Below are positions 1 to 59,822 of a DNA stretch of 59,822 bases, piece by piece (positions within the stretch are counted from its first letter, which is position 1; every line of letters starts with the position of its first letter). The DNA comes from an uncultured Chitinophagaceae bacterium (lineage in GTDB: Bacteria > Bacteroidota > Ignavibacteria > UBA10030 > UBA8401). The notes under the pieces were generated by a model. It ran no database searches. It was not told the DNA's origin and worked only from the letters and a program-made list of their open reading frames with translations. The stretch covers positions 507 to 60,328 of the forward strand of contig CAYIXI010000005.1 in assembly GCA_964367235.1 (NCBI GenBank). The letters run 5' to 3'. The position numbers and the translations under genes were made by a program.

Positions 1-2037
1 AGCAAAAGTTTGAAATGGAATTTTTGCTTCAACAATATAACCGGGAGTAAAAGATTTTTTCTTAAAAATATAATTTGCGCTTGGAATCATTAATGGTTTA
101 ATTCCGCCAGCTTGTCCGGGATTATCAATGTACAATGCATACGATGTAAATCGTAAATGATAATCGGGATTTGCACCGCGAGAATAATTATTATGTCGTT
201 TTCCTCTCCAATCATACAAACCAATAAACATATCAACGCAATCAAGTCCATAACTTTTCCATGGTGCATATTCAACCATAGTCTCATTAATTTTATCATC
301 AACAACATCAAAAGCTACATAAAGATTATTAGCATCAACAGCAAGGTATGCTTTCACAGATAAATCTGCATCGTTATCAACTACACCATTTCCAACAACA
401 TGTCCTTCACCAGTTAGAGAATTTTTTGTAATTGAAATTGGTTTGATAGATGCGTTTAACCATTCTGCAACACTTCCATCAACAGCAAAACTTGCTGGGG
501 CTCCTTCATTAAAAACAGGAACACCTTTTGCAGTTGTTGTTACTTTATTACTTAATGCCATTGCTCCAACATTTCCTGCCGCATCTTTTGCATTGACACT
601 GTAGTAATAAGAAATGGGTTGATCAGTTGCTGGCGCGCGAAGCACATGACTTGCGGCACCTGAACCTGATGGTAATTGATATGGTGGAAGATCTTCAACG
701 AATGAAGAATCGGTACTTGTAAAAGTTTTGTCACTGAAATGAATAAAATATTTTGCACCGTTTTCATTTGGAACATCTGTCCAAGTTACGATATTCATAA
801 AAGTATTTGCCGCACCACCAATTGCGACAACTCCTGTTGGCGCTAATGGAGCAATAACATCAAAATCAGGATTACCAGTCCAAATATCTCCAAGATAAAT
901 TACTTTACCAGCAACAGCAGATGCTTCAGCCATAATACCAAAAGTATTAATTTTTGTAGAATCGATTGGACCTTTTTTTGTTGAGTCTTCACCTGGAGGA
1001 TAAATAAAATCTTTGAGAGCTAATTTATAAGTTTTCCACTGATTATCTGTGGTTGGAGTGATATTTAATCCACGCTTTCCACCAACAGTTCCATCTTCAA
1101 ATTGGATACGAATTTTTCCAACACCTGCTTCAGCTTTAATTTTTATTTGCAAACTATCTGTTGTCCATCCACCTGCCATATTTGTTGGAGCAAAATTAAA
1201 TCCCCAACCAGACCAGCCATTGTTCCATTCATTTCCTTGAACCCATTTGATTGCGTTTGTTCCTGTAATGTGACCTAAACCTTTTTCAACTGTTATAACT
1301 GATTGACCCCAAGCCCAAACTGAACCAACCATTGAACCTGTAAAATCAATACCGTTAAATAAAACAATGGGAACTGCCTTCGAACCAAACTGTTGAAATT
1401 TATCATATTTAACATCAACCGAATCAGCATCAATAGAAGTTGGAAGAACTGTAAAATACCAAGAAGAAATTTTTGCAGGATTAAATTTTTGATCATTCAT
1501 ACTATGACTCCAATTGAATGGAGCGATAGAAAATCCTGTGCTATCTGGCGCAGCAGTTCCATCAGAAATTCTTGCTTTTAATGGAATGCGAAGATTTACC
1601 CATTCATTATGTTTTACATCTATGATAGAATTATTTTGATAAACCCAAGTTTCTCTTGCACCACCTTCAAAATCTGTAACTTGAAGTCGCCATGACATTT
1701 TATCTGGACGAGTTGGAGCTTTTGTAACTTTCACCCAAACGCTAAGCGAATCACTTGAACCCCAATCTAATAACTTACTATCGTTTGAATAACCTATTTG
1801 TAACCAACCACCCCAATCAGCATTTGATTGATAAACATTTTTTGTTAATAATGAATTACCGCCTTCAAATTTATCAATTGAATCAGCTGACATTTTAATT
1901 GAGGAACCCGAAGAGAGCGAAACTGCATACAAAGTATCAGGTCTCTTATTTTCGAAATTATCAATAGTTTTATATTGACCAAAAGCAAACATCGAAACGC
2001 AAATAAATGCAAATAGTAAAGATTGTATTTTTTTCAT
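1..2037 (-). CDS. Secreted multi-domain carbohydrate-binding protein (two beta-sandwich CBM-like domains, Fn3-like domain, CBM9/DOMON-like domain); 3' end runs off the window
   Basis: Absent from the ORF track because no stop falls in the window. ATG at 2037, GAAGGAA SD upstream. Manual translation: MKKIQSLLFAFICVSMFAFGQ (signal peptide)...WGGWLQIG...WKTYKLALKDF...DVIAPLAPTGV...YYYSVNAKDAAGN (Fn3-like)...DADLSVKAYLAVDANNLYVAFDVVDD...GYIVEAKIPF (CBM9-like). Confidence 0.8.
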   Translation of the reverse strand, partial: MKKIQSLLFAFICVSMFAFGQYKTIDNFENKRPDTLYAVSLSSGSSIKMSADSIDKFEGGNSLLTKNVYQSNADWGGWLQIGYSNDSKLLDWGSSDSLSVWVKVTKAPTRPDKMSWRLQVTDFEGGARETWVYQNNSIIDVKHNEWVNLRIPLKARISDGTAAPDSTGFSIAPFNWSHSMNDQKFNPAKISSWYFTVLPTSIDADSVDVKYDKFQQFGSKAVPIVLFNGIDFTGSMVGSVWAWGQSVITVEKGLGHITGTNAIKWVQGNEWNNGWSGWGFNFAPTNMAGGWTTDSLQIKIKAEAGVGKIRIQFEDGTVGGKRGLNITPTTDNQWKTYKLALKDFIYPPGEDSTKKGPIDSTKINTFGIMAEASAVAGKVIYLGDIWTGNPDFDVIAPLAPTGVVAIGGAANTFMNIVTWTDVPNENGAKYFIHFSDKTFTSTDSSFVEDLPPYQLPSGSGAASHVLRAPATDQPISYYYSVNAKDAAGNVGAMALSNKVTTTAKGVPVFNEGAPASFAVDGSVAEWLNASIKPISITKNSLTGEGHVVGNGVVDNDADLSVKAYLAVDANNLYVAFDVVDDKINETMVEYAPWKSYGLDCVDMFIGLYDWRGKRHNNYSRGANPDYHLRFTSYALYIDNPGQAGGIKPLMIPSANYIFKKKSFTPGYIVEAKIPFQTFA

Positions 2038-2211
2038 TTTTTCCTTCTATGAATTTGTTAATAGATATTGTTAATTACTTTTTGTAAAATTTATTTCAAA
2101 TTTTATCTTTGATGTGCAAATTATAAGTTTTTTTGTAAAATTGAACAATCGCACAATCGTGGTATATTAGATTTATTAAAATATTTTTATTTATGAAAGG
2201 TTTCGAGATTA

Positions 2212-2943
2212 TTATTTAATTTTGATTGCGAGTTGTAAATAATTATTAACTGCGCCAAGTATTTCAAATTTAAAATCGTATGCTTTGCAAAAATCATTGA
2301 ATGCTTTAAATTCAAAAGTCGGTACTCCAAACTCATCAAAAATAATTATATCCCCTTTATTTAAATAGGGAAATAAAGAGGTCAAAACATACAAGCAAGA
2401 TGAATACAAATCGCTATCGATGTGAATTACTTTTTTGGGATCAATTTTATGTGATTTTAAAAATTTTGGCAAACTTGTTTGAAATAATCCAGAGAAGAAC
2501 TCGACTCGGTTGTCATTTATTTGAGGATATTTTCCGCCAGTATCAAAATGATTTTTTTTAAACGCGCCATAATTTTCTGGCAAACCAGTAAATGTATCAA
2601 AGCCATAAAATCGGGACGATTTATTTTTATTTTTTTCTGCCCAATATTTAAATGAAATTCCATCTGCCACACCAAACTCTAAATAAATTATTTTGCCATT
2701 AAGTTTTTCTTTTTCAAAAACAAATTGGTGAAGTTGGAATCTATCTTCATAATTTATTTTTGATTTATAAAAATCGTTAAATCCTAAATTTTTATTTTTA
2801 CTTACAAACTCCGAGAATTCGCCTAAATAAAATAATTGCAAAAATATATTTTTAAATGGATTTATTAAATAATGAATTTTGAATTTAACTAAAAGAGATT
2901 TGATTTTCTTTTTAAAAAATAAATTTATTGAAATGTAGTTCAT
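2212..2943 (-). CDS. TylF/MycF-like class I SAM-dependent O-methyltransferase
   Basis: YLEFGVADG, YGFDTFTGLPE, IHIDSDLYSS and IIFDEF motifs. Confidence 0.8.
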   Translation of the reverse strand: MNYISINLFFKKKIKSLLVKFKIHYLINPFKNIFLQLFYLGEFSEFVSKNKNLGFNDFYKSKINYEDRFQLHQFVFEKEKLNGKIIYLEFGVADGISFKYWAEKNKNKSSRFYGFDTFTGLPENYGAFKKNHFDTGGKYPQINDNRVEFFSGLFQTSLPKFLKSHKIDPKKVIHIDSDLYSSCLYVLTSLFPYLNKGDIIIFDEFGVPTFEFKAFNDFCKAYDFKFEILGAVNNYLQLAIKIK

Positions 2944-2951
2944 ACTTTTTT

Positions 2952-4073
2952 TTATTTTAATGTTTCATCAATAATTGCTCCGCCAACCAAATCATCTCCT
3001 TCGTAAAACACAACCGATTGCCCCGGAGTGATTGAGCGCTTTGGAGTTTTAAATTCAATTTTTATTTTTCCATTCCCATCACCAGTGCCATCAATTTGAG
3101 TAACAAGCGCAGTTGCTGCAAAATCTTTGTAACGGATTTTTGTATCTAAAAATTTTCCATCTTTTAGCGAATCGTATTTTTGTAAATTTAGTTGCGATGC
3201 AAATAAAGTTGTTGCGAGCAAATCTTCCTCTTTACCGATTACAATTTTATTTTCTTTATAATTTATTTCTGTAACATAAACTGGTTTGGGCAACGCAACG
3301 CCAATTCCTTTTCGTTGACCAATTGTGTAAAAGGGAAAACCAGAATGCTCTCCAATAATTCTTCCATTCATTTCGGTTTTTCCATGCGCAACTTTTTTTT
3401 CTAAATCAGGATTTTTGTGTTTTAAAAATCTTTCATAATTATTATCGGTGATAAAACAGATTTCAAAGCTTTCACCTTTGTGAGCAGTTTTCAGATTCAT
3501 TCGTTCAGCAATTTTTCGAGTTTCATCTTTCGTTAAATCTCCAATGGGAAAAATCGTTTTAGATAAAGAGCTTTGTGAGAGATTCCAAAGCATATAAGAT
3601 TGGTCTTTATTTAAATCTTTTCCTTTTGAAATAAAATATCGACCGCTCGAATTATCGAAATTAACTTTTGCGTAATGCCCCATCGAAATAAAATCGGCTC
3701 CAAGTTGCATTCCTTTTTTAATTAGTTCTTCCCATTTAATTTTTCGATTGCAAACCACACAAGGGTTTGGTGTGCGACCGTGCATATATTCGTCGATAAA
3801 ATTATCAATAATATTTTTTCCGAAAACTTCGGTAAAATCTAAAACATAGTGTGGGAAATTAAATTGGTTTGCAATAATTCTTGCGTCATTAATTCCTTCG
3901 AGCGAGCAACAACTTTTATCTCCTTCGGTTGTTCCGCCGACATCATCGTAATTGTAAGTTTTAATTGTAATGCCGATGAGTTCGAAACCTTGCTCGATGA
4001 GTAATCCTGCCGCAACTGATGAATCCACTCCACCACTCATTCCGATTATGATTTTCTTTTTTGAACTCTGCAT
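2952..4073 (-). CDS. mnmA: tRNA 2-thiouridine(34) synthase MnmA
   Basis: MSGGVDSSV PP-loop, TPNPCVVCN, KDQSY, YTIGQRKG, ITPGQ. Confidence 0.97.
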   Translation of the reverse strand: MQSSKKKIIIGMSGGVDSSVAAGLLIEQGFELIGITIKTYNYDDVGGTTEGDKSCCSLEGINDARIIANQFNFPHYVLDFTEVFGKNIIDNFIDEYMHGRTPNPCVVCNRKIKWEELIKKGMQLGADFISMGHYAKVNFDNSSGRYFISKGKDLNKDQSYMLWNLSQSSLSKTIFPIGDLTKDETRKIAERMNLKTAHKGESFEICFITDNNYERFLKHKNPDLEKKVAHGKTEMNGRIIGEHSGFPFYTIGQRKGIGVALPKPVYVTEINYKENKIVIGKEEDLLATTLFASQLNLQKYDSLKDGKFLDTKIRYKDFAATALVTQIDGTGDGNGKIKIEFKTPKRSITPGQSVVFYEGDDLVGGAIIDETLK

Positions 4074-4100
4074 AAGTAAAAATACAAATATTTGATTTAA

Positions 4101-5933
4101 CTAAAAAACAAGATCCAATTGTAGTGAGAATTGATTTTGCGTTTCATATTTATTTTCATAAATATTTTCTAATTTTTTCCGTGTGGTAGATATTTTAAAA
4201 GATAAAATCGCATCTTCGTTTATTTTCCAATTTGTGTAAAAATAAAAACGCAATCCGTTACCGTAAAGTGGGAGAAAAGAAATATTTCCAGGAATCTCAT
4301 TTTCAAATTGATAAAGCCGAGAGTTGTACGAATCGGAACTGAAAGAAATAATTCTTGAAGCAATTGAAATCTTCTCATCAAATAATTTATATTTAAAATC
4401 GGTAAATAATAAAATTCCATTTTCGCGATAAGCTAATTGGAGTAAATCGACAAATTCAATTCGCTGAGAGATTTCAAAATCATTTTTAAAATTGAAAATA
4501 AAATTAAACCGATAAGTTTTCTTATTACTATTTAAGTAGTCTTTCTGCTTAAAAAGAAAATATGATTCAATTGATTTTGAAAATTGATTTTCAATTCTTA
4601 AAGAGTATTCACGACCACTTGAAGAAAAGTCATCATTTTTTAAAATAGAAAAATCATCAATGAAACCAACGATTTTCAGCCAATCGGTAATTCTCGTTTC
4701 AATGCCAAGAATAATTCCGTTTTCGCTTCCGACAAAATTATTTTGCCTAATTGCGCCAGCAAAAGGATTTGAAAATCCATTTCGATAATTTCGAAAATGA
4801 ATTAAATAAGAAAAATATTTTTGCTCTGAAAGAAAACCAACCGCAAGTGCATTTTTATTTTTATCTGTTTTTGCGTAATCATAAAAGACTTCGCTATTTT
4901 TAAAATAATTTGTTCCACTTATTCCAATAACTGAAAATTTATTTGAATCTAAATTCATCGGCTCGTTTGAATTTATTATTTTATCGTACTTCGCATTTAA
5001 AGAGGTAAAATTGATTTCGTATGAGTTTCGTTTTGAGAATTTCGAAACAACTCCAAATATATTTTCGTTAAATATTTCTTTTCCCAAAGCAAATCCTGTA
5101 TAACTTACTGAAGAGATTATTCCCTCTTCATTTAAATTTCCAAATTTATTTCTATTTGAGTAAAATGGATAAATGGAAATGTTTTGATTCAAATTAATTT
5201 TTGAAGCAATGCCTCGCATAAATTTATATTCATCGCTTGAGCTACTTGCTGAAATTATTTTATTTGATTTCGGAATTTTTAATTCCGAGTTACTGATTGA
5301 TGAAAATATATTTTTACTAATTGCCAATCCCTCTCCAACCGAGATAGAATAATCTCCAATTATAATTTGTGGTAACGATTGACTAAAATTGTATTCAATA
5401 AATCCTGTTGTAAAACCATTTTTATAATCTTCAAACGAATCCTTTTCAATTAATAAATTTGATTTTAAATTGTGCGTTTTAAAATTTACTCTATTATAAA
5501 GCTTCAACTCTTCTTGATTTCTATTTAATAGTGGTAAAATTGACTGCGGTAAAACAATTCTATTTCTAATTTTCAAATATCCAATTTCATCTTCATTCAT
5601 CACCATGCAATATTGTAAAAGCAAAATAAATTGCGGTTTGTTTTTAAAAATATTTTTAAGCGATTTCCACGAAAAATCATTTGTTGTGTCGCGCCAATTT
5701 AAAACAATATCAATTTCCCTATTTGTAATCAGCGGAATTGATAAAAGTTCATCTTCATTTGCGGTTGATAATACAATCGGATTATCATGCAAATAAATTA
5801 ATTCCTCAATTATCATTTCTGCATTATCTTCGTTTTGAAAAGATTCAAATAATTTGTTTTCAAAATTTTTAACTCGAAGTGTATCATCAGAATTTTGATT
5901 AAATAAAAAAAGAAATGAAAATATTAAACTCAT
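4101..5933 (-). CDS. Helix-hairpin-helix (ComEA-like) N-terminal domain plus predicted outer-membrane beta-barrel
   Basis: LSTANEDELLSIPLI HhH-like motif, EKD and IIIGDYSISVGEGL segments, C-terminal beta-signal LQLDLVF. Confidence 0.7.
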   Translation of the reverse strand: MSLIFSFLFLFNQNSDDTLRVKNFENKLFESFQNEDNAEMIIEELIYLHDNPIVLSTANEDELLSIPLITNREIDIVLNWRDTTNDFSWKSLKNIFKNKPQFILLLQYCMVMNEDEIGYLKIRNRIVLPQSILPLLNRNQEELKLYNRVNFKTHNLKSNLLIEKDSFEDYKNGFTTGFIEYNFSQSLPQIIIGDYSISVGEGLAISKNIFSSISNSELKIPKSNKIISASSSSDEYKFMRGIASKINLNQNISIYPFYSNRNKFGNLNEEGIISSVSYTGFALGKEIFNENIFGVVSKFSKRNSYEINFTSLNAKYDKIINSNEPMNLDSNKFSVIGISGTNYFKNSEVFYDYAKTDKNKNALAVGFLSEQKYFSYLIHFRNYRNGFSNPFAGAIRQNNFVGSENGIILGIETRITDWLKIVGFIDDFSILKNDDFSSSGREYSLRIENQFSKSIESYFLFKQKDYLNSNKKTYRFNFIFNFKNDFEISQRIEFVDLLQLAYRENGILLFTDFKYKLFDEKISIASRIISFSSDSYNSRLYQFENEIPGNISFLPLYGNGLRFYFYTNWKINEDAILSFKISTTRKKLENIYENKYETQNQFSLQLDLVF

Positions 5934-6746
5934 TTAAAAATTAATTTCAATTGAGTAAGTGTGCGTTTCTCCCAGTTCGCGATGAAATGAATAACTGTAA
6001 TCGAAATTTGCATAATTTGTATTAACTGAAAATCCCCCGAACATTTTATTTGGTTCGGTCATAAATCCACTTCGGAGTTTAATATTTTCAGAGATTGCAA
6101 ACTCAGTTCCAAAACGATTTGAGATTTCCGTTGAAGTTTCCTTAGAAACATTCCATTCCAAAAATGTATTTTCAATCGGAATAAAATTAATTCCGACAGA
6201 ATAATTTTGAGGCAAGTCCTCGTTTGCTAATCCAATCTTTTGAGCAATTATATTTTGTATCGCAACTCCAAAATTTAAATTATTATTTATTTTTAAAATA
6301 ATTCCTAAATCCAAACTTGCCGAGTTTGCATTTCCATATTTTTCAATTGTAAGAATATGCTGATTTAAATTTAATCCAAAATATATTTCATCATTTATTT
6401 TTGTGGAGAAATTACCAGTGTAAGTTTGCTCGTTATATTTTGAATCTCCAAACTGTGAAATTGAAATCTGATAATTATTTTCTTCAAATTTATAATTCGC
6501 TGAAAGTCCTCTAAAAGAAAGTTGTGACAAATTAAATTCGCCGGGAGAAGTGTAAAATGAAAATGAATAATTTTTATTTGTATTTGTAGCGGCAGGATTT
6601 ATTAAAATGTTTTCAATTCCAAAATTAGCAATTCCACAAAATCCTTTTCCAATTAATTTTGCGCTTTGCGATTGCCTACTAAAAAAAGGAAACAGATTTT
6701 GGCTAATCATCAATAACAAAAATATCTTCTTGTTAAGTAATTTCAT
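5934..6746 (-). CDS. Outer-membrane beta-barrel protein, PorV/PorQ-like
   Basis: Signal peptide, INPAA motif, DLGII...NFGVAIQNI, terminal Phe. Confidence 0.6.
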   Translation of the reverse strand: MKLLNKKIFLLLMISQNLFPFFSRQSQSAKLIGKGFCGIANFGIENILINPAATNTNKNYSFSFYTSPGEFNLSQLSFRGLSANYKFEENNYQISISQFGDSKYNEQTYTGNFSTKINDEIYFGLNLNQHILTIEKYGNANSASLDLGIILKINNNLNFGVAIQNIIAQKIGLANEDLPQNYSVGINFIPIENTFLEWNVSKETSTEISNRFGTEFAISENIKLRSGFMTEPNKMFGGFSVNTNYANFDYSYSFHRELGETHTYSIEINF

Positions 6747-6767
6747 TCTATTTATATTTATTCGAAA

Positions 6768-7670
6768 ATGAAAACAAAAATAATATTTTTAATTGCATCG
6801 TTTTTCATGCTTAATTCAAATTTATACAGCCAACTTGAGTGTAAGGTAACTCTCAACACCGATAACATTCAAGGGGGCTACCGCGAAAATCTTCAAAATT
6901 TTGCAAGTGATATCGAAAATTATATCAACTCAAACAAATGGTCTTCCGATGATTTTCCGCAGAAAATAAAATGCTCGATGAATATATTTTTTACCACAAC
7001 AAGTGGTGAAAATCGTTATTCTGCGCAGGTTTTTATTGGTTCTCAACGACCAATTTATTTCGGTAAAAATCCTTCTGATAAAAATACAGTTTTGTTAAGA
7101 ATTTTTGACGACAAGTGGGAATTTACTTATTTAAAAAATCAGCCGATTTATAAAAACGAAAATAAATTTGATCCGTTGATGAGTTTTATAAATTTTTATG
7201 TTTATTTAATTTTAGGATTTGATTACGACACTTACTCGCAGCTTAGTGGAACAAATTATTTTCAGCGCGCAATGTCAATTTGCAATCAAGCCTCAGGTTC
7301 AATTGGTTGGGATCGGAGCAATTCCGCTTATAGTAAATTTAGTTTTGCTGAAGAAATTCTTAATCCAAAGTTTAATCTTTTTAGGCAGTCGCAATACATT
7401 TATCATTTCAAAGGATTGGATTTGTTAGCAACAAAACCTGAAAAAGGATTTACAAATATTATTTCTTCCCTATCAAAAATTGATTCGTTGAATTATTTAA
7501 TTGCTGGTCGCTCGATAGTTTTAAAAACTTATTTCGATACAAAGTATTTGGAATTTGTTGATGTCTTTAGAAATTATCCCGATAAGGAAATTTATTTAAA
7601 GCTTTCTAAAATTGATAAGAGCCATAAATTGATTTACGACGAAGCGTACAAAAGATTAACTAAAAAATAA
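6768..7670 (+). CDS. DUF4835 family protein (T9SS-associated, PorD-like)
   Basis: Signal peptide, QLECKVTLN, SQRPIY, FYVYLILGFDYDTYS, YHFKGLD. Confidence 0.8.
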   Translation: MKTKIIFLIASFFMLNSNLYSQLECKVTLNTDNIQGGYRENLQNFASDIENYINSNKWSSDDFPQKIKCSMNIFFTTTSGENRYSAQVFIGSQRPIYFGKNPSDKNTVLLRIFDDKWEFTYLKNQPIYKNENKFDPLMSFINFYVYLILGFDYDTYSQLSGTNYFQRAMSICNQASGSIGWDRSNSAYSKFSFAEEILNPKFNLFRQSQYIYHFKGLDLLATKPEKGFTNIISSLSKIDSLNYLIAGRSIVLKTYFDTKYLEFVDVFRNYPDKEIYLKLSKIDKSHKLIYDEAYKRLTKK

Positions 7671-8111
7671 TTATTCTTTTTTATAAAGATTATTTCCCCA
7701 TTCAAGCACTTCCACTTTTACTTCGCCTGTTCCTTTTTCAACAATTCCAATTTCAATTGCCGCGCCGAGAGATAAATCAATAATTCTTTCAAGTTTAAAC
7801 GGACCTCTATCGGTTACTCGAACTCGAACAGATTTTTTGTTTGACAGATTTGTAACATTTAAAATTGTTCCGAAAGGAAAAGTTCTGTGCGCCGCAGTTA
7901 ATCCATTCATATTATAAATTTCTCCGTTGGCAGTTCTTTTTCCGTGAAAATCGTGCGCGTAGTAAGATGCTTTTCCAACTACAATTGATAAAATTTTTCC
8001 ACCAGGTTTTTGAATTGAAATTACATCTTTTGCAAATCTTGGACTTACTGCGCAACTAGAAATAAAAATTGTCAAAATTATAAAATGGATTTTCGATTTA
8101 GAGAAAATCAT
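7671..8111 (-). CDS. rlpA: Septal ring lytic transglycosylase RlpA-family lipoprotein
   Basis: Lipobox ISSC; GKASYYA, TANGE, TAAHRTFPFGT, DRGPF, IIDLS. Confidence 0.9.
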   Translation of the reverse strand: MIFSKSKIHFIILTIFISSCAVSPRFAKDVISIQKPGGKILSIVVGKASYYAHDFHGKRTANGEIYNMNGLTAAHRTFPFGTILNVTNLSNKKSVRVRVTDRGPFKLERIIDLSLGAAIEIGIVEKGTGEVKVEVLEWGNNLYKKE

Positions 8112-9189
8112 TCATCTCTTTCTGCTTCAAATAATTTACAACTTCTTTTACATCTTGCGCTTTATCTCGCGAACAAATTAAAATCGAATCGTTTGTTTCA
8201 ATCACAATTAAATTTTCAACTCCAACTGCGGCAATTAATTTATTTTGAGAATAGATATAAGAATTTTTTGAATTTATCGAAATAACATTTCCTGTAATCG
8301 CATTTCCGTCATCATTTTTCGGGCTGATTTGATAAACCTCTTCCCAAGAGCCAACATCGTTCCATCCAAATTTTCCCGCCAAAACAAAAACATCTTTCGC
8401 TTTTTCCATCACGCCATAATCGATAGAAATAGATCGAATGATTTTATATTTTTCTTCCAAAGTTTTTTCAAACAGTGAAGTGCCAATCGACTCCTCGATA
8501 TTTAAAAGTTGCTCGTATAATTCTGGAAGAGATTTTTGGATTTCATTTAAGATTGAATCGACTCGCCAAATAAACATTCCGCTATTCCACAAAAAATCTC
8601 CGCTTCGCAAAAATTCATTTGCAATTTCAATCGTAGGTTTTTCGGCAAAAGTTTTTACTCTGAACGCATTCTTTTTATAAAAAGGATTTGCGGAAGAATT
8701 TTCATCGTCGAACTGAATGTAGCCGTAACCAGTTTCTGGTCGAGTTGGAGAAATTCCAATTGTGATTAATGCAGATGAATTTGCTGCAACTTCAATTCCA
8801 TTTTTCAAAACATGATGGAACTCTTTTACATTATGAATAATATGATCGGCGGGCAGAACAACCATTACACCAGTTGGGTCGATTCGTTTTGCAAAAAGCG
8901 CGGCAAGCCCAATGCAAGGCGCAGTATTTCTTCCGAGTGGTTCAACAATAATATTTTCCTGCGGAATATTTGGAAGTTGTTTTACAACTCCATTTTTTTG
9001 CAATTTATTTGTAACAACAAATATTTGTTCTGGCGGAATGAGGGATTCAATTCTGCTAACAGTTGATTGAATCATAGTTTCACCTTCAACAATTTTTAAA
9101 AGTTGCTTCGGAGATTTTTCTCTACTTCTTGGCCAAAAACGAGAACCAACTCCACCAGCCATAATTACACCATAAATTTTTCTTTTCAT
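8098..9189 (-). CDS. manC: Mannose-1-phosphate guanylyltransferase
   Basis: MAGGVGSRFWPRSR...PKQ, RNTAPCI, PETGYGYI, EKP, WNSGMF, SIDYGVMEK, WNDVGSW. Confidence 0.93.
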   Translation of the reverse strand: MKRKIYGVIMAGGVGSRFWPRSREKSPKQLLKIVEGETMIQSTVSRIESLIPPEQIFVVTNKLQKNGVVKQLPNIPQENIIVEPLGRNTAPCIGLAALFAKRIDPTGVMVVLPADHIIHNVKEFHHVLKNGIEVAANSSALITIGISPTRPETGYGYIQFDDENSSANPFYKKNAFRVKTFAEKPTIEIANEFLRSGDFLWNSGMFIWRVDSILNEIQKSLPELYEQLLNIEESIGTSLFEKTLEEKYKIIRSISIDYGVMEKAKDVFVLAGKFGWNDVGSWEEVYQISPKNDDGNAITGNVISINSKNSYIYSQNKLIAAVGVENLIVIETNDSILICSRDKAQDVKEVVNYLKQKEMNDFL

Positions 9190-9191
9190 AT

Positions 9192-9893
9192 TTACCTCAA
9201 AACTTTTTCGGGATGTGAAAGCAATAAATTAATTTCATCTAAAATATCTTCTCCATTTTCGTTTGCATTTAATCCAACATTTAATTTTTCTCCAATCACA
9301 GAAAGAAATTCTGCAACTTTTACACTTTCAATCGCGCCGTGCTTTTCAACAAAATTTATAAACGAAATTATTGAATTAAAAAAATTTGCAAGCGTTATAT
9401 TTTTTTTCGACTTGGCAATTTCAATCGAACTTTTTGCGACAATCATCAATAACACATAAACCGATTTTCTTTCCTCCGAACTTTTACTAACAAGCGAATT
9501 TACTATTTGCGTAAACCTGCTGAAACCAACTAACATATTTTTATCAATCAAATCGGTGAGCGATTTTTGATTTTTAATTTTTATTTCTTTTTCAACCGAA
9601 AATGATTTTGCAAATTTTTCCTCAAGTAAATCAACATCTTTTGCAAAAGTGTACGCATAATTTTTATGTTTTACTTTCGCCTCGCGAACCAAAATCCATT
9701 CCATCACCAATGCTGGATTCATAAATCCTTCAACTTTTTGAAGCAGTGCAATTTCTCCACGCAAAATATCCGATGTTTTTAATCTTTCAAAAACATGCTC
9801 AAAATTTAATTTCATTTCTTTGCTTACTTTTGGCAAAAGATTTTTGTGAACACTTCGCAAAACTTCTAAAATATATTCTTCTCCGCTATCCAT
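9192..9893 (-). CDS. Hypothetical helical protein
   Basis: Long ORF filling the gap between alr and manC; probable ATG at 9893 overlaps the alr stop; no motif recognised. Confidence 0.65.
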   Translation of the reverse strand: MDSGEEYILEVLRSVHKNLLPKVSKEMKLNFEHVFERLKTSDILRGEIALLQKVEGFMNPALVMEWILVREAKVKHKNYAYTFAKDVDLLEEKFAKSFSVEKEIKIKNQKSLTDLIDKNMLVGFSRFTQIVNSLVSKSSEERKSVYVLLMIVAKSSIEIAKSKKNITLANFFNSIISFINFVEKHGAIESVKVAEFLSVIGEKLNVGLNANENGEDILDEINLLLSHPEKVLR

Positions 9894-11019
9894 TTTTATA
9901 AACTCGAGGAACTCGAGGAGAAATTCCACATAACATTTCGTACGATAAATTATTTAATCGTGCAGTTAATTCATCAACTCCAATAAATTCAGTTTTATCT
10001 TTTCCGACAAGAATAACTTTCTCTCCAACTTTTATTTTTGATTTTTTCCCGACATCAATCATCATTTGATCCATACAAATTCTTCCAACCACTTTATATT
10101 TTTTCCCTTTGATTAAAACTTCAGTTTTGTTTGTCAAAAGTCGCGGATAACCATCGGCGTAACCAAATGGAATCGAGACAATATCAGTTGAATCGGTAGT
10201 TGTAAAAAGTCCACTATAACTGATTGAAGTATTTTTTGGGACAGATTTTTTAAACACAACTTCAGTTTCAATTCGCATCACAGATTTAATTTTAAAAGTT
10301 TTTCTCGTTTCGCTTATCGGATAATAACCGTAAATAATTATTCCGGGACGAACCATATCGAAATAACTATTTGGCATTTGCAAAACTGCTCCACTATTTG
10401 CGGCATGAACAATTATTTTATTTCCAAATATTTCTTTTGCAATTTTTACTGCATCATTAAATAGTTGCAATTGAAATTTCGCTTTTGTTAAATCGTAATC
10501 ATCGGAAGAAGAAAAATGAGTAAAAATTCCTTTTACCTTTAAAAATTTTAATTTATAAATTTCGTCAAAAAATATTTTTGCATCGCTTGGTTTAATTCCA
10601 ATTCTTCCCATTCCCGTATCAATCTTTAAATGAACAATTGCATTAATCCCAAACTTTTTTGATAAAGAATTTAATTTTTTAGCAATTTGTAAATCGCAAA
10701 TTGTAACTTCAATATTATTTTCTAAATAAAGTTGCAATTGGCTTTCGGCTGGATGAGTTAAAGCAAGTATCGGAAGTTTGATTCCATTATTTCGAAGTTC
10801 AACTCCCTCTTCTACAAACGCAACGCCAAAGCAACTAACAATTTTTTTAGATTCCAAAAATTTTGAAATAACAACGCTTCCGTGCCCATAAGCATTGGCT
10901 TTTACAATCCCCATAATTTGAGGAATTTTTCCAATCTGTTTTCTGATTTGTGAAAAATTAAATGCAAGCGCAGATAAATCGATTGTTGCGAAAGATGGGC
11001 GAAGATTTTTTTTATTCAT
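9886..11019 (-). CDS. alr: Alanine racemase
   Basis: VKANAYGHG PLP-lysine motif, HLKIDTGMGRIG, GYADG, GRICMDQ; ATG at 11019 preferred. Confidence 0.96.
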   Translation of the reverse strand: MNKKNLRPSFATIDLSALAFNFSQIRKQIGKIPQIMGIVKANAYGHGSVVISKFLESKKIVSCFGVAFVEEGVELRNNGIKLPILALTHPAESQLQLYLENNIEVTICDLQIAKKLNSLSKKFGINAIVHLKIDTGMGRIGIKPSDAKIFFDEIYKLKFLKVKGIFTHFSSSDDYDLTKAKFQLQLFNDAVKIAKEIFGNKIIVHAANSGAVLQMPNSYFDMVRPGIIIYGYYPISETRKTFKIKSVMRIETEVVFKKSVPKNTSISYSGLFTTTDSTDIVSIPFGYADGYPRLLTNKTEVLIKGKKYKVVGRICMDQMMIDVGKKSKIKVGEKVILVGKDKTEFIGVDELTARLNNLSYEMLCGISPRVPRVYKNG

Positions 11020-11032
11020 TGATTCAAATTCA

Positions 11033-11096
11033 AACGCCAACTTTTAATTGGCTTCGCCATCTTATGATGGCATCGCCATCCGAAAATGGCGATTTC
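11033..11096 (-). repeat. Three consecutive GCCA...TGGC hairpins between atpC and alr (terminator-like)
   Basis: CGCCAAC-tttta-ATTGGC, GCCATC-ttat-GATGGC, ATCGCCAT-ccgaaa-ATGGCGAT. Confidence 0.6.
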
Positions 11097-11101
11097 AATT
11101 T

Positions 11102-11509
11102 TTATCGTGAAGAAACTTTTATTCTGTTTAATGCTCGTAAAAGTGAAGCGCGCGCTCTTTCTGAATTTATTTCAGTCTGACGATTTTTTAATCTATCCTC
11201 AGCTCTTTCTTTTGACTCACGAGCTCTATCAATATTTATTTCATCGGAGCGCTCGGCAGTATCGGATAAAACAATTACTTTATTTTTATTGACTTCGACA
11301 AAACCAATACTTGTTGCGTAATAAAAAGTTTTTCCAGTTTCGTCAGTTATTTTTAATTCGCCAACATTTATTTGCGATAAAAGTGGCGCGTGATTAAATA
11401 AAGTTTGAAATCCACCAACGACACCGGGTGCGCTAAAACTTTGTACCGAACCGGAAAAAACTTTTTTTATTGGCGTTACAATATCCAGTGTGAAATTTTT
11501 ATCACTCAT
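11102..11509 (-). CDS. atpC: F1 ATP synthase epsilon subunit
   Basis: LDIVTP, HAPLLS, GFVEV, C-terminal helical hairpin; abuts atpD. Confidence 0.95.
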   Translation of the reverse strand: MSDKNFTLDIVTPIKKVFSGSVQSFSAPGVVGGFQTLFNHAPLLSQINVGELKITDETGKTFYYATSIGFVEVNKNKVIVLSDTAERSDEINIDRARESKERAEDRLKNRQTEINSERARASLLRALNRIKVSSR

Positions 11510-12919
<1,410 letters not shown>

Positions 12920-12965
12920 TTAAAGCCTTTCTTATTTTCGAAAATGATTTGTTTAAAAATGTGCA

Positions 12966-12973
12966 CAAATTTA
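12966..12973 (-). promoter_or_regulatory. Bacteroidota-type -7 promoter box upstream of atpD
   Basis: TAAATTTG matches TAnnTTTG, about 46 nt before the ATG. Confidence 0.5.
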
Positions 12974-13003
12974 ATGAAAAATATATTTTGAAGCAATTAA
13001 GTT

Positions 13004-13960
13004 TTATTGATTTTTAATTTGATTGATAATTTTTTTTCCGTGCTCTCGCCCGTTTTCGATAAATATTTTATTATTATTTATGCCAGCGGCAATCGAGCCA
13101 GCAACAAAAAATCCTTTTAAAGATGTTTCGTAAGTTTCGCTATTATAAATCGGCGCAAAAATCGTTTTATCAATTTCAACTTTTGCATTTTCCAATAACG
13201 AAATATTTGGGTGATAGCCAATTAATGCAAAAACAAAATCATTTTCAAAAATTATTTTCTCTTTTTTATTTTGCAAAATTTCAATTTCCGTTTTACGGAT
13301 TTCAGTTACAATAGAATTTGAATAAAATTTAATTGCACCTTCGGCGATTCTATTTTCTAAATCTGGTTTAATCCAATATTTTATGCTGTCGCTTAATTTT
13401 TCCTGCCGATGAATTAAAGTGACTTCCGCGCCGTGCCTAAAAAGTTCAAGCGCGGCAATTGCCGCAGAATTTTTCGCGCCAATCACTGCAACTTTTTGTT
13501 GATAAAATTTATACGGCTCATTATAATAGTGAGAAACTTTTTCCAATTCTTCGCCATTTATATTTAATCGATTCGGGTTATCGTAATAACCACTTGCCAA
13601 AACTACATTCGCAGTTTTGTAAATTGATTTTGAAGTTTTGACTTCGAAATAATTATTTATTTTTTCGACCGATAAAACATTTTCAAAATAATTTATTTTT
13701 AAATCATAATATTTTGCAACTCGCGTGTAATATTCTAATCCTTCAACTCTCGTAGGTCTCATCTGCGACGAAGTAAAAGGAAGATTTCCAATTTCAAGCA
13801 ATTCGGGAGTTGAAAAAAAACTCATTTCAGCAGGAAAATTTTGAATCGAATTTACAATCCCACCTTTTTCAATAATTAAAGAATTTAAATTATTTTTTTG
13901 CGATTCAATCGCAACAGAAAGCCCCGAAGGACCTGCGCCAATAATAATTATATCAAACAT
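13004..13960 (-). CDS. ypdA: YpdA-family putative bacillithiol disulfide reductase
   Basis: GAGPSG FAD motif, FFSTPELLEIG, PTRVEGLEYY, IKYWIKPD, FIENGREH; ATG at 13960 preferred. Confidence 0.88.
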   Translation of the reverse strand: MFDIIIIGAGPSGLSVAIESQKNNLNSLIIEKGGIVNSIQNFPAEMSFFSTPELLEIGNLPFTSSQMRPTRVEGLEYYTRVAKYYDLKINYFENVLSVEKINNYFEVKTSKSIYKTANVVLASGYYDNPNRLNINGEELEKVSHYYNEPYKFYQQKVAVIGAKNSAAIAALELFRHGAEVTLIHRQEKLSDSIKYWIKPDLENRIAEGAIKFYSNSIVTEIRKTEIEILQNKKEKIIFENDFVFALIGYHPNISLLENAKVEIDKTIFAPIYNSETYETSLKGFFVAGSIAAGINNNKIFIENGREHGKKIINQIKNQ

Positions 13961-14084
13961 AATTTTCCATATTTTTTTTGAAAAGATACCCAAATTTTTC
14001 TTAAGTTAATTTAAAGATTGAGAATTTTTAAAAACAGAGAAAGGTTTTTAGAAATAATTAATATGTCAAACAAAATTGAGATTG

Positions 14085-14157
14085 AGCTGGCGACGAGATT
14101 TGAACTCACGACCTATTGTTTACGAAACAATTGCTCTACCAACTGAGCTACGCCAGC
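14085..14157 (-). tRNA. tRNA-Thr(CGT)
   Basis: Acceptor stem GCTGGCG/CGCCAGC, D arm AGCTCAGTTGGTAGAGC, anticodon arm ATTGT-TTCGTAA-ACAAT, T loop TTCAAAT; CCA not encoded. Confidence 0.95.
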
Positions 14158-14168
14158 AAATTTCTTTA

Positions 14169-14176
14169 CAAATTTA
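14169..14176 (-). promoter_or_regulatory. -7 promoter box for tRNA-Thr
   Basis: TAAATTTG 11 nt upstream of the tRNA 5' end. Confidence 0.5.
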
Positions 14177-14199
14177 ATTATTATTTTTTACATTACAAA

Positions 14200-14589
14200 A
14201 TGAGACCAATTTTATTCATCTTTGCGATTTTATTTTTCTTCGGTTGCGAGAAACCAAACTCACCAAACGAAAATGAATTTATTTTTCCCGATTCAAAAAT
14301 AAGTTACAACCGACATGTTCAACCATTATTTTTTAAATATTGCGCACTTAGCGGTTGCCACGAGCCATTCACACGAAAAAGTAATTTAGATTTAACAAGT
14401 TACTCTTCGCTTCGTTTGAGATTTAATGATGTTGTGATTCCGAAAGATACTGTGCTCAGCAGAATTATTTGGAGGATTGAAGGACGCCCAGGTTTTTTAC
14501 CGATGCCTCCGACTGGACCGCTAACTTCAAATCAAATTGCTGGAATAAAAAAATGGATAACTGAAGGCGCAACCGATTCGATTCCGTAA
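14200..14589 (+). CDS. Lipoprotein with cytochrome c-like domain (CX4CH motif)
   Basis: ATG at 14200 (the track start overlaps the tRNA); lipobox FFGC; ISYNRHVQPLFFKYCALSGCH, MPP, IKKWITEGA. Confidence 0.75.
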   Translation: MRPILFIFAILFFFGCEKPNSPNENEFIFPDSKISYNRHVQPLFFKYCALSGCHEPFTRKSNLDLTSYSSLRLRFNDVVIPKDTVLSRIIWRIEGRPGFLPMPPTGPLTSNQIAGIKKWITEGATDSIP

Positions 14590-14591
14590 AA

Positions 14592-14888
14592 TTATTTCAA
14601 TTTTTTTTCAATACTTTTTTTAATTTCATCAACTTCTTTTAAATTTTCTATCTTTTCTTTTCCCTCTTTTATAATAGTTTCGCCTTCAGTTTTTGTTTTA
14701 TCAATTGCCTCCTGAACATTTCCGCCTGTGAAGTGAACATAAGCAAGGAAAGCTAAAAATATTATGAATGCATAAAGTACAATCTTCATTAATTTTTTAA
14801 GAATCGAAACAACAATAATTACAATTATCGCAACTGCAATTAATGTATAAATTGTATTTGATAAAATTAATTCAATTATTTTTTCCAT
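14592..14888 (-). CDS. Small membrane protein
   Basis: Two hydrophobic helices followed by a charged coiled tail. Confidence 0.7.
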   Translation of the reverse strand: MEKIIELILSNTIYTLIAVAIIVIIVVSILKKLMKIVLYAFIIFLAFLAYVHFTGGNVQEAIDKTKTEGETIIKEGKEKIENLKEVDEIKKSIEKKLK

Positions 14889-14890
14889 AA

Positions 14891-15478
14891 TTATCTTTTT
14901 TTCTTTTTTACTGATTGAAGTTTTTGAAAATTATTTTCAATTTTTTTAACATAGTCAAGTGTTTCTTTATGTCGCCATTTTGGTACAGTTGGTGCAATTT
15001 TTTCAATACTCGTCCATTGCTTTGTATCTAAACTTTCTTTTTTTGCAATTGACTCAGCTCTTCTAATCGTTCCTGATCCAGCATTGTAACTTCCAAAAAC
15101 AAAACTCATTTTATTATTCAAATCATCTTTTTCTTTCCATTGTTTCCAAAGTTGTCTATTGTAATGTATGCCAGCGGCGATGTTCCAATGCGGATCATTT
15201 ATCTCTCCCAGTTCAGAATTTTTTAATTTTAATTCCTGATAAGTTTCTGGCATAATTTGCATAATTCCTTTTGCGCCAACCCAACTAACAGCATCTGGGT
15301 TCAAATTACTTTCAGCAAATGCTTGCGCTTTAAATATTCTCCAATCAAAAGTGGGACCAAAATATCGTTTAGAATATTTTTTAAAGTAATCATCATAAGT
15401 TTCACAATTTATTTTTTGACTATTAGAATTATTTATTATAATTAGTGAAACAAAAAATATTTTTATGATTAACTTCAT
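14891..15478 (-). CDS. Secreted SLT-domain lytic transglycosylase (MltF-like catalytic domain)
   Basis: AQAFAES catalytic Glu, GAKGIMQIMPET, SYNAG, ETLDYVKKI. Confidence 0.9.
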   Translation of the reverse strand: MKLIIKIFFVSLIIINNSNSQKINCETYDDYFKKYSKRYFGPTFDWRIFKAQAFAESNLNPDAVSWVGAKGIMQIMPETYQELKLKNSELGEINDPHWNIAAGIHYNRQLWKQWKEKDDLNNKMSFVFGSYNAGSGTIRRAESIAKKESLDTKQWTSIEKIAPTVPKWRHKETLDYVKKIENNFQKLQSVKKKKR

Positions 15479-15681
15479 TAACCAAGTGCGCCAGCAATTA
15501 TTATTGATAGAGCAATTACGATTGCCGATAAAAATATTGCCGCCGCAATATTTCCATGATTGATTTGCTCTGCAAAATTAATTTTGTGTTCAACCCAATC
15601 AAATATTTTATATGCAATAATTAAAACTACCAATCCTAAAAAAGCATAAATAACATTTAACAAAAGTATGTCGTAATCCAT
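15478..15681 (-). CDS. DUF350-like small membrane protein
   Basis: KIFD...INFAEQINHGNIAAAIF pattern; AAGGAG SD. Confidence 0.75.
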   Translation of the reverse strand: MDYDILLLNVIYAFLGLVVLIIAYKIFDWVEHKINFAEQINHGNIAAAIFLSAIVIALSIIIAGALG

Positions 15682-15721
15682 TTGCTACTCCTTTAATTTA
15701 GTGATTAAATATTTTTATAAA

Positions 15722-16237
15722 TTATTTCAAGTCTATTACAATTTTTGCTAAATCATCTTCCAAACTTAATTGTGGGCTCTCAACGAATCTACCAACTTCT
15801 TTATTGTTTTGCAAAATAATTATTGTGGGAATTCTCCTTAAATCGTATTTAAATGTAAGAGAATCAAGCGATTTCTTCGATCTATCAACGCAAATTAATT
15901 GTATATTTTTTTCAGAAATTCCGACTTCATCAACTAATTTATAGAATTTTGGTAATTCCCTTTTTGTATCGCCACACCAAGTGCCAGCAAAAATTAAAAA
16001 ATCAATTTTATCTTTTTTAGATTTTAAAATTTCAATTGCTTCTTTATTTGGGGAATAACTTTTGTAGTTTTTATCAAACCAAGTAAAGTTCGTGTCGCTT
16101 TGGATAATTTTTCTATTTACCTCACCAACATAAATATTTTGGCTTCCATCAGATTTAACTTCATACTTTAAATTATTTAAAGTTAAACATGAAATAATTA
16201 AAAATGAAATAAGCAATTGCATAAAATTATTTTTCAT
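15722..16237 (-). CDS. Exported thioredoxin-family protein
   Basis: GTWCGDT, RIPTII cis-Pro loop, GRFVESP; start at 16237 or slightly downstream. Confidence 0.8.
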   Translation of the reverse strand: MKNNFMQLLISFLIISCLTLNNLKYEVKSDGSQNIYVGEVNRKIIQSDTNFTWFDKNYKSYSPNKEAIEILKSKKDKIDFLIFAGTWCGDTKRELPKFYKLVDEVGISEKNIQLICVDRSKKSLDSLTFKYDLRRIPTIIILQNNKEVGRFVESPQLSLEDDLAKIVIDLK

Positions 16238-17114
16238 TGATTTCTTTTGCTCTTGCATCGTTACTCCAAAGTAATTTTTTGCGAAGCACATCATAATAAT
16301 TTGAATCAATTCGTTTAATTAAATTTGTAACATGATTTGCTTTTCTGATTTTAATTTTAAGTGGCGAAGTTAATAAAACTTTTTGTTGTCCATCAATCGT
16401 CAATCTAATTTTTTCCATTTCAGATTTTGCATGAATTGTAATTACACTTTCATCTGGCACAACTAAACTTCTCGTTGTTAAAGTATGTGCACAAATTGGG
16501 CTAACTGCAAAAACTTCCGAGCTTGGCGATACAATCGGTCCACCAGTTGCAAGTGAGTAGCCAGTTGTTCCGGTTGGCGTTGCAACAAGTATTCCATCGC
16601 CGATAAAATTCATCAATGCAGAATTATTTATTAATGCGAGAATTGAAACAACTCGCGACGAACTTCCTTTATCAACCACAACATCGTTTAATCCAAAATA
16701 TTTTTTTCTATTTAAATTAACTTCAATCATTGTTCGCGATTCAACTCTATAATTATGCAAAAGAATTTCGTCGAGCAACTCGATTGCATTCGAGGTTGAT
16801 GATTCAGTTAAAAATCCAAGCTTACCCAAATTGATTCCAAGAATTGGCGTTTCTTTTTTTCCAATCGCATTTGCAATTGATAAAATTGTTCCATCACCGC
16901 CACATGCAACAATAATTTTTGATTTTAAAATTAATTTTTTTAAAGAAACCGACTGATTTTTTTTAAATCGTAGATTTGAAGATTTTGAAATTAGTTTCGC
17001 CAATTTATCGTGAACAATAAAATCACTTCCTTTTGAGGTTAAATGGCTAATAAAATCAACAGCAAAAGTGACAACCTCTTTTTTACTTAGATTTCCATAA
17101 AGGCCGAAAATCAT
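16227..17114 (-). CDS. nadK: NAD(+) kinase
   Basis: GGDGT, GINLGKLGFL, LND, GDGILVATPTGTTGYSLATGG; ATG at 17114 preferred. Confidence 0.95.
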   Translation of the reverse strand: MIFGLYGNLSKKEVVTFAVDFISHLTSKGSDFIVHDKLAKLISKSSNLRFKKNQSVSLKKLILKSKIIVACGGDGTILSIANAIGKKETPILGINLGKLGFLTESSTSNAIELLDEILLHNYRVESRTMIEVNLNRKKYFGLNDVVVDKGSSSRVVSILALINNSALMNFIGDGILVATPTGTTGYSLATGGPIVSPSSEVFAVSPICAHTLTTRSLVVPDESVITIHAKSEMEKIRLTIDGQQKVLLTSPLKIKIRKANHVTNLIKRIDSNYYDVLRKKLLWSNDARAKEINEK

Positions 17115-17118
17115 TTTT

Positions 17119-17382
17119 TCATTTTTGTTTTTCATCGACAAAATTTAATTTTAATTCTTGTAAAAGTAAAGTTAAATATTTTTCCTCTTCACTTGAAAGA
17201 TTACCTTTCGTTTTATTTTGAATCATATCAAGTATGTCAATTGTTGCGCTTGCCTCATCCAAATTTTTTTCGATTTTATCTGTCATCGGATTTTTGGTTT
17301 TTCCCATTTGTTGCATCGAAGCCGCGTGCAACATACCGACAAGTTGTATAAATTGAATTGAATATTTTTCGCTGTTTGTCAT
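17119..17382 (-). CDS. DUF1844 family protein
   Basis: MGK..NPMT...NLDEA...IDILDMIQNKTKGNLS.EE. Confidence 0.85.
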   Translation of the reverse strand: MTNSEKYSIQFIQLVGMLHAASMQQMGKTKNPMTDKIEKNLDEASATIDILDMIQNKTKGNLSSEEEKYLTLLLQELKLNFVDEKQK

Positions 17383-17385
17383 TTT

Positions 17386-18141
17386 TTATTTCCTTAATTG
17401 ATTTTGTCGTTCCCACAATTTCATATATTTTGTAAAAACATAATAAGAAGACAAGAGTGAAAGTAAAAGACCATGAGTGCCATCTAAAAAACCGAGTCGC
17501 ATAATATACATTTTGAAAAATTGCCATTCCGCTCTAAAAATAGTTCCGAATAAATAAAAATTTCTTCCTTTGTAATGTAAATCTCTGCTGGCCAAAGTTG
17601 TGTAGCGATTTAATTTTTCCATGTAATGAAAAATATTTGGATCGGTAAAATGAAGTAAATCATTTTTTAAAAATCCTATTGCGCCATTTACATCCAATCC
17701 TTCATGGACAGAAACTGGAGAAAAGTTTGCGCGATTTTTATTAAAGAGCCGAACAACTCTTTGCGGATACCATCCACAAAATCGAATCCACTTTCCTAAA
17801 AAAAATGCTCTTCGAGCAACATCAAATGCACTTTCGTATGGTGATGTTGCAAGTGTTTGAATTATTTCATCTCGAAGTTCATCGGTAACTCTTTCATCAG
17901 CATCAAGCCACAAAACCCAATCGTACGAAGTTTTTGAAAGCGCATAATTTTTTGTTTCAACAAATCCTTGCCAAGGATGAACGAAAACTTTTTTAGTAAA
18001 ATTTTTTGCAATCTTTACAGTATTGTCAGAACTTTCGGCATCGACAACAATTATTTCATGCGCCCACTTAATCGACTCAAGGCATTCAGCAATATTCGCC
18101 TCTTCATTTTTTGAAATTATTATTACCGAAAGCGGATTCAT
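17386..18141 (-). CDS. GT2 glycosyltransferase (WaaE/LgtF-like)
   Basis: SKNEEANI, VVDAESSD, LDADE, GWYP, VHE. Confidence 0.9.
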   Translation of the reverse strand: MNPLSVIIISKNEEANIAECLESIKWAHEIIVVDAESSDNTVKIAKNFTKKVFVHPWQGFVETKNYALSKTSYDWVLWLDADERVTDELRDEIIQTLATSPYESAFDVARRAFFLGKWIRFCGWYPQRVVRLFNKNRANFSPVSVHEGLDVNGAIGFLKNDLLHFTDPNIFHYMEKLNRYTTLASRDLHYKGRNFYLFGTIFRAEWQFFKMYIMRLGFLDGTHGLLLSLLSSYYVFTKYMKLWERQNQLRK

Positions 18142-19292
18142 ATTTTTTCACTTTCTAAATTAAATGCTGAAATTGCCAAGCCGATTGAGAGCCAAACTAA
18201 AATCATTATTTCTTGGTCGCCGAAATTCCATTCGAACAATCCATTGATTAAAAATGCGGTAAATATTGATAAAGATGTAATTGCAATTTTTTTTATAAAT
18301 AATGATTCTGATTTTTTGAAAAAATTAAATTCCATTTGAAGAATTTTATAAAAAAGCAAATTTACGATTGTAAAACCAACCAATCCCATACTTACAAGAA
18401 TTTGTAAAAAATTATTATGCAAATGACCAGCCGGCTCAGCAATAGTTGGGACTCGATACTGAATATAAATTTTATATAAATCGATATCGCCAAAACCCAA
18501 AATTGGTTTGTCTTTCCACATTTCAATTCCGGTTTTCCACATATTTAATCTCCCAATATTATTTGGATGATTTAAATCGTAAATACTACTAACTCTATCA
18601 ATTAAATGTTGAGGCGCAAAAAGATAAAACATTATTATAGAAAAAATAGTTAAATAAATTATTTTTCTATTATACATTACTCCAATAACAAAACTGCCAA
18701 TAACAAAAGCAATTAAAGAACTTCTACTTTTAGTTAACAGTAACGAAATAATAATCGGAAATAATAATAAAGCTAATTTGGATTTATTTTTAAAATCAAT
18801 CTCTTTATCAAATAAATATGGAATAATAAATAGAGCAACAATCATTTTCATTCCACTTGAAGTTAAAGGATGATGCACAATATGCAAACGATCTTTTATA
18901 AAGATAAAATAATTTCCAATTTCAAAAAGCGATACGATAGCAAACACAATGGCTAAAATATAAATTGCAGTTTCAATTCTTTTTTTTGTATTAAACGATA
19001 AGACAACCAAATATAAAAATGAAATTAATAATAATCTTTTGCTATGAATTATTGCTTCAATTGTATAGTTTGAATTAAATGCTGTGATAAATTCTAACGC
19101 AATATAAAAAAGAAAAAATTTGTCTAATTGATTTGGGATAAAAACTATTTTCTTTTCTTCAAAACACCATGCGATGTAAACTAAAACCATAATTGCAAAT
19201 AGTACTGAAGTTACTGCCACCGAAATTGGAAGAGAAATCAGCAAAGCTAAAATTAATTTGTAAAGTAAATCTTTGTAATACATATTTTTCAT
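18138..19292 (-). CDS. O-antigen ligase family protein
   Basis: Multi-pass membrane protein; TKSRSS, R..MW...KPILGFG, HLHNNFLQ. Confidence 0.88.
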   Translation of the reverse strand: MKNMYYKDLLYKLILALLISLPISVAVTSVLFAIMVLVYIAWCFEEKKIVFIPNQLDKFFLFYIALEFITAFNSNYTIEAIIHSKRLLLISFLYLVVLSFNTKKRIETAIYILAIVFAIVSLFEIGNYFIFIKDRLHIVHHPLTSSGMKMIVALFIIPYLFDKEIDFKNKSKLALLLFPIIISLLLTKSRSSLIAFVIGSFVIGVMYNRKIIYLTIFSIIMFYLFAPQHLIDRVSSIYDLNHPNNIGRLNMWKTGIEMWKDKPILGFGDIDLYKIYIQYRVPTIAEPAGHLHNNFLQILVSMGLVGFTIVNLLFYKILQMEFNFFKKSESLFIKKIAITSLSIFTAFLINGLFEWNFGDQEIMILVWLSIGLAISAFNLESEKI

Positions 19293-19294
19293 TT

Positions 19295-19831
19295 TCAGTA
19301 AATATTTTTTTCAATCAAACTTGAATTTTCATTTTCATTTTTAATTACTTCAAAAAAGAATTCAACATACAAAGCAGGAAAAATAAATGCTAAATATTTT
19401 TCCCATTTGCGAGGAAATAAATTTGCCAACAAACTTATTCCAAAAACTTTATAAAAATCTGTAAACCAAATTTTCTGTTTCTTAATTTTTAAAAGCGAAC
19501 TATTTTCTAATCGCGCAAAAGAAATCCATCCGAAATGATGAAAATGTTCCAAATCGCCATAAGAAAGTTGCGACGAATAATGCGGCGTAATAATTCTAAT
19601 CGTTCCGCCGTTTTTCGAAATCCTTATAATCTCGTTGATAACATTGAGCGGTTTTTGAACATGCTCAATCACATGCGACATTTCCACATAATCAAATTCG
19701 TTATCGCCAAACGGATACGGAAATAAATTCAAATCGTGCACAACATCAACATGCGGCGCAGGACGAATGTCCATTCCAATCGATCCATTTTTTTTTGCAT
19801 GGGGACCGCAACCTAAATCCAAAATTTTCAT
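19295..19831 (-). CDS. Class I SAM-dependent methyltransferase (glycan-associated)
   Basis: LDLGCG, HDLN..PYPF, SHVIEH. Confidence 0.85.
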   Translation of the reverse strand: MKILDLGCGPHAKKNGSIGMDIRPAPHVDVVHDLNLFPYPFGDNEFDYVEMSHVIEHVQKPLNVINEIIRISKNGGTIRIITPHYSSQLSYGDLEHFHHFGWISFARLENSSLLKIKKQKIWFTDFYKVFGISLLANLFPRKWEKYLAFIFPALYVEFFFEVIKNENENSSLIEKNIY

Positions 19832-21687
19832 AATTGAAATTGCATATCGTGAAGTTTGCGATATACACCTTTTTTATCTTTTAAAAGTTCGATGTGTTTT
19901 CCGATTTGAACAATATTTGATTTGTTCAAAACAATTATTCTGTCTGCATTTCGCACAGTTGAAAGACGATGTGCAATTACAAAAGATGTTCGGCGATGCA
20001 TTAATCTTTCAATTGCTTCTTGAACCAAATTTTCGCTTTCAGAGTCGAGCGCCGATGTTGCTTCATCAAAAATCATTATTGGTGGATTTTTTAAAATTGC
20101 ACGCGCGATTGAAAGTCTTTGTCGTTGACCACCGGAAAGTTTTGCTCCTCTATCTCCGATGATTGTTTCAAATTTATTTGGCATCTCATTTATGAATTGA
20201 GTTGCGTTAGCCGCGCTTGTTGCTTTTTTCAAATCTGCATCAGTTGTATTTGGTAATCCGTACGCAATATTATTTCTGACAGTATCGTTAAATAAAATTG
20301 TTTCCTGAGTTACAATTCCAATTAATTTTCGCAAACTTAAAACATCAATTTCAGTTAGTGAGATTCCATCAATCAAAATTCTTCCGCCAGTCGGATCGTA
20401 AAATCTCGGAATTAAATCTATCAAAGTTGTTTTACCACTTCCGCTTGGTCCAACAATTGCAATCACTTCTCCTTTTTTTATATTTAGATTTATTTTATTT
20501 AAAACTTCTACGACATCTGTGGCTTGACGAGCATCGTAGGCAAAATTTACATTTTCAAAAACAATATCTTTTTTAAATTTAGAAATGATAATTGGATTTT
20601 TTGCATTTCTAATCGCGGGACGCGTATCGAGAATTTCAAATACTCTTTTTGCCGCCGCAGTAAATTCATGCAATCGATTGCTGACGCTACTTAACTCTTT
20701 CACTGGGGGCATCAACTGAAATATTATAATTAAAAATCCAAGAAACTCAGCGGCTTTCATTTCACCAGTAATTAAAACTTGGCTTCCACCATACCAAATA
20801 ATTATTGTCGCGGCAAAAATCGAAAGTAGTTCAGTTGTTGGAGAAGAAATATTTCTGATTCGTGTCATCTTCAAAATTGTTTTGAAGTATTTAAATGTTT
20901 CGCGTTGGAATTTTTTATTTTCAAATTCCTCCATCGCAAATGCTTTCACAACTTTTACATTCGAAATTGTTTCTTGTAAAACCGATGTAATATCAGCCAT
21001 TTTCTCTTGCATTATTCCACTTTGCTTGTGCAAACGCAATCCAATTGTGCTGATGACAATTAAAAAAAGTGGGAAAACAATTAGCGATAGTAATGTCAAT
21101 TTCCAACTGAGTGTAAATGCAAGCAGGAAAAAAATTAAAATTAAAAGTGGCTCTTTAATTAAAGTAACAAATGTTGCCGAGATTCCTGAGTTGACAATAT
21201 TGACATCGTTTGTTATTCGTGAAATTAAATTTCCGACTCGTTCGTTTGTAAAATATCCGAGAGAAAGATTGTGCAAATGAGCGTAAAGTTTATTTCGAAT
21301 ATCCATCATCATTCGTTGCTCGACATAAGCCATTAAATAAGATTGGATATAATCGAAAACATTTTTAAATAAATAAAATAATGCGAGGATGATACAAATT
21401 CCAAGTAATGCCTCTTGGTTTGTTCCGCTAAAAATTTTATCGTGCAACCATTTTTCAATTTCATGTTTGACTGCAATTATTTCATTTGGTACTGCTTTGT
21501 ATTTTGGTGGAGTAGTCGCAACATATTCTGGTTTTGAGTGTTCGTTAAATAATGCTTCAAAAAGTGGAATTGATAAATACATCGATGCGCCACTAAAAAT
21601 TGAAAACATAATTGTTGCCGCAATTGAAAGTGCTAATTGTTTCCAATATGGTTTTATGAAGCCAGTAATTCTAAAAAATGTTTTCAT
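19828..21687 (-). CDS. MsbA-like ABC transporter (permease plus ATPase)
   Basis: TM domain, GPSGSGKT, LSGGQRQR, DEATSALD, IAHRLST; LPS gene context. Confidence 0.92.
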   Translation of the reverse strand: MKTFFRITGFIKPYWKQLALSIAATIMFSIFSGASMYLSIPLFEALFNEHSKPEYVATTPPKYKAVPNEIIAVKHEIEKWLHDKIFSGTNQEALLGICIILALFYLFKNVFDYIQSYLMAYVEQRMMMDIRNKLYAHLHNLSLGYFTNERVGNLISRITNDVNIVNSGISATFVTLIKEPLLILIFFLLAFTLSWKLTLLSLIVFPLFLIVISTIGLRLHKQSGIMQEKMADITSVLQETISNVKVVKAFAMEEFENKKFQRETFKYFKTILKMTRIRNISSPTTELLSIFAATIIIWYGGSQVLITGEMKAAEFLGFLIIIFQLMPPVKELSSVSNRLHEFTAAAKRVFEILDTRPAIRNAKNPIIISKFKKDIVFENVNFAYDARQATDVVEVLNKINLNIKKGEVIAIVGPSGSGKTTLIDLIPRFYDPTGGRILIDGISLTEIDVLSLRKLIGIVTQETILFNDTVRNNIAYGLPNTTDADLKKATSAANATQFINEMPNKFETIIGDRGAKLSGGQRQRLSIARAILKNPPIMIFDEATSALDSESENLVQEAIERLMHRRTSFVIAHRLSTVRNADRIIVLNKSNIVQIGKHIELLKDKKGVYRKLHDMQFQL

Positions 21688-22511
21688 TAAAAATGTAATT
21701 CTTTCATTGTAGATAGTTCAGTGTGTTTTGTCGGAGGCAATTTATCTTTTTTTAGAATTGCATTTTGCAATTCCCATGTTTTTGCATAAGTCAGTAAAGT
21801 GTACAAACATGAATATGAAGATAAAATAAATCCTCTCATCCCATCTCTCCATCCACCTTTGACAAAATATAATCGCAGAAAAGTTGAAAGTGGATTTAAA
21901 ATAAAATTAAACCAATATATTTTTTTCCCGTACATACTTTGTAATTTATTTCCAACATCAAGCGAAGTATAATAATTTTGTTTTGATAAATACTGTTCCA
22001 AAGTTAAATATGAGTAATGAAAAATATATCCTTTGAGTCGAGATATTTTTCCATTCACAATAAATCCTTCGTGCACTGGTCTATCAATAACATTTGTTTC
22101 ACTTTTTTTAAACAAACGAATTTGAAAATCGGGAAACCAACCAGAGCGTTTAATCCATTTTCCTAAGAAGAAATTTTTTCGACAAATTTCAAATCCATCG
22201 AATTCATTTTTTTCAATCGCATTTAAAATTTCATCTTTCAATTCAATCGAAACTTCCTCATCGGCATCAAGCGAAATAACCCATTTATTAGTTGCTTTTT
22301 TTATTGCATAAGCTTTTTGCGAACTAAATCCATTCCACTTTTTTAAAAAAACTTTCGCTCCAAGTTTTTTTGCCTTCTTCGCAGTGTCGTCCGTACTGTA
22401 CGAATCGATAACAATTTTTTCATCAGCCCAAGCGACAGAAATTAAACATCGCTCAATATTTTTCGATTCGTTGTTTGTAATTATTACGACAGAGATTTTT
22501 TCTTTTTTCAT
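21687..22511 (-). CDS. GT2 glycosyltransferase (WaaE/LgtF-like), paralog of 17386-18141
   Basis: IDSYSTD, LDADE, GWFPD, VHE. Confidence 0.9.
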   Translation of the reverse strand: MKKEKISVVIITNNESKNIERCLISVAWADEKIVIDSYSTDDTAKKAKKLGAKVFLKKWNGFSSQKAYAIKKATNKWVISLDADEEVSIELKDEILNAIEKNEFDGFEICRKNFFLGKWIKRSGWFPDFQIRLFKKSETNVIDRPVHEGFIVNGKISRLKGYIFHYSYLTLEQYLSKQNYYTSLDVGNKLQSMYGKKIYWFNFILNPLSTFLRLYFVKGGWRDGMRGFILSSYSCLYTLLTYAKTWELQNAILKKDKLPPTKHTELSTMKELHF

Positions 22512-24973
22512 TTGACTACGAAATTTACAAGTTTATTTTTAACAATTATTTCTTTTGCGATACTTTTTCCGTCAATATGTTTTTTTACATTTTCATCTTT
22601 TAGAGCAATCGTTCGTAATTCCGATTCGCTTGTTTCAGTTGCGACAATAAATTTGCCACGAATTTTTCCATTGACTTGCACAACTATTACAACTTCCGAT
22701 TCAACGATTGCATCTTTATCAAACTCTCTCCAAATCCCGATTGTAAAAACAGATTCTTTGTTGCCTAAAATTTCCCAAAGTTCTTCCGATAAATGCGGAG
22801 CAAGTGGAGCGAGCATTAAAATAAAATTTTCAATTGCAAAATGTAAATTTTCAGATGAAACTTCATCGGAAAGATCAGAAAGTAAATTTAAAAGTTCCAT
22901 TAGCGAAGAGATTGCTGTATTGAATTTCAACTCTTCAATATCGTTTGTAACTTTTTTTAATGTCTGATTTGTTTTTTGATAAAGTTTTTTCTCTGCTGGA
23001 GTAAATAAATTTAAATCAATATTTTTTCTTTGTGCAGATTTTAATTTAACTTCATTTTTTAAAATAAAATCATAAACACGATTTAAGAATCTATGAATTC
23101 CTAAAATTCCTTTATCGTTCCAATCTCCTCCATCTTCATACGGTCCCATAAACATCAAAAACATTCTAAAAGTATCAGCGCCAAATTCGTTTGTATAATC
23201 ATCGGGGCTAACAACATTGCCTTTTGATTTCGACATTTTCGCCCCTTGATTTGTAATCGTACCTTGATGTCGCAAATTTAAAAATGGCTCACCAAAATTT
23301 AAATATCCTGCATCGCGCAAAACTTTTGTAAAAAATCTGGAATATAATAGATGCAAAACCGTATGCTCGGCTCCGCCAATATATTTATCAACAGGCAACC
23401 ATTTATTTATTAAAGTTGCATCAAAAACATTTAAATTATTTTTCGGATCGGGAAATCGTAAAAAATACCAAGACGAGCAAACAAAAGTATCCATCGTGTC
23501 AGCATCGCGTTCGGCATTTTGGTCGCCACATTTTGGGCAAACTGCTTTCATAAAACTTTCGCATCTTGCAAGAGGCGATTCACCCGTTGGCTTAAAATCA
23601 ACATCGTAAGGAAGTTTTAGAGGCAAATCTTTTTCTTCAAGCGGGACTTCGCCGCATTTTGGGCAATAAACAATAGGGATTGGCGCGCCCCAATATCTTT
23701 GACGAGAAATCAGCCAATCGCGCAAACGATAATTTATTTTTCTTTTGCCAAGATTTTTTTCTTCAAGTTTTTTACAAATTTTATCAAAAACAATTTGCGA
23801 ATTCATTCCATCAAATTCGGCAGAGTTGACCATTGTTCCATCGCCGATGAATGCCACATCGCGAACTTGCTCAGTCGTTTCTCCATTTTCCAAAATTACT
23901 TTTCTGATTGGTAAATTATATTTTATCGCAAATTCAAAATCTCTTTCGTCGTGCGCAGGGACTGCCATTACTGCACCAGTTCCATAAGTACTTAAAACAT
24001 AATCTGCAATCCAAATCGGAATTAATTCTCCATTGATTGGATTGATTGCGAACGAGCCAGATGGCGTTCCGGTTTTTTCTCTTTTTAAAGATGTTCGTTC
24101 GATGTCGGTTGCAAGAGTTGTTTGAGTAATGTATTTTTTTATTTCATCTTGATTTTCTTTTTTTGAAATTATATTTACAAGCGGATGCTCGGGCGCAAGC
24201 ACAATATAAGTTGCGCCATAAAGTGTATCGGGACGAGTAGTGAAAACTTTTATTTTTTCATCAAAATTTTTTATCTCAAAATTAATTTCGATTCCTTCAC
24301 TTCTTCCAATCCAATTTTTTTGCATCGTAATTGTTTTACTTGGCCAATCAAGTTTGTCGAGTGAGTCAATTAATTCCTGCGCATAATTTGTAATTTTAAA
24401 AAACCATTGCGTCATATCTCGTTTTGTAACAACTGTTCCGCATCTTTCACATTCTCCATCAACAACTTGTTCGTTTGCAAGTACAGTGTTACAATCTGGG
24501 CACCAATTTACCGGAGCATTAGCTCGATACGCGAGTCCTCTTTTATAGAGTAGAAGAAAAATCCATTGCGTCCATTTATAATAACTCTCATCGGAGGAAT
24601 TAAGTTCGAAATCAAAATCGTACATTGCACCAATTTTTTTAAGTTGCTCACGAATAAGAGAAATATTTTTAAAAGTACTATCGTGTGGATGAACTCCAGT
24701 TTTGATTGCGTAATTTTCCGCAGGCAAACCAAAAGCATCATATCCAATCGGTTCAAAAATATTGTAGCCTTGCATTCTTTTAAATCGAGTCCAAGAATCG
24801 GCTGGCGCAAAATTATACCAATGCCCAATGTGCAATTTATCTCCCGACGGATAAGGCCACATCACAAGAGAATAAAGTTTTTTTTCGGTATCGTTGAGAT
24901 TAGTTTTAAAAATTCCTTTGGATTGCCAATTAGATTGCCACTTTTTATCAATTTGGATAAATTCGAGTTTCAT
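22508..24973 (-). CDS. leuS: Leucine--tRNA ligase
   Basis: PYPSG..LHIGH, FTTRPDT, KMSKS, VQVNGK. Confidence 0.98.
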   Translation of the reverse strand: MKLEFIQIDKKWQSNWQSKGIFKTNLNDTEKKLYSLVMWPYPSGDKLHIGHWYNFAPADSWTRFKRMQGYNIFEPIGYDAFGLPAENYAIKTGVHPHDSTFKNISLIREQLKKIGAMYDFDFELNSSDESYYKWTQWIFLLLYKRGLAYRANAPVNWCPDCNTVLANEQVVDGECERCGTVVTKRDMTQWFFKITNYAQELIDSLDKLDWPSKTITMQKNWIGRSEGIEINFEIKNFDEKIKVFTTRPDTLYGATYIVLAPEHPLVNIISKKENQDEIKKYITQTTLATDIERTSLKREKTGTPSGSFAINPINGELIPIWIADYVLSTYGTGAVMAVPAHDERDFEFAIKYNLPIRKVILENGETTEQVRDVAFIGDGTMVNSAEFDGMNSQIVFDKICKKLEEKNLGKRKINYRLRDWLISRQRYWGAPIPIVYCPKCGEVPLEEKDLPLKLPYDVDFKPTGESPLARCESFMKAVCPKCGDQNAERDADTMDTFVCSSWYFLRFPDPKNNLNVFDATLINKWLPVDKYIGGAEHTVLHLLYSRFFTKVLRDAGYLNFGEPFLNLRHQGTITNQGAKMSKSKGNVVSPDDYTNEFGADTFRMFLMFMGPYEDGGDWNDKGILGIHRFLNRVYDFILKNEVKLKSAQRKNIDLNLFTPAEKKLYQKTNQTLKKVTNDIEELKFNTAISSLMELLNLLSDLSDEVSSENLHFAIENFILMLAPLAPHLSEELWEILGNKESVFTIGIWREFDKDAIVESEVVIVVQVNGKIRGKFIVATETSESELRTIALKDENVKKHIDGKSIAKEIIVKNKLVNFVVK

Positions 24974-24986
24974 TAATTTTTCTATT

Positions 24987-25889
24987 TTATTTTTGTTCAG
25001 TTTGATTGAAATAAATCTTCGCAGTTACTTTTGACCCAATTCTAAATTTTTCTCTAATCTCGTCGATCGAATATCCATTAGAAACCATAGTTGCAATAGC
25101 TGTGTGCCGAAGTGAAAAAGGAGAAATTTTTCTTTCTCCAGTTCGCAAACCTGCATTTTTTAAATAAGTTGTAACTCGCTCACGAACCCCTCTTGTTGAC
25201 ATTCTTTTTCCGCGAGTACGATTACCTGCACTTTGAAATAATGGTTCGTTATTATTTGCTCCAATTCGAAAAGCAAAATATCCTTTTATAATATTTAAAA
25301 GTTCGTTTGATAAAATTACAAATTTATTTTTTTCTTTTGCATTTTTTCCCTGAACAAAAAGAATTGTAGAATTTTTTTGTTTTTTTATGTCGCCAATATT
25401 TGCTCTTATGATTTCAATTTCAGATAAACCAACTGATGACATTAATTTGAGAATTGCAAAATCTCTAAATCCTCGTTCATCAATTCTTTTAACTGACTTG
25501 AGAAGATCTCTTACTTCAATTGTGGTTAATTTTTCGCGAGTGTGTTCGAGCTTACGGTAATTTCCTTTTACTTTTAATGCAGGATTATATTTTAAAATTT
25601 TACGACTAACTAAATAATTTAGAAATTGACGAAGCGAAGTTAAATATGTTGAAATCGAAACGGGAGATAATTTTTTAGTTTTAGTTAAATAATTTTTGTA
25701 ACTGATTATATCTTTTAATTCAATATCGATTCGAGTTTTATTTTTGCACCATCGTAAATATTCTCGCAACGCACGATCGTAAGTTCCTTTTGTATCGGCA
25801 GATTTGCTACTTAACTTCAGTATAAAATCGTGATAAAGCAATTCAACTTTCGCGAAAGTTAATGATCTATTTTGCACACTATTTTTCAT
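24987..25889 (-). CDS. Tyrosine recombinase/integrase homolog with degenerate active site
   Basis: Xer-like N-domain (NPA), RDFAIL, GK, LRH, terminal IY; box I reads GLSEIE, HxLR reads FSLR, LGH reads FRI. Confidence 0.8.
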   Translation of the reverse strand: MKNSVQNRSLTFAKVELLYHDFILKLSSKSADTKGTYDRALREYLRWCKNKTRIDIELKDIISYKNYLTKTKKLSPVSISTYLTSLRQFLNYLVSRKILKYNPALKVKGNYRKLEHTREKLTTIEVRDLLKSVKRIDERGFRDFAILKLMSSVGLSEIEIIRANIGDIKKQKNSTILFVQGKNAKEKNKFVILSNELLNIIKGYFAFRIGANNNEPLFQSAGNRTRGKRMSTRGVRERVTTYLKNAGLRTGERKISPFSLRHTAIATMVSNGYSIDEIREKFRIGSKVTAKIYFNQTEQK

Positions 25890-25989
25890 TTTTATCAGGT
25901 TCAATAACAGAAATTAGTAAAATCTGATCGTATAATCAATTTTAGTTTATAAATTTTTCGTTAATCTTGTTTCAAAAAATATAATTTCA

Positions 25990-25997
25990 TATCTTTG
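25990..25997 (+). promoter_or_regulatory. -7 promoter box upstream of rpmB
   Basis: TATCTTTG matches TAnnTTTG; TTG near 25967-25969. Confidence 0.6.
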
Positions 25998-26029
25998 CAA
26001 ATAAATTAATAAGAATAGGAAAAATAATA

Positions 26030-26221
26030 ATGGCAAAAGTTTGTGAAATTTGCGGTAAAAAACCGATTGCTGGTCACCATGTGAGCCATGCAAATAATCG
26101 CGTTCCTCGAAGATGGCTTCCTAATTTACAAGAAGTTCGAGCAGTTGTTGAAGGACATAATAAACGAATTAGAGTTTGTGTTGCCTGCATCAAATCGGGC
26201 AAAGTTGTAAAACCCGCTTAA
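26030..26221 (+). CDS. rpmB: 50S ribosomal protein L28 (Zn-ribbon type)
   Basis: [24 protein letters not shown]. Confidence 0.97.
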
Positions 26222-26225
26222 TTTT

Positions 26226-26250
26226 AAAGGTCATCGTTGATGACCTTTTT
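26226..26250 (+). terminator. Rho-independent terminator after rpmB
   Basis: AAAGGTCATC-gtt-GATGACCTTT followed by T run. Confidence 0.8.
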
Positions 26251-26255
26251 AGTTT

Positions 26256-26858
26256 ATGCAAATAATTACTCCACCAAACAGCGTTACTTTTCTTCGCATT
26301 TTATTAACTCCCCTTTTTGCTTTTTTATTTTTAGAAAATGATTTCGATTCTTCTTTTTATGCATTGTTGACTTTTATTTTTGCAGGCATTACCGATTGGT
26401 ACGATGGATGGTTAGCGCGAAAATGGAAATACGATTCACGATTTGGGAATTTTTTCGATCCTCTTGCTGATAAAATATTAATTTCAACTGCGTTTTTACT
26501 TTTTTCGTTTAAAGGATATATGCCTTTTTGGATGACCGCGTTAATAATTTTCCGTGATTTATTAATTACATTTTTGAGAATGATTTCCGAATATCAATCC
26601 AAGCCATTTAACACTTCTTTTTTTGCGAAAACTAAAACGGCATTGCAGATGTTTTCTATTTATTATGTTTTGTGTTATCATATTATTTCAAATTCTCCCA
26701 ACTTAAATAAATATTTTACCAATTATATGAATCCATTTTCTCCAATAATTTTACAATCGATACTTTTTGTAGTTACAATAATTACGGCTTGGACGGGATT
26801 TGTTTATCTTTCGAACAATCGCAATTTGATTAAATCGATATTCAAAAATGAAAAGTGA
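26256..26858 (+). CDS. pgsA: CDP-diacylglycerol--glycerol-3-phosphate 3-phosphatidyltransferase
   Basis: PNSVTFLRI, TDWYDGWLARK...FGNFFDPLADK. Confidence 0.92.
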   Translation: MQIITPPNSVTFLRILLTPLFAFLFLENDFDSSFYALLTFIFAGITDWYDGWLARKWKYDSRFGNFFDPLADKILISTAFLLFSFKGYMPFWMTALIIFRDLLITFLRMISEYQSKPFNTSFFAKTKTALQMFSIYYVLCYHIISNSPNLNKYFTNYMNPFSPIILQSILFVVTIITAWTGFVYLSNNRNLIKSIFKNEK

Positions 26859-27321
26859 TAAAAATATTTCTTTCATTGAAAAATTATTTGCTACAGGTTT
26901 TTTTACTGGTTACTTCCCAATCGCACCAGGGACTTTTGCTTCGTTATTAGCAACAATTATATTTTATTTTTTCTTTTCTAATAACCTGATTCTTTCTTTA
27001 GTCGTAATTTTATTTTTTTTACTAATCGGAATTTGGCTGGCAAATAAATTTGATAATTTTTATGGCGATGATCCTTCAATCGTTACAATTGATGAATTTG
27101 TTGGAATGTGGATTTCACTATTACTCCTTCCAATCAATTTTAAAATTTATTTTTTAGCATTTATAATTTTTAGGATTTTTGATATAGTTAAACTTTGGCC
27201 TGCATCATATTTCGACCGAAAGCGAAGTGGAAAAGCAATTATGTTTGACGACATCGTTGCTGGAATTTTTACAAACATCTCAATTCGATTTTTAATTTAT
27301 ATTTTTCCAACTTTAAAATGA
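26848..27321 (+). CDS. pgpA: Phosphatidylglycerophosphatase A
   Basis: APGTFAS, DPSIVTIDEFVG, FRIFDIVK, DDIVAG. Confidence 0.92.
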   Translation: MKSDKNISFIEKLFATGFFTGYFPIAPGTFASLLATIIFYFFFSNNLILSLVVILFFLLIGIWLANKFDNFYGDDPSIVTIDEFVGMWISLLLLPINFKIYFLAFIIFRIFDIVKLWPASYFDRKRSGKAIMFDDIVAGIFTNISIRFLIYIFPTLK

Positions 27322-28574
27322 ATGCCGTTATAATTACTATTGGCGACGAACTTTTAATCGGGCAAGTTGTTAATACAAATCAGGCTTATATTTCGCAGGA
27401 ATTAAACGGTGTCGGAATTTTTGTTGATGAGCAAATTACAATTGGAGATGATTTTGATAAAATTATTTCAACTCTCAAAAACGCAACAGAAAAATTTGAT
27501 GTAATAATTTTAGCTGGTGGACTTGGACCGACTCACGATGATATTACTCGTAATGCACTTTGCAAATTTTTTAATTGTAATTTAAAATTAGATGAACAGG
27601 TTTTAGAAAATATTAAACTACTATTAACACAAAAGAATTTAGAATTAACCGATGTACGCCAAAACCAAGCAATGATTCCTTCAAAATCAATTTCACTTGA
27701 AAATAAACTTGGCACTGCACCAGGAATGCTTTTCGAATTTCAGCAAAACAAATTCCTTATTTCGCTTCCCGGTGTTCCGTACGAAATGAAATATATTTTT
27801 AAAAATAGCGTCGCCCCTTTTTTAAAAAGTAAATTTACTGGAAATGTTATTTTACACAAAACTTTAAAAACTTCGGGAATTTCTGAATCCAATTTGTCTC
27901 AAAAAATTGGCGATGTTAAAAATATTTTACGGGATTTTGAAAACACTTCGTTGGCTTTTCTTCCAAATCCGATGGGAACTAAATTAAGGATTACTGTAAA
28001 AAATTCCTCCAGCGAAAAAGCCAATCAGATTTTAAATCAAATGGAAATAATTATTCGAAGCAAAGTTGAAAAATATATTTATAGTTCAAGCGAAGATGAA
28101 CTTGAAAATGTAATTCTCGATTTAATGACTCAAAATAATTTTACACTTTCTGTTGCAGAATCCTGCACTGGTGGATTAATTGCAAATCGACTTACAAATA
28201 TTTCAAATAGTTCAAAATATTTTCTTCAAGGTATAGTTGCTTATTCAAACCAGTCAAAAATAAATTTGCTTCAAATCGATAAAAGTATTTTAGAAGAATT
28301 TGGCGCAGTCAGCCAAGAAGTTGCCGAAGCAATGGCGATTCAATCAAAAAATATTTCCGGTTCAACTCATTCCCTTTCAGTTACTGGAATCGCCGGACCA
28401 ACTGGCGCAACTATCGATAAGCCAATTGGTTTAGTTTGGATTGGCTACTCCGATAAAAACGAAACAATTGCGTATCAATTCAATTTTCCTTCCGAAAGAA
28501 TCATTTTTAAAGAGGTAGTATCGCAACAAGCATTGGAAATTCTTCGTCGCAAAATTTTAAAAATTCCTTTTTAA
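27318..28574 (+). CDS. cinA: Competence/damage-inducible protein CinA (MocF plus PncC domains)
   Basis: IGDELL, GGLGPTHDD, AESCTGG, TGIAGP. Confidence 0.95.
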   Translation: MNAVIITIGDELLIGQVVNTNQAYISQELNGVGIFVDEQITIGDDFDKIISTLKNATEKFDVIILAGGLGPTHDDITRNALCKFFNCNLKLDEQVLENIKLLLTQKNLELTDVRQNQAMIPSKSISLENKLGTAPGMLFEFQQNKFLISLPGVPYEMKYIFKNSVAPFLKSKFTGNVILHKTLKTSGISESNLSQKIGDVKNILRDFENTSLAFLPNPMGTKLRITVKNSSSEKANQILNQMEIIIRSKVEKYIYSSSEDELENVILDLMTQNNFTLSVAESCTGGLIANRLTNISNSSKYFLQGIVAYSNQSKINLLQIDKSILEEFGAVSQEVAEAMAIQSKNISGSTHSLSVTGIAGPTGATIDKPIGLVWIGYSDKNETIAYQFNFPSERIIFKEVVSQQALEILRRKILKIPF

Positions 28575-28659
28575 TTCAATATAGATTTACTTGAAATAGA
28601 ACTTCATTTGTCTTACTTTTCTCATTATTAAATAACCCAAATCATTCAAGGAAAAAATT

Positions 28660-29721
28660 ATGTCAACAGAAAAAGAATCAAAACTACAAGCACTAAAAAT
28701 CGCCATCGAGCAAATTGAAAAGCAACATGGCAAAGGTTCGATTATGAAATTAAATTCCGGACCAATTGCAAAAATAGATTTCATCTCAACCGGTTCAATT
28801 ACACTTGATGCCGCTTTGGGGATTGGTGGAATTCCTCGCGGAAGAGTTGTAGAAATTTATGGACCAGAGTCATCGGGAAAAACTACAATTTGTTTGCACA
28901 TAATTGCTGAGGCGCAAAAACTTGGTGGCATCGCGGCATTCATCGATGCTGAACATGCTTTGGATATTCAATACGCAAAAAAACTTGGCGTTGATGTTTC
29001 GAATCTTTTACTTTCGCAACCGGAGTTTGGTGAACAAGCTTTGGAAATTGTTGAGACACTCGTTCGCAGTGGCGCTATTGATATTATAGTAATCGATTCG
29101 GTTGCCGCATTAACTCCTCGCGCTGAAATCGAAGGCGAGATGGGTGACCCGACGATGGGCGTGCATGCACGATTGATGTCGCAAGCTTTAAGAAAATTAA
29201 CTTCCGCAATTGCAAAATCTAAAACTTCAGTTATGTTCACAAATCAATTACGACAAAAAATTGGTGTGATGTTTGGAAATCCAGAAACTACAACTGGCGG
29301 AAATGCTTTAAAATTTTATGCATCAGTCAGAATGGATGTGCGAAGAATTGAAACTTTAAAAGATGGACAAACTGCAATTGGAAATAAAACAAGAGTTAAA
29401 GTTGTAAAAAATAAAGTTGCTCCACCTTTTAAAGAAGCAATTTTTGATATTTTATATAACGAAGGAATTTCACGACTTGGCGAATTGGTTGATTTGGGAG
29501 TGGAACATAATATAATTGCAAAAAGTGGTTCGTGGTTCAGTTACAAAGATGATAAAATCGGACAAGGTCGCGATAGTGTAAAAAATTTACTCTCTACAAA
29601 TCAAAAATTGTATGATGAGATTTTAATCGAAGTAAAGAAAAAAATCGGATTAATCCCCGAAGATGTCGCTCCTGTAAAACCAGTTGCAAAAGTAGAAGCG
29701 CCAACAAAAAAAGGAAAATAA
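28660..29721 (+). CDS. recA: Recombinase RecA
   Basis: [31 protein letters not shown]. Confidence 0.99.
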
Positions 29722-29724
29722 TTT

Positions 29725-30360
29725 TTGCGAATTACTTCAATTGAAAATCAAAAGCGAAACCAATCGCGTCGTTCAGTTTTTATTGATGGCAAATACGCAT
29801 TGTCGCTTTCGGCCAATTTAGTTGATGTTTTAAAGTTAAATGCAAATGATTCGATTTCGAAAAATAATTTTGAGAAAATTTCAGTTGCCAGCGAATTAGA
29901 AAAAGCATTTTCACGAGCTTTGAAATTTCGGTCAATCCGACACAGAACTGCAACTGAAATAAAAAATTATTTGCTGAAAAAAAAATATTCCGATTTAACA
30001 ATTGAAAAAACTATTGTGAAATTACAAAAATTAAATTTTATTGACGACAAAGAATATGCAAGAATGTTTTGCGCTGATAGACTTCACTTAAAACCAATTA
30101 GCCAAAAAGCGCTCGTTTTGTTATTGCAAAAAAAAGGAGTCAACCGATTAATTGCCGAAGATGCGGCGCAGAGTGCTTATATAAATGTTGATGAAGATAA
30201 AATAATTTATGAACTTGCATCAAAAAAATTTAATCAAATGACTTCATCTTTAAAATCTATCAATCCCGAAAAACAAAAAAAGAGATTGATAAATTATTTA
30301 TTAAGTCGTGGATTTTCAACAGAAAAAATTTTTCAGACAATTAAAAATTTTTATAAATGA
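29725..30360 (+). CDS. recX: RecX regulator
   Basis: ITSIENQKRN..R, IDDKEYA, YLLSRGF; TTG start right after recA. Confidence 0.88.
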   Translation: MRITSIENQKRNQSRRSVFIDGKYALSLSANLVDVLKLNANDSISKNNFEKISVASELEKAFSRALKFRSIRHRTATEIKNYLLKKKYSDLTIEKTIVKLQKLNFIDDKEYARMFCADRLHLKPISQKALVLLLQKKGVNRLIAEDAAQSAYINVDEDKIIYELASKKFNQMTSSLKSINPEKQKKRLINYLLSRGFSTEKIFQTIKNFYK

Positions 30361-31397
30361 GTAATTCTCTCACAAACCGATATAAAAAAGTTTTCTTCGT
30401 AACTTTATTTGTTGCGTTGCCAATTATTTTTCTTTCTTTATTTGGAGAGATTTTTTATTTGGTGGTATTTTCGGTTGCGCTTACAATGATTTTAAAACCT
30501 TTAATTGATTTTTTAGAAGACAAAGGGTTGCCAAGAGTTTTGGCAATCTTAATCCTCTATCTTTTACTTGGCAGTATAACTACAATCGGATTAATAATAA
30601 TTTATCCGATAATAATTTTTCAAATTTCGCAGTTGAGTACTTCTTTTGATATGGAGCATTTAAATAAATTGATGATACAATTTTCAAATTCAATTTCAGA
30701 GTTCACTCCTTTTTTAAGTTCCGAAGAAATATCAAATAAAATTTTAAGCGCAATCCCAGCGTTGTTACAAAAAATATCTTCGCTTACCACAAGTATGTTA
30801 AGTGTTTTGGCGTCGCTCATTATAATACCATTTATTACTTTTTTTCTTTTAAACGATTATTATAATTTTCAAAAAAAAATAATCGAATCAGTTCCAAATA
30901 AATATTTCGAAGTAACTTTAAATATAGTTTCAAAATTAGAAGACCAATTAAGCAAATATATTCGTGGCGTTGCAATCGAATCGTTTATTGTTGGGTTGCT
31001 TTACACATTTGCATATTGGTTTTTGGGAATTGAATACGCACTGGTTTTAGGAATTCTTGGCGGAGTTGTAAATATCATTCCTTTTGCGGGACCATTTATT
31101 GCGGCAGTTCCCGTAATTTTATTAAGTCTCCTTCAACTTGGCGACACAAGATTAATATTGCCAATTATAGTTGTAAGTTTTATCGTCCAACAACTTGATG
31201 AAATTTTTATTCAACCGAATGTTTACGGTAAAATTTTAAACATCCATCCTCTCACAATTATTTTAGTAATTTTGATTGCAAACGAACTTCTCGGTGTTGG
31301 CGGAATGATTGTTGCAATTCCGATTTACACAATAATTTCTGTTACTGCAAAAGAAACAAATTGGGGTTTATCTAATTTTAAAATTACACAAGATTAA
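30357..31397 (+). CDS. AI-2E family transporter
   Basis: YIRG, NIIPFAGPFI, QPNVYG, HPLTII, GMIVAIP. Confidence 0.9.
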   Translation: MSNSLTNRYKKVFFVTLFVALPIIFLSLFGEIFYLVVFSVALTMILKPLIDFLEDKGLPRVLAILILYLLLGSITTIGLIIIYPIIIFQISQLSTSFDMEHLNKLMIQFSNSISEFTPFLSSEEISNKILSAIPALLQKISSLTTSMLSVLASLIIIPFITFFLLNDYYNFQKKIIESVPNKYFEVTLNIVSKLEDQLSKYIRGVAIESFIVGLLYTFAYWFLGIEYALVLGILGGVVNIIPFAGPFIAAVPVILLSLLQLGDTRLILPIIVVSFIVQQLDEIFIQPNVYGKILNIHPLTIILVILIANELLGVGGMIVAIPIYTIISVTAKETNWGLSNFKITQD

Positions 31398-32089
31398 TGT
31401 CACGAATTGTTTTTGATATTGAAACACTCGGTTATAAATTAGAAACTTTCGATCAAGAGCAACAAGATTATCTTTTAAAATTTGCAGAAGGATATGAAGG
31501 CATCGAAGAAGCAAAACAAAAATTGAGTCTTTACGCATTAACCGCACAAGTTATTTCAATCGCAATTGTAAATCCCGATACTGGACAGGGAAAAGTTTTA
31601 TTTCAATCCGATACAAAAGAAGAATATTATAGTGATGACAATAAATTTAAATTTGAAAGTGGAGACGAAAAGTTTATTCTTTCTGAATTTTGGAATATTT
31701 TAAAAAGTTACGATCAATTTATTACTTTCAATGGAAGAGGATTTGATGCTCCATTTTTAATTCTTCGCTCTGCAATTTTATCAATTCCAACAACAAAAAA
31801 TTTAATGCCGTATCGCTACGATCATAAAACTCATTGCGACTTGTTGGAACAATTAACTTTTTTCGGTGCAACGAGAAAATTTAATTTAGATTTTTTCTGC
31901 AAGGCATTCGGAATTGAAAGTCCAAAATCTCACGGAGTTACTGGACTTGATATGCGCCAACTTTTCGAAGAGAAAAGATTTCGCGAAATTGCAAGTTATT
32001 GTTTGGGAGATACTTTAGCAACTGCATCGCTTTTTAAATCTTTTGAGGAAAATATTTTAGGCTTTCAAACCACATCTCATCAAAAATAA
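31397..32089 (+). CDS. PolB-like DEDD 3'-5' exonuclease
   Basis: Exo I FDIET, Exo II FNGRGFD, Exo III YCLGD. Confidence 0.85.
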   Translation: MSRIVFDIETLGYKLETFDQEQQDYLLKFAEGYEGIEEAKQKLSLYALTAQVISIAIVNPDTGQGKVLFQSDTKEEYYSDDNKFKFESGDEKFILSEFWNILKSYDQFITFNGRGFDAPFLILRSAILSIPTTKNLMPYRYDHKTHCDLLEQLTFFGATRKFNLDFFCKAFGIESPKSHGVTGLDMRQLFEEKRFREIASYCLGDTLATASLFKSFEENILGFQTTSHQK

Positions 32090-32114
32090 ATAATAATAGA
32101 ATCAATCTGTTTCG

Positions 32115-32145
32115 TTGACTAAAAAGAGTTTTTTTATTATATTTG
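32115..32145 (+). promoter_or_regulatory. Promoter of the prs-rplY operon
   Basis: TTGACT at 32115 and TATATTTG (TAnnTTTG) at 32138-32145. Confidence 0.55.
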
Positions 32146-32164
32146 TGTTCAAAATTATTTTGTA

Positions 32165-33103
32165 ATGCCAAAAATTAAAGTTTTCTCAGGTCGTTCAAAT
32201 CCAGATTTAGCGAAAAAAATTGCAAAAGCGCTAAATTTACAGCTCGGTGAAATTACAATAAAAAATTTCAGCGATGGCGAAATTTATATTAAATTCAACG
32301 AAAATATTCGTGGCAGTGATGTTTACATCGTGCAAAGTACGCCACCAAATGCTGATAATTTGCTTGAACTTTTAATTGCGATTGATGCGGCAAAAAGAGC
32401 ATCAGCAAGAAAAGTTACTGCTGTGATACCTTATTTTGGTTATGCAAGGCAAGATAGAAAAGATGAACCGAGAGTTGCAATAACATCAAAACTTGTTGCA
32501 AATTTAATTACAGTTGCTGGCACTGATAGAATTATTACGATGGATTTGCACGCTCCACAGATTCAAGGATTTTTTGATATTCCACTTGATCATTTATATT
32601 CTTCAATAATTTTAGTTGATCATTTTAGAAAAAAGAAAATTAAAAATCTTTCGGTTGTGTCGCCCGATGTTGGTGGAATAAAAATGGCGCGCGCTTATGC
32701 AAAAAGACTTAACGCAGAATTAATTGTAATTGATAAAAGAAGACCGAAAGCAAATGAAGTTGAAATTTTAAATATTATTGGCGATGTAAAAGATAAAAAT
32801 GTTTTAATTGTTGATGACTTAATTGATACAGCTGGAACTTTTACAAACGCGATTGAAGCTTTAAAAAAACAGGGTGCAAAAGATGTTTACGGTGCTTGCA
32901 CTCATGCGGTTTTAAGTGGCTCAGCAGTTTCGAGAATTGAAAAAAGTCAAATTAAAGAACTTGTAATTACTGATTCAATTGCAAAAAAATTAGATTCAAA
33001 AAAAATAACAATACTTACGGCAGCTGATATTTTTGCCGAAGCCATACAAAGATCTTTCGACCATAAATCAATTAGTTCGCTTTTTGATGTCGATAAAGAT
33101 TAA
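32165..33103 (+). CDS. prs: Ribose-phosphate pyrophosphokinase
   Basis: FSDGE, YARQDRK, DLHAPQIQGFF, VDDLIDTAGT. Confidence 0.98.
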   Translation: MPKIKVFSGRSNPDLAKKIAKALNLQLGEITIKNFSDGEIYIKFNENIRGSDVYIVQSTPPNADNLLELLIAIDAAKRASARKVTAVIPYFGYARQDRKDEPRVAITSKLVANLITVAGTDRIITMDLHAPQIQGFFDIPLDHLYSSIILVDHFRKKKIKNLSVVSPDVGGIKMARAYAKRLNAELIVIDKRRPKANEVEILNIIGDVKDKNVLIVDDLIDTAGTFTNAIEALKKQGAKDVYGACTHAVLSGSAVSRIEKSQIKELVITDSIAKKLDSKKITILTAADIFAEAIQRSFDHKSISSLFDVDKD

Positions 33104-33124
33104 AATTGATAAGAAGGAGTTAAA

Positions 33125-33784
33125 ATGTCTGAAATAATATTAAATGCAGTTATTCGTAATCCAGAAAAAAAAGCATCACGCAAACTTAGAATAGAAGGAA
33201 AAGTTCCGGGAGTTTTTTATTTTCATGGTGAAAATAATTTAAACATTTCTGCTACAGAACTTGGTTTAAAACCACTAATTTATAGTTCCGAAACGCACAT
33301 CGTAAATCTCGTTTTGGAAAATGGCGAAACAAAAAAATGTATTCTAAAAGATTTTCAATTAAATCCTATTACCGATAAAGTGATGCATTTTGATTTAGTC
33401 GGAATTAGTGATAACGAAATAATTGATATTGAAGTTCCTATTGTCCTAATTGGAACTCCAAAAGGAATTAAAGATGGTGGAACTTTGCAACACACTTTGC
33501 ATAAATTAAAAGTTTCGTGCTTGCCAAAATTTATTCCAGAACATATCGAAATAAATATTGCTGAACTTGGAATTAATACTTCAGTCCATGTTAGCGATTT
33601 AAAAATCGAAAATGTTACAATTTTAGAATTATCTACAAAAGTTATTGTAGCAGTTGTACCTCCAACTGTTCTAAAAGAATTAACTCCTGCTGAAGCCGAA
33701 GCCGCTGCTGCTGCCGCAACTGCCGAACCAGAACTAATTGCAAAAGGTAAGAAACCAGAAGAAGAAGAAGAAATAAAAAAATAA
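33125..33784 (+). CDS. rplY: 50S ribosomal protein L25/Ctc
   Basis: LRIEGKVPGVFY, HFDL, GIKDGG, Ala/Glu-rich tail; AAGGAG SD. Confidence 0.95.
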   Translation: MSEIILNAVIRNPEKKASRKLRIEGKVPGVFYFHGENNLNISATELGLKPLIYSSETHIVNLVLENGETKKCILKDFQLNPITDKVMHFDLVGISDNEIIDIEVPIVLIGTPKGIKDGGTLQHTLHKLKVSCLPKFIPEHIEINIAELGINTSVHVSDLKIENVTILELSTKVIVAVVPPTVLKELTPAEAEAAAAAATAEPELIAKGKKPEEEEEIKK

Positions 33785-33791
33785 TTCACAT

Positions 33792-33847
33792 CATCCTGCT
33801 CTGAAAAATTTTCAGGGCCAATTTCTAAGTCCAAAGGAGAAAAAATG
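33792..33847 (+). promoter_or_regulatory. S6:S18-binding ribosomal protein mRNA leader (rpsF leader)
   Basis: TCCT (33794) can pair with SD AGGA (33835); inner stem GCTCTGAAA/TTTCAGGGC followed by a CC motif; matches the known rpsF leader architecture. Confidence 0.7.
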
Positions 33848-34222
33848 ATACAACGAACAAACACATACGAAACTCTCTTCATCGTTAATCCTGTGTTAGA
33901 AGATTCGCAAATTGACGCTATCGTCACAAGAACCAAAGAGTTAATCGAGAAACATGGTGGAGTAATAAAATCACTCGAACCATGGGGCCGTAAAAGAATG
34001 GCTTACATTATTAACAAAAAAAATAATGGCTATTATGCATTGATTGAATTCGATGCTCCCGCAGAATCAATTACTTCGCTTGAAAGATTTTATAATCTTG
34101 AAGAAGAAGTGATGAGACACATTATTGTTAAACTTGATAAAAAAACTCTACTTGCAAAATCTTTAAAAAAAGAACAAGCGATTCGATTAAGTGAAGCAAA
34201 TAAAGAACAAGGAATACAATAA
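33845..34222 (+). CDS. rpsF: 30S ribosomal protein S6
   Basis: [21 protein letters not shown]. Confidence 0.97.
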
Positions 34223-34536
34223 TGAAAAAGACACCAGACAATAAAAATAATAATAATGGCAGACGAACAGATAATCGTTTCGATAAAAGAAATAGAGATG
34301 GAAATAAATTACAGCAAATAGTCAAAAAAAGAACTTGCAGATTTTGCGAGTACAAAATTGAATACATCGATTTCAAAGATGAAAAAAGATTACTAAAATT
34401 AATTAACGAACAAGGAAAAATTCTTCCAAGACGAATTACTGGTACTTGCGCAAAACACCAACGCATACTTGTTTCATCAATCAAACGCGCTCGACACATG
34501 GCAATTCTTCCATTCGTCTCTGAAGCATTAAAATAA
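34222..34536 (+). CDS. rpsR: 30S ribosomal protein S18 (Zn-binding type, N-terminal extension)
   Basis: [28 protein letters not shown]. Confidence 0.97.
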
Positions 34537-34548
34537 GGAAAATAAAAA

Positions 34549-34992
34549 ATGAAAATTATTTTAAGAAAAGATTATGCTAAACTCGGAAAAGTCGGTGAAA
34601 TTGTTGAAGTCAAAGATGGCTTTGCGAGAAATTATTTGATTCCAAATAAATATGCTTACACTGCTACTCCATCAACAATTAAAATTATTGCTGAGGAAAA
34701 GAAACAACAGAACCGCGCTGAAAATAAATTAATTACGGAATCTGAAAAAATGAAAATTATTTTAGATAAAATTTCAGTAACGATTCCAGTTAAAGTTGGC
34801 GAAGATGATAAATTATTTGGTTCAGTTACTTCTCAAATGATTGCAGAGGCTGTAAATTTGCAAGGTGTAAAAATTGATAAAAGAACTGTGCAACTTGAAG
34901 AACAATTACGAACGCTTGGCGTTTTCGAAGTGCCAATAAAATTGCACACACAAGTTACTGCAACAATCAAAGTTTGGGTTGTGAAAGAATAA
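34549..34992 (+). CDS. rplI: 50S ribosomal protein L9
   Basis: VKDGFARNYLIP, KLFGSVT. Confidence 0.98.
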   Translation: MKIILRKDYAKLGKVGEIVEVKDGFARNYLIPNKYAYTATPSTIKIIAEEKKQQNRAENKLITESEKMKIILDKISVTIPVKVGEDDKLFGSVTSQMIAEAVNLQGVKIDKRTVQLEEQLRTLGVFEVPIKLHTQVTATIKVWVVKE

Positions 34993-35014
34993 TTGCAATT
35001 AACCAATTACTAAT

Positions 35015-35043
35015 AAAAAGCCCCGTTTTAAACGGGGTTTTTT
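35015..35043. terminator. Bidirectional Rho-independent terminator
   Basis: AAAAAG-CCCCGTT-tta-AACGGGG-TTTTTT between convergent genes. Confidence 0.85.
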
Positions 35044-35093
35044 ATTTTATTTATTGATTAACCGTAATTCAAAATGAAATATTCAATTTCCGT

Positions 35094-35155
35094 GTCATGC
35101 TGAGTGAGCGCCTTTGGCGCCATCACGCATTTGGGCGTGACTTGTCGAAGCATGA
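35094..35155. repeat. REP-like palindrome (GTCATGCTGAG...CTTGTCGAAGCATGA) with a 36-bp two-hairpin insertion
   Basis: Ends match the uninterrupted copy at 39790-39816 (reverse complement); insert at 35105-35140. Confidence 0.7.
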
Positions 35156-35179
35156 GAGAAAACTATGTACATGTTTAAC

Positions 35180-36598
35180 TTATTTAATTTTGTTCCCATC
35201 CGAGTCTGCAACAATAATATTTCCAAAATTTAATTTTGCGATGCTCTCTTTAATGAGTGGCAAATCTCCAACAATTACAATTGCAGATTTATTCGGAGAT
35301 AAATACTTTTTACCAACTCTTAAAATCTCTTCCATTGAAATTGCAGAATATTTCTCAACTAAAGTATTGTAATAATCATCTGGTAAATTATTTACAACTA
35401 AGTTTGATATTTGACTTGCAATCTGTGATGGTGTTTCAAAACCTTGTGGCAAACTTCGAATAATAGAATTTTTTGCAAGTTGCAATTCTTTCTCTGTTAC
35501 ATTCTCACTGATGATTAAATTAAATTCTTTCATAATTTCAATGAGCGAACTATCTGTAACCGAAGATTTTACTGGCGCAGAAATTGTAAATGCTCCCGGA
35601 TATTTATTCATCGCAAAACCAGATCTCGCTCCGTAAGTATATCCTTTTGATTCGCGCAAGTTCATATTTATTCTTGAAGTGAATTGCCCACCTAAAATTG
35701 TATTAAGTAATGTTAGCGCAAAAAAATCTTCGTTGTTTCTTGCAACTCCAATATGTCCAACTCTAATTTCAGATTGCGCGGCTTGTGGCTTATCAATTAA
35801 AATTATTTTTGTTGATTCAATTGTCGGAGTTTGAGAAATAGTAAAAGATTTTGCGATTCCATTTTCCCATTTTCCCAAATACTTATTTACAAGTTTTTGC
35901 ACTTCTTCGATTTTAACATCACCAACTATAATTAATGTTGATTGATTTGGTAAATAATTTTCTTTGTAATAATTTTTTAAATCATCGATTGTAATTTTAT
36001 TTACTGATTCAATTGTTCCAGATGAATTTCTTCCGTAAGGATGCTCATCGCCAAATAATGTTTTAGAAAATATATTGCTTGCAACAAATGCTGGCATATC
36101 TTTTTGCTGTTGCAAAGAAGCTAATTGTTGTTTTTTAATTCTATCCCATTCTTTTTCTGGAAAAGTTGGATGTAAAATTATATCAGAAAATATTTCAAAT
36201 GTTGATTCGAGATTTTCTTTTATCGTTAAAACCGTTGCAAAGCTTGCATCATTTGAGGAATTGATATTTATATTCGAGCCCAAAAAACTTATATCATCAG
36301 CAATTTCTAAGGCTGTTCTTTTAGTGGTTCCCTCATCAAGCATATTTGCAGTTAAGTTTGCAACGCCCGAAATATTTTCCTGTAACAATCCACAATTTAA
36401 AACCATTTGCATTTGTACAACTGGTAACTCGTGATGCTCAACTAAAATAATTTGAAGTCCATTATTTAATTTTGCCTTTTGCATTACTGGCAATTTTAAT
36501 TTTGGTGTTGCTAATGTTTGCGGTTTTAAACTTCTATCTAAAACTTGAGAGTTTAAAAAATTAAATACTACAAATAATAAAATTAAAACTTTTTTCAT
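35180..36598 (-). CDS. M16 peptidase, non-catalytic subunit
   Basis: MLDEGT instead of HXXEH; SRINMNLRESKGYTYG; ATG at 36598 with GGAGA SD. Confidence 0.9.
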   Translation of the reverse strand: MKKVLILLFVVFNFLNSQVLDRSLKPQTLATPKLKLPVMQKAKLNNGLQIILVEHHELPVVQMQMVLNCGLLQENISGVANLTANMLDEGTTKRTALEIADDISFLGSNININSSNDASFATVLTIKENLESTFEIFSDIILHPTFPEKEWDRIKKQQLASLQQQKDMPAFVASNIFSKTLFGDEHPYGRNSSGTIESVNKITIDDLKNYYKENYLPNQSTLIIVGDVKIEEVQKLVNKYLGKWENGIAKSFTISQTPTIESTKIILIDKPQAAQSEIRVGHIGVARNNEDFFALTLLNTILGGQFTSRINMNLRESKGYTYGARSGFAMNKYPGAFTISAPVKSSVTDSSLIEIMKEFNLIISENVTEKELQLAKNSIIRSLPQGFETPSQIASQISNLVVNNLPDDYYNTLVEKYSAISMEEILRVGKKYLSPNKSAIVIVGDLPLIKESIAKLNFGNIIVADSDGNKIK

Positions 36599-36614
36599 TT
36601 TGTTCTCCAAATAA

Positions 36615-37943
36615 TTATTTAGCTTCAAGTTCTTTTTTACCCATTGGCACAACACTCAGCGCAACAAAAGGTTTTGTTAAATATTTCGATGCAACTTTAT
36701 TTACTTCATTGATTTTTATTTTTGTGTACTTGTTTAATTCTTCTTCAAACATATTTGGTTTTCCATAAAATGTGTTATACGCATTTATTTGGTCAGCCTT
36801 TCCACTTATAGATTGAATTTGGAAAATATTATTTGCTTTGACAGAATTTTTTGCCCTTTGCAATTCTCGTTCAGTAATTCCATCTGCAACAAGTTTATTT
36901 ATTTCGCTTAGAACAATTTCTTTCAGTTCATTTAAATTTTGGTTTGGTTTTCCCATCACCGTTACAAACAATGCGCCAGAAATTTCTCTCGAATAATTAA
37001 ACGCCGAAACACTCTGCGCAATCTGTTTTTCGTAGACTAAAGTTTTATACAACCGTGAAGTTTTTCCTCCAGCAAGTATATCTGCAATTACATCGACAAC
37101 TGCATCATCTTCACTTTTCAGCGGTGAGGTTTGAAACGAAAGCATCAATTGCGGTAACTGAACTCTATCTTCCAAAGTTGAAAATTTATTTTCAATATTT
37201 TCTGCTTGAATTTCTTTTACTACTTCAACTTCTTTCCCTTTACTAATTCCACCAAAATATTTTTCAACCCAAATTTTTGTTTGCTCTTTATCAAAATCAC
37301 CAGCGATTACTAAACTTGCATTATTTGGCGCGTAGTAAAAAGAAAAAAATTCTTTAACATCATCAAGCGAGGCCGCGCTTAAATCTTCCATATATCCAAT
37401 AACAGGCCAATTATATGGATGATTTTTCTCATACATCATCCACTGAATATTTTCAAACGAACGGCCATAAGGCTGATTGTCAACTCGCTGTCGTCTTTCA
37501 TTTTTTACAACATCGCGCTGATTGTCGAGTTTCGCTTGCGTCATCGCCGGAAGTAAAAATCCCATTCTATCGGATTCAAGCCACAAAGCCATTTCTAAAA
37601 ACTGCGATGGAACAGTTTCAAAATAATTTGTTCGGTCATTTGTTGTTGAACCATTTAAGTTTCCACCAGCGTCTTGCACCATTTCAAAATGTTTGTCATC
37701 TCCAATATTTTGAGATCCTTGAAACATCATGTGTTCGAATAAATGTGCGAAACCAGTTCGCTTTATTTTTTCTCGCGCTGAGCCAACATGATACCAAACA
37801 TTTACCGCCACAAGCGGAACGGATTTATCTTCGTGCAAAATTACTTGCAAACCATTTTTTAAAACATACTTTTCAATTTTTAATTTTGTTTGAGCAACTA
37901 AAAATTGTGATGCAATTAAAAATAAAACGACAACTTTTTTCAT
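36615..37943 (-). CDS. M16 zinc peptidase, catalytic subunit
   Basis: GFAHLFEHMMF (HXXEH), LESDRM, YYAPNNA. Confidence 0.93.
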   Translation of the reverse strand: MKKVVVLFLIASQFLVAQTKLKIEKYVLKNGLQVILHEDKSVPLVAVNVWYHVGSAREKIKRTGFAHLFEHMMFQGSQNIGDDKHFEMVQDAGGNLNGSTTNDRTNYFETVPSQFLEMALWLESDRMGFLLPAMTQAKLDNQRDVVKNERRQRVDNQPYGRSFENIQWMMYEKNHPYNWPVIGYMEDLSAASLDDVKEFFSFYYAPNNASLVIAGDFDKEQTKIWVEKYFGGISKGKEVEVVKEIQAENIENKFSTLEDRVQLPQLMLSFQTSPLKSEDDAVVDVIADILAGGKTSRLYKTLVYEKQIAQSVSAFNYSREISGALFVTVMGKPNQNLNELKEIVLSEINKLVADGITERELQRAKNSVKANNIFQIQSISGKADQINAYNTFYGKPNMFEEELNKYTKIKINEVNKVASKYLTKPFVALSVVPMGKKELEAK

Positions 37944-37959
37944 AAAAATCCTTTCTGTG

Positions 37960-39153
37960 TTATACTTTTATTTTGACTATTTCAGTTTGAATTGGTTCCC
38001 CCGGAATAAAAACTTTTTTTTCTTTTGTAATAAAAACATCTATTTCAAGTCTGATTCCAAATTCGTCGGGCAAATAAATTCCCGGTTCAATCGAAAAACA
38101 AGTCCGAGGAATTATTTCCCTTTGATCATTCGTTTCGTAATTATCCATATTTGCGCCGTTGCCATGAATTTCTTCTCCAATGCTGTGGCCAGTTCGGTGA
38201 ACAAAATATTTTCCATATCCAAAACTATTAATATAATTTCTTGCGGCATCATCAACATCGCAACCACGAGCAGAATTCCCTTTTTCAAATTTATCAATAA
38301 TAAATTTTACAGCAGAGTCTCTCGCTCCTTTTACAATATCAAAAACTTCCTGATATTTTTTCGGGATTTCATCACCAACAAAAGCAACCCAAGTTATATC
38401 GGCATAAACACTTTTTGGTTTATTTTTTTTCGCCCACAAATCAATTAAAACATAATCGCCTTTTTTTATTTCAGAATGTTTTTCTTTTGTCGGCTCGTAA
38501 TGCGGATTTGCTCCGTTTCCATTTACGCAACAATGCGGTTCGGCGTAAGTTATGTAATCAAACTTTTTAAAATTTTCCATCATCCGTTGCTGAACATCAT
38601 ATTCAGTAACACGATTTCCTTTTTTAATTTCATCGCCGATAAAATTAAATGCGATGTCAACGGTTTCTCGCAACATTTTTGCAGTTTCAAATTGATCGCT
38701 TGATTGCTCATTGTCCCATCTTGCTTCGATTAATTGAACTAAATCTGCAGAGGATTCAATTTTTATTCCGAGAGATTTTATAAGTTCGATTGTTCCTGCA
38801 TCAACTTTTGAAACATACGGGATTGCATTCATCGGCGAATATTCCATTGCAATTGATTTTACATTTTTTAGCAATTCTTTTAATCCATCGACTAATGAAC
38901 TCCAACTTGAAAAAACTATTTTTTCGCCGGGGAGATGATCTAAATTCCATTGTTCGATTGAGTGAACAAGTTTTTTTGGTTCTCCATTTTTTGGGATGAA
39001 ATAAAAATATCTTCTTGTTTTGGAAAAACTATCTGGGATTTCAACAACTTTGCTAGCAAATATATTTGTTTCTCTGAAATTATAAAGCAACCAGCCTTCA
39101 TAATTAAAATTAGATATTTCTTTTTGTATTGAATATATTTTCTCTGAAATCAT
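37960..39153 (-). CDS. M24 family Xaa-Pro aminopeptidase
   Basis: PHY, DLWAK, DITW, HRTGHSIG, SIEPGIY, GIRLE. Confidence 0.9.
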   Translation of the reverse strand: MISEKIYSIQKEISNFNYEGWLLYNFRETNIFASKVVEIPDSFSKTRRYFYFIPKNGEPKKLVHSIEQWNLDHLPGEKIVFSSWSSLVDGLKELLKNVKSIAMEYSPMNAIPYVSKVDAGTIELIKSLGIKIESSADLVQLIEARWDNEQSSDQFETAKMLRETVDIAFNFIGDEIKKGNRVTEYDVQQRMMENFKKFDYITYAEPHCCVNGNGANPHYEPTKEKHSEIKKGDYVLIDLWAKKNKPKSVYADITWVAFVGDEIPKKYQEVFDIVKGARDSAVKFIIDKFEKGNSARGCDVDDAARNYINSFGYGKYFVHRTGHSIGEEIHGNGANMDNYETNDQREIIPRTCFSIEPGIYLPDEFGIRLEIDVFITKEKKVFIPGEPIQTEIVKIKV

Positions 39154-39229
39154 ACAATCCTTTTTTATTTTAAAGATAAAAAAAATTCATTTCGAATGCG
39201 AGGGGTTTTTGTGAGTAGAAATAAAAATT

Positions 39230-39311
39230 CTTTGTGCTTCTTTATGCATTAGAGACTTAGTGGTAAAAATAATTAGCCACCAAGACACGAAGGCACTAAG
39301 TTGACACAAAG
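39230..39311. repeat. Imperfect inverted repeat built from ~8-bp units (CACCAAGA/CACGAAGG/CACTAAG)
   Basis: CTTTGTG...CTTAGTGGT / GCCACCAAGACACGAAGGCACTAAG...CACAAAG. Confidence 0.55.
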
Positions 39312-39335
39312 AAAATAATATTTATAAATCAATTT

Positions 39336-39365
39336 GTCATTCCCGCAGTATTTTAGCGGGAATCT
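39336..39365. repeat. REP-like palindrome GTCATTCCCGC-N9-GCGGGAATC
   Basis: ATTCCCGC/GCGGGAAT perfect stem. Confidence 0.65.
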
Positions 39366-39387
39366 AATTTGTACCTACCAAGAATTA

Positions 39388-39420
39388 CAATTATCAATTA
39401 TCAGTTAGCAATTAACAATT
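39388..39420 (+). repeat. Heptamer tandem repeat (CARTTAN)
   Basis: caattat caattat cagttag caattaa caatt; related tracts near 39841-39867, 54916-54937, 57371-57410 and 57455-57480. Confidence 0.75.
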
Positions 39421-39445
39421 GTCCCGAAGGGATGCCTTTGGCATT
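39419..39445. repeat. 27-bp double-hairpin element, copy 1
   Basis: TTGTCCCGAAGGGATGCCTTTGGCATT; one mismatch to each of the copies at 55244 and 57409. Confidence 0.85.
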
Positions 39446-39460
39446 AATTTTTCATTGTTA

Positions 39461-39713
39461 AATCCCGTAGGGATTAAATATTGGTAGATATATTAAACAC
39501 AACAAATCAGAATCCCGTAGGGATTCAACAATTTATTTCTTGTTAGATTTATTGTTGAACTCCTAAAGGAGTTCGATTATTCTTTTCAATTTTTTTCTAC
39601 CAATATCAGACTCCTATGGAGTCTTTTTATAAAATGATTTTTTTCAGTAGCACCGTAGGTGCGTGCTGATTGTAGATTGATTACAGGGAAAATATTCAAA
39701 CTCCTTTAGGAGT
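39461..39713. repeat. Cluster of six short palindromes forming a nested REP-doublet (REPIN-like) structure
   Basis: AATCCCGTAGGGATT x2, GAACTCCTAAAGGAGTTC, AGACTCCTATGGAGTCT, GCACCGTAGGTGC, ACTCCTTTAGGAGT; tails ATATTGGTAGA/TCTACCAATAT and TTCAACAAT/ATTGTTGAA are inverted pairs. Confidence 0.75.
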
Positions 39714-39725
39714 GTTCTGTAAAAT

Positions 39726-39781
39726 AAAAAAAATCCCATCTCAATTTCTTGAAACGGGCTTGCCCGCCGTAGGAGGGATTT
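39726..39781 (-). terminator. Terminator-like hairpin after the DEAD-box gene, interrupted by a 19-bp insertion
   Basis: A-run, AAATCCC-ATCTCAA-tttc-TTGAAAC-GGG[CTTGCCCGCCGTAGGAGGG]ATTT. Confidence 0.55.
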
Positions 39782-39789
39782 GTGATTTT

Positions 39790-39816
39790 GTCATGCTTCG
39801 ACAGGTTCAGCATGAC
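39790..39816. repeat. REP-like palindrome GTCATGCTTCGACAGGTTCAGCATGAC
   Basis: GTCATGCT/AGCATGAC stem; family shared with 35094 and 55159. Confidence 0.75.
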
Positions 39817-39867
39817 ACTTCCACTTAATGACGCGTTGGGATTGTTTATTGTTAACTGTTAATTGTA

Positions 39868-41790
39868 CTAACTATCTCTTCGGCTTCTAAAACCTTTACT
39901 TGGTGGTCGGCTTGTTTTGCTTTTCGTTTTATTTGGAAATTGCCATCTTGGTTTTTCGCCAGTCGCAAATGGTTTTGAATCTCTTTCGGGTTTTCTATCG
40001 CCAGAAAAAGATTTTCTCCTATCTGTTCTCGGAAAACTATCATTACTTTTCTCAGATGATTTAAATTGTCTATCTGAAAATTTTCTTTCGCCAAATGGTT
40101 TTCTTTCTCTATCTGAATCTATTGGTTTTCGTCTTTCATCTCTTCCAAATCTACTTGGCGGTCTATCGCCTGAAAAAGATTTTCTCCTATCTGATCTCGG
40201 AAAATTATCATTGCTTCTTTCAGATGATTTAAACGGTTTATCTGAAAATTTTCTTTCGCCAAATGGTTTTCTTTCTCTATCTGAACCTATTGGTTTGCGT
40301 CTTTCATCTCTACCAAATCTACTTGGTGGTCTATCGCCAGAAAAAGTTTTTCTGCGGTCAGATCTCGGAAAATTATCATTTGGTTTTTCAAAATTATTAA
40401 ATGATTTCTCTGAAATATTTTTATCCTCGAATGGTTTTTTCTGATTATCAAATTCTACAATTGGTGTGCGTCTTTCATCTCTACCAAATCTTTCCCGTTT
40501 TCTATCGCCAGAAAAAGATTTTCTATCTCTATCTCCAAATCTTTTTCCTCCATCTCTTCCTCGTCCTCTATCTCGACCTCTATCTCCTCCTCTACTATTT
40601 CCACCTCTACCAAAACCGCGGTCATCGCTGATATGTTCTAATTTAGGAAGCGTACTTCTTTCTGGCAATTCTGGCAGTGGAGAAACATTTATTCGAGTTC
40701 GAATTAATTTTTCAATAATTCTAATATCATGTTTCTGTTCGGGTGTTGCAAACGAAATTGCTTTTCCAGTTTTACCTGCACGGCCAGTTCGACCAATTCG
40801 GTGAACATAATCTTCAGTTTGCTCTGGCAAATCGTAATTAATTACAAGTTCAATATTCGATACATCGATTCCGCGTGAAGCAATATCAGTAGCAACAAGA
40901 ATTCTAATTTTACCAGATTTGAATCCACCAAGCGCGGCTCTTCGTTGTCCTAAAGATTTATCCGAATGAATATCCGAAGCTGAGTGATCCATTTTATTAA
41001 TTGCATCGGAAATTTTTTTCGCACCTCGTTTTGTTCGTGTGAAAATTAAAATCATTCCTTTGTACTCATCGAGCAATTTTGCAAGCAACCGAAGTTTATC
41101 TTCTTTATGAATTATAAAAATTTCTTGTTCAACACTTTCATTTGCAGTTCCGGCTGGTGCAACTTCGATGTGCAAAGGTTTCTTCATATATTTTTCTGCG
41201 ATTTGCGAAATCTTTGATGGCATCGTTGCGCAGAATAACATCGTTTGTCTTTCCTTTGGAACTTTATCAAGTATTATTTTTATTTGTTGCTCGAATCCCA
41301 TATCCAACATTCTATCTGCTTCATCTAAAACTAAAACTTTTACATTTGCGAGTGATAAATTTCTTTGTTCAAGATGATCTATTAATCTTCCGGGAGTTGC
41401 TACAATTATATTTGGTTTTGATCGAAGTGATTTTAATTGCGGAAACATCGGCGCGCCACCAATTAAAACTGCTGTACGCATTCCGTAGACTGAACCAATT
41501 TTGTGAATTGTTTCTTCAACTTGAATTGCAAGTTCCCGAGTTGGTAAAAGTACAAGCCCCATATCTTTTTTATCCGATAATTTTTGAATCATCGGAATTG
41601 AAAATGCGAGAGTTTTGCCAGTGCCTGTTTGCGCTATTCCAATTAAATCTTCTCCGTTTGTACCAACTGGGATTGATTTAAACTGAATTGGTGTCGGATG
41701 AACAAATTGTAAATGTTTTAATCGGCTTAAGATTTCTGTTGAAATGCCAAGTCCATCAAATGTGGATTGATTGCTATAATTTTCTGTCAT
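39868..41790 (-). CDS. DEAD-box RNA helicase with long repetitive basic C-terminal tail
   Basis: Q motif PTPIQ, AQTGTGKT, PTRELA, TPGR, DEAD, HRIGRTGR; motif III reads CAT. Confidence 0.95.
   Translation of the reverse strand: MTENYSNQSTFDGLGISTEILSRLKHLQFVHPTPIQFKSIPVGTNGEDLIGIAQTGTGKTLAFSIPMIQKLSDKKDMGLVLLPTRELAIQVEETIHKIGSVYGMRTAVLIGGAPMFPQLKSLRSKPNIIVATPGRLIDHLEQRNLSLANVKVLVLDEADRMLDMGFEQQIKIILDKVPKERQTMLFCATMPSKISQIAEKYMKKPLHIEVAPAGTANESVEQEIFIIHKEDKLRLLAKLLDEYKGMILIFTRTKRGAKKISDAINKMDHSASDIHSDKSLGQRRAALGGFKSGKIRILVATDIASRGIDVSNIELVINYDLPEQTEDYVHRIGRTGRAGKTGKAISFATPEQKHDIRIIEKLIRTRINVSPLPELPERSTLPKLEHISDDRGFGRGGNSRGGDRGRDRGRGRDGGKRFGDRDRKSFSGDRKRERFGRDERRTPIVEFDNQKKPFEDKNISEKSFNNFEKPNDNFPRSDRRKTFSGDRPPSRFGRDERRKPIGSDRERKPFGERKFSDKPFKSSERSNDNFPRSDRRKSFSGDRPPSRFGRDERRKPIDSDRERKPFGERKFSDRQFKSSEKSNDSFPRTDRRKSFSGDRKPERDSKPFATGEKPRWQFPNKTKSKTSRPPSKGFRSRRDS
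39965..40520 (-). repeat. 168-bp (56-aa) intragenic tandem repeat, about 3 copies
   Basis: CTATCGCCWGAAAAAG at 39995, 40163, 40331 and 40502 (spacing 168, 168, 171). Confidence 0.9.
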
Positions 41791-41968
41791 AATTTTTTTG
41801 GGACCTTCCTAAGAAATGCAAGAGTTGCGGTTTGACATTTTGAAAGGCGATTGATTTGTTATGTAAATATAGGCATTAAAATCTATTTAAACAATTTATT
41901 TGGAAACTAATTAAATAAACTGAAATTTTAAAATGTAATTATTTTATGACATTCGTTCGGGGAGTAAT

Positions 41969-42334
41969 CTAATATTTTTTATAAACAGCAAATCCTTTTT
42001 CTACCATCAAATCATTTACATTTACAAATTCATTTCCATCTTTAATCCAAACCTCGGCTAAATATCTTCCATATTTTTCTCTTCTATCTTTAATTGTTTC
42101 AATTACGATTTCCTTTCCATCAACAATTTTTTTTAGAAAGTCGCGAGATTTAATTCCTTTGGATTTAGATTTTCCTCTTAACTCTGGGGCATTAATTCTC
42201 AGAAGGCGAAGTTTCTCTCCTTTTATAAAAACCGACAAACCCAAATCGATATCAACAGTAATTGTGTCGCCATCGTACACACTAACAACTTTTGCGTTAT
42301 AGTGATAAATAAATTGGTTGATTGATTTTTTCAT
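41969..42334 (-). CDS. Thermonuclease (SNase) family protein, no signal peptide
   Basis: VYDGDTI, RLLRINAPE, EKYGRYLA, VNDLMVEKGFA; ATG at 42334 preferred. Confidence 0.88.
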   Translation of the reverse strand: MKKSINQFIYHYNAKVVSVYDGDTITVDIDLGLSVFIKGEKLRLLRINAPELRGKSKSKGIKSRDFLKKIVDGKEIVIETIKDRREKYGRYLAEVWIKDGNEFVNVNDLMVEKGFAVYKKY

Positions 42335-42345
42335 AGTTAATATTG

Positions 42346-42440
42346 TTGGGCTAAAGCCCAATATGTATTTTTATTTTTTAACCTCCGACTTAAGTCGGAG
42401 GTTATTAGATTATTTTTAGCAATGCGGCTTTAGCCACATT
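42346..42440. repeat. REP-like cluster (GGCTAAAGCC family)
   Basis: TTGGGCTAAAGCCCAA, TAACCTCCGACTTAAGTCGGAGGTTA, AATGCGGCTTTAGCCACATT. Confidence 0.75.
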
Positions 42441-42449
42441 ATTTCAAAT

Positions 42450-44222
42450 TCAAATTGCTTTTCTCCATTTTTTAAAAGCATCAAATAAAATTATAATAGC
42501 GCAAATCATAATTACAATTGTCAAAGAAGAATTTAAATATCCTTGAAAAGCTTTTTCCGAGTTTTGAGTTAACGGAAGAAAATTATCAATAATATTTAAA
42601 TAGCCCGCAACTAAAGTTGTAACAGAAACAAATGCAAGTGGCACGGCAGTAACCCAAACATATTTTATTTTTCCGCGATTAATAATTGCAGTTGTAGCAA
42701 CGCAAAGCGCAACTGCGGCAAGCAATTGATTTGCCACTCCGAACATTGGCCAAATTGTTGAAATGCTTCCAGTCCAAATAAAATAAGCCCAAGCAAAAAC
42801 AATTAGCGCGGAAGAAATTAAAGTGCCGGGAAGCCAATCGGTTTTTTCAAATGGTTTGTAAAATTTTCCGAAAAATTCTTGCAATAAAAATCTCGCAACT
42901 CGTGTGCCGGTATCGATTGTGGTTAAAATAAAAAGCGCCTCAAACATAATTGCAAAATGATACCAATAATCAAGGAGATTTTTAAAGCCTGGAATGCCGT
43001 TAAAAATTTGAGCGAAGCCAACTGCAAGCGAAACTGCGCCGCCAGTTCTTCCAGCCAATTCCTCGCCAACTTCTTTTGAAAGTTGGTCGAGCATTACAGT
43101 ATCCATTCCGAGTTTTGCAAATTTTTCTGGCGAAACATTTATTGCAAAATAATCTGCAGGAAAAAGTGAACTCGCTGCAATCAAAGCAATTATTCCAACC
43201 AAGCCTTCCATCAACATTGCGCCGTAACCAATCATTCGCGCATCAGATTCTTTGTTAATCATTTTAGGAGTTGTGCCACTTGCCACGAGAGAATGAAAAC
43301 CGGAAATCGCACCGCATGCAATTGTTATAAAAACAAATGGATAAATTTTTCCGGGAATAATTGGACCGCCACCATAAATATATTTTGTAACCATTTCCAT
43401 TTTCAAATCTGGCATCACAATAAAAACACCGAGAACAAGTAAACTGATTGTTCCAATCTTCATATATGAACTTAAATAATCTCTCGGACAAAGTAGCAAC
43501 CAAACTGGAAGCACGGAAGCAATGAAACCATAAATTGCCATCAAAATAATTATTCCATTTTTTGAAAAAGAAAAATAATGCGCGTAACTTGATTCGGCAA
43601 TCAATCCACCAAAATAAACTGAAAGCAAAACTCCAACAACACCAATAATACTTGCTTCGGTAATTTTTCCTTTTCTAATTTTATACATGTACAAGCCGAC
43701 AAAAAGTGCAAGTGGAATTGTCATGCCGATTGTAAAAGTTCCCCACGCACTTTCGTAAAGTGAATTTGCAACTGCAAGTCCCAAACCAGCAAGCGCAATA
43801 ATTACAATTAGTAAAATTGCAATCGAACCAACTGCGCCCGAGAGTGGACTAATTTCGCGACGAGCAATTTCGGCGAGAGATTTTCCATCATGCCGAATGG
43901 ATAAACCGAGAGAAATAAAATCGTGAACTGCGCCACCAAGCACGACGCCAATTAGGAGCCATAAAAAACCGGGAAGAAAACCAAACTGCGCCGCAAGCAC
44001 CGGACCAATAAGCGGACCTGCACCAGAAATTGCCGCAAAGTGATGACCAAATAAAACCCATTTATTTGTCGGATGATAATTTGTTCCATCATTTAAACGA
44101 TGCGCCGGAGTTATAATAGAGTCGTCGAGCGCCAAAATTTTTGCAGCAATAAATGCGCTGTAATATCGATACATTATTGCCATTACCAATAATGCGATTA
44201 TGAGAAATGGGAATGCGTTCAT
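42450..44222 (-). CDS. cstA: Carbon starvation protein A family transporter
   Basis: [42 protein letters not shown]. Confidence 0.95.
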
Positions 44223-44224
44223 AT

Positions 44225-44575
44225 TTAAAATGCGTTTTTAAAGTGTGTGATTATTGGTTTCGGTTTGACATCTACAATTGTAATTGCATCAAAACGGCAA
44301 GGAGTGTTTGAAATATTTTTTTCGATGACAAAGCCTTCAGCAGTTCGGCGAATGAGCGCTTGTTTTTTTGGTGTGATTGCTTCAACGGGATCGCCGAAGT
44401 CATAATTTTTTCTGTATTTGACTTCGACAAAAACTAATTCATCTTTTTCTTTATAGATCAAATCAATTTCTCCGTGGCGATAAAAATAATTTTTTTCTAC
44501 AAAAACATAACCGAGTTCTTCAAGAAAATCTTTGGCGAGGGATTCGCCTCGTTTTCCTAAAAGTGTTGTTTGCAT
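44225..44575 (-). CDS. YraN family PD-(D/E)XK endonuclease-like protein
   Basis: [25 protein letters not shown]. Confidence 0.93.
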
Positions 44576-44578
44576 TTT

Positions 44579-45256
44579 TTACCAAACACCCAACAATTTT
44601 AAAACTGCAATAATAATTACAAAGATAGAAATTATTTGAACAACTGAAAGTTTTTTCTTTATTGAAGAATTATTTGGAATTGCGTCTCGATGTGTGTTTC
44701 TATTTTCCTCTTTATTTAATTTTAGAAGTGAAGATTGTAAATTATTTATTATTGCCGTTGGATTAACACTGAACAATTCTCTTTTTTGATTTTGAATTTC
44801 AAACTCGCCAACTGAAATTATTTCTAAATTTAAACGATGATGAATTTTAGATTTAATTTCTGCGGTAAAATATATTTTATTTTGCGGAGTGATGGATAAA
44901 ATTTCTTTTACCTGATTTATAATTGTACCAGTTAAATTATTGCCTTCAATAATTGTTTCACCAAAACCTGAAGCAGAGCAAAATGAAATTTGAGAATCAT
45001 CCTTTCGATTTTGATTTAATTTTAAAATTCTCAAATACAAATCGATTGAACAATTTATTGCATCGGGAGATTCATCAAAATAAATTGAGAATTCATTTTT
45101 AGATAAATAAAAAGTTTTGCCATCGTGCTCTTTTATCCGCGTATTAAAAATGCCAATTAAATAATCAGTTTCAATCTCGGAATAATCGCTTGGTAAATCA
45201 AGCTTAATTGAAAGAATTGAAACAAAATGATGTTCGATAGAGTTTAAATTTGTCAC
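44579..45256 (-). CDS. Degenerate class III adenylate/guanylate cyclase-like protein with C-terminal TM helix
   Basis: IKEHDGK...SIYF..SPDAINCSIDL...GFGETIIEGNNLTGTIINQV...IYFT follows the cyclase fold pattern but lacks catalytic residues; GTG start. Confidence 0.55.
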   Translation of the reverse strand: MTNLNSIEHHFVSILSIKLDLPSDYSEIETDYLIGIFNTRIKEHDGKTFYLSKNEFSIYFDESPDAINCSIDLYLRILKLNQNRKDDSQISFCSASGFGETIIEGNNLTGTIINQVKEILSITPQNKIYFTAEIKSKIHHRLNLEIISVGEFEIQNQKRELFSVNPTAIINNLQSSLLKLNKEENRNTHRDAIPNNSSIKKKLSVVQIISIFVIIIAVLKLLGVW

Positions 45257-45258
45257 GA

Positions 45259-45879
45259 TTATTGTTCGTTAAAATTATAATCTGGAATATGAAATGAACG
45301 CCGATGAATTTTTGTTAATCCATGTTTGTGAATTGCTTCAACATGTTTGCGAGTTCCGTAACCTTTATGTTTTGCAAATCCGTAATTAGGAAATTCAATA
45401 TCGTACTCGTTCATCAAAGCATCGCGAGTAACTTTTGCAATAATAGATGCGGCGGCAATGGATTGCACATTTAAATCTCCTTGAACAATATTTTGAACAG
45501 AAATTGATTGATGAGAATAAAAATTTCCATCAATTAAAAGTTGTTGCGGTTTTACTTTTAATCTTTCAACAGCAATTGTCATTGCAATTTTTGTCGCTTC
45601 TAAAATATTTACTTCATCTATTTTTATGTGATCGACCAAGCCAATTCCGATTGAAATAGCAACTTCATGAATTTCGAGATACAACTCATCTCTTTTTTTT
45701 GCAGATAGTTTTTTTGAATCTCTGATATTTTTAATTTCAATATTTTTTGGTAAAATAACTGCTGCCGCAACTACTGGACCGGCAAGCGGACCACGACCTG
45801 CTTCATCAATGCCAGCGATGAATTCAATTCCTTTGTTCCAATATCTTTTTTCGAAATTTAAACTTGGTATAATTTTCAT
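45259..45879 (-). CDS. rnhB: Ribonuclease HII
   Basis: GIDEAGRGPLAGPV, DSKKL, IDG, AASIIAKV, HKGYGT, HRRSF; ATGA overlap at 45876-45879. Confidence 0.97.
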   Translation of the reverse strand: MKIIPSLNFEKRYWNKGIEFIAGIDEAGRGPLAGPVVAAAVILPKNIEIKNIRDSKKLSAKKRDELYLEIHEVAISIGIGLVDHIKIDEVNILEATKIAMTIAVERLKVKPQQLLIDGNFYSHQSISVQNIVQGDLNVQSIAAASIIAKVTRDALMNEYDIEFPNYGFAKHKGYGTRKHVEAIHKHGLTKIHRRSFHIPDYNFNEQ

Positions 45880-46706
45880 CTTAACCAAAGAGCGATGAGC
45901 CCTCCAAAAAGTGAATATTTTAAAAACGCGCTTGCTCGGGAAATAATTTTTAAATCGGAATTATTATTTAAAATAATAATTGAATAAAGCGCGGCAGAAT
46001 TGATTGTTAAATTCACAATAATAAAATATTTATAATTGAACCAACCATAAATGAATGGTAGAATATCTAAAATTATTAAAAATATTAAAAGTATTTTAAC
46101 AAGAATTATACTTTTATTTTTTCCCAACTTAATTGCAACGGTATTTGCATTTTGCGATTTATCTCCCTCGACATCTTCAATTGTTTTTAAAACTTCCCTC
46201 GAAAACATAATTAAAAATGCAAACGAAAATGGAATAATTAATATAGTGTTAAAACCAAATAGACTTGCGCCGTAAATAAAAGTTAAACCGGTCATTGTCG
46301 CCACAATAATATTACCAATTAAATATTTTTTTTTAAAATTGCTGTTGTAAAAATAGATTGTAATTGCGGCACTAAAACCAATTATTTGAGTTTGATTTGG
46401 CAAAAGTGAATTTAAAAACAATCCGATAATATTTAAAATTACAAAATAAATAATTGCACCTTTTAAACTAATTTCCCCGCTTGGTAAAACTCTATCGGGA
46501 CGATTTATTTTATCAATTTCAAAATCGAAATAATCATTTAAAACCATTCCCGCAGAACTGAAACAAACCGCCGCAAGCGATGCGAAAATAATTTTATCTG
46601 CAAAATTATTATAATCGCCCATTGATATTGCACCCAGCATTACAGATAAAAATACTATTGCAGCATTTACTGGACGAATAATTTTAAAATAACTTTTAAA
46701 ATTCAT
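45876..46706 (-). CDS. UbiA-family geranylgeranylglycerol-phosphate geranylgeranyltransferase (DGGGP synthase-like)
   Basis: IIRPVN, NDYFDFEIDKINRPDRVLPSG, LIGNIIVA, REVLKTIEDVEGD. Confidence 0.8.
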   Translation of the reverse strand: MNFKSYFKIIRPVNAAIVFLSVMLGAISMGDYNNFADKIIFASLAAVCFSSAGMVLNDYFDFEIDKINRPDRVLPSGEISLKGAIIYFVILNIIGLFLNSLLPNQTQIIGFSAAITIYFYNSNFKKKYLIGNIIVATMTGLTFIYGASLFGFNTILIIPFSFAFLIMFSREVLKTIEDVEGDKSQNANTVAIKLGKNKSIILVKILLIFLIILDILPFIYGWFNYKYFIIVNLTINSAALYSIIILNNNSDLKIISRASAFLKYSLFGGLIALWLR

Positions 46707-48213
46707 TTGAAATATTTAAGTGAAGTTTAGCATCGGAAATAACTTCTCGTTTTGCAAGTGCAAAAGCGATGTTGATTTTACCAACAGCAGTTGGCAACGC
46801 AATTCCAAATCCATACCCAAAAAGATTTTCATTTTTTTGTACACTTGGGTTTACGATGTCTCCATTTTTAGAATAATAACCAAAATCTGTGAAAAGGTAA
46901 ATAGAGCTCTCCCGTTCAATTCTTAAATGAAATTCATTTTGAAGCGATGCAACGGTTGAACCATAAAATTGATTTTCGCGATAACCACGCATATTTTTTG
47001 CTCCGCCAAAATAATAATAATCGCTAAACTCATATTGACTTGATGAAATATTTTTTAAAATAAATTTTTCGTGAAAATAATAATTACTATAAATATTATT
47101 TTCGTAACGAAATTCAATTTCACTTTCTCGTTGAGTAAAATCTTTTAAGTGAGATATATTTAAATATTTATTTGGTCCCAAAATATTTTTTCTTTTTTCG
47201 GAGATTGAAGTTGAAAAGTATATTTTATTATTTATCCAATCATCGTAAATAATTTTTGCAACTCCACCAACGCTTCGAGAGTGGAACGAAGTAAAATACT
47301 TTTCGTCATTCAAAGGGAAAACCTCATCGCTTGATAATTTAAATTGAAAATCAAAATATGAGAATTGGAATGTTTGCATAAATATTTCAAATTTAATTCT
47401 TGCAAAAGTTGAATCCTGCTTCCTTTGTAATAATTGCACTCCCAAATCAATAGGATAATTAAAAATCCACGGTTCCTTGTAAAGAAAATTTACTTCCTGC
47501 GTAAATTCGTTTTCCCTCTCCCATTTTATTTCTAAAACTCGCGCAGTTCCAATCAAATTTTTTGTCGAAAAATAAAACATCCCGGCAAAATTTCCACCAC
47601 CAGTTTTATTCGGCGCATATCCAATAACTCCATCAATAGTTGAATATTTTCCCTCTCTGATGTCAAAATTTATTCCAACATTATTTTGTATTGAATCGGT
47701 AAAATTAGGGATGATAAATAATTCGCTTTGCTCATGATTTGAAATTAAATATTTTCTTTTAAGAATGACTGGAATTTTATCAATTTCATTTTGATTGTAG
47801 ATTTTATTTTTTAAATGTGATGATTCTCTTTCCAAAACATAATTTTTAGTTATTCTATTTCCACTAAATCGAATTTCTTTTACATAAGTTTTTAAATCCT
47901 CATCAACTAAATATTTTATCTCGACAGTTTTAGAAAGTGAATCAATTCTTAATTCGGTAAGTTTAATTTTTGCAAAGGGAAAACCATTTATGTCGTAGAA
48001 TTTTAAAATCTGTTCGATATCTTCATCAATTATATTTTGAGAATATTCTTTATTACTAAAACTTTCCAATTTTGATTTTAACATATTTTCATCAAAATAT
48101 TTCGAACCAATAATTTTTACAGATGTAATTTTTAATTGTGCAGAAATGTTTGAGGCGAGTAAAATAAAAACTATCCATCGAAAATATTTTGTTTTATTAT
48201 TTCGACAGCGCAT
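46696..48213 (-). CDS. BamA/TamA (Omp85) family protein with POTRA domains
   Basis: YDINGFPFA and GNRITK POTRA motifs, MRGYREN, GYGFG, terminal Phe. Confidence 0.85.
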   Translation of the reverse strand: MRCRNNKTKYFRWIVFILLASNISAQLKITSVKIIGSKYFDENMLKSKLESFSNKEYSQNIIDEDIEQILKFYDINGFPFAKIKLTELRIDSLSKTVEIKYLVDEDLKTYVKEIRFSGNRITKNYVLERESSHLKNKIYNQNEIDKIPVILKRKYLISNHEQSELFIIPNFTDSIQNNVGINFDIREGKYSTIDGVIGYAPNKTGGGNFAGMFYFSTKNLIGTARVLEIKWERENEFTQEVNFLYKEPWIFNYPIDLGVQLLQRKQDSTFARIKFEIFMQTFQFSYFDFQFKLSSDEVFPLNDEKYFTSFHSRSVGGVAKIIYDDWINNKIYFSTSISEKRKNILGPNKYLNISHLKDFTQRESEIEFRYENNIYSNYYFHEKFILKNISSSQYEFSDYYYFGGAKNMRGYRENQFYGSTVASLQNEFHLRIERESSIYLFTDFGYYSKNGDIVNPSVQKNENLFGYGFGIALPTAVGKINIAFALAKREVISDAKLHLNISNEF

Positions 48214-48219
48214 AATATT

Positions 48220-49485
48220 TTATTTTAGTCGGTGCAGTAAATCCCAGATTGGAGTAACAAGTCGGTAATCGCCAAAACCAGTTTCATCAACAAAAACTAA
48301 TTGACGATTAAATTCATAATAAGTCCAAATCTCATACGGTTTAGAATTCATTTCAAACGGATGTCGTTCAATATTATTTGGCATCCCAAAAATAATAAAT
48401 ACCATTCCCATATCTGTGCGCCAACCATCAGAATAGTGCGCAAAATGTTTGTTGGCATATTCAACTCTATAATAATATTCTTCAAAATATTCATTCACTT
48501 CTGTATCTTGGTTCGGATCTCTCTTTTTCCAAAAATCGTTAAATCTTTTTAATTTTTCTTCTTCCGTAATATTTCTTTCGGTAAGATTTTTGTACTCATC
48601 ATCTTTTGAAATATATTTTAGTTGACGAATCGCCAAATCAACATCTTTTATAATAATACTCGATGAACCATGTCGTGAAATTAATTTTTTAGAAATTTTG
48701 GCGCTATCTTTTTTTGTTTCGACAAAAAATTCCAATATATATTCCCCTATCGGCAATTGCGCATTTTCCATTCTTGCAATCCCCTGAATAGTACCAATTT
48801 TACAAGCTATTTTCTCAGTTTGCTCCTGTATTGCTTTTTCATCTTTACCACGAGTTTTAATTCGCAAAGTTAAACTATCGTCACAATTTTTAATGTACAC
48901 TTCGTAAAAAAATTGTAGTCCCAATTCCATCTCAGTTAAATTTGATGAAAGATTTGGCGATAAAGTTTTTTTGCCATTTTCCTCTCTTACACGATTAAGA
49001 TACATCAAATCGCTGATTTCGATTTTGTTTGAAATATAATTGCGAACTACTAATTGATTTTTTTTAACTGCAATTTTTCCTGTTTCATAATCTCGAAGTT
49101 TGATTTCTGTTTTATATTTTCCGGGAAAAACTTCAAAAGATCTTTGTGATAACTTAAATGTTTTTGCTCCAGTTGGCGAAATACTATTTGTTATAATCTC
49201 TTCGTCCCAAGATTTTTCTAAAACTACATTATCTTTTAAATCGAAAAATATTGCAATAACTTCAAAACGCGCTGTAAAAGTTTGTCCATGTTTTACAAAT
49301 CTGAGATTGTCATACGGAATCTGAACATACACATCAACGCGAGTTAATGTTGTGTCTTTGGATTTGAATGAAATAAATTCATTCTGAAAATCTGGGTTAC
49401 CAAGATCTTGATCTCGGAATGTACCTTGTTGAGATAAAAGAAAATTTACAATAAGTAAATTAAAAATAAATATTTTTTTTAACAC
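48220..49485 (-). CDS. GWxTD domain-containing secreted protein
   Basis: FWKKRDP, YYYRVEYAN, GWRTDMG, YEIWTY; GTG start. Confidence 0.9.
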   Translation of the reverse strand: MLKKIFIFNLLIVNFLLSQQGTFRDQDLGNPDFQNEFISFKSKDTTLTRVDVYVQIPYDNLRFVKHGQTFTARFEVIAIFFDLKDNVVLEKSWDEEIITNSISPTGAKTFKLSQRSFEVFPGKYKTEIKLRDYETGKIAVKKNQLVVRNYISNKIEISDLMYLNRVREENGKKTLSPNLSSNLTEMELGLQFFYEVYIKNCDDSLTLRIKTRGKDEKAIQEQTEKIACKIGTIQGIARMENAQLPIGEYILEFFVETKKDSAKISKKLISRHGSSSIIIKDVDLAIRQLKYISKDDEYKNLTERNITEEEKLKRFNDFWKKRDPNQDTEVNEYFEEYYYRVEYANKHFAHYSDGWRTDMGMVFIIFGMPNNIERHPFEMNSKPYEIWTYYEFNRQLVFVDETGFGDYRLVTPIWDLLHRLK

Positions 49486-50777
49486 TATATTTTTTCTCCA
49501 ATTAAATCGTATTCGCTCGCGCCAGTAACTTTAACTTTTATAAACTCACCAATATTTAATTTTTCTTTTGAACTGAATTTAATTGAGTTATCAATTTCCG
49601 GTGCATCAATTGCTGTTCGTCCAATGTATTTACCATTTGTCTTAACTTCAACAACTGCCTCAACTAATGAACCAATTCGTCCCTCATTTTTTTTCTTTGA
49701 AATACTCTGCTGTATTTTTAAAAGATAATCTTTTCTTGCCTCTTTCTCTTTTTGCGGAATCGGATCTTCTAAATTGAATGCAAAAGTTTCATCTTCCTGC
49801 GAATATGTAAAAACACCAAGTCTGTCAAATTCCACTTCCCTCATAAAATCGGCAAGTATTTCAACATCTTTTTCGGTTTCGTTTGGATAACCCACTATCA
49901 AAGTAGTTCGCAAAGCAATATTTTTTATCTCTTTTTTTATTTTTGAAATCAATTCCTCGGTCGTTCTTCTGGTAATTCCTCTTCGCATAGATTTTAAAAC
50001 CGTGTCGCTTGCATGTTGAACTGGCATATCTAAATATTTACAAATATTTTCTTTCTCTGCAATTATTGGTAAAATATCTAAAGGAAATTTTGCAGGATAC
50101 GCATACATTAATCTTATCCATTTTAATTTTTCGATTGTTGAAAGAGAAGTTAAGAGCGATGAGAGTTTTCTTTTTCCGTACAAATCTAATCCATAATAAG
50201 TTGTGTCTTGACCGATTACAATTAATTCTTTTGTTCCACTCTTCACAAGATTTACAACCTCAATCATAATTTCTTCAATCGGTTTTGATTTGTGCGTTCC
50301 ACGCATTAGCGGAATTGCACAAAACGAACATGGATTGTCGCAACCTTCCGAAATTTTTAAATAGGAAAAATATTTTGGAGTTGATACAATTCTTTCTCCT
50401 AACAATTCTTTTTTATATTCTGCGCCAAGCGATTTTAATAACGATGGTAAATCGTGCGTGCCAAAATATTCATCAACTTCCGGGATTTCTTTTTGCAAAT
50501 CTTTTTTATATCGCTCAACCATGCAACCCATTACAAAAACAGATTCGATTTTCTTTTTCTTTTTTAATTTTATTGTTTCAAGAATAGTTTCTATTGACTG
50601 AGTTTTTGATGCTTCAATAAAACCACAAGTATTAATTACCGCGACATCTGCATCTAAAATATTTTGAGTAACTTTTATATTGTTTCCACGCAATTGCGCT
50701 TCGAGCACTTCGGAGTCGACTGTGTTTTTTGCACAACCAAGTGTAATTATGTGAATTGATTTTGGTTTACTTCGCAT
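49485..50777 (-). CDS. rimO: Ribosomal protein S12 methylthiotransferase RimO
   Basis: TLGCAKN, NTCGFI, CDNPCSFC radical SAM motif, DAPEID TRAM domain. Confidence 0.96.
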   Translation of the reverse strand: MRSKPKSIHIITLGCAKNTVDSEVLEAQLRGNNIKVTQNILDADVAVINTCGFIEASKTQSIETILETIKLKKKKKIESVFVMGCMVERYKKDLQKEIPEVDEYFGTHDLPSLLKSLGAEYKKELLGERIVSTPKYFSYLKISEGCDNPCSFCAIPLMRGTHKSKPIEEIMIEVVNLVKSGTKELIVIGQDTTYYGLDLYGKRKLSSLLTSLSTIEKLKWIRLMYAYPAKFPLDILPIIAEKENICKYLDMPVQHASDTVLKSMRRGITRRTTEELISKIKKEIKNIALRTTLIVGYPNETEKDVEILADFMREVEFDRLGVFTYSQEDETFAFNLEDPIPQKEKEARKDYLLKIQQSISKKKNEGRIGSLVEAVVEVKTNGKYIGRTAIDAPEIDNSIKFSSKEKLNIGEFIKVKVTGASEYDLIGEKI

Positions 50778-51586
50778 TAATTTTCTTTTAATAAATTTAC
50801 ACTAAATGTATCTATCGCGGCTGAGCCAAAAACACCTATGGCGCCATTTAATTTATAACTAATTTCTTTTAAATCTGTGCCGCCAGAATTTAGTTGCATC
50901 AAATAATTTTTATAATTTTCATCAACTGCAAGAATTGAAACCACCTGCCTTCCGTAATAATTAAAAAAGAACCACGGAATATTGAATTCGTTTTTTCCGA
51001 AAAGATTAAAAATAAAATTTGTTGGCTCAGGTTTTTTCACTTCAGCACTATTTGGTCTGTTAAAATCTTTCGGAATTAAAAACGCATCCGTGGTATCCAA
51101 ACTCTTAATTGATATAATATAATCAAGGTAATTCTTGCTTCTCGTCCATTTTAATTGCAACAATCCATTTTTGTAAATCATAGGCGATGGAAATTTTTGC
51201 GTAAAACTTAAAGTCTCTGGCACAATTGTTGAGCCCGAAATCTGTTTTCCATCAACGCTAATTTGTATTTCATATTTTTTGTTTGATATTATTTTGTAAT
51301 TCGTATCGGCATTGAAATAATATCCGTGTCGTCTCGGATCATTTTTTAATTCAATAATTTTATTGCCTTCAATAATTTTTATTGTTGCATTATTGATGGA
51401 ATACGCTTCGTCTGTATAAAATACATCAATCGGTGCCGTTCTTCTTAAAATTAAACTATCAATCGGTCTTTGCGATATTAAATATCCTTGCAAAACAAAT
51501 TGATCGGAAAATGCTCCCGGTCCACTTAAATCCTCACAACTTGCAAAAATAAATATTGTCAATATAAATAAAATAATATTTTTCAT
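50777..51586 (-). CDS. DUF4249-like lipoprotein
   Basis: Lipobox FASC, C-terminal GAIGVFGS; follows a TonB-dependent receptor. Confidence 0.7.
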   Translation of the reverse strand: MKNIILFILTIFIFASCEDLSGPGAFSDQFVLQGYLISQRPIDSLILRRTAPIDVFYTDEAYSINNATIKIIEGNKIIELKNDPRRHGYYFNADTNYKIISNKKYEIQISVDGKQISGSTIVPETLSFTQKFPSPMIYKNGLLQLKWTRSKNYLDYIISIKSLDTTDAFLIPKDFNRPNSAEVKKPEPTNFIFNLFGKNEFNIPWFFFNYYGRQVVSILAVDENYKNYLMQLNSGGTDLKEISYKLNGAIGVFGSAAIDTFSVNLLKEN

Positions 51587-51589
51587 AAT

Positions 51590-53812
51590 TTAAAATTTAA
51601 ATTCCATTCCAATCGTTGGCAAGATAGGAATTAATCTCACATCTGTAATCTTTACAGGATTTTCACTTGTATCGTAATCTTTGAACCAAACATTTCTGTG
51701 ATTGTAAAGATTATAAATTTGTACATACCAACTTCCTTTGTATCCAAAAAAAGTTTTTTGTTTTGTAAATCCAATATCTAAACGATGATACGGTTCCAAT
51801 CGTCTGTTGTATCTTTCTGTTGCAAGTATGTTTTCAAATCTTCTTTCAAGTGTTGAAAGACTATATCTGCCATTGCCAACTGTAAAAGTTTGTCCCGATG
51901 CGTAAGAAAATATCATTCCAAAAGTTAAATCCTCGCTGAAATTATAATTCAGCGCAACGGAGATGTCGTGTCTTCTATCGTATTTAGGATAAAATTCATT
52001 TCCGAAATTTATTTCATCAAATTTTCTTTTTGTCCAAGCCAGAGTGTAACCAACAAATCCTGTAATCTCACCAAGTTTTTTTTGCGTAAATATTTCAAAT
52101 CCGTAAGCGCTTCCATTTCCATAATAAAATAATTTATTTATCTCAAATGTTCGCTCTCTCTGATTTTTAAACTCCAAAGTATTTGAATATTTTTTATAAT
52201 AAAGTTCTAAATTAAATTCAATATCATCTATTGGATTTGTTTCAAATGAAAAAACATAATCTATTGCGTTTGCAGGTTTCATCTTTTCATCAATCGGTAC
52301 CCACATATCAAAAAACGAAAATCCCTCCGAACCAACCAATTGCATATATTGATGATAAATTCCAGTTGAGAATTTAATCGCAAACTGATCCGAAATATTT
52401 CTCCTCACGGAAAATCTCGGATTAAAATCAAAATTTTTTGTTGCAGAATTATACTCTGCTCTCAATCCTGCTCGAAAACTCCAAAACGCAGAATAGATCC
52501 AATCATCCTGTAAATAAAGGGATAAATGAGTTGGGGTAAAATTTAAATCGTAAAATATATTTCCAGAAAATTCTCGGTAAACTTTGAAATCGTAATTACT
52601 CCACCAAAATCCTATTTTAACTAAATGTTCGTTAGTTGCATAAAAATCAAAATCTCCTTTGAACGAAATATCTTTTATGTAATTTTGAAATAAAAACTCC
52701 GAACCAACTGCGCCACCCTTTAGCGATGTATTAAAATTACTCTGAGTTAAAATAAAATTTGAAAACATTATTGGAGAAAAAATATGTGTCCACTTTAAAG
52801 ATGAAGTTGAATTGCCCCACCACAAATTCAAATTAGTTCCTTCTCCTATTTTAAAATTTAAATTATCTTTTCCGAGATAACCTGAAATTGATAATTTATC
52901 ATTTTCAGAAATATCAAAATTTATTTTTCCATTTCCATCGTAAAAATAATAAAGTGGTACCGGAAATTCACCTTCATCTAAATTTGCGAGAGAAATAATT
53001 TGGTCCAAATAAGTTCTTCGCCACGAAAGAAACCACGAACCCCATTTGATTGGTCCTTCAATTGTAAATCGGCTACTTATCATTCCAAGAGAAACTTTTC
53101 CATTTGTTTCATTTCTGTTTCCATCTTTATTCGTAACATTTAAAACTGCCGAGAGTCTTCCACCAAACTCTGCTGGCAATCCTCCTTTTATTAATTCAAT
53201 ATCTTTTACTGCATCACTATTAAATGTGCTGAAAAATCCGAAAAGATGAGATGGATTGTACACAACTGTTCCATCAAGTAAAATTAAATTTTGATCTGGG
53301 CTTCCTCCTCGAACATAAAGTCCACTTGAAATTTCTGAAGAAGATTTTACTCCCGGCATCATTTGTAATAATCTAAAAACATCTAACTCACCAACTACTG
53401 GAAGTTTTTGTAAATCTTTTATTTGAATTACAATTCGGCTGGATTGAGTTGTGATTTTTCGTTCTGCAATATCTGCCGAAATTACAACTTCGTCTAATTT
53501 TAAATCTTCAGCAGATAGTAAAACATTTAGTTTTTCATCTTTCAATAAATCAACTTGTATTATTTTATTTGCATATCCGATGATTGAAAATTTAATTTGA
53601 TGTTTACCAATAGGAATTTTTGGAATGGCAAAATATCCATAACTATTAGTTGATGCACCAATATTTAAACCAACAATTGATACATTTACGAACGGTAATA
53701 CTTCACCATCTTTTTTATCTTTTGTATATCCACTAATTGAAAATGTTTCTTGCGAAAATAAATTATCACAAAAAAATATTATCGCAAAAAAAAATAATCT
53801 ACTTAATTTCAT
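51590..53812 (-). CDS. TonB-dependent receptor with N-terminal carboxypeptidase-regulatory-like domain
   Basis: STNSYGYF, VRGGSPDQNLILLDG, HLFGFFS, GGRLSAVL, YHRLD, terminal Phe. Confidence 0.93.
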   Translation of the reverse strand: MKLSRLFFFAIIFFCDNLFSQETFSISGYTKDKKDGEVLPFVNVSIVGLNIGASTNSYGYFAIPKIPIGKHQIKFSIIGYANKIIQVDLLKDEKLNVLLSAEDLKLDEVVISADIAERKITTQSSRIVIQIKDLQKLPVVGELDVFRLLQMMPGVKSSSEISSGLYVRGGSPDQNLILLDGTVVYNPSHLFGFFSTFNSDAVKDIELIKGGLPAEFGGRLSAVLNVTNKDGNRNETNGKVSLGMISSRFTIEGPIKWGSWFLSWRRTYLDQIISLANLDEGEFPVPLYYFYDGNGKINFDISENDKLSISGYLGKDNLNFKIGEGTNLNLWWGNSTSSLKWTHIFSPIMFSNFILTQSNFNTSLKGGAVGSEFLFQNYIKDISFKGDFDFYATNEHLVKIGFWWSNYDFKVYREFSGNIFYDLNFTPTHLSLYLQDDWIYSAFWSFRAGLRAEYNSATKNFDFNPRFSVRRNISDQFAIKFSTGIYHQYMQLVGSEGFSFFDMWVPIDEKMKPANAIDYVFSFETNPIDDIEFNLELYYKKYSNTLEFKNQRERTFEINKLFYYGNGSAYGFEIFTQKKLGEITGFVGYTLAWTKRKFDEINFGNEFYPKYDRRHDISVALNYNFSEDLTFGMIFSYASGQTFTVGNGRYSLSTLERRFENILATERYNRRLEPYHRLDIGFTKQKTFFGYKGSWYVQIYNLYNHRNVWFKDYDTSENPVKITDVRLIPILPTIGMEFKF

Positions 53813-54855
53813 CCTCTTTCATATAAATATTTTGACGATTCAATCCTCGCGCCTTTCTCATCATTAACCATAAATTTTACGCCACTCCAAAGCGATCCGC
53901 AACCATATTTTCCATCTTTATTAATTGCGTAAAATTGTAAATCAAAATTTGGTTTTTTATCATCGCGAAGCAATCTTTTTTCCTTTGTGTGTTTTGCAAT
54001 TCTTTCGCAAGTAAGTAAGCATGCATCTTCTGGCGATTTTCCTTGTCTCATAAATTCGACTATCATAAAGCTGGAACAGTTGGCTAAATTTGCTTCGCCT
54101 CGTCCGGTTGAACCTGCCGCGCCAATTTCGTTATCAACATAAAGTCCTGCGCCAATTATTGGCGAGTCACCAACGCGTCCCGGAATTTTCCACGACAAGC
54201 CGCTTGTTGTTGTAACGCCGGAAATATTTCCCATCAAATCCAAACCTAAACAATTTATTGTTCCATAAGTTTGCATTACATTTTTTAAACCTTCGCCGAT
54301 ATCTTTATCATTGATTGAATGTGGTGGTAAATAATCATCTTCGGTGCTCATATTTTCTCGCCACTTAACCCATTCCTTTCGTGCCTCTTCAGTCAAAAGA
54401 TTCATTTCCTGAAATCCGTGCATGCGAGCAAATTTTAATGCACCTTCTCCGACAATTAAAACATGATCAGTTCTTTCCAAAACTAATTTTGCAACGAGCG
54501 ATGGATTTTTTATATTTCGAAGTGCCGCTACTGCGCCTGCACGATGTGTTGGTCCGTGCATTACCGATGAATCGAGCTCAACAATTCCATCCATATTTGG
54601 TAAACCGCCATATCCAACCGACATATCATTTGGGTCGTCTTCAACTATATTTACTCCCGCTACAACTGCATCAAGCGCATCGCTTCCTTTTTTGATTAAA
54701 TCGTATGCTTTTTTTACAGCTTCGATATTATTTGCACTTGCAATTACAATTGGTTGTGGGGTTTTTGATGTTGGCGATGAAAGCAGTTCGTTTGAAAATA
54801 AAGAACTTGCCGCACCAACCATTGCAGTTTTTGAAATAAAATCTCTTCTATTCAT
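53809..54855 (-). CDS. N4-(beta-N-acetylglucosaminyl)-L-asparaginase (Ntn hydrolase), Tat-exported
   Basis: NRRDFI Tat motif, SVGYGGLP, GTI nucleophile site, GRVGDSPIIGAG, TGRGE. Confidence 0.9.
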   Translation of the reverse strand: MNRRDFISKTAMVGAASSLFSNELLSSPTSKTPQPIVIASANNIEAVKKAYDLIKKGSDALDAVVAGVNIVEDDPNDMSVGYGGLPNMDGIVELDSSVMHGPTHRAGAVAALRNIKNPSLVAKLVLERTDHVLIVGEGALKFARMHGFQEMNLLTEEARKEWVKWRENMSTEDDYLPPHSINDKDIGEGLKNVMQTYGTINCLGLDLMGNISGVTTTSGLSWKIPGRVGDSPIIGAGLYVDNEIGAAGSTGRGEANLANCSSFMIVEFMRQGKSPEDACLLTCERIAKHTKEKRLLRDDKKPNFDLQFYAINKDGKYGCGSLWSGVKFMVNDEKGARIESSKYLYERG

Positions 54856-54975
54856 TTTGAAATCCTTTCAATTAATTATGTGTAAATGTAAAATATTATT
54901 TTTGAAATTGCTATTACAGTTATCAATAAACAATTATTCCACTCACCGTGTTAAGTCCGTTGGATAATAAAATAG

Positions 54976-55015
54976 AAAAATCCCAATCTATATTTCGAAA
55001 GGGATTTTTTTTTTT
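54976..55015. terminator. Terminator-like hairpin
   Basis: AAAAATCCC...GGGATTTTT plus T run; long loop. Confidence 0.5.
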
Positions 55016-55017
55016 AG

Positions 55018-55137
55018 TAACCCCGAGATTTATCTCGGGGTTAAAACTAAAAATAATTTCGGCTTTAGCCACATTGTTTTGGACTAAAGTCCGAGAGAAT
55101 GTGTGAGACTCTAAACCCCAGACTAAAGTCTGGGGTT
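55018..55137. repeat. REP-like cluster (GGCTAAAGCC family), second locus
   Basis: TAACCCCGAGATTTATCTCGGGGTTA, GGCTTTAGCC, GGACTAAAGTCC, AACCCCAGACTAAAGTCTGGGGTT. Confidence 0.75.
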
Positions 55138-55158
55138 ATTAATTTTCTCTCCTCGGTG

Positions 55159-55199
55159 GTGACTGAGTAATTCGCTAACAGCGAATGTATCAAAGTCAC
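55159..55199. repeat. REP-like palindrome GTGACTGAG...ATCAAAGTCAC with internal hairpin
   Basis: Layout as at 35094 and 39790; internal ATTCGCT-aac-AGCGAAT. Confidence 0.55.
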
Positions 55200-55210
55200 T
55201 TTGAGATTAA

Positions 55211-56713
55211 TCATTTCATCAAAATCATCTTTTTAATTTCTGTTTGTCCCAAAGGGATGCCTTTGGCATTGTTGCTTGCAAGTTTGTCCGAATGGATCGC
55301 TATGCGATAATAATAAATTCCACTTGTTAGCCCGCCAGTTTTTTGGTGGGGTAAGTTTGAAGCATTAAAATTTATCTGTTGCGGTTCGTTTGCATTTACA
55401 ATTCTATCAGCAAGTGTTGCAATTTCTTTTCCTAAAACATCGTACACTTTTAAAGTTACTTCCCCACTTTTTGCTAATTGATAATTGATTATTGTTTCAT
55501 TGTTAAAAGGATTTGGATAATTTTGATAAAGTTTAAAATCCATTTGCGATTTGGATTTACTTTTAACATTTGTAGTTTTATATGGGAAAATATTTTCTAA
55601 AATTAAATCTATATTCGCTCGCCACAATCCCCAACTATGTCCTTCGGGGAGTTCACGAGAAATAAAATTATATCCTTTTGTGTTTAAGATGTCTCTAAAA
55701 TTTCTCATATTTTGAAAAAGAGATTCATAAGAACCCCAAACCGAAACAATTTTAATATTTTTCTTTTCTGCGCTGATAAATAAATTGTATGCTTCGTAAT
55801 TATTTGATTGAAAAGCGCCAGAGTGAATTCCAAGATTTCCAAAAATGTTTGAATAATTATAACTAATCAAAGCGGAAATATTTCCTCCGTACGATGCACC
55901 CAAAACAAGTCGCTTACTATTTTGATTAATTGTGCGGTAATTATTTTCGATAAAAGGAACCAACTCATCAACAAAAAATTTTATGTATTGATTTCTTTTT
56001 CCGCCAGCATATTCATCATTTCGATTATTTGGTTTAACAAAAACTGCAATCACTTCTTCAATTTTCAAACTGTCAATTAAATTATCTAAAACTAAATTTG
56101 CAGAAGCGAGCGAAACATATTCCGAGCCATCTTGAAAATAAACAGTTGGATATTTTCTTGTATTGTTTTGACTGTAACTCGGTGGCAAATAAATTTGCAA
56201 TTGATGAGTTGCGGCTAAATTTATACTTGCAATAGTTTTATTTTCAATTGTACCGTGCGCGATATTTGGTCGGTTGATAATTTCCCATGGCTGAATATAA
56301 TTTAGCATTGAAAGTTCGCTGTTCGGTCCAAATCCGCCGTAGCAATAATTTGGATTAAGAGGATCTAAAATCCAATTACTTCCGTTTAAAATAAATTTGT
56401 AATCCAATCTCGCATTGGCTTCAAAATTTTTTGATAAATAAAATAAATTTGTGCCACTTAAATTTGTAAGATTTAACATTGCACTCCATCCATTAAAATC
56501 ACCAGCAACAGAAACTGAATTTGCGCTACCACGATAAATAAAAATTGCAAAATTATTTTCAATCAAAGGAAACTTGTTGGCAACAATAAAGCTATCAATA
56601 GTTGAAGATTTTATGCTTAAATCGTTAATCAGATTAACTCTTAAAATAAAATTATTGAAATTTGTTTGAGAATAAATTTGAATGGCGAAAAAGATAATCA
56701 ATAATTTTTTCAT
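55211..56713 (-). CDS. Secreted alpha/beta-hydrolase esterase with N-terminal CBM48/E-set-like domain and T9SS type A sorting domain
   Basis: SVAGDFNGW, YKFILNG.WILDP.NP, GASYG nucleophile elbow, EGHSW, YQNYPNPFN...VYDVLGKEI...SGIYYY...KKMILMK. Confidence 0.9.
   Translation of the reverse strand: MKKLLIIFFAIQIYSQTNFNNFILRVNLINDLSIKSSTIDSFIVANKFPLIENNFAIFIYRGSANSVSVAGDFNGWSAMLNLTNLSGTNLFYLSKNFEANARLDYKFILNGSNWILDPLNPNYCYGGFGPNSELSMLNYIQPWEIINRPNIAHGTIENKTIASINLAATHQLQIYLPPSYSQNNTRKYPTVYFQDGSEYVSLASANLVLDNLIDSLKIEEVIAVFVKPNNRNDEYAGGKRNQYIKFFVDELVPFIENNYRTINQNSKRLVLGASYGGNISALISYNYSNIFGNLGIHSGAFQSNNYEAYNLFISAEKKNIKIVSVWGSYESLFQNMRNFRDILNTKGYNFISRELPEGHSWGLWRANIDLILENIFPYKTTNVKSKSKSQMDFKLYQNYPNPFNNETIINYQLAKSGEVTLKVYDVLGKEIATLADRIVNANEPQQINFNASNLPHQKTGGLTSGIYYYRIAIHSDKLASNNAKGIPLGQTEIKKMILMK
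55244..55270. repeat. 27-bp double-hairpin element, copy 2 (in-frame within CDS)
   Basis: TTGTCCCAAAGGGATGCCTTTGGCATT encodes NAKGIPLGQ on the minus strand. Confidence 0.85.
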
Positions 56714-56744
56714 AATTTTTTGTACATTGTGTTATTAAATATTT

Positions 56745-56815
56745 TGCCTCGTCGTCTAATGGCAGGACGGCAGACTCTGACTCTGCCTATCGAGGTTCGA
56801 ATCCTTGCGAGGCAG
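56745..56815 (+). tRNA. tRNA-Gln(CTG)
   Basis: Acceptor TGCCTCG/CGAGGCA, anticodon arm GCAGA-CTCTGAC-TCTGC, T loop TTCGAAT; CCA not encoded. Confidence 0.95.
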
Positions 56816-56842
56816 CAACCATTAACTTAATATAAACAAAAA

Positions 56843-57403
56843 ATGAAAAATTTATCAATCATAATTTTAACAATATTTTTTTCAAATCTTATGAATGCAC
56901 AAAATAATTTCTACTCAATTAAAGTAAAAGACATTGACGGAAAAGAATTTACTTTAGATGAGTATCGAGGTAAAACAATTTTAATTGTAAATGTTGCCAG
57001 CAAATGTGGATACACTCCGCAATACGAAGGATTAGAAAAACTTTACGAAAAATATAAATCTAAAGATTTTGTCGTTTTAGGTTTTCCATCAAATGATTTT
57101 TTGTGGCAAGAGCCCGCGGAGGAAAGAGCAATTAAAGAATTCTGCACTTTAAATTACGGAGTAACTTTCCCAATGTTTTCTAAAATTGAAGTTTTGGGTA
57201 AAGGTCAACATCCACTTTATAATTTTTTGACGCAAGAAAAAACAAATCCAAAATTTCACGGACGGATAACCTGGAATTTTAATAAATTTTTAATCGACAA
57301 AAATGGAAAAATTGTAAATCGATTTGATTCAAAAATTGAACCGCTCTCAAAAGAAATTGTCGAAGCTGTACAATTAACAATTTATCCGCCTAAGGCGGAT
57401 TAA
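56843..57403 (+). CDS. Glutathione peroxidase family protein (Cys type)
   Basis: NVASKCGYT (TGT codon), LGFPSNDF..QEP, WNFNKFLI. Confidence 0.93.
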   Translation: MKNLSIIILTIFFSNLMNAQNNFYSIKVKDIDGKEFTLDEYRGKTILIVNVASKCGYTPQYEGLEKLYEKYKSKDFVVLGFPSNDFLWQEPAEERAIKEFCTLNYGVTFPMFSKIEVLGKGQHPLYNFLTQEKTNPKFHGRITWNFNKFLIDKNGKIVNRFDSKIEPLSKEIVEAVQLTIYPPKAD

Positions 57404-57408
57404 CAGTT

Positions 57409-57435
57409 AATGCCAAAGGCATCTCTTCGGGACAA
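57409..57435. repeat. 27-bp double-hairpin element, copy 3 (inverted)
   Basis: AATGCCAAAGGCATCTCTTCGGGACAA. Confidence 0.85.
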
Positions 57436-57479
57436 TAAAAAATATTTTCAATAACTGTTAATTGATAACTGATAATTGT

Positions 57480-58415
57480 TCAATGTTCAAGCCATCGTTC
57501 CGCATCAATTGCCGCCATGCAACCTGTACCAGCGGCAGATATTGCTTGTCTATAATATGAATCGGCAACATCGCCAGCGGCAAAAACACCCGATATAATA
57601 GTACGAGTTGAACCAGGCTCAATTTTTAAATATCCTTTTTCATCAAGTGGCAAAATATTTTTAAATAATTTTGTGTTTGGCTCATGACCAATCGCAAGAA
57701 ATAATCCATCGGCTTTTACTTCGGTTATTTCATTTGTCGAAATATTTTTTAAATTCAAGCCCGTCATTTTCTTTTTATTGTTTGAAGTTTCTCCAAGCAC
57801 TTCATCAACAACTGAATTATACACTACTTCAACTTTCGGATTTTTTAATAATCTTTCAATCATAATTTTTGATGCGCGAAATTCATCGCGACGATGAACT
57901 AAAATAACTTTCGATGCAAACTTAGTTAAAAAATTTGCCTCTTCCATCGCAGAGTCTCCTCCTCCAACGACATAAACGATTTGATTTTTGAAAAAGAAAC
58001 CATCGCAAGTTGCACAAGCCGAAACACCATAACCCATATATTCCGTTTCGCTCTGAATATTTAAAAGTTTTGCTTTTGCGCCAGTTGAAATTATTACACT
58101 ATCGGCAGTAAACATTTCTTCATCGACAAATATTTTAAAAGGTCGATTTGAGAAATCAACTTTCGTTACAGTTTTGTAAATTGATTTCGCTCCAAATCGG
58201 TGCGCTTGATTTCGAAAAATATCCATCAATTCTGGTCCCATAATTCCATTTACAAATCCGGGATAATTTTCAACTTCGGTTGTGATTGTAAGTTGTCCGC
58301 CGGGTTGCTCGCCTTCAAAAATTATTGGCGAAAGATTTGCGCGACTTGCATAAATTGCCGCAGTAAATCCTGCAGGACCTGAACCGATTATTAAAACTTT
58401 ACTGTGATTAGACAT
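57480..58415 (-). CDS. trxB: Thioredoxin-disulfide reductase
   Basis: GSGPAG, GGQL, CATCDG, GGGDSA, AAGD. Confidence 0.97.
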   Translation of the reverse strand: MSNHSKVLIIGSGPAGFTAAIYASRANLSPIIFEGEQPGGQLTITTEVENYPGFVNGIMGPELMDIFRNQAHRFGAKSIYKTVTKVDFSNRPFKIFVDEEMFTADSVIISTGAKAKLLNIQSETEYMGYGVSACATCDGFFFKNQIVYVVGGGDSAMEEANFLTKFASKVILVHRRDEFRASKIMIERLLKNPKVEVVYNSVVDEVLGETSNNKKKMTGLNLKNISTNEITEVKADGLFLAIGHEPNTKLFKNILPLDEKGYLKIEPGSTRTIISGVFAAGDVADSYYRQAISAAGTGCMAAIDAERWLEH

Positions 58416-58427
58416 ATTTTCCTTTAA

Positions 58428-58565
58428 TTATTTTTTTAAGATTTCTGCATTTCGTTTTAAGTTATTTAATTTTATTCTTTTAATCGGAGAATTTTTAAAC
58501 CTCTCCAAATATTTTTCATCATTCATTTCTAAAATATTTTCTAAATTCAAGTTTGTTTCATTGTT
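58428..58565 (-). pseudogene. Orphan 3' fragment of queG (last 45 codons plus stop)
   Basis: Translates to NNETNLNLENILEMNDEKYLERFKNSPIKRIKLNNLKRNAEILKK*; 28/45 identical to the queG C-terminus encoded at 59200-59340. Confidence 0.9.
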
Positions 58566-58587
58566 TCGCGTGTGTCTTACCAATGGA

Positions 58588-58719
58588 CACTAACGGTTTG
58601 GGGGTTGGCGAAGGTTGGGGATTCAAAGTACAAATGTTCAATTTAGTACAAATGTTTATTAAATGCAGAAACACTAAAACCCGCACTAACTCGGCAATTG
58701 AATATACACGCTGTTATGA
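58588..58719 (-). mobile_element. attC-like recombination site downstream of a small ORF
   Basis: Minus strand: stop, 6 nt, TCATAAC ... ~120 nt ... GTTAGTG; the AAC/GTT ends resemble attC core boxes, internal pairing is poor. Confidence 0.5.
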
Positions 58720-58725
58720 GATGGG

Positions 58726-59001
58726 CTATTTCATGCTTAAAACTGTAAAAAATGTCCCAATACAGTAACATACAATTAAGATGAGCTGACTTGTTTTCTC
58801 TGGTTTTGAATCACCACCCCAAGTTGTCACATTAACCAAAAAACCTAATGTTCCAAATGAGTAGAATAATGCTGATAAAATCATTGGAAAGTTTTTCTCA
58901 AAAAATTCACAATTCATTTTACCAGTGAAAAAAATTGTTGTTAATATCACAACAGATATTACAGCAAGGAATTTCAAATATGACATAATGACTTCTTTCA
59001 T
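58726..59001 (-). CDS. Small orphan membrane protein (gene-cassette-like)
   Basis: 91 aa, three hydrophobic segments, followed directly by the attC-like site. Confidence 0.65.
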   Translation of the reverse strand: MKEVIMSYLKFLAVISVVILTTIFFTGKMNCEFFEKNFPMILSALFYSFGTLGFLVNVTTWGGDSKPEKTSQLILIVCYCIGTFFTVLSMK

Positions 59002-59038
59002 ATTTAATCTTATTTTAAAATTATTGTTTTGATGTGTT

Positions 59039-59167
59039 CTACTGTTTCAGCACATTTGATAAACTTCTTTCATCATATTGCCCATTTCCGGTTACACTTT
59101 CAAATAGCCATTTTTTTGGTGTATATATTTTGTAATATTCTCTAAGTAATAGTAATATTTTTTCTGA
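59039..59167 (-). pseudogene. Internal fragment of a tyrosine integrase (Bacteroidota XerD/integron-like type)
   Basis: Translates to SEKILLLLREYYKIYTPKKWLFESVTGNGQYDERSLSNVLKQ*, the LREY..Y.P..WLFE....Y..RS segment that precedes the HxLRH box; no start codon or flanking domains. Confidence 0.75.
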
Positions 59168-59183
59168 TTTAAATTATAATGTT

Positions 59184-59200
59184 GAACTCCTGCGGAGTTC
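59184..59200. repeat. REP-like palindrome touching the queG stop codon
   Basis: GAACTCCTGCGGAGTTC preceded by AATGTT; same family as 39551-39574. Confidence 0.7.
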
Positions 59201-59822
59201 TAATTTTTTTTTATTAATTCTGCATTTCTTTTTATCCCAATTAATTTTATTCTTTTAATCGGGCTATTTTTAAATCTTGTTGAAAAATCATTTTGAGTCA
59301 GATTTGTAATCTCTTCCAAATTCAAATTTGTTTGATTGTTAATCGGCGAAAATACTTTTACATCGCTCATAGTTTCAAACCTATTCCACGGACAAACATC
59401 TTGACAAATATCGCAACCAAAAATCCAATTGTCAAATTTTTTACCAATTTCATTTTCGATTTCACCGCGATGCTCAATGGTTAAATACGAAATACATTTG
59501 TTCGAATCAACCACATACGGCTGAACTATTGCATTTGTTGGGCAAGCATCGATGCATGCTGTGCAACTTCCGCAAAAATTTTCGCTTGGCAAATCGCTAT
59601 CAAGTTTAGTTGTGGTTAAAATTGTAGCGAGAAAAATCCACGAGCCAAAATTTTTTGAAATTAAATTGCTATGTTTTCCTCTCCAACCAATTCCAGATTT
59701 TTGTGCGAAATATTTTTCCAAAATTGGACCTGTGTCAACATAAAATTTATATTCTCCGTTAGTATCAATTTCTTTGATGCAATCAATCAGCAATTTTATT
59801 TTCGCTTCCAAAACTTCGTGGT
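59200..59822 (-). CDS. queG: Epoxyqueuosine reductase QueG (5' part outside window)
   Basis: VDTGPILEK, GSWIFL, CGSCTACIDACPT, CISYLTIE, FGCDICQDVCPWN. Confidence 0.95.
   Translation of the reverse strand, partial: HEVLEAKIKLLIDCIKEIDTNGEYKFYVDTGPILEKYFAQKSGIGWRGKHSNLISKNFGSWIFLATILTTTKLDSDLPSENFCGSCTACIDACPTNAIVQPYVVDSNKCISYLTIEHRGEIENEIGKKFDNWIFGCDICQDVCPWNRFETMSDVKVFSPINNQTNLNLEEITNLTQNDFSTRFKNSPIKRIKLIGIKRNAELIKKN

Follow-up and report, generated by a model that had tools for sequence, protein, structure and literature searches.

The mode of movement of repeats of about 20 nt has been an open question since the small dispersed repeats (SDRs) were described in 2008. Rickettsia palindromic elements are selfish palindromic DNA of ~100-150 bp, carried in frame in coding genes. 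Elements of the IS200/IS605 family have a defined target of 4-5 nt, and in IS608 a subterminal spacer separates the hairpin from the cleavage site. SDRs are located in arrays of tandem heptamers and are nested in other repeats. SDR1-8, small dispersed repeats of Nostocaceae, were reportedly described by Elhai et al. in 2008 (Genome Res 18:1484). SDR5 is 21 nt long and, according to the passages cited, splits the HIP1 octamer precisely after its third base, before the fourth, its mover being given there as unknown (PMC4390886, PMC5861425, PMC13756078).

REP stem-loops carry a conserved GTAG or CGTC tag at one end, as stated in the cited section of PMC3733652. The TnpA transposase of IS200/IS605 uses a single-stranded mechanism and recognizes subterminal hairpins (PMC6006769, in the part cited). 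The same paper lists a subclass 1.2 of TnpA-Y1 proteins with the motifs DH[IV]H, WQ and Y---Q--HH, a length of ~148 aa, a low copy number and diverged paralogues. In that description these proteins have no IS200-type ends and no assigned role, and occur mostly in Cyanobacteria and Bacteroidetes (PMC6006769).

Here we describe a 22-nt element which is delimited to the base, has a fold supported by covariation and is present in hundreds of public genomes. It was found in the window, i.e., the whole stretch of 59,822 nucleotides that was analysed, which belongs to a genome (label G000) of 1.99 Mb with 32.8% G+C in 69 contigs. Its 18-mer and 22-mer strings occurred in no paper searched, and literature searches on small repeats, RAYT and Bacteroidetes yielded nothing that describes an element of this kind from Bacteroidota or Ignavibacteria.

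Copies of the Element in the Window

The sequence-only reading had described three near-identical copies of a double-hairpin element, in coding and also in non-coding DNA. The 22-nt cores of all three were confirmed at the following positions, listed with the neighbouring features.

39422..39443, plus strand: copy 1, exact genome consensus, intergenic between two minus-strand genes, 38.2 bits with the covariance model
55247..55268, plus strand: copy 2, within the T9SS C-terminal sorting domain of the esterase ORF 55211-56713 (minus strand)
57411..57432, minus strand: copy 3, one stem mismatch, intergenic, 33.8 bits with the covariance model
39388..39421, plus strand: tandem heptamer array of CAATTAT-type units, abutting copy 1 on the left
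39444..39460, plus strand: heptamer-like spacer on the right side of copy 1
39461..39475, no strand assigned: small hairpin module with 6-bp stem and GTA loop, second copy at 39511-39525
39830..39872, plus strand: heptamer array without the element, adjoining the stop of the DEAD-box helicase ORF
55286..55310, plus strand: a further small module with a double hairpin, in the sorting domain that holds copy 2, encoding ...YRIAIHSD...
57384..57400, no strand assigned: small hairpin module with 7-bp stem, forming the final codons of the glutathione-peroxidase ORF
57433..57480, plus strand: A+T-rich stretch with heptamer units, flanking copy 3

Compared with the 24-mer of copy 1, a single loop base (G/A) is changed in copy 2 and a single stem base in copy 3. 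In 100 dinucleotide shuffles of the window no match to the element was found at up to 3 mismatches. All three cores are flanked by TTG on one side and TT on the other, which corresponds to the AA and CAA noted before on the opposite strand.

As had been claimed, the element occurs in coding DNA (copy 2) as well as between genes (copies 1 and 3). Translated in frame, copy 2 is part of ...NNAKGIPLGQ..., and the Por_Secre_tail Pfam match in this ORF stops just short of it. Copy 3 begins 7 nt past the glutathione-peroxidase stop codon, and a convergent thioredoxin-reductase-like ORF has its 3' end 47 nt away from it. In the glutathione-peroxidase ORF the final codons, together with the stop (57384-57403), fall within heptamer units and the 7-bp-stem hairpin module, and the repeat cluster seems to have replaced the original end of this gene. 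On other contigs the loop of this type of hairpin module carries yet another repeat family.

The surroundings of copy 1 form a composite repeat (~39360-39640), possibly a MITE or a small RNA, with five copies in the genome, in the order heptamers, 22-mer, heptamers, GTA-loop hairpin, conserved stretch of 32 nt and another hairpin. No relevant Rfam match was obtained for it around copy 1. The GTA-loop hairpin module recurs 3' of a Y1 gene on contig C10. The array at 39830..39872 is an unfilled counterpart of element-holding arrays on other contigs. Repeats that form hairpins with 8-bp stems (GTCAYNNT...ANNRTGAC) are located at 39790-39816 and on several other contigs, each followed by a conserved GCGTTGGGATTG-like word and then by heptamers; in other genomes the loops of similar repeats hold the 22-mer (L111, L073, L081, L069, L132). 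The nearby DEAD-box helicase (ORF 39868-41790, minus strand) has a long Arg/Gly/Asp/Ser-rich tail with internal repeats ...RSDRRKSFSGDRPPSRFGRDERRKPI... (window positions 39868-40700).

Fold of the Element

The element strand contains two adjacent mini-hairpins with 4-bp stems and 3-nt loops, the first loop being purine-rich and the second pyrimidine-rich. Since the second half of the element is nearly an inverted copy of the first, energy minimization prefers a different structure, with a single 7-bp hairpin and a GATG loop as the optimum of the plus strand.

Covariation was analysed on 46 distinct sequences, retrieved by similarity only with at most 5 mismatches and the better strand per site. 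With the double-hairpin model 93.8% of the cells were paired vs. 79.8% in shuffles, and 37 both-sided changes were counted in seven of the eight pairs; none out of 500 shuffles matched the observed values. When the model was slid along the alignment as a control, the paired cells dropped to 22-53%. The covariation thus supports two adjacent 4-bp-stem hairpins, as originally drawn, and not one long hairpin, and it shows selection on the double-hairpin fold. The single 7-bp hairpin was rejected as the conserved fold, as it showed neither covariation nor an excess over shuffles. The C-GAA-G triloop is an unusually stable DNA mini-hairpin, and a stable triloop would fit a single-stranded DNA form of the element.

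An intrinsic terminator was rejected because the hairpins are not followed by a T-run. At the gathering score, Rfam reported two tRNAs only in the whole window, and around copy 1 only chance-level matches were obtained at E<=5.

Copy Number and Distribution

The genome-wide count that had been set as a test yielded 25-26 sites and thereby far more than three copies. The 2.0-Mb genome contains nine exact 24-mers and 25 matches with up to 4 mismatches, and 26 distinct sites were detected with the covariance model at E<0.01. Of the words in the genome that contain G+C, the 16-mers and 20-mers of the element belong to the most frequent. When the genome was scanned strictly for pairs of neighbouring G+C-rich hairpins (4-bp stems, 3-nt loops), 17 hits were obtained, all of them the element, and the same scan returned none in each of five shuffled genomes.

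Relatives were searched with a form of the 22-mer in which the two loop bases that vary are given as R and Y, allowing up to one mismatch. Of 41 related genomes 23 contained it, and the copy numbers ranged from 0 to 58 (G001 58, G000 20, G017 17, G014 13). In an even sample of the phylum the exact 22-mer was found in 29 of 301 genomes, and the reversed pattern, used as control, gave no hit in any of the 41 relatives or the 301 phylum genomes. Chance or low complexity as the origin of the element is rejected by the window shuffles, the shuffled genomes and the reversed controls. At the family level the 301 genomes are patchy, with 13/49, 5/17 and 4/14 genomes positive in some families but 0/63, 0/22 and 0/16 in others.

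A scan with one genome per species gave at least 116 loci. Among the matches listed, 112 carry FCB-group names, one belongs to Patescibacteria and three are named 'uncultured bacterium'; the FCB names comprise Ignavibacteria, Bacteroidota families, Calditrichota, Balneolales, Chlorobiota and Marinimicrobia MAGs. The distribution in the FCB group is wide but patchy. Viral contigs (IMG/VR) contain just two element matches, and phage-borne spread is therefore not supported. In one relative (G014:C3:962305-968708) a one-mismatch variant of the 22-mer repeats about every 197 nt in a tandem array; either a longer tandem repeat or a repetitive gene may contain it.

Precise Presence and Absence of 22 nt

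Filled and empty sites were compared in three unrelated contexts. The first is a MITE-like repeat of ~145 nt in the relative G001, which gave 48 BLAST matches. Out of 30 loci 22 were aligned, omitting eight that were partial or cut by a contig end. In this alignment six copies are filled, 14 are empty, one carries an interrupted element and one a different insert. The element sits in the apical loop of an 8-bp hairpin, where the empty copies have a bare 5-nt loop. Filled loops are longer than empty ones by precisely the 22 nt, with zero duplicated bases, and the filled state is present in two subfamilies of the repeat. In the interrupted copy (L185) two 22-mers that are built in the same way, though on different, mutually complementary stems, lie inside the element. 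The element occurs nested within other repeats and also within itself.

The second context is a row of four tRNA-Asp-derived units in a Rikenellaceae MAG (L123), two of which are filled and two empty. Again, the difference is exactly 22 nt, here in the D-arm region, without duplication. ARAGORN detected no intact tRNA in this locus or in five others; the tRNA-like units with the element are fragments.

The third context are the T9SS sorting domains of the source genome. In a DNA alignment of five paralogues the element is present in two, namely the gene with copy 2 and one located where contig C3 begins, and these two exceed the other three by 21 nt at the element. As the surplus is exactly 21 nt, the insert is kept in frame. 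All five domains have the '...YRIAIHSD...' stretch in common. The module encoding it (55286..55310) is identical over 25 nt in five paralogous genes (window and contigs C1, C3, C27, C64) despite diverged flanks and lengthens the domain by seven residues relative to ordinary sorting domains of this genome; it resembles a further mini-insert kept in frame.

The relatives collected included no genome of the same genus, and every empty site is a paralogous one. Hence, the empty sites predicted by the sequence-only reading exist, in three contexts, but as paralogous rather than orthologous sites. The unit is exactly 22 nt long and is inserted or precisely removed without target duplication. This supports the proposal of an ultra-short mobile sequence, as the same 22 nt with identical ends are present or absent in all three contexts, and the element is probably a mobile 22-nt unit.

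The stretch around copy 1 is present in 20 of the 24 sequencing runs listed, which come from eight studies in all. Logan contigs from three DNA runs and one RNA run end at the repeats, and these contigs contain no 22-nt indel; in two runs a single contig of 18.5 kb extends across copy 3. Short-read assemblies break at every copy of the element.

Insertion Contexts and Orientation

In the source genome the element lies between TTG and TT, usually within heptamer arrays, which are interspersed with other small hairpin modules and adjoin longer hairpin repeats. The identity at lag 7 in its flanks is 0.38, compared to 0.26-0.32 at other lags and 0.277 in random windows, and a clear lag-7 signal is limited to the flanks in this genome. 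In other genomes the flanks are mutually unrelated. By eye, several of these copies are placed between tandem 7- or 8-mer units whose sequence varies by genome, and several are in the loop of longer hairpins. Perfect closing stems of at least 6 bp surround eight of 119 copies in other genomes (0.9 expected, maximum of 4 in 200 permutations).

Across 121 copies, the common flank signal consists of T-rich positions at -3 and -2 and A-rich positions at +2 and +3, and nothing else. On the left side T reaches 60% at -3 and 79% at -2, and position -1 is C in 46%, G in 24% and T in 20%, so that only a TT[C/G/T] bias and no strict target word was found ahead of the element. The AA and CAA around the core had been considered either a target preference or part of the element. 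They are constant in this genome but not elsewhere and are therefore a local target or context and not part of the moving unit. Sites that are probably single-stranded or structured, namely hairpin loops, heptamer junctions, small repeats and occasionally in-frame coding DNA, are over-represented among the insertion sites.

The copies are partly found in larger repeats. Four of the nine exact copies in the source genome are at a fixed place in a larger repeat, and most of the 30 contexts read in G001 fall within two MITE-like families. As many copies in these two genomes ride in larger repeats, the copy number is partly passive.

Gene orientation was scored for 22 copies against naive ORFs of at least 120 aa. 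Relative to the gene with the nearest 3' end, 17 copies are on the opposite strand, two are on the same strand and three could not be determined. Outside long ORFs or at their very ends lie 20 of the 22 copies, and eight are 7-16 nt past an ORF end. The orientation relative to local GC skew is only weakly biased (11 vs. 7, in this 69-contig genome). A bias in gene direction that is stronger than that in GC skew fits an effect at the transcript level at least as well as an effect of the replication strand.

These data bear on another explanation, in which the 22-mer would be a structural motif selected by the host, for example a transcript-protecting RNA double hairpin in 3'-UTRs or a site bound by a conserved protein of the FCB group, kept identical and spread by recombination between repeats. 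With the 17 copies described, the complement of the element is on the sense strand of the gene with the nearest 3' end; the eight copies shortly behind ORF ends and the predominance of gene orientation over GC skew point in the same direction. On the other hand, the insertions in a coding domain, in tRNA-derived repeats and in the element itself would not be expected of such a motif, and the exact presence or absence of 22 nt in three unrelated contexts offers no flanking homology for recombination. The stems covary as is expected of a functional fold, but no Rfam family matches them and, lacking a T-run, they form no intrinsic terminator. Similarly, the near-identity across phyla, which holds even at 1-3 copies per genome, has to be set against the patchy spread with no positive genome in three large families (0/63, 0/22, 0/16). 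An RNA-library contig covers the region of copy 2, which is not proof of transcription. Altogether, we consider a host-selected motif unlikely.

Candidate Enzymes

The sequence-only reading had suggested an HUH/RAYT-type helper acting in trans and had seen no mobilizing gene in the window. We infer such a helper as well. Five intact ORFs of 144-172 aa match Pfam Y1_Tnp in the genome, and none of them is in the window. They are mutually 30-65% identical and each is single-copy. The motifs DHxH, WQ and YIxNQxxHH are present in all six Y1 proteins considered, i.e., these five and the one of the genome G285, the middle residue of HUH being V, I, C or T. Judged by sequence and compared with Table 1 and section 18 of PMC6006769, all six carry the signature of subclass 1.2. 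Two of them, one from this genome and that of G285, were scanned against NCBIfam. They scored 79.5 and 95.1 bits with NF033573 (IS200/IS605; cut-off 55) and 33.4 and 22.4 bits with NF047646 (REP_Tyr_transpos), below the cut-off of 80.

Within 500 nt of the Y1 genes of this genome no element was found (0/5). Each of the five genes is flanked by small hairpins, and upstream of the gene at C1:104773 there are hairpin repeats with 13 nt in common with the left half of the element. Runs of N are located at C1:104285 and C1:154769 beside two of the Y1 genes, in hairpin-rich repeat clusters, and some repeats flanking Y1 genes may therefore be hidden. In G285 a gene of the subclass-1.2 type lies between two direct-repeat modules of ~110 nt which each contain the element and account for two of the three exact copies of that genome. 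Among the ~45 element-bearing genomes inspected, this adjacency was observed in G285 only.

The co-occurrence with Y1 proteins that had been proposed as a check depends on how these are counted. Subclass-1.2-like genes, defined as matches to a profile of the six proteins at E<=1e-30, are present in 22 of 29 genomes with the element vs. 114 of 272 without (odds ratio 4.4, Fisher p=6e-4, with kin being non-independent). For any Y1 match the difference is not significant (25/29 vs. 195/272, p=0.12). No subclass-1.2-like match was obtained in seven of the 29 element-bearing genomes and no Y1 match of any kind in four. The subclass-1.2 association is mostly one between families; within f32 it is not significant (10/13 vs. 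22/36). Among the 41 relatives, the element is present in 22 of 33 genomes with a Y1 gene and in one of eight without. That an enzyme of subclass 1.2 moves the element is thus a tentative assignment, which we hold to be possible but somewhat less than an even bet.

As a side observation, contig C61 (4779-7195), outside the window, contains 33 repeats that recur at a period of ~75 nt in a CRISPR-like array.

The genome also has one ORF with an RT domain (505 aa), and 22 nt could instead be carried from repeat to repeat by templated copying, either by a reverse transcriptase or by template switching or gene conversion at replicating hairpins. The lack of target duplication would be in line with this, as would the frequent location in loops of hairpins and in tandem arrays, where slippage and strand switching easily occur. 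However, filled sites have no homologous flanks by which a switch could be guided, and the ends are identical to the base in every context. No RT was found near any copy examined, and neither poly-A nor any other mark of retro-insertion was seen. Moreover, two strict covarying 4-bp stems point to recognition of the fold. For these reasons templated copying appears improbable. The last explanation, that the 22-mer is an immobile passenger multiplied solely with larger repeats (MITEs, composite intergenic repeats), is very unlikely, since despite the many copies inside the two MITE-like families of G001 and the four of nine exact copies at the same place in a larger repeat of the source genome, the same loop of one MITE family is filled in six and empty in 14 copies, two MITE subfamilies include filled members, and copies in other genomes have unrelated flanks.

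Discussion

We propose that the element is a discrete non-autonomous 22-nt DNA module that is moved as single-stranded DNA by a Y1 HUH transposase in trans, a reading to which we give an even chance of being correct. According to this proposal, the element would consist of hardly anything beyond two recognition hairpins on one strand. A Y1 HUH enzyme acting in trans would recognize the hairpins and cut and paste the single-stranded 22 nt, the likeliest enzyme being one of the five low-copy IS200-like 'subclass 1.2' proteins. This Y1 step is inferred, and it is the most economical reading. Since the bias in gene direction, the identity across phyla and the lack of a strict target word fit the IS608 model poorly, a role at the RNA level or in protein binding as well as templated copying keep some probability. 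REP-type repeats normally diverge together with their enzyme, and the near-identity of a 22-mer between phyla is unusual among them.

By analogy, the 22-mer and the cyanobacterial small dispersed repeats could both be natural substrates of orphan Y1 HUH proteins of subclass 1.2, a generalization that we regard as doubtful at present. Subclass 1.2 is reported from the two phyla that have ~22-nt repeats of such sort, and this is the most interesting lead. As a concrete class of candidate enzymes exists, the proposal can be tested with oligonucleotides and a purified protein of 150 aa.

The element is one of the smallest mobile DNA elements seen. It reshapes genes, as seven residues are added to secretion-signal domains and repeat clusters seem to overwrite the ends of ORFs. 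If the proposed mechanism is true, it would be a minimal single-stranded-DNA transposon made solely of two recognition hairpins, able to enter hairpin loops, tandem arrays and in-frame coding sequence and common to FCB phyla. If the link to the enzyme is true, a cut-and-paste substrate of 22 nt would be the smallest known transposable unit.

Comparison With Known Systems

In contrast to MITEs, which have terminal inverted repeats, target-site duplications and a size of 50-500 bp, the element has 22 nt and causes no duplication; in G001 it is itself a guest within MITEs. As with the Rickettsia palindromic elements, a palindromic repeat is tolerated in frame, here in two T9SS sorting domains, but the insert comprises only seven codons.

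With IS200/IS605 elements it shares insertion without target duplication and the presence of hairpins at both ends, and TnpA-IS200 has its nearest relatives in the candidate enzymes. In difference to this family, the 121 copies reveal no defined target tetranucleotide, and unlike in IS608, a length of 22 nt leaves no room for a subterminal spacing between hairpin and cleavage site. No full-length IS with the ends of the element was found, and subclass 1.2 itself is described, in the part of the source cited, as being without IS properties (PMC6006769).

Like REP and REPIN sequences, the element is a short G+C-rich imperfect palindrome with many copies, mostly extragenic and at the 3' ends of genes. 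Its frequent occurrence in mosaic clusters with other motifs resembles BIMEs, and low-copy, diverged Y1 genes flanked by small hairpins resemble the REP/RAYT system, both as described in the passages cited (PMC3116915, PMC2817692). It has two inverted halves like a REPIN, although it is far shorter and its halves are not separated by a spacer. Unlike REPs, it is conserved across phyla, and neither GTAG nor CGTC is present in the 22-mer or in the flank consensus of the 121 copies. The flanking of the cognate gene by the repeat, typical of REPs, is seen at none of the five Y1 genes of the source genome, whereas in G285 it is present on both sides. In contrast to RAYTs, the two of six Y1 proteins that were scanned score as IS200/IS605 family and below the REP_Tyr_transpos cut-off.

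SDR1-8 of Nostocaceae are likewise very small dispersed repeats (~21-27 nt) which, in the sections cited above, are argued to be mobile. Repeats of the SDR type are reported there from Nostocaceae only, whereas the 22-mer occurs in several phyla, the two being compared by their description only. The element belongs to the FCB group, with no cyanobacterial record among the matches listed (at least 116 loci). Of the kinds of repeats described so far, the cyanobacterial small dispersed repeats and REP/REPIN are the closest to the 22-nt element.

Follow-up and report, generated by a model that had tools for sequence, protein, structure and literature searches.

Short in-frame DNA blocks and a dispersed hairpin repeat in the T9SS sorting domain of a secreted esterase

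Rickettsia palindromic elements (RPEs) are about 100 to 150 bp long and add tens of residues. The cyanobacterial small dispersed repeats (SDRs) were reportedly described by Elhai and co-workers in 2008 as hairpin-forming units of about 21 to 27 bp that can lie within other sequences, repeats among them; we know of no link between SDRs and secretion domains or a fixed in-frame position. According to the summary in PMC3733652, RPEs are palindromic repeats inserted in frame, and the products of the affected ORFs are probably still functional. The same text describes REPs as short imperfect palindromes downstream of co-oriented or convergent ORFs, with two superfamilies tagged GTAG or CGTC. Some REPs are found wholly inside ORFs and translated, and others overlap or supply stop codons; replication and repair genes are named there among the genes with REPs inside them (PMC3733652). 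As far as that text goes, REPs within ORFs are already known, and the case presented here, which concerns the T9SS C-terminal sorting domain (CTD), is a variation on them. Our literature search found no report of repeats inside T9SS CTDs; the supplementary tables of PMC3733652, which cover REP-containing ORFs, lay outside that search and may bear on the matter.

The window, a stretch of 59,822 nucleotides from an Ignavibacteria genome (G000), contains a gene for a secreted esterase that ends in such a CTD (Table 1). Both PF00756 (Esterase) and PF18962 (Por_Secre_tail) match the 500-aa product. The PF18962 match covers residues 399 to 475 and profile positions 2 to 66 of 75, ends where block 2 ends, and scores 27.8 bits against a cut-off of 27; in a six-frame scan of the genome, which gave 53 CTD matches, this CTD scored 31.9 bits. 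It resembles a T9SS type-A CTD in its place at the extreme C terminus (the domain ends at the stop codon), its PNPFN start, its G..Y.Y motif, and its KKM...K end. A beta-sandwich is predicted for it, and the genome encodes SprA (SprA_N, PF14349, 216.6 bits in a 2,277-aa frame). The GldM profile (PF12081) had no match in this genome, nor in any control genome, which makes that search uninformative. When the CTD was aligned with 23 other CTDs (alignment A1), columns P4, N5, P6, F7, N8, G32, G69, and Y71 were invariant and columns K99, M100, and K104 nearly so. However, the esterase CTD is 102 aa long, while its canonical paralogues in the same genome have 79 aa. The difference is three insert blocks, which lower its Pfam score to the threshold. 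Both the reading frame and the KKMILMK motif at the end are preserved, as the preliminary description of this DNA had stated.

Table 1. Positions in the window of the esterase gene, its sorting domain, the insert blocks, and related hairpins
Feature	Position	Strand	Description and basis
Secreted esterase gene, 500 aa	55211..56713	-	Signal-like N-terminus, CBM48-like domain, PF00756 esterase, T9SS CTD; ORF and Pfam
T9SS C-terminal sorting domain, 102 aa (residues 399-500)	55214..55519	-	PF18962, alignment A1, AlphaFold model
Block 1, PHQKTGGL	55328..55351	-	8 aa extra in loop before SGIYYYR; contains hairpin 55331-55350
Block 2, TAT CGC ATA GCG ATC CAT TCG GAC AA	55284..55309	-	Encodes Y-RIAIHSD-K; 7 aa extra vs canonical CTDs; DNA-invariant
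Block 3, in-frame F1 copy (7-bp stem, 4-nt loop)	55243..55269	-	Encodes NAKGIPLGQ; 27-mer match, genome and family scans, alignment A1
Intergenic F1 copy	39418..39444	-	In mosaic of other small hairpins and heptamer repeats
Intergenic F1 copy	57410..57436	+	6 nt past stop codon of co-oriented glutathione-peroxidase-like ORF
F2 hairpin TCCGCCTAAGGCGGA	57385..57399	.	Supplies last codons (..YPPKAD*) of ORF 56843-57403

We mapped the inserts on an AlphaFold model of the CTD (pLDDT 77.5, pTM 0.68), which has six predicted strands (residues 10-15, 21-28, 34-43, 49-54, 69-78, and 94-102). PHQKTGG (59-65) and NAKGIPLG (86-93) fall in loops, and block 2 (IAIH) lengthens a strand. Foldseek found no match to the model in the PDB at E <= 0.001; its second-ranked hit was PorU of P. 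gingivalis (TMq 0.65, E = 3.9e-3). In that species PorU is described as cleaving the CTD (PMC4804311).

Public data contain five full-length, near-identical variants of the esterase, all retaining the same CTD; the gene occurs in groundwater and lake populations. A search with residues 440 to 500 in a set of 5.8 billion proteins returned, among 23 candidates of 275 to 875 aa, only the protein itself and P0002. In metatranscriptome libraries, which may contain DNA, records 16, 17, and 20 of X17 tile positions 55115 to 55530 with 0 differences and record 24 of X18 spans 55100 to 55409 gap-free. The contigs run across the blocks without any skip, an observation of weak support. Uncovered stretches and the joints listed trace to other CTDs or other organisms and were left out.

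By codon arithmetic, PHQKTGG, AIHSD, and NAKGIPLGQ, the three peptides singled out at first, are encoded at 55331-55351, 55286-55300, and 55244-55270, within 1 to 2 nt of where they had been placed. The blocks are missing from most other CTDs: 18 of the 23 in A1 lack all three, and the remaining 5 carry block 2 alone. In the true orthologue of the esterase, from G033 (60% identity), the CTD is ordinary. The closest CTD, 73% identical and from another genus (G018), reads ..NASNL-ASGVYYYRLAIHSDKLQSN-GQSEIRKMILMK. It lacks exactly PHQKTGGL and NAKGIPL, the latter gap being exactly 21 nt, and offers an empty site for blocks 1 and 3. P0018 (470 aa) falls in one 90% identity cluster with P0002 and P0017 (480 and 482 aa) and, compared with these two, is missing exactly VSAKGGYASG. 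By alignment, this related hairpin pair is a presence/absence polymorphism among proteins with 90% identity or more. In a genome of 33% GC, all three blocks are GC-rich and hairpin-capable, and each shares its DNA with other loci. We consider it probable that a canonical T9SS CTD acquired three short in-frame DNA blocks through a DNA-level process. The insert-free canonical CTDs, the empty site, and the polymorphism support the original proposal that small palindromic blocks colonised the CTD in frame and made extra loops.

Block 3 had been equated with a 27-bp dispersed element. This held: the 27-mer belongs to a dispersed hairpin of 26 to 27 bp, here called F1, with 19 to 23 copies in the genome (23 at up to 5 mismatches). 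The two other copies in the window have 2 to 3 mismatches, with a chance expectation of 0.00 (100 shuffles). The F1 hairpin folds with -9.2 to -9.9 kcal/mol (z of -1.5 to -1.8), and 13 to 18 of 200 shuffles fold equally well. Because this energy is unexceptional, the significance of F1 rests on repetition rather than on folding. F1 was found in 17 of 55 family genomes in lineage-specific variants, with a maximum among the relatives of 43 copies (G001), and a reversed-pattern control gave 0 in all of them. Of the 17 copies with an ORF neighbour on the 5' side, 14 sit past the 3' end of a co-oriented ORF, 9 of them no more than 15 nt from the stop codon or overlapping it. The copies are scattered singly, the sole pair less than 600 nt apart being C17:19228 and C17:19794.

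Relative to the closest CTD, the net insert of block 3 is 7 aa (NAKGIPL). The F1-bearing CTDs (those of the esterase, P0002/P0018, and L124b) share an unusual GQ.EIKKM end and probably descend from one insertion, so that this genome yields one F1 event and not several. F1 also lies in the first loop of two CTDs of G009 (L027 and L044) and in the last loop of one CTD of G001 (L023). These are independent events in one common frame (AEGIPSGQ / EGIPLG). By eye, a nested insertion is plausible in L023.

A CTD gene lies immediately upstream of some F1 copies, such as the one at C17:19228, and heptamer arrays flanking F1 agree over 18 to 21 nt with the DNA that encodes the first CTD strand. Another hairpin family in F1-containing spacers begins with CGTC. 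A CTD origin is at most possible for the heptamer arrays found between genes: just 3 of the 13 touch CTDs, and the ISYQL/INYQL peptide also occurs in higher-GC relatives. A blastn-short comparison of all 54 CTD DNAs with the genome was dominated by AT-rich chance matches and was used for the F1 and heptamer matches only.

Copies just past CTD genes and the array matches would fit a different history, in which the peptides are old conserved CTD sequence and the intergenic matches are debris of CTD 3' ends. However, the intergenic F1 copies have no CTD-like flanks, those of G001 sit within larger repeats, at least three in number and unrelated, and F1 is absent from G018 and G010, where the CTD has the empty site. 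Likewise, the A1 counts above go against such an origin, as does the block 2 peptide pattern, for which the 250 other genomes searched in this order gave just 1 match, a doubtful one. As for ancestral peptides with synonymous divergence, which the preliminary description had named as the contrary finding, AIHSD is almost without synonymous variation in the carrier genomes, and the inserts are absent from canonical CTDs. We regard this history as very improbable and largely refuted already.

Block 1 differs from block 3 in its distribution. The hairpin that had been said to encode PHQKTGG, CCCGCCAG..TTGGTGGG, has a fold energy of -15.8 kcal/mol on the plus strand (z = -4.5), a value reached by 0 of 200 shuffles; the coding strand gives -8.7 kcal/mol (z = -2.15). 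At up to 5 mismatches, this genome has no related copy of block 1 outside CTDs, the 9 matches being unrelated coding sequences, and at up to 3 mismatches there is none in 54 other family genomes. The DNA of the QKTGG block is conserved in four different CTDs. Block 3 is a copy of a dispersed element, F1; PHQKTGG, found only in CTDs in these scans, is not.

The loop that holds block 1 is occupied in other CTDs by F2, a 15-bp hairpin (TCCGCC-N3-GGCGGA) with 13 sites in the genome. Two F2 units stand in tandem in the CTD at C33:6187, where they are read as SAKGGSASGG, and two F2 sites form the final codons of other ORFs. The polymorphic VSAKGGYASG segment described above is a hairpin pair of this kind. 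Among 80 strict GC-rich hairpins, 63 are intergenic although about 92% of the genome consists of long ORFs, and family-type internal copies were found only in a CTD. It could be argued that such hairpins need no element and are a by-product of codon complementarity (GCC Ala/GGC Gly and TCC Ser/GGA Gly) in Gly/Ala/Ser-rich loops grown by replication slippage. SAKGG and SASGG are exactly such codon pairs, and GGIASGV and SAKGGYASGV resemble a tandem duplication flanked by ASGV. Yet the codons are rare for a 33% GC genome and identical, flanking stem bases included, to the 13-site intergenic family; F1 matches over 25 to 27 of 27 nt; and slippage leaves identical DNA in different genera unexplained. 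We therefore give this explanation hardly any credence.

Block 2 stands out by its DNA. The AIHSD 14-mer alone has 3 matches at up to 2 mismatches, compared with 0.55 expected, and 3 of 100 shuffles reach 3; by itself, this short 14-mer is not significant. The suggested resemblance of AIHSD to half of the 27-bp element could not be upheld statistically; what is striking is the invariance of its own 23-nt block. The likeness of block 2 to F1 (two small stems followed by GGACAA, about 19 of 27 positions with one gap) was not taken as a sign of shared origin either, as we roughly estimated several hundred chance matches of this kind in 2 Mb. A 25- to 26-nt block around AIHSD is identical in five CTDs of this genome, and at identical residues the codons agree in 48 of 51 cases within block 2 compared with 138 of 230 in the flanks. 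By exact matching, which is blind to decayed copies, the 23-mer was found in 46 stretches of metagenomes and, in the GTDB scan, in 17 from about 12 Ignavibacteria or 'Bacteroidetes' MAG species. It occupies about 57 distinct contexts, in loci of 30 to 44% GC that are nearly all CTDs and come from Ignavibacteria. The site is fixed, after Y-x-Y and in a single frame, with one to five copies per genome. Of the matches to a codon-degenerate pattern, 16 of 17 in six carrier genomes and 11 of 12 in five carrier genomes have the exact DNA, and 250 other genomes yielded the 1 doubtful match; the checks that are unbiased cover few occurrences (17 and 56). In 3 of 48 metagenome occurrences the block lies outside a recognisable CTD, and TTTAT precedes each of the three. 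The summed word depth in X14 is 2205 at block 2 compared with 43.8, as a shared repeat would give; such depths cannot be ranked. The fold energy of block 2 is not exceptional.

A substitution-only scan for mismatched copies found no intergenic copies of blocks 1 and 2 in this genome. An elemental origin of these two blocks would thus rest on the invariance of their DNA and not on a known source. Tentatively, the 21- to 23-nt RIAIHSD block may be a self-propagating, site-specific coding micro-element or a nucleotide-level regulatory tag that targets the TTTAT/Y-x-Y codons of Ignavibacteria T9SS CTDs. Were it an element, no smaller mobile coding unit that inserts in frame and has a protein domain as its dedicated target would be known, and CTD loops would be a natural landing pad on which hairpin repeats create new peptide loops.

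A more general alternative is that the blocks are kept identical because their nucleotides are functional. A shared RNA or DNA tag in a subset of T9SS cargo genes, such as a small-RNA or protein binding site, a translational pause, or a 3'-end mRNA structure, would then have spread by short-tract gene conversion and horizontally moving genes and not by transposition. The invariance of block 2 over its contexts and six genomes while the flanks vary, its single site and frame, its low copy number, and the lack of an intergenic pool in G000 are all compatible with a tag, as is the conserved QKTGG DNA. The antisense hairpins are the more stable ones (-15.8 compared with -8.7 kcal/mol, and -8.2 compared with -3.9 kcal/mol), which is compatible with a structured nucleic acid, and CTD paralogues share enough DNA for conversion. 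However, F1 and F2 have intergenic pools and F1 has lineage-specific expansions, so at least those blocks came from outside CTDs. Three copies of block 2 lie outside CTDs, each with TTTAT in front of it, which is more in line with target-site insertion than with conversion. Rfam gave no family at its gathering score over 54900 to 55600, and no candidate partner RNA or protein was found. On balance, we think a functional tag unlikely.

Under the preferred reading, that of acquired blocks, the DNA would have arrived by a DNA-level process and not by gradual peptide evolution, with REP-like micro-elements repeatedly colonising a tolerant, cleaved-off domain at gene 3' ends. One candidate process is transposition of REP-like hairpins, perhaps by the five divergent Y1 transposases of this genome. 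Their genes pass the IS200/IS605 model (65 to 80 bits against 55) and fall below the cut-off of the RAYT model (29 to 36 bits against 80). Each of the five is flanked by various small hairpins; no exact F1 or F2 copies flank them. Alternatively, the blocks could have been copied between hairpins or between CTD paralogues, by template switching or short-tract conversion. Their persistence in CTDs may have three causes: the elements home to the 3' ends of genes, the CTD makes up the last ~80 codons, and extra residues are tolerated in its loops. Removal of the CTD after export would leave the mature enzyme unaffected and add to this persistence.

Repeats of very small size can lodge in frame within a signal that is itself protein-coding, as this locus shows. 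The T9SS export signal appears to accept 5 to 20 additional residues in two defined loops, as well as a longer strand, which would be useful for cargo-tag engineering and for reading structure and function in CTDs. The locus also offers a clean natural example of how hairpin repeats from non-coding DNA turn into protein sequence, with empty sites and a live presence/absence polymorphism to study. That dozens of unrelated CTDs share a 23-nt coding block with identical DNA suggests one of two things: a new kind of tiny site-specific element, or a nucleic-acid signal, so far unrecognised, in a subset of secreted-protein genes. For annotation, such inserts bring CTDs to the edge of the Pfam threshold, and assemblies break at the repeats.

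The analogy first drawn was with RPEs. It is apt as regards in-frame insertion of palindromic repeats into ORFs. However, the units here are 15 to 27 bp and add 5 to 10 residues, they belong to another phylum, and they cluster in a cleaved secretion signal; REPs, already in print inside ORFs (PMC3733652), are closer. F1 falls in the REP class of 20- to 40-bp imperfect palindromes that are mostly extragenic and lie past ORF 3' ends. F2, although only 15 bp, supplies stop codons or last codons of ORFs, and this genome has Y1 (HUH) transposase genes with small flanking hairpins. In contrast to the REP/REPIN-RAYT system, in which REPs usually number more than 100 per genome, there are 19 to 23 copies of F1 and 13 sites of F2, mostly single and not in inverted doublets. 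Neither consensus has a GTAG or CGTC tag at either end, and the Y1 genes lie under the RAYT cut-off and lack F1 or F2 flanks. The copies internal to genes cluster here in a single type of domain, the T9SS CTD. Cyanobacterial SDRs are reportedly alike in being very small, hairpin-forming, and dispersed.

The 500-residue esterase carries its added peptides in the last 100 codons of the gene. A Pfam profile search resolved the product into an esterase domain (PF00756), a weakly matched module of glycogen-binding type, and a Por_Secre_tail match that ended at residue 475 and, at 27.8 bits, just passed the cut-off of 27. The source genome (1.99 Mb, 69 contigs, 32.8% GC; the window lies on contig C5) encodes a SprA homologue and contains 53 T9SS sorting-domain matches. 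We aligned the esterase C-terminal sorting domain (CTD) to 22 further CTDs that this genome encodes, plus a CTD of the relative G018. The paralogous CTDs are mostly 79 residues long, and that of the esterase has 102 because three discrete blocks have been added: PHQKTGG(L) (block 1) before the SGIYYYR strand, IAIHSDK (block 2) immediately after it, and the 7-residue NAKGIPL (block 3) ahead of the terminal TEIKKMILMK. Every invariant column is retained. The extra peptides and intact motifs of the preliminary description were borne out, and codon arithmetic placed the peptides within 1 to 2 bases of its coordinates. Metatranscriptome contigs from three libraries run through the blocks with no skip, which fits translation through them, in libraries of a kind that can contain DNA.

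An AlphaFold2 model built from this alignment (104-residue construct; mean pLDDT, 77.5; pTM, 0.68) has six strands (residues 10-15, 21-28, 34-43, 49-54, 69-78, and 94-102). The model places PHQKTGG (59-65) and NAKGIPLG (86-93) in loops and predicts that IAIH extends the fifth strand; segment 81-90 is of low confidence. A Foldseek search of the model against the PDB returned nothing at E ≤ 0.001, and rank 2, with E above 0.001, was PorU of P. gingivalis (TMq, 0.65).

Locations of the esterase gene, its added peptides, and related repeats and transposase genes
Feature	Location	Strand	Remark
Esterase ORF	55211-56713	-	500-aa product; CTD blocks in last 100 codons
NAKGIPLGQ	55244-55270	-	By codon arithmetic
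AIHSD	55286-55300	-	By codon arithmetic
PHQKTGG	55331-55351	-	By codon arithmetic
F2 hairpin TCCGCCTAAGGCGGA	57385-57399		Last codons of glutathione-peroxidase-like ORF (..YPPKAD, then stop); abuts stop
F1 copy			6 nt past stop of glutathione-peroxidase-like ORF (56843-57403)
Heptamer arrays	Window 39380-39417, 57440-57480; source genome C4:42496-42523, C21:21635-21662		
Y1 gene	C31:11267-11704		
Y1 gene	C10:49664-50149		TCCCTACGGGA-type hairpins follow
Y1 gene	C1:154117-154584		
Y1 gene	C1:104683-105234		ATCCCGAAGGGATG-type hairpins precede; type resembles second half of F1
Y1 gene	C32:20878-21342		

The claim that NAKGIPLGQ is a dispersed 27-bp element proved correct. This 27-mer, F1, has two further copies in the window, where 0.00 are expected by chance, and the genome-wide total is 23 copies at five or fewer mismatches. 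In the coding orientation of the esterase gene its consensus is ATGCCAAAGGCATCCCTTCGGGACAAT, which folds into a hairpin whose stem is 7 bp and whose loop is 4 nt. At four or fewer mismatches there are 21 copies: two lie inside CTDs, two have no ORF on the 5′ side, and 14 of the remaining 17 come after the 3′ end of a co-oriented ORF, 9 of them overlapping the stop codon or lying no more than 15 nt from it. A scan of the 55 genomes of the same family found F1 in 17, in widely differing numbers (43 copies in G001, 19 in the source genome, 11 to 15 in four genomes of one genus, and zero in both genomes of genus g11). Each lineage has its own sequence variants, and the control, a scan with the pattern reversed, had no match in any of the 55. 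In G001 the 21-bp core sits within at least three different larger repeats, and none of its 47 core matches (43 loci) lies in a CTD. In its 3′-end placement, lineage-variable copy number, and varied embedding in G001, F1 thus resembles an extragenic palindrome of the REP type, one that has multiplied in certain lineages. Elsewhere, the ORF at C1:165995-166466 ends in F1 (..INAKGIPSGQ, then stop), and at one locus of G014 (L046, G014:C3:965386-968411) five F1 cores recur at 197- to 207-bp intervals as part of a long tandem repeat.

The CTD of the best esterase orthologue, which is 60% identical and comes from G033, is an ordinary one. The CTD closest to that of the esterase (73% identical) is part of another kind of protein in G018; it reads ..NASNLASGVYYYRLAIHSDKLQSNGQSEIRKMILMK, which is the esterase CTD minus PHQKTGGL and minus NAKGIPL. 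In the DNA, G018 has AAC directly followed by GGA CAA, where the esterase has AAC, 21 nt, and then GGA CAA; the family scan found no F1 copies in G018. F1 occupies the same CTD site in two other cases, the CTD at the start of contig C3 (the full form of which is protein P0002 or P0017) and a metagenome CTD (second site of locus L124). Since all three F1-bearing CTDs share the unusual ending GQ.EIKKM, we count them as one insertion, which would have been followed by CTD duplication or shuffling. Other genera show events independent of this one. In G009, two CTDs (L027 and L044) have F1 in their first loop, within a larger composite, and in G001 (L023) an F1-like 45-nt segment lies between YRL and QAG.F.DTKKM. 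The G009 composite is an inverted repeat, ..CCCTTTAT-F1-CAAGGGGG.., that adds about 17 residues (..KTLYAEGIPSGQGGSREAAGG..) and recurs as an intergenic repeat in G001. Throughout the CTD events F1 is read on one strand and in one frame (A[EK]GIP[LS]G), and its six frames contain zero stop codons. This uniformity suggests selection for a loop-compatible peptide or, alternatively, the orientation bias that F1 also shows after stops.

The PHQKTGG hairpin (55331-55350) stood as a fold but not as a dispersed element. On the + strand it reaches -15.8 kcal/mol (z = -4.5; 0 of 200 shuffles as good), and on the coding strand it is weaker (-8.7; z = -2.15). No related copy was found elsewhere in the genome at five or fewer mismatches or in the 54 other family genomes at three or fewer. 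In other CTDs the block 1 loop is filled by F2, a second intergenic hairpin family (15 bp, TCCGCC-N3-GGCGGA) with 13 sites in the genome. Two of these are tandem neighbors in the C33:6187 CTD, where their translation is SAKGGSASGG, and two form the last codons of other ORFs (window ORF 56843-57403 and C18:32447-32902). In a census of strict GC-rich hairpins, 63 of 80 were intergenic, and family-type copies lay well inside an ORF only in the C33 CTD. P0002 reads ..SELPHQKSGGIASGVSAKGGYASGVYYYR; its cluster-mate P0018 lacks exactly VSAKGGYASG (30 nt, equal to two F2-like units), with the CTD upstream of that point identical. The 21 nt encoding GYASGVY are identical between contig C3 of the source genome and a CTD of G001, which belongs to a different genus. 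At the peptide level, PHQK[ST]GG[LI][TA]SG aligns with SAKGGYASG. The DNA CAA AAA ACT GGC GGG CTA ACA AG is conserved in other, differently flanked CTDs (identical in L136, close in L137), and at locus L115 the block 1 DNA has decayed, the hairpin being gone and the peptide retained. By inference, block 1 belongs with these loop inserts as an older example of the kind.

Block 2 is the most unusual part of the finding and its real puzzle. Its DNA (TAT CGC ATA GCG ATC CAT TCG GAC AA; 25-26 nt) is identical in five CTDs of the source genome save one GAC-to-GAT change, does not occur outside CTDs in that genome, and uses codons rare for an AT-rich genome. Where paralogue pairs, which are not independent, share a residue, the codon is identical at 48 of 51 positions in block 2 versus 138 of 230 in the flanks. 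Removal of IAIHSDK leaves a canonical YFYR-L..F..TKKM tail. Among the 55 family genomes block 2 is present only in the source genome and G018, where one copy has one change and the other three. An exact 23-mer search gave 48 occurrences in 46 metagenome stretches; species-level MAGs, about a dozen in number, contributed 17 more stretches, with record titles naming Ignavibacteria, Ignavibacteriales, Ignavibacterium, or "Bacteroidetes bacterium"; the matches fall in 57 distinct sequence contexts, at loci of 30-44% GC. In all metagenome cases but three the block follows Y-x-Y in a CTD-like tail; TTTAT precedes the exceptions too (L106, L107, and the first site of L124). The rest of these CTDs is often very different from that of the esterase. 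Exact matching is blind to decayed copies, and three less biased checks were run. A peptide-level scan of the fetched loci gave 54 exact copies and 2 single-base variants. A codon-degenerate search for Y-x-IAIHSD gave one doubtful match in 250 other genomes of the order and, in five carrier genomes, 12 matches, 11 with the exact DNA. The alternative of an ancestral CTD peptide with synonymous drift was not seen. The identity of the DNA may reflect recent spread or nucleotide-level selection. In RNA library runs X14 and X16 to X18, the word depth summed over contigs, which does not equal copy number, greatly exceeds at block 2 (55289-55315) that of the gene's unique part (2205 versus 43.8 in X14), and the blocks are also places where assembly contigs break. 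These two effects are expected if many other CTDs in those communities share the block.

Other repeats were noted. Heptamer arrays, (A/G)TTA(T/G/A/C)C(A/T), occupy intergenic spacers around the hairpins, with 13 arrays of at least three units in the genome; reverse-complemented, they correspond to the TAACTGA-type repeats known from Beggiatoaceae, among others (PMC4679880). Over 18-21 nt the arrays share 95-100% identity with the DNA that encodes the first CTD strand (TIISYQL / TIINYQL), and the translation of (ATTATCA)x3 would be IINYQLS; the match may be coincidental or may stem from exchange. Directly 3′ of the esterase gene (55020-55140) are small palindromes of hairpin families other than F1 and F2 (AACCCCGAGATTTATCTCGGGGTT, AACCCCAGACTAAAGTCTGGGGTT, and GGACTAAAGTCC). 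In the DEAD-box helicase ORF at 39868-41790 (-), tandem repeats rich in Arg, Asp, and Ser and nearly identical to one another (e.g., ..FPRSDRRKSFSGDRPPSRFGRDERRKPI..) make up a long C-terminal tail.

The small hairpin repeats of this lineage concentrate at gene 3′ ends, where some overlap or provide stops, and in several independent cases they stand in frame in CTD loops, with filled and empty forms. The CTD may be a favored refuge: elements would land in the last ~80 codons, which it occupies, its loops would accept extra residues, and it would be removed after export. In P. gingivalis, PorU is reported to cleave the CTD (PMC4804311). As candidate movers, the 2-Mb genome holds five Y1 transposase genes of the IS200/IS605 type (~145-155 aa), which are divergent and have small hairpins on their flanks, of a different kind for each gene. 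None of the five has exact F1 or F2 copies in its flanks, and none reaches the cut-off of the profile model for RAYTs, the REP-associated Y1 transposase class. Alternatively, the blocks could have been copied by template switching from hairpin to hairpin or by short-tract conversion among paralogous CTDs.

The observation of hairpin-encoded peptides in the CTD is confirmed, and colonization by palindromic elements is supported overall, with corrections such as that to PHQKTGG. The finding should be of solid interest to mobile-element and T9SS specialists. REPs are the closest described systems. Di Nocera and co-workers report REPs mostly downstream of ORFs, with ends that often supply stop codons, and wholly inside ORFs in several species, and they describe Rickettsia RPEs inserted in frame (PMC3733652). 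Because both are already published, in-frame palindromic repeats are not new. Among the papers listed by our library searches, none dealt with repeats inside T9SS CTDs. Compared with REPs and RPEs, the units here are very small (15-27 bp). Unlike REPs, they have no GTAG or CGTC tags, their copy numbers are low, and their internal copies are concentrated in one domain type, the CTD. The biggest difference is block 2, which is fixed in site and invariant in DNA.

Follow-up and report, generated by a model that had tools for sequence, protein, structure and literature searches.

A second, stranded queG 3' end in front of trxB: a probable footprint of 3'-end displacement through one-sided homology

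The epoxyqueuosine reductase gene (queG) at one end of the DNA analysed here (the window, a stretch of 59,822 nucleotides) is followed by a diverged second copy of its own last 45 codons, which lies without a queG body immediately in front of the thioredoxin reductase gene (trxB). This locus was interpreted as the footprint of a 3'-end displacement through one-sided homology, in which the tail beside trxB (the 'old' tail) would have belonged to the resident gene and the tail that now completes queG (the 'live' tail) would have arrived with incoming DNA; we would put the probability of this reading at roughly 0.6.

Arrangement of the queG-trxB region

The features of the locus are collected in Table 1. 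queG, a 91-codon open reading frame (ORF91), the old tail and trxB are all encoded on the minus strand, with transcription running from queG towards trxB. The part of queG within the window matched the Pfam domain Fer4_16 (1.4e-24) and the end of QueG_DUF1730, and was 96% identical to the protein P0001 (304 aa); among the 120 homologues listed, the name given was epoxyqueuosine reductase wherever the source supplied one. The live gene combines DUF1730, a double 4Fe-4S domain and the conserved C-terminal tail of QueG (F..SP.KR.K..G..RNA), an assignment for which the full-length form was taken from P0001, the N-terminal part of the gene lying past the window and a scaffold gap.

The hairpin that overlaps the queG stop codon belongs to a small set in the genome, with similar copies on contigs C4 and C21. 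The AT-rich spacer beyond it contains no open reading frame of 60 aa or more, and the 160-nt segment on the other side of ORF91 is single-copy in the genome and had no translated match. A scan of positions 58300-59400 against Rfam produced no match at E<=1. The DNA between the tails (58566-59199) amounts to 634 nt, in agreement with the 'about 630 bp' of cargo described in the first-pass annotation, and the whole spacer between queG and trxB to 784 nt. That annotation also placed the end of the fragment 12 nt before the trxB start codon, with a Shine-Dalgarno sequence between them, and this is how the sequence reads: the 12-nt spacer holds a Shine-Dalgarno-like run (AGGA/AAGGAA) and the ATG of trxB stands at 58415. 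Separately, positions 58661-58679 form a 19-nt inverted match to both tail ends (84%), which was judged to be compatible with chance.

Table 1. Coordinates of features in and around the queG-trxB spacer (window positions, except in the first row)
Feature	Position	Strand	Remarks
Window	G000:C5:507-60328		part of a 1.99-Mb genome in 69 contigs; metagenome-type assembly
queG (epoxyqueuosine reductase), C-terminal 206 codons and TAG stop	59200..59822	-	continues beyond the window end
Live tail, current last 45 codons of queG	59206..59340	-	direct-repeat copy; protein identical to the P0001 tail
Longest run identical in both tails, 22 nt	59241..59262	-	codes for PIKRIKL; partner at 58466-58487
queG stop codon, TAG	59202..59200	-	
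Hairpin GAACTCC-TGC-GGAGTTC	59184..59200		7-bp stem; overlaps the queG stop; T-run on the plus strand; terminator-like
AT-rich spacer upstream of ORF91	59002..59183	-	GC 0.26 for 59002-59199
ORF91, cargo gene, 91 aa	58726..59001	-	
160-nt segment of higher GC	58566..58725		GC 0.41 vs 0.33 for the genome; putative non-homologous joint at the 58566 end
Old queG tail, 45 codons and TAA stop	58428..58565	-	stop at 58430..58428; no queG body upstream
Spacer between old-tail stop and trxB ATG, 12 nt	58416..58427	-	minus-strand sequence TTAAAGGAAAAT
trxB (thioredoxin reductase)	57480..58415	-	Pfam Pyr_redox_2, 2.4e-48
Glutathione-peroxidase gene (gpx)	56843-57403		convergent on trxB
tRNA-Gln	56745-56816		

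Comparison of the two queG tails

Comparison by BLASTP of the 51-aa frame at 58583..58428 (minus strand) with the queG part of the window gave a gapless match with 28 identities and 34 positives over 45 positions (E = 2e-16, as a single comparison), while a repeat search returned one 135-nt direct repeat, linking 58431-58565 to 59206-59340 at 73% identity and a spacing of 775. Both methods thereby recovered the 45-codon fragment, identical to the queG tail at 28 of 45 residues, that had been reported at first pass. Homology sets in abruptly at 58565/58566 (59340/59341 in the live copy) and ends at the two stop codons; past either stop nothing was alignable, the hairpin lying on one side and the trxB leader on the other. 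Hence, an intact gene is followed on the same strand by a downstream copy of its 3' end only, with an abrupt start. An abrupt start and an exact end at both stops are what orthologous gene ends in unrelated surroundings should show; a mechanical duplication is unlikely to have been bounded in this way.

The tails differ at 36 nucleotides, of which 7 fall within the 28 codons for identical residues and 29 within the 17 codons that differ. Synonymous swaps were identified at Ser26 (TCT/AGC), Arg38 (CGA/AGA), Arg22 (AGG/AGA), Asn5 (AAC/AAT) and Leu8 (TTA/TTG), the first two being the AGC/TCT and AGA/CGA exchanges named earlier. The residues encoded by the 22-nt identical run (SPIKR.K) are those most strongly conserved in the tail, and the codons used for them are AT-rich and preferred. 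Some residues are common to both tails yet rare among 119 relatives (Ile31, 0 of 119; Asn2, 2%; Thr4, 5%), and the tails are each other's nearest known relatives (28 of 45 identities, against 27 and 26 for P0002). These shared rare residues indicate that both tails come from the same narrow clade, and therefore that anything 'foreign' was a close relative. The proposal of a foreign queG allele was accordingly upheld in that there are two diverged alleles, and had to be narrowed in that the donor must have been a very close relative, with Ile31 and Asn2 in common.

Gene order in related genomes

Genomes of the family and order, 41 in all and counting the one that holds the window, were searched with the queG part of the window, and 39 of them had a match. 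trxB was located directly after queG, on the same strand, in 26 of the 29 loci fetched from these genomes, and one of the three remaining loci ends inside queG; the arrangement expected before an insertion is thus present in relatives. Between queG and trxB the gaps measured about -17 to 237 nt; the genome G008, at 555 nt, was exceptional and has another small membrane ORF in its gap. Where gpx was also present in convergent orientation, in two relatives, the gaps were -1 and 15 nt. The gene downstream of queG in relatives was 62-79% identical to trxB of the window, and a Rieske and/or MBL-fold gene occurred upstream of queG in 21 of 29 loci, as it does here; the only feature out of place in comparison with the relatives was the 775-nt insert.

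The nearest relatives of this queG were about 60% identical among species genomes and 65-66% identical among all proteins searched, with P0001, from the same species, at 96%. A search of metagenome contigs with the queG part returned 597 relatives, of which the best 80 were all at most 55% identical, the search patterns being dominated by the Fe-S motif; none of these 80 added a relative from the same genus. The order seen in relatives supports an ancestral state in which queG was followed directly by trxB, and so sustains the direct junction that had been postulated as ancestral. Within the species itself, the direct junction was not seen in the runs compared.

The intervening gene

A search of 1.84 billion representative proteins with ORF91 gave 17 homologues at E<=1e-3, the best with 76% identity, and the family is marked by the motif GTLGYLV..TWGG..PEK..Y.LGT. 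An extra N-terminal domain of about 90 residues is present in eight of the 17, which are about 180-197 aa in length. ORF91 itself produced no match to Pfam, PHROGs or PADLOC at E<=0.01; among the 18 aligned family members, DUF6249 was matched weakly by one (E = 7.7e-4) and phrog_29868 by one (E = 1.7e-3). A look-alike search assigned ORF91 to no family, the best score being 0.89, under the lead threshold of 0.9. The protein is predicted to lie in the membrane, with three helices.

A profile of the family detected members in 2 of 401 genomes across the phylum, one of them the window's own, and in none of the nine genomes sampled from its own family. ORF91 is single-copy in its genome, and when this genome and 113 other loci were searched with the cargo, by translation and by short words, only a distant relative of ORF91 was recovered, in the locus L116. 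To judge by this distribution, ORF91 is a real, sporadic accessory gene of a rare and unnamed family. The 634 nt that separate the live gene end from the orphan are single-copy DNA with a gene of very patchy occurrence, as horizontally acquired DNA would be, and the description of the intervening sequence as incoming cargo was borne out by the rarity of the gene that it carries.

Contig support and strain variation

The stretch is present in 20 public runs from 7 studies. Four runs from four studies (X9, X17, X18 and X19) were compared with it at a likeness of at least 85%, using contigs rather than raw reads. In X9, which comes from another study, a single contig of 18,520 nt (depth 322) spans 57300-59822 with 10 differences, all of them at or below 58386. 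The joint at 58565/58566 is crossed by contigs from X18 (58055-58591) and X19 (58397-58797), and the side with the queG stop and hairpin by contigs from X17 (58497-59279) and X18 (59163-59331). Since independent contigs span the arrangement, it represents real DNA and not an assembly artefact. A chimeric assembly, which the first-pass annotation had held to be fatal to its proposal, was thereby refuted at the level of contigs, the arrangement being intact in X9 and its joints crossed in X17-X19. A scaffold gap of 100 N inside queG, just past the window end, has the same 55 nt on both sides, from which it follows that the scaffolder joined two truly overlapping contigs.

Variation among the runs was very unevenly distributed. 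Contig pieces lying wholly within 58387-59430 showed no differing letter in the four runs and one 1-base gap, at 58600; there were two exceptions, one being a pair of short X19 contigs over 59284-59398, with 15 and 4 differences, which represent further alleles in the community, and the other a short-form contig in X17 (described below), which differs at the live tail. The invariant tract reaches 29 nt into the start of trxB on one side and 90 nt into the queG body on the other, and takes in both tails with the cargo between them. In the trxB flank, 13 of 1048 letters differ in X17 (about 1%), and in queG above 59431, 27 of 573 differ in X17 and 23 in each of X18 and X19 at shared positions (about 5-7%). 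P0001 has, at the protein level, the queG body variants of X17-X19 together with a tail identical to the live one. A nearly invariant tract between flanks that differ by 1-7% suggests that homologous recombination has recently carried the tract into strains whose backgrounds were by then divergent.

The cassette is polymorphic within one sample, being present in some strains of X17 and absent from others. The cassette-bearing contig in this run has a depth of 4.71, and a short form is represented by a 1360-nt contig (depth 8.95) that matches trxB up to 58436, continues with 231 unmatched letters and then matches 59206-59279. Over the live tail and hairpin (59170-59279) the short form shows 6 differences, the joint being given as 58436>59170. 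Its spacer between trxB and queG is about 246 nt long, against 784 nt here, and hence leaves no room for ORF91; the old tail was absent from it at a likeness of at least 85%. The contigs of the long and the short form both end at 59279 and a queG contig starts at 59250, such that the two forms differ only below 59250, beside the 22-nt run.

Proposed origin and its polarity

The locus probably originated in an ancestor in which queG ran straight into trxB. Incoming DNA from a closely related lineage would have carried a queG end, the hairpin and ORF91, and would have been joined on one side by a homologous crossover inside queG and on the other non-homologously, at 58565/58566, a point 45 codons short of the stop of the resident gene. 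In this way queG would have gained a new and functional set of last 45 codons, while the resident 45 codons would have been shifted about 775 nt downstream, there to form an untranslated relic that supplies the ribosome-binding region of trxB and, possibly, its promoter. Subsequently, ordinary homologous recombination would have distributed the module to further strains. A natural site for later crossovers between diverged alleles would be the 22-nt identical run, and such crossovers could have produced the X17 forms that differ only below 59250. Which of the tails was resident, the one-sidedness of the homology and any promoter role are points that we infer.

Retention of the relic is most simply attributed to its youth, because it is invariant across strains; a need to leave the trxB leader intact possibly adds to this. 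A scan for promoters of the sigma-70 type identified 6 sites where 5.8 were expected, with one in each tail (58498..58469 and 59273..59244), where both sites coincide with the same coding motif. As these sites do not exceed chance, the idea that the relic was kept as a promoter for trxB is speculative.

The polarity could also be reversed, with the live tail and hairpin native to the species and a block of ORF91, the 160-nt segment and the old tail, along with the 5' end of trxB, imported from a related lineage. Displacement would then have occurred earlier, in the donor lineage, and the block would have replaced a short spacer like that of the X17 short form. Several observations favour this order of events. 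Every sequence seen from the same species has a tail of the current type, which applies to P0001 (with its queG body variants of X17-X19), to the runs compared and to the cassette-free strain, and which bears on the first-pass annotation's own condition that a current tail native in all relatives would refute it; the cassette-free strain, although it has neither ORF91 nor the old tail, still has a current-like tail and hairpin region, and its spacer agrees with that of the window only in the 21 nt next to trxB. Similar hairpins exist elsewhere in the genome, and the near-invariance of the cassette tract across strains with differing flanks would equally fit an import. An intact queG that ends in an old-type tail and is joined to trxB was not found in P0001, the four runs or the queG homologues. 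Protein searches with the 51-aa fragment had no match, which is weak evidence in that the same searches also missed the window's own kind of queG tail. Against the reversal, the 12-nt junction between the old tail and trxB matches the native type of the nearest syntenic relatives, and the short spacer in X17 could have been put in place later, as a replacement in its own right. Moreover, the reversal merely moves the origin elsewhere, as a displacement is still needed to place a truncated tail beside trxB. Reversed polarity was considered unlikely on balance, and the old tail is provisionally taken as the resident one.

Alternative explanations

The direct repeats at both ends of the insert could be the mark of a site-specific integrative element that entered at the queG 3' end, restored its target and later lost its integrase together with most of its other DNA, with the 22-nt identical run as the core of the crossover. 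The position of the X17 differences, which fall only below 59250 and beside this run, would fit such a history, as would the repeat in an unrelated locus (L091, described below) that starts at the same conserved motif. The 14 largest ORFs of the flanking DNA, however, yielded no domain of an integrase, transposase or recombinase (window positions 48220-56713 and C5 positions 60772-68243, a reach of about 8.5-11 kb downstream and about 7.5-8 kb upstream, to the contig end); these 14 ORFs are of housekeeping types, and the insert, at only 775 nt, holds nothing besides ORF91. The 22-nt run can be explained by constraint on the protein (SPIKR.K), given its AT-rich, preferred codons, and would also be a preferred point for RecA crossovers between diverged alleles, while the repeat reaches 78 nt to the 5' side of the identical run, which attachment sites do not need. 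An integrative element was therefore regarded as improbable.

A third possibility is that the queG end was duplicated in tandem where it stands, and that the copies diverged over a long time and were separated by the insertion of ORF91. The mutual proximity of the tails (28 of 45, against 27 and 26 for P0002) and their family-rare residues would be consistent with this, as would the overall dN/dS between them (0.73; differences by codon position 15/8/13, over 45 codons). The old tail also has neither Gly35 nor Phe19, each of which is present in 98% of relatives; at the 17 differing positions it has the family-majority state twice, against seven times for the live tail, and for 106 of 119 relatives the live tail is the closer of the two. 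It is possible that constraint on the old tail was somewhat relaxed, or that it is just the more unusual allele.

A dead copy with 27% divergence should nonetheless have lost both its frame and its fit to the family. When the live tail was given 36 random substitutions in 20,000 simulations, the frame stayed open in 11.7%, at least 28 identical residues were kept in 0.13%, and both were kept in 0.02%. The tails of 119 relatives were made into a profile, on which the old tail scored 55.0 bits and the live tail 69.2 bits; 1000 neutral copies with 36 substitutions had a mean of 12.7 and a maximum of 42.0, so that 0 of 1000 reached the score of the old tail. Relative-rate counts (positions at which the old tail, as opposed to the current tail, equals the outgroup) were 5:4 with P0002, 5:6 with P0003 and 6:6 with P0015, and the state in P0002 or P0003 agrees with the old tail at 7 of the 17 differing positions and with the live tail at 7. 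A dead and drifting copy should give lopsided counts; their symmetry indicates that the old tail has not diverged faster.

Because of this symmetry and the fit to the profile, the old and live tails are best seen as two diverged functional alleles and not as a decayed local duplicate, a judgement of low power over 45 codons. The statement that both versions evolved as protein consequently holds on the strength of the conserved core and the profile fit, and not through a low dN/dS. Tandem duplication was further disfavoured by the coincidence of the copy boundary with a stop codon, and by the invariance of the old tail while flanking genes differ by 1-7%, which makes it young in its present place; it was considered highly improbable. 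An assembly chimera of two strains' queG ends is suggested by the metagenome-type assembly in 69 contigs, the 100-N gap with its 55-nt duplicated overlap and the co-occurrence of several queG alleles in the same samples, and is hardly credible given the deep X9 contig, without a difference above 58386, and the X17, X18 and X19 contigs across the joints.

A parallel case and other inserts at the queG 3' end

A screen for a second copy of a locus's own queG tail was applied to 105 loci with a complete queG end. One was positive, on a 1.5-Mb metagenome contig (L091), whose queG is 46% identical to that of the window. In this locus a p450 gene is followed by queG (3692-4621), a 374-aa AhpC/TSA-thioredoxin-like (TlpA-like) gene (4748-5872), a copy of the last 23 queG codons with its own stop (5987-6058) and a malic-enzyme gene at 6105. 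The 21 codons shared by the two copies contain 7 nucleotide differences, all of them synonymous, and the repeat begins at the conserved motif that the 22-nt run encodes in the window. In five relatives of L091 the p450 and queG genes are followed by the malic-enzyme gene after a gap of only 60-250 nt, and in two other relatives this junction is occupied by different inserts, which measure about 1 and 1.7 kb. From its gene order and codon differences, L091 is an independent case of the same architecture in an unrelated lineage, with a much cleaner signature of selection, and the parallel makes displacement a more credible reading of the window locus.

Further insertions at the queG junction were seen in G008 and in the loci L081 and L086. 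With stranded tails in two lineages, inserts in these three, the polymorphism in X17 and the differences beside the 22-nt run, it might be proposed that the queG 3' end is a recurrent slot for cassette exchange, at which single-gene cassettes with their own gene end would enter and leave by crossovers at the SPIKR.K run, stranding tails and making slot content vary between strains; this was thought distinctly unlikely. If a dedicated mechanism were involved, and not RecA using the only identical stretch, the slot would constitute a new chromosomal cassette site without a linked integrase.

Relation to known systems

Some genomic islands and prophages integrate in the 3' end of a gene and bring a replacement end, such that the gene stays intact and a partial direct repeat of its end flanks the insert. 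The queG insert differs from these in its size (775 nt), in its single small gene and in having no integrase within reach.

The displacement of C-terminal ends in rhs and other polymorphic-toxin genes offers a closer likeness. As outlined by Jackson et al. 2009 (PMC2935791; cited in PMC5361080), a gene keeps its constant 5' part and acquires another 3' end together with new DNA behind it, its former 3' end persisting downstream, in the same orientation, as an 'orphan'. Compared with the rhs loci of that account (PMC2935791), queG is a housekeeping gene for a tRNA-modification enzyme and its alternative ends are orthologous (62% identical) instead of being unrelated toxin domains; there is also one orphan and no array, and the cargo apparently includes no immunity gene. 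For type VI secretion (T6SS) effector genes of Vibrio cholerae, Kirchberger et al. 2017 (PMC5361080) described sequential displacement and proposed homology-facilitated illegitimate recombination. In their model, upstream homology anchors the incoming DNA, the far end joins illegitimately and the old 3' end shifts downstream, after which modules spread among strains by ordinary homologous recombination, as is envisaged here. Displacement of the effectors, unlike that at queG, is argued there to have been selected, since immunity genes were retained (PMC5361080); for both loci the mechanism is a proposed one.

Homology-facilitated illegitimate recombination itself has been described in transformation and conjugation (PMC3240628; de Vries and Wackernagel 2002 and Prudhomme et al. 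2002, both cited in PMC5361080). The queG locus resembles its products, as characterised in PMC3240628, in having one homologous end, one illegitimate end and a net foreign insertion beside the anchor. That work was experimental, with known donors, whereas the queG case is read from sequence only. By these comparisons, the queG case belongs to a type of event already known, displacement of a 3' end through one-sided homology, and its footprint is fairly ordinary; the housekeeping locus at which it lies is the unusual part.

Implications

The queG case opens no long-standing question. Its value is that it shows cleanly, in nature and away from toxin loci, how an accessory gene can enter a tight housekeeping operon with neither neighbour broken: the incoming DNA would restore the queG end, and the displaced end would stay as the leader of the essential gene downstream. 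It also provides a small case study of module spread, in which a tract is nearly invariant, its flanks are 1-7% apart and both forms occur in one sample. Relics of this kind can mislead gene callers and assemblers. They can also date and orient insertions and mark strain-variable slots in environmental genomes, for which we know of no isolate.

Cassette-bearing and cassette-free forms

In a contig of the same species from X17, one of four public sequencing runs from as many studies (X9, X17, X18 and X19), trxB and queG were separated by approximately 246 nt, as against 784 nt in the window (58437–59169 being the region compared). Both ORF91, the membrane-protein gene carried in the insert, and the stranded 'old' queG tail were absent from this contig at a likeness of at least 85%. 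The two forms occurred together in X17, where the short form had a depth of 8.95 and the cassette-bearing form a depth of 4.71.

The features considered here are located in the table below.

Locations of features at and around queG loci
Feature	Coordinates	Strand
gpx/trxB spacer with hairpins such as ATCCGCCTAAGGCGGAT	window 57385–57469	
19-nt match to queG tail ends	window 58661–58679	+
ORF91	window 58726–59001	-
Region of two queG body alleles	window 59431–59822	
100-N scaffold gap	L001:2924–3023 (G000:C5:60329–60428)	
Insert between queG and trxB, G008	L006:2110–2665	
Locus with the second stranded queG tail	L091:3692–6105	

Alleles and integrity of queG

Two co-occurring alleles of the queG body were found in the species, differing by approximately 5–7%. 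The window and X9 shared the first type, while the second was represented by X17, X18, X19 and P0001, a queG protein of the same species. The alleles had a sharp limit at approximately 59431 and were identical below it; this limit marks a recombination breakpoint within queG.

Directly beyond the end of the window (59822), queG was interrupted by a scaffold gap of 100 Ns, with an identical 55 nt on either side. The contigs flanking the gap overlap, and it is therefore spurious, leaving the queG frame broken in the scaffold as deposited; the uninterrupted protein is seen in P0001 (304 aa).

ORF91 and the intergenic spacers

ORF91 belongs to a rare and unnamed family of small membrane proteins with a TWGG..PEK motif, for which there was no clear family match in Pfam, PHROGs or PADLOC. 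An extra N-terminal domain of approximately 90 residues was present in 8 of 17 homologues, these being approximately 180–197 aa in length.

Within a GC-richer segment, the 19-nt match was 84% complementary to both queG tail ends (core AAATGCAGAAA); this could be due to chance, or could be a third, inverted scrap of a queG end. The gpx/trxB spacer showed a depth spike in X9 (11,229 versus approximately 320), and many loose ends bore similar CT..GG-loop hairpins; it is a short repeat common to many loci or organisms of these samples.

Insertions downstream of queG at other loci

A second stranded queG tail, independent of that in the window, was observed at L091, a metagenome contig locus. Here, queG was followed by a 374-aa AhpC/TSA-thioredoxin-like gene, then by a second version of the final 23 queG codons, which carries a stop of its own, and lastly by a malic-enzyme gene; the copy and the queG end shared 21 codons, and all seven nucleotide differences were synonymous. 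The malic-enzyme gene came next after queG in five relatives, with a gap of just 60–250 nt, while two others, L081 and L086, had different inserts at this junction (approximately 1 and 1.7 kb).

G008 was the relative whose queG matched best, and its queG and trxB were separated by 555 nt encoding a small hydrophobic ORF different from ORF91. There was no second copy of the queG tail in this insert, which is another insertion at the queG-trxB junction.
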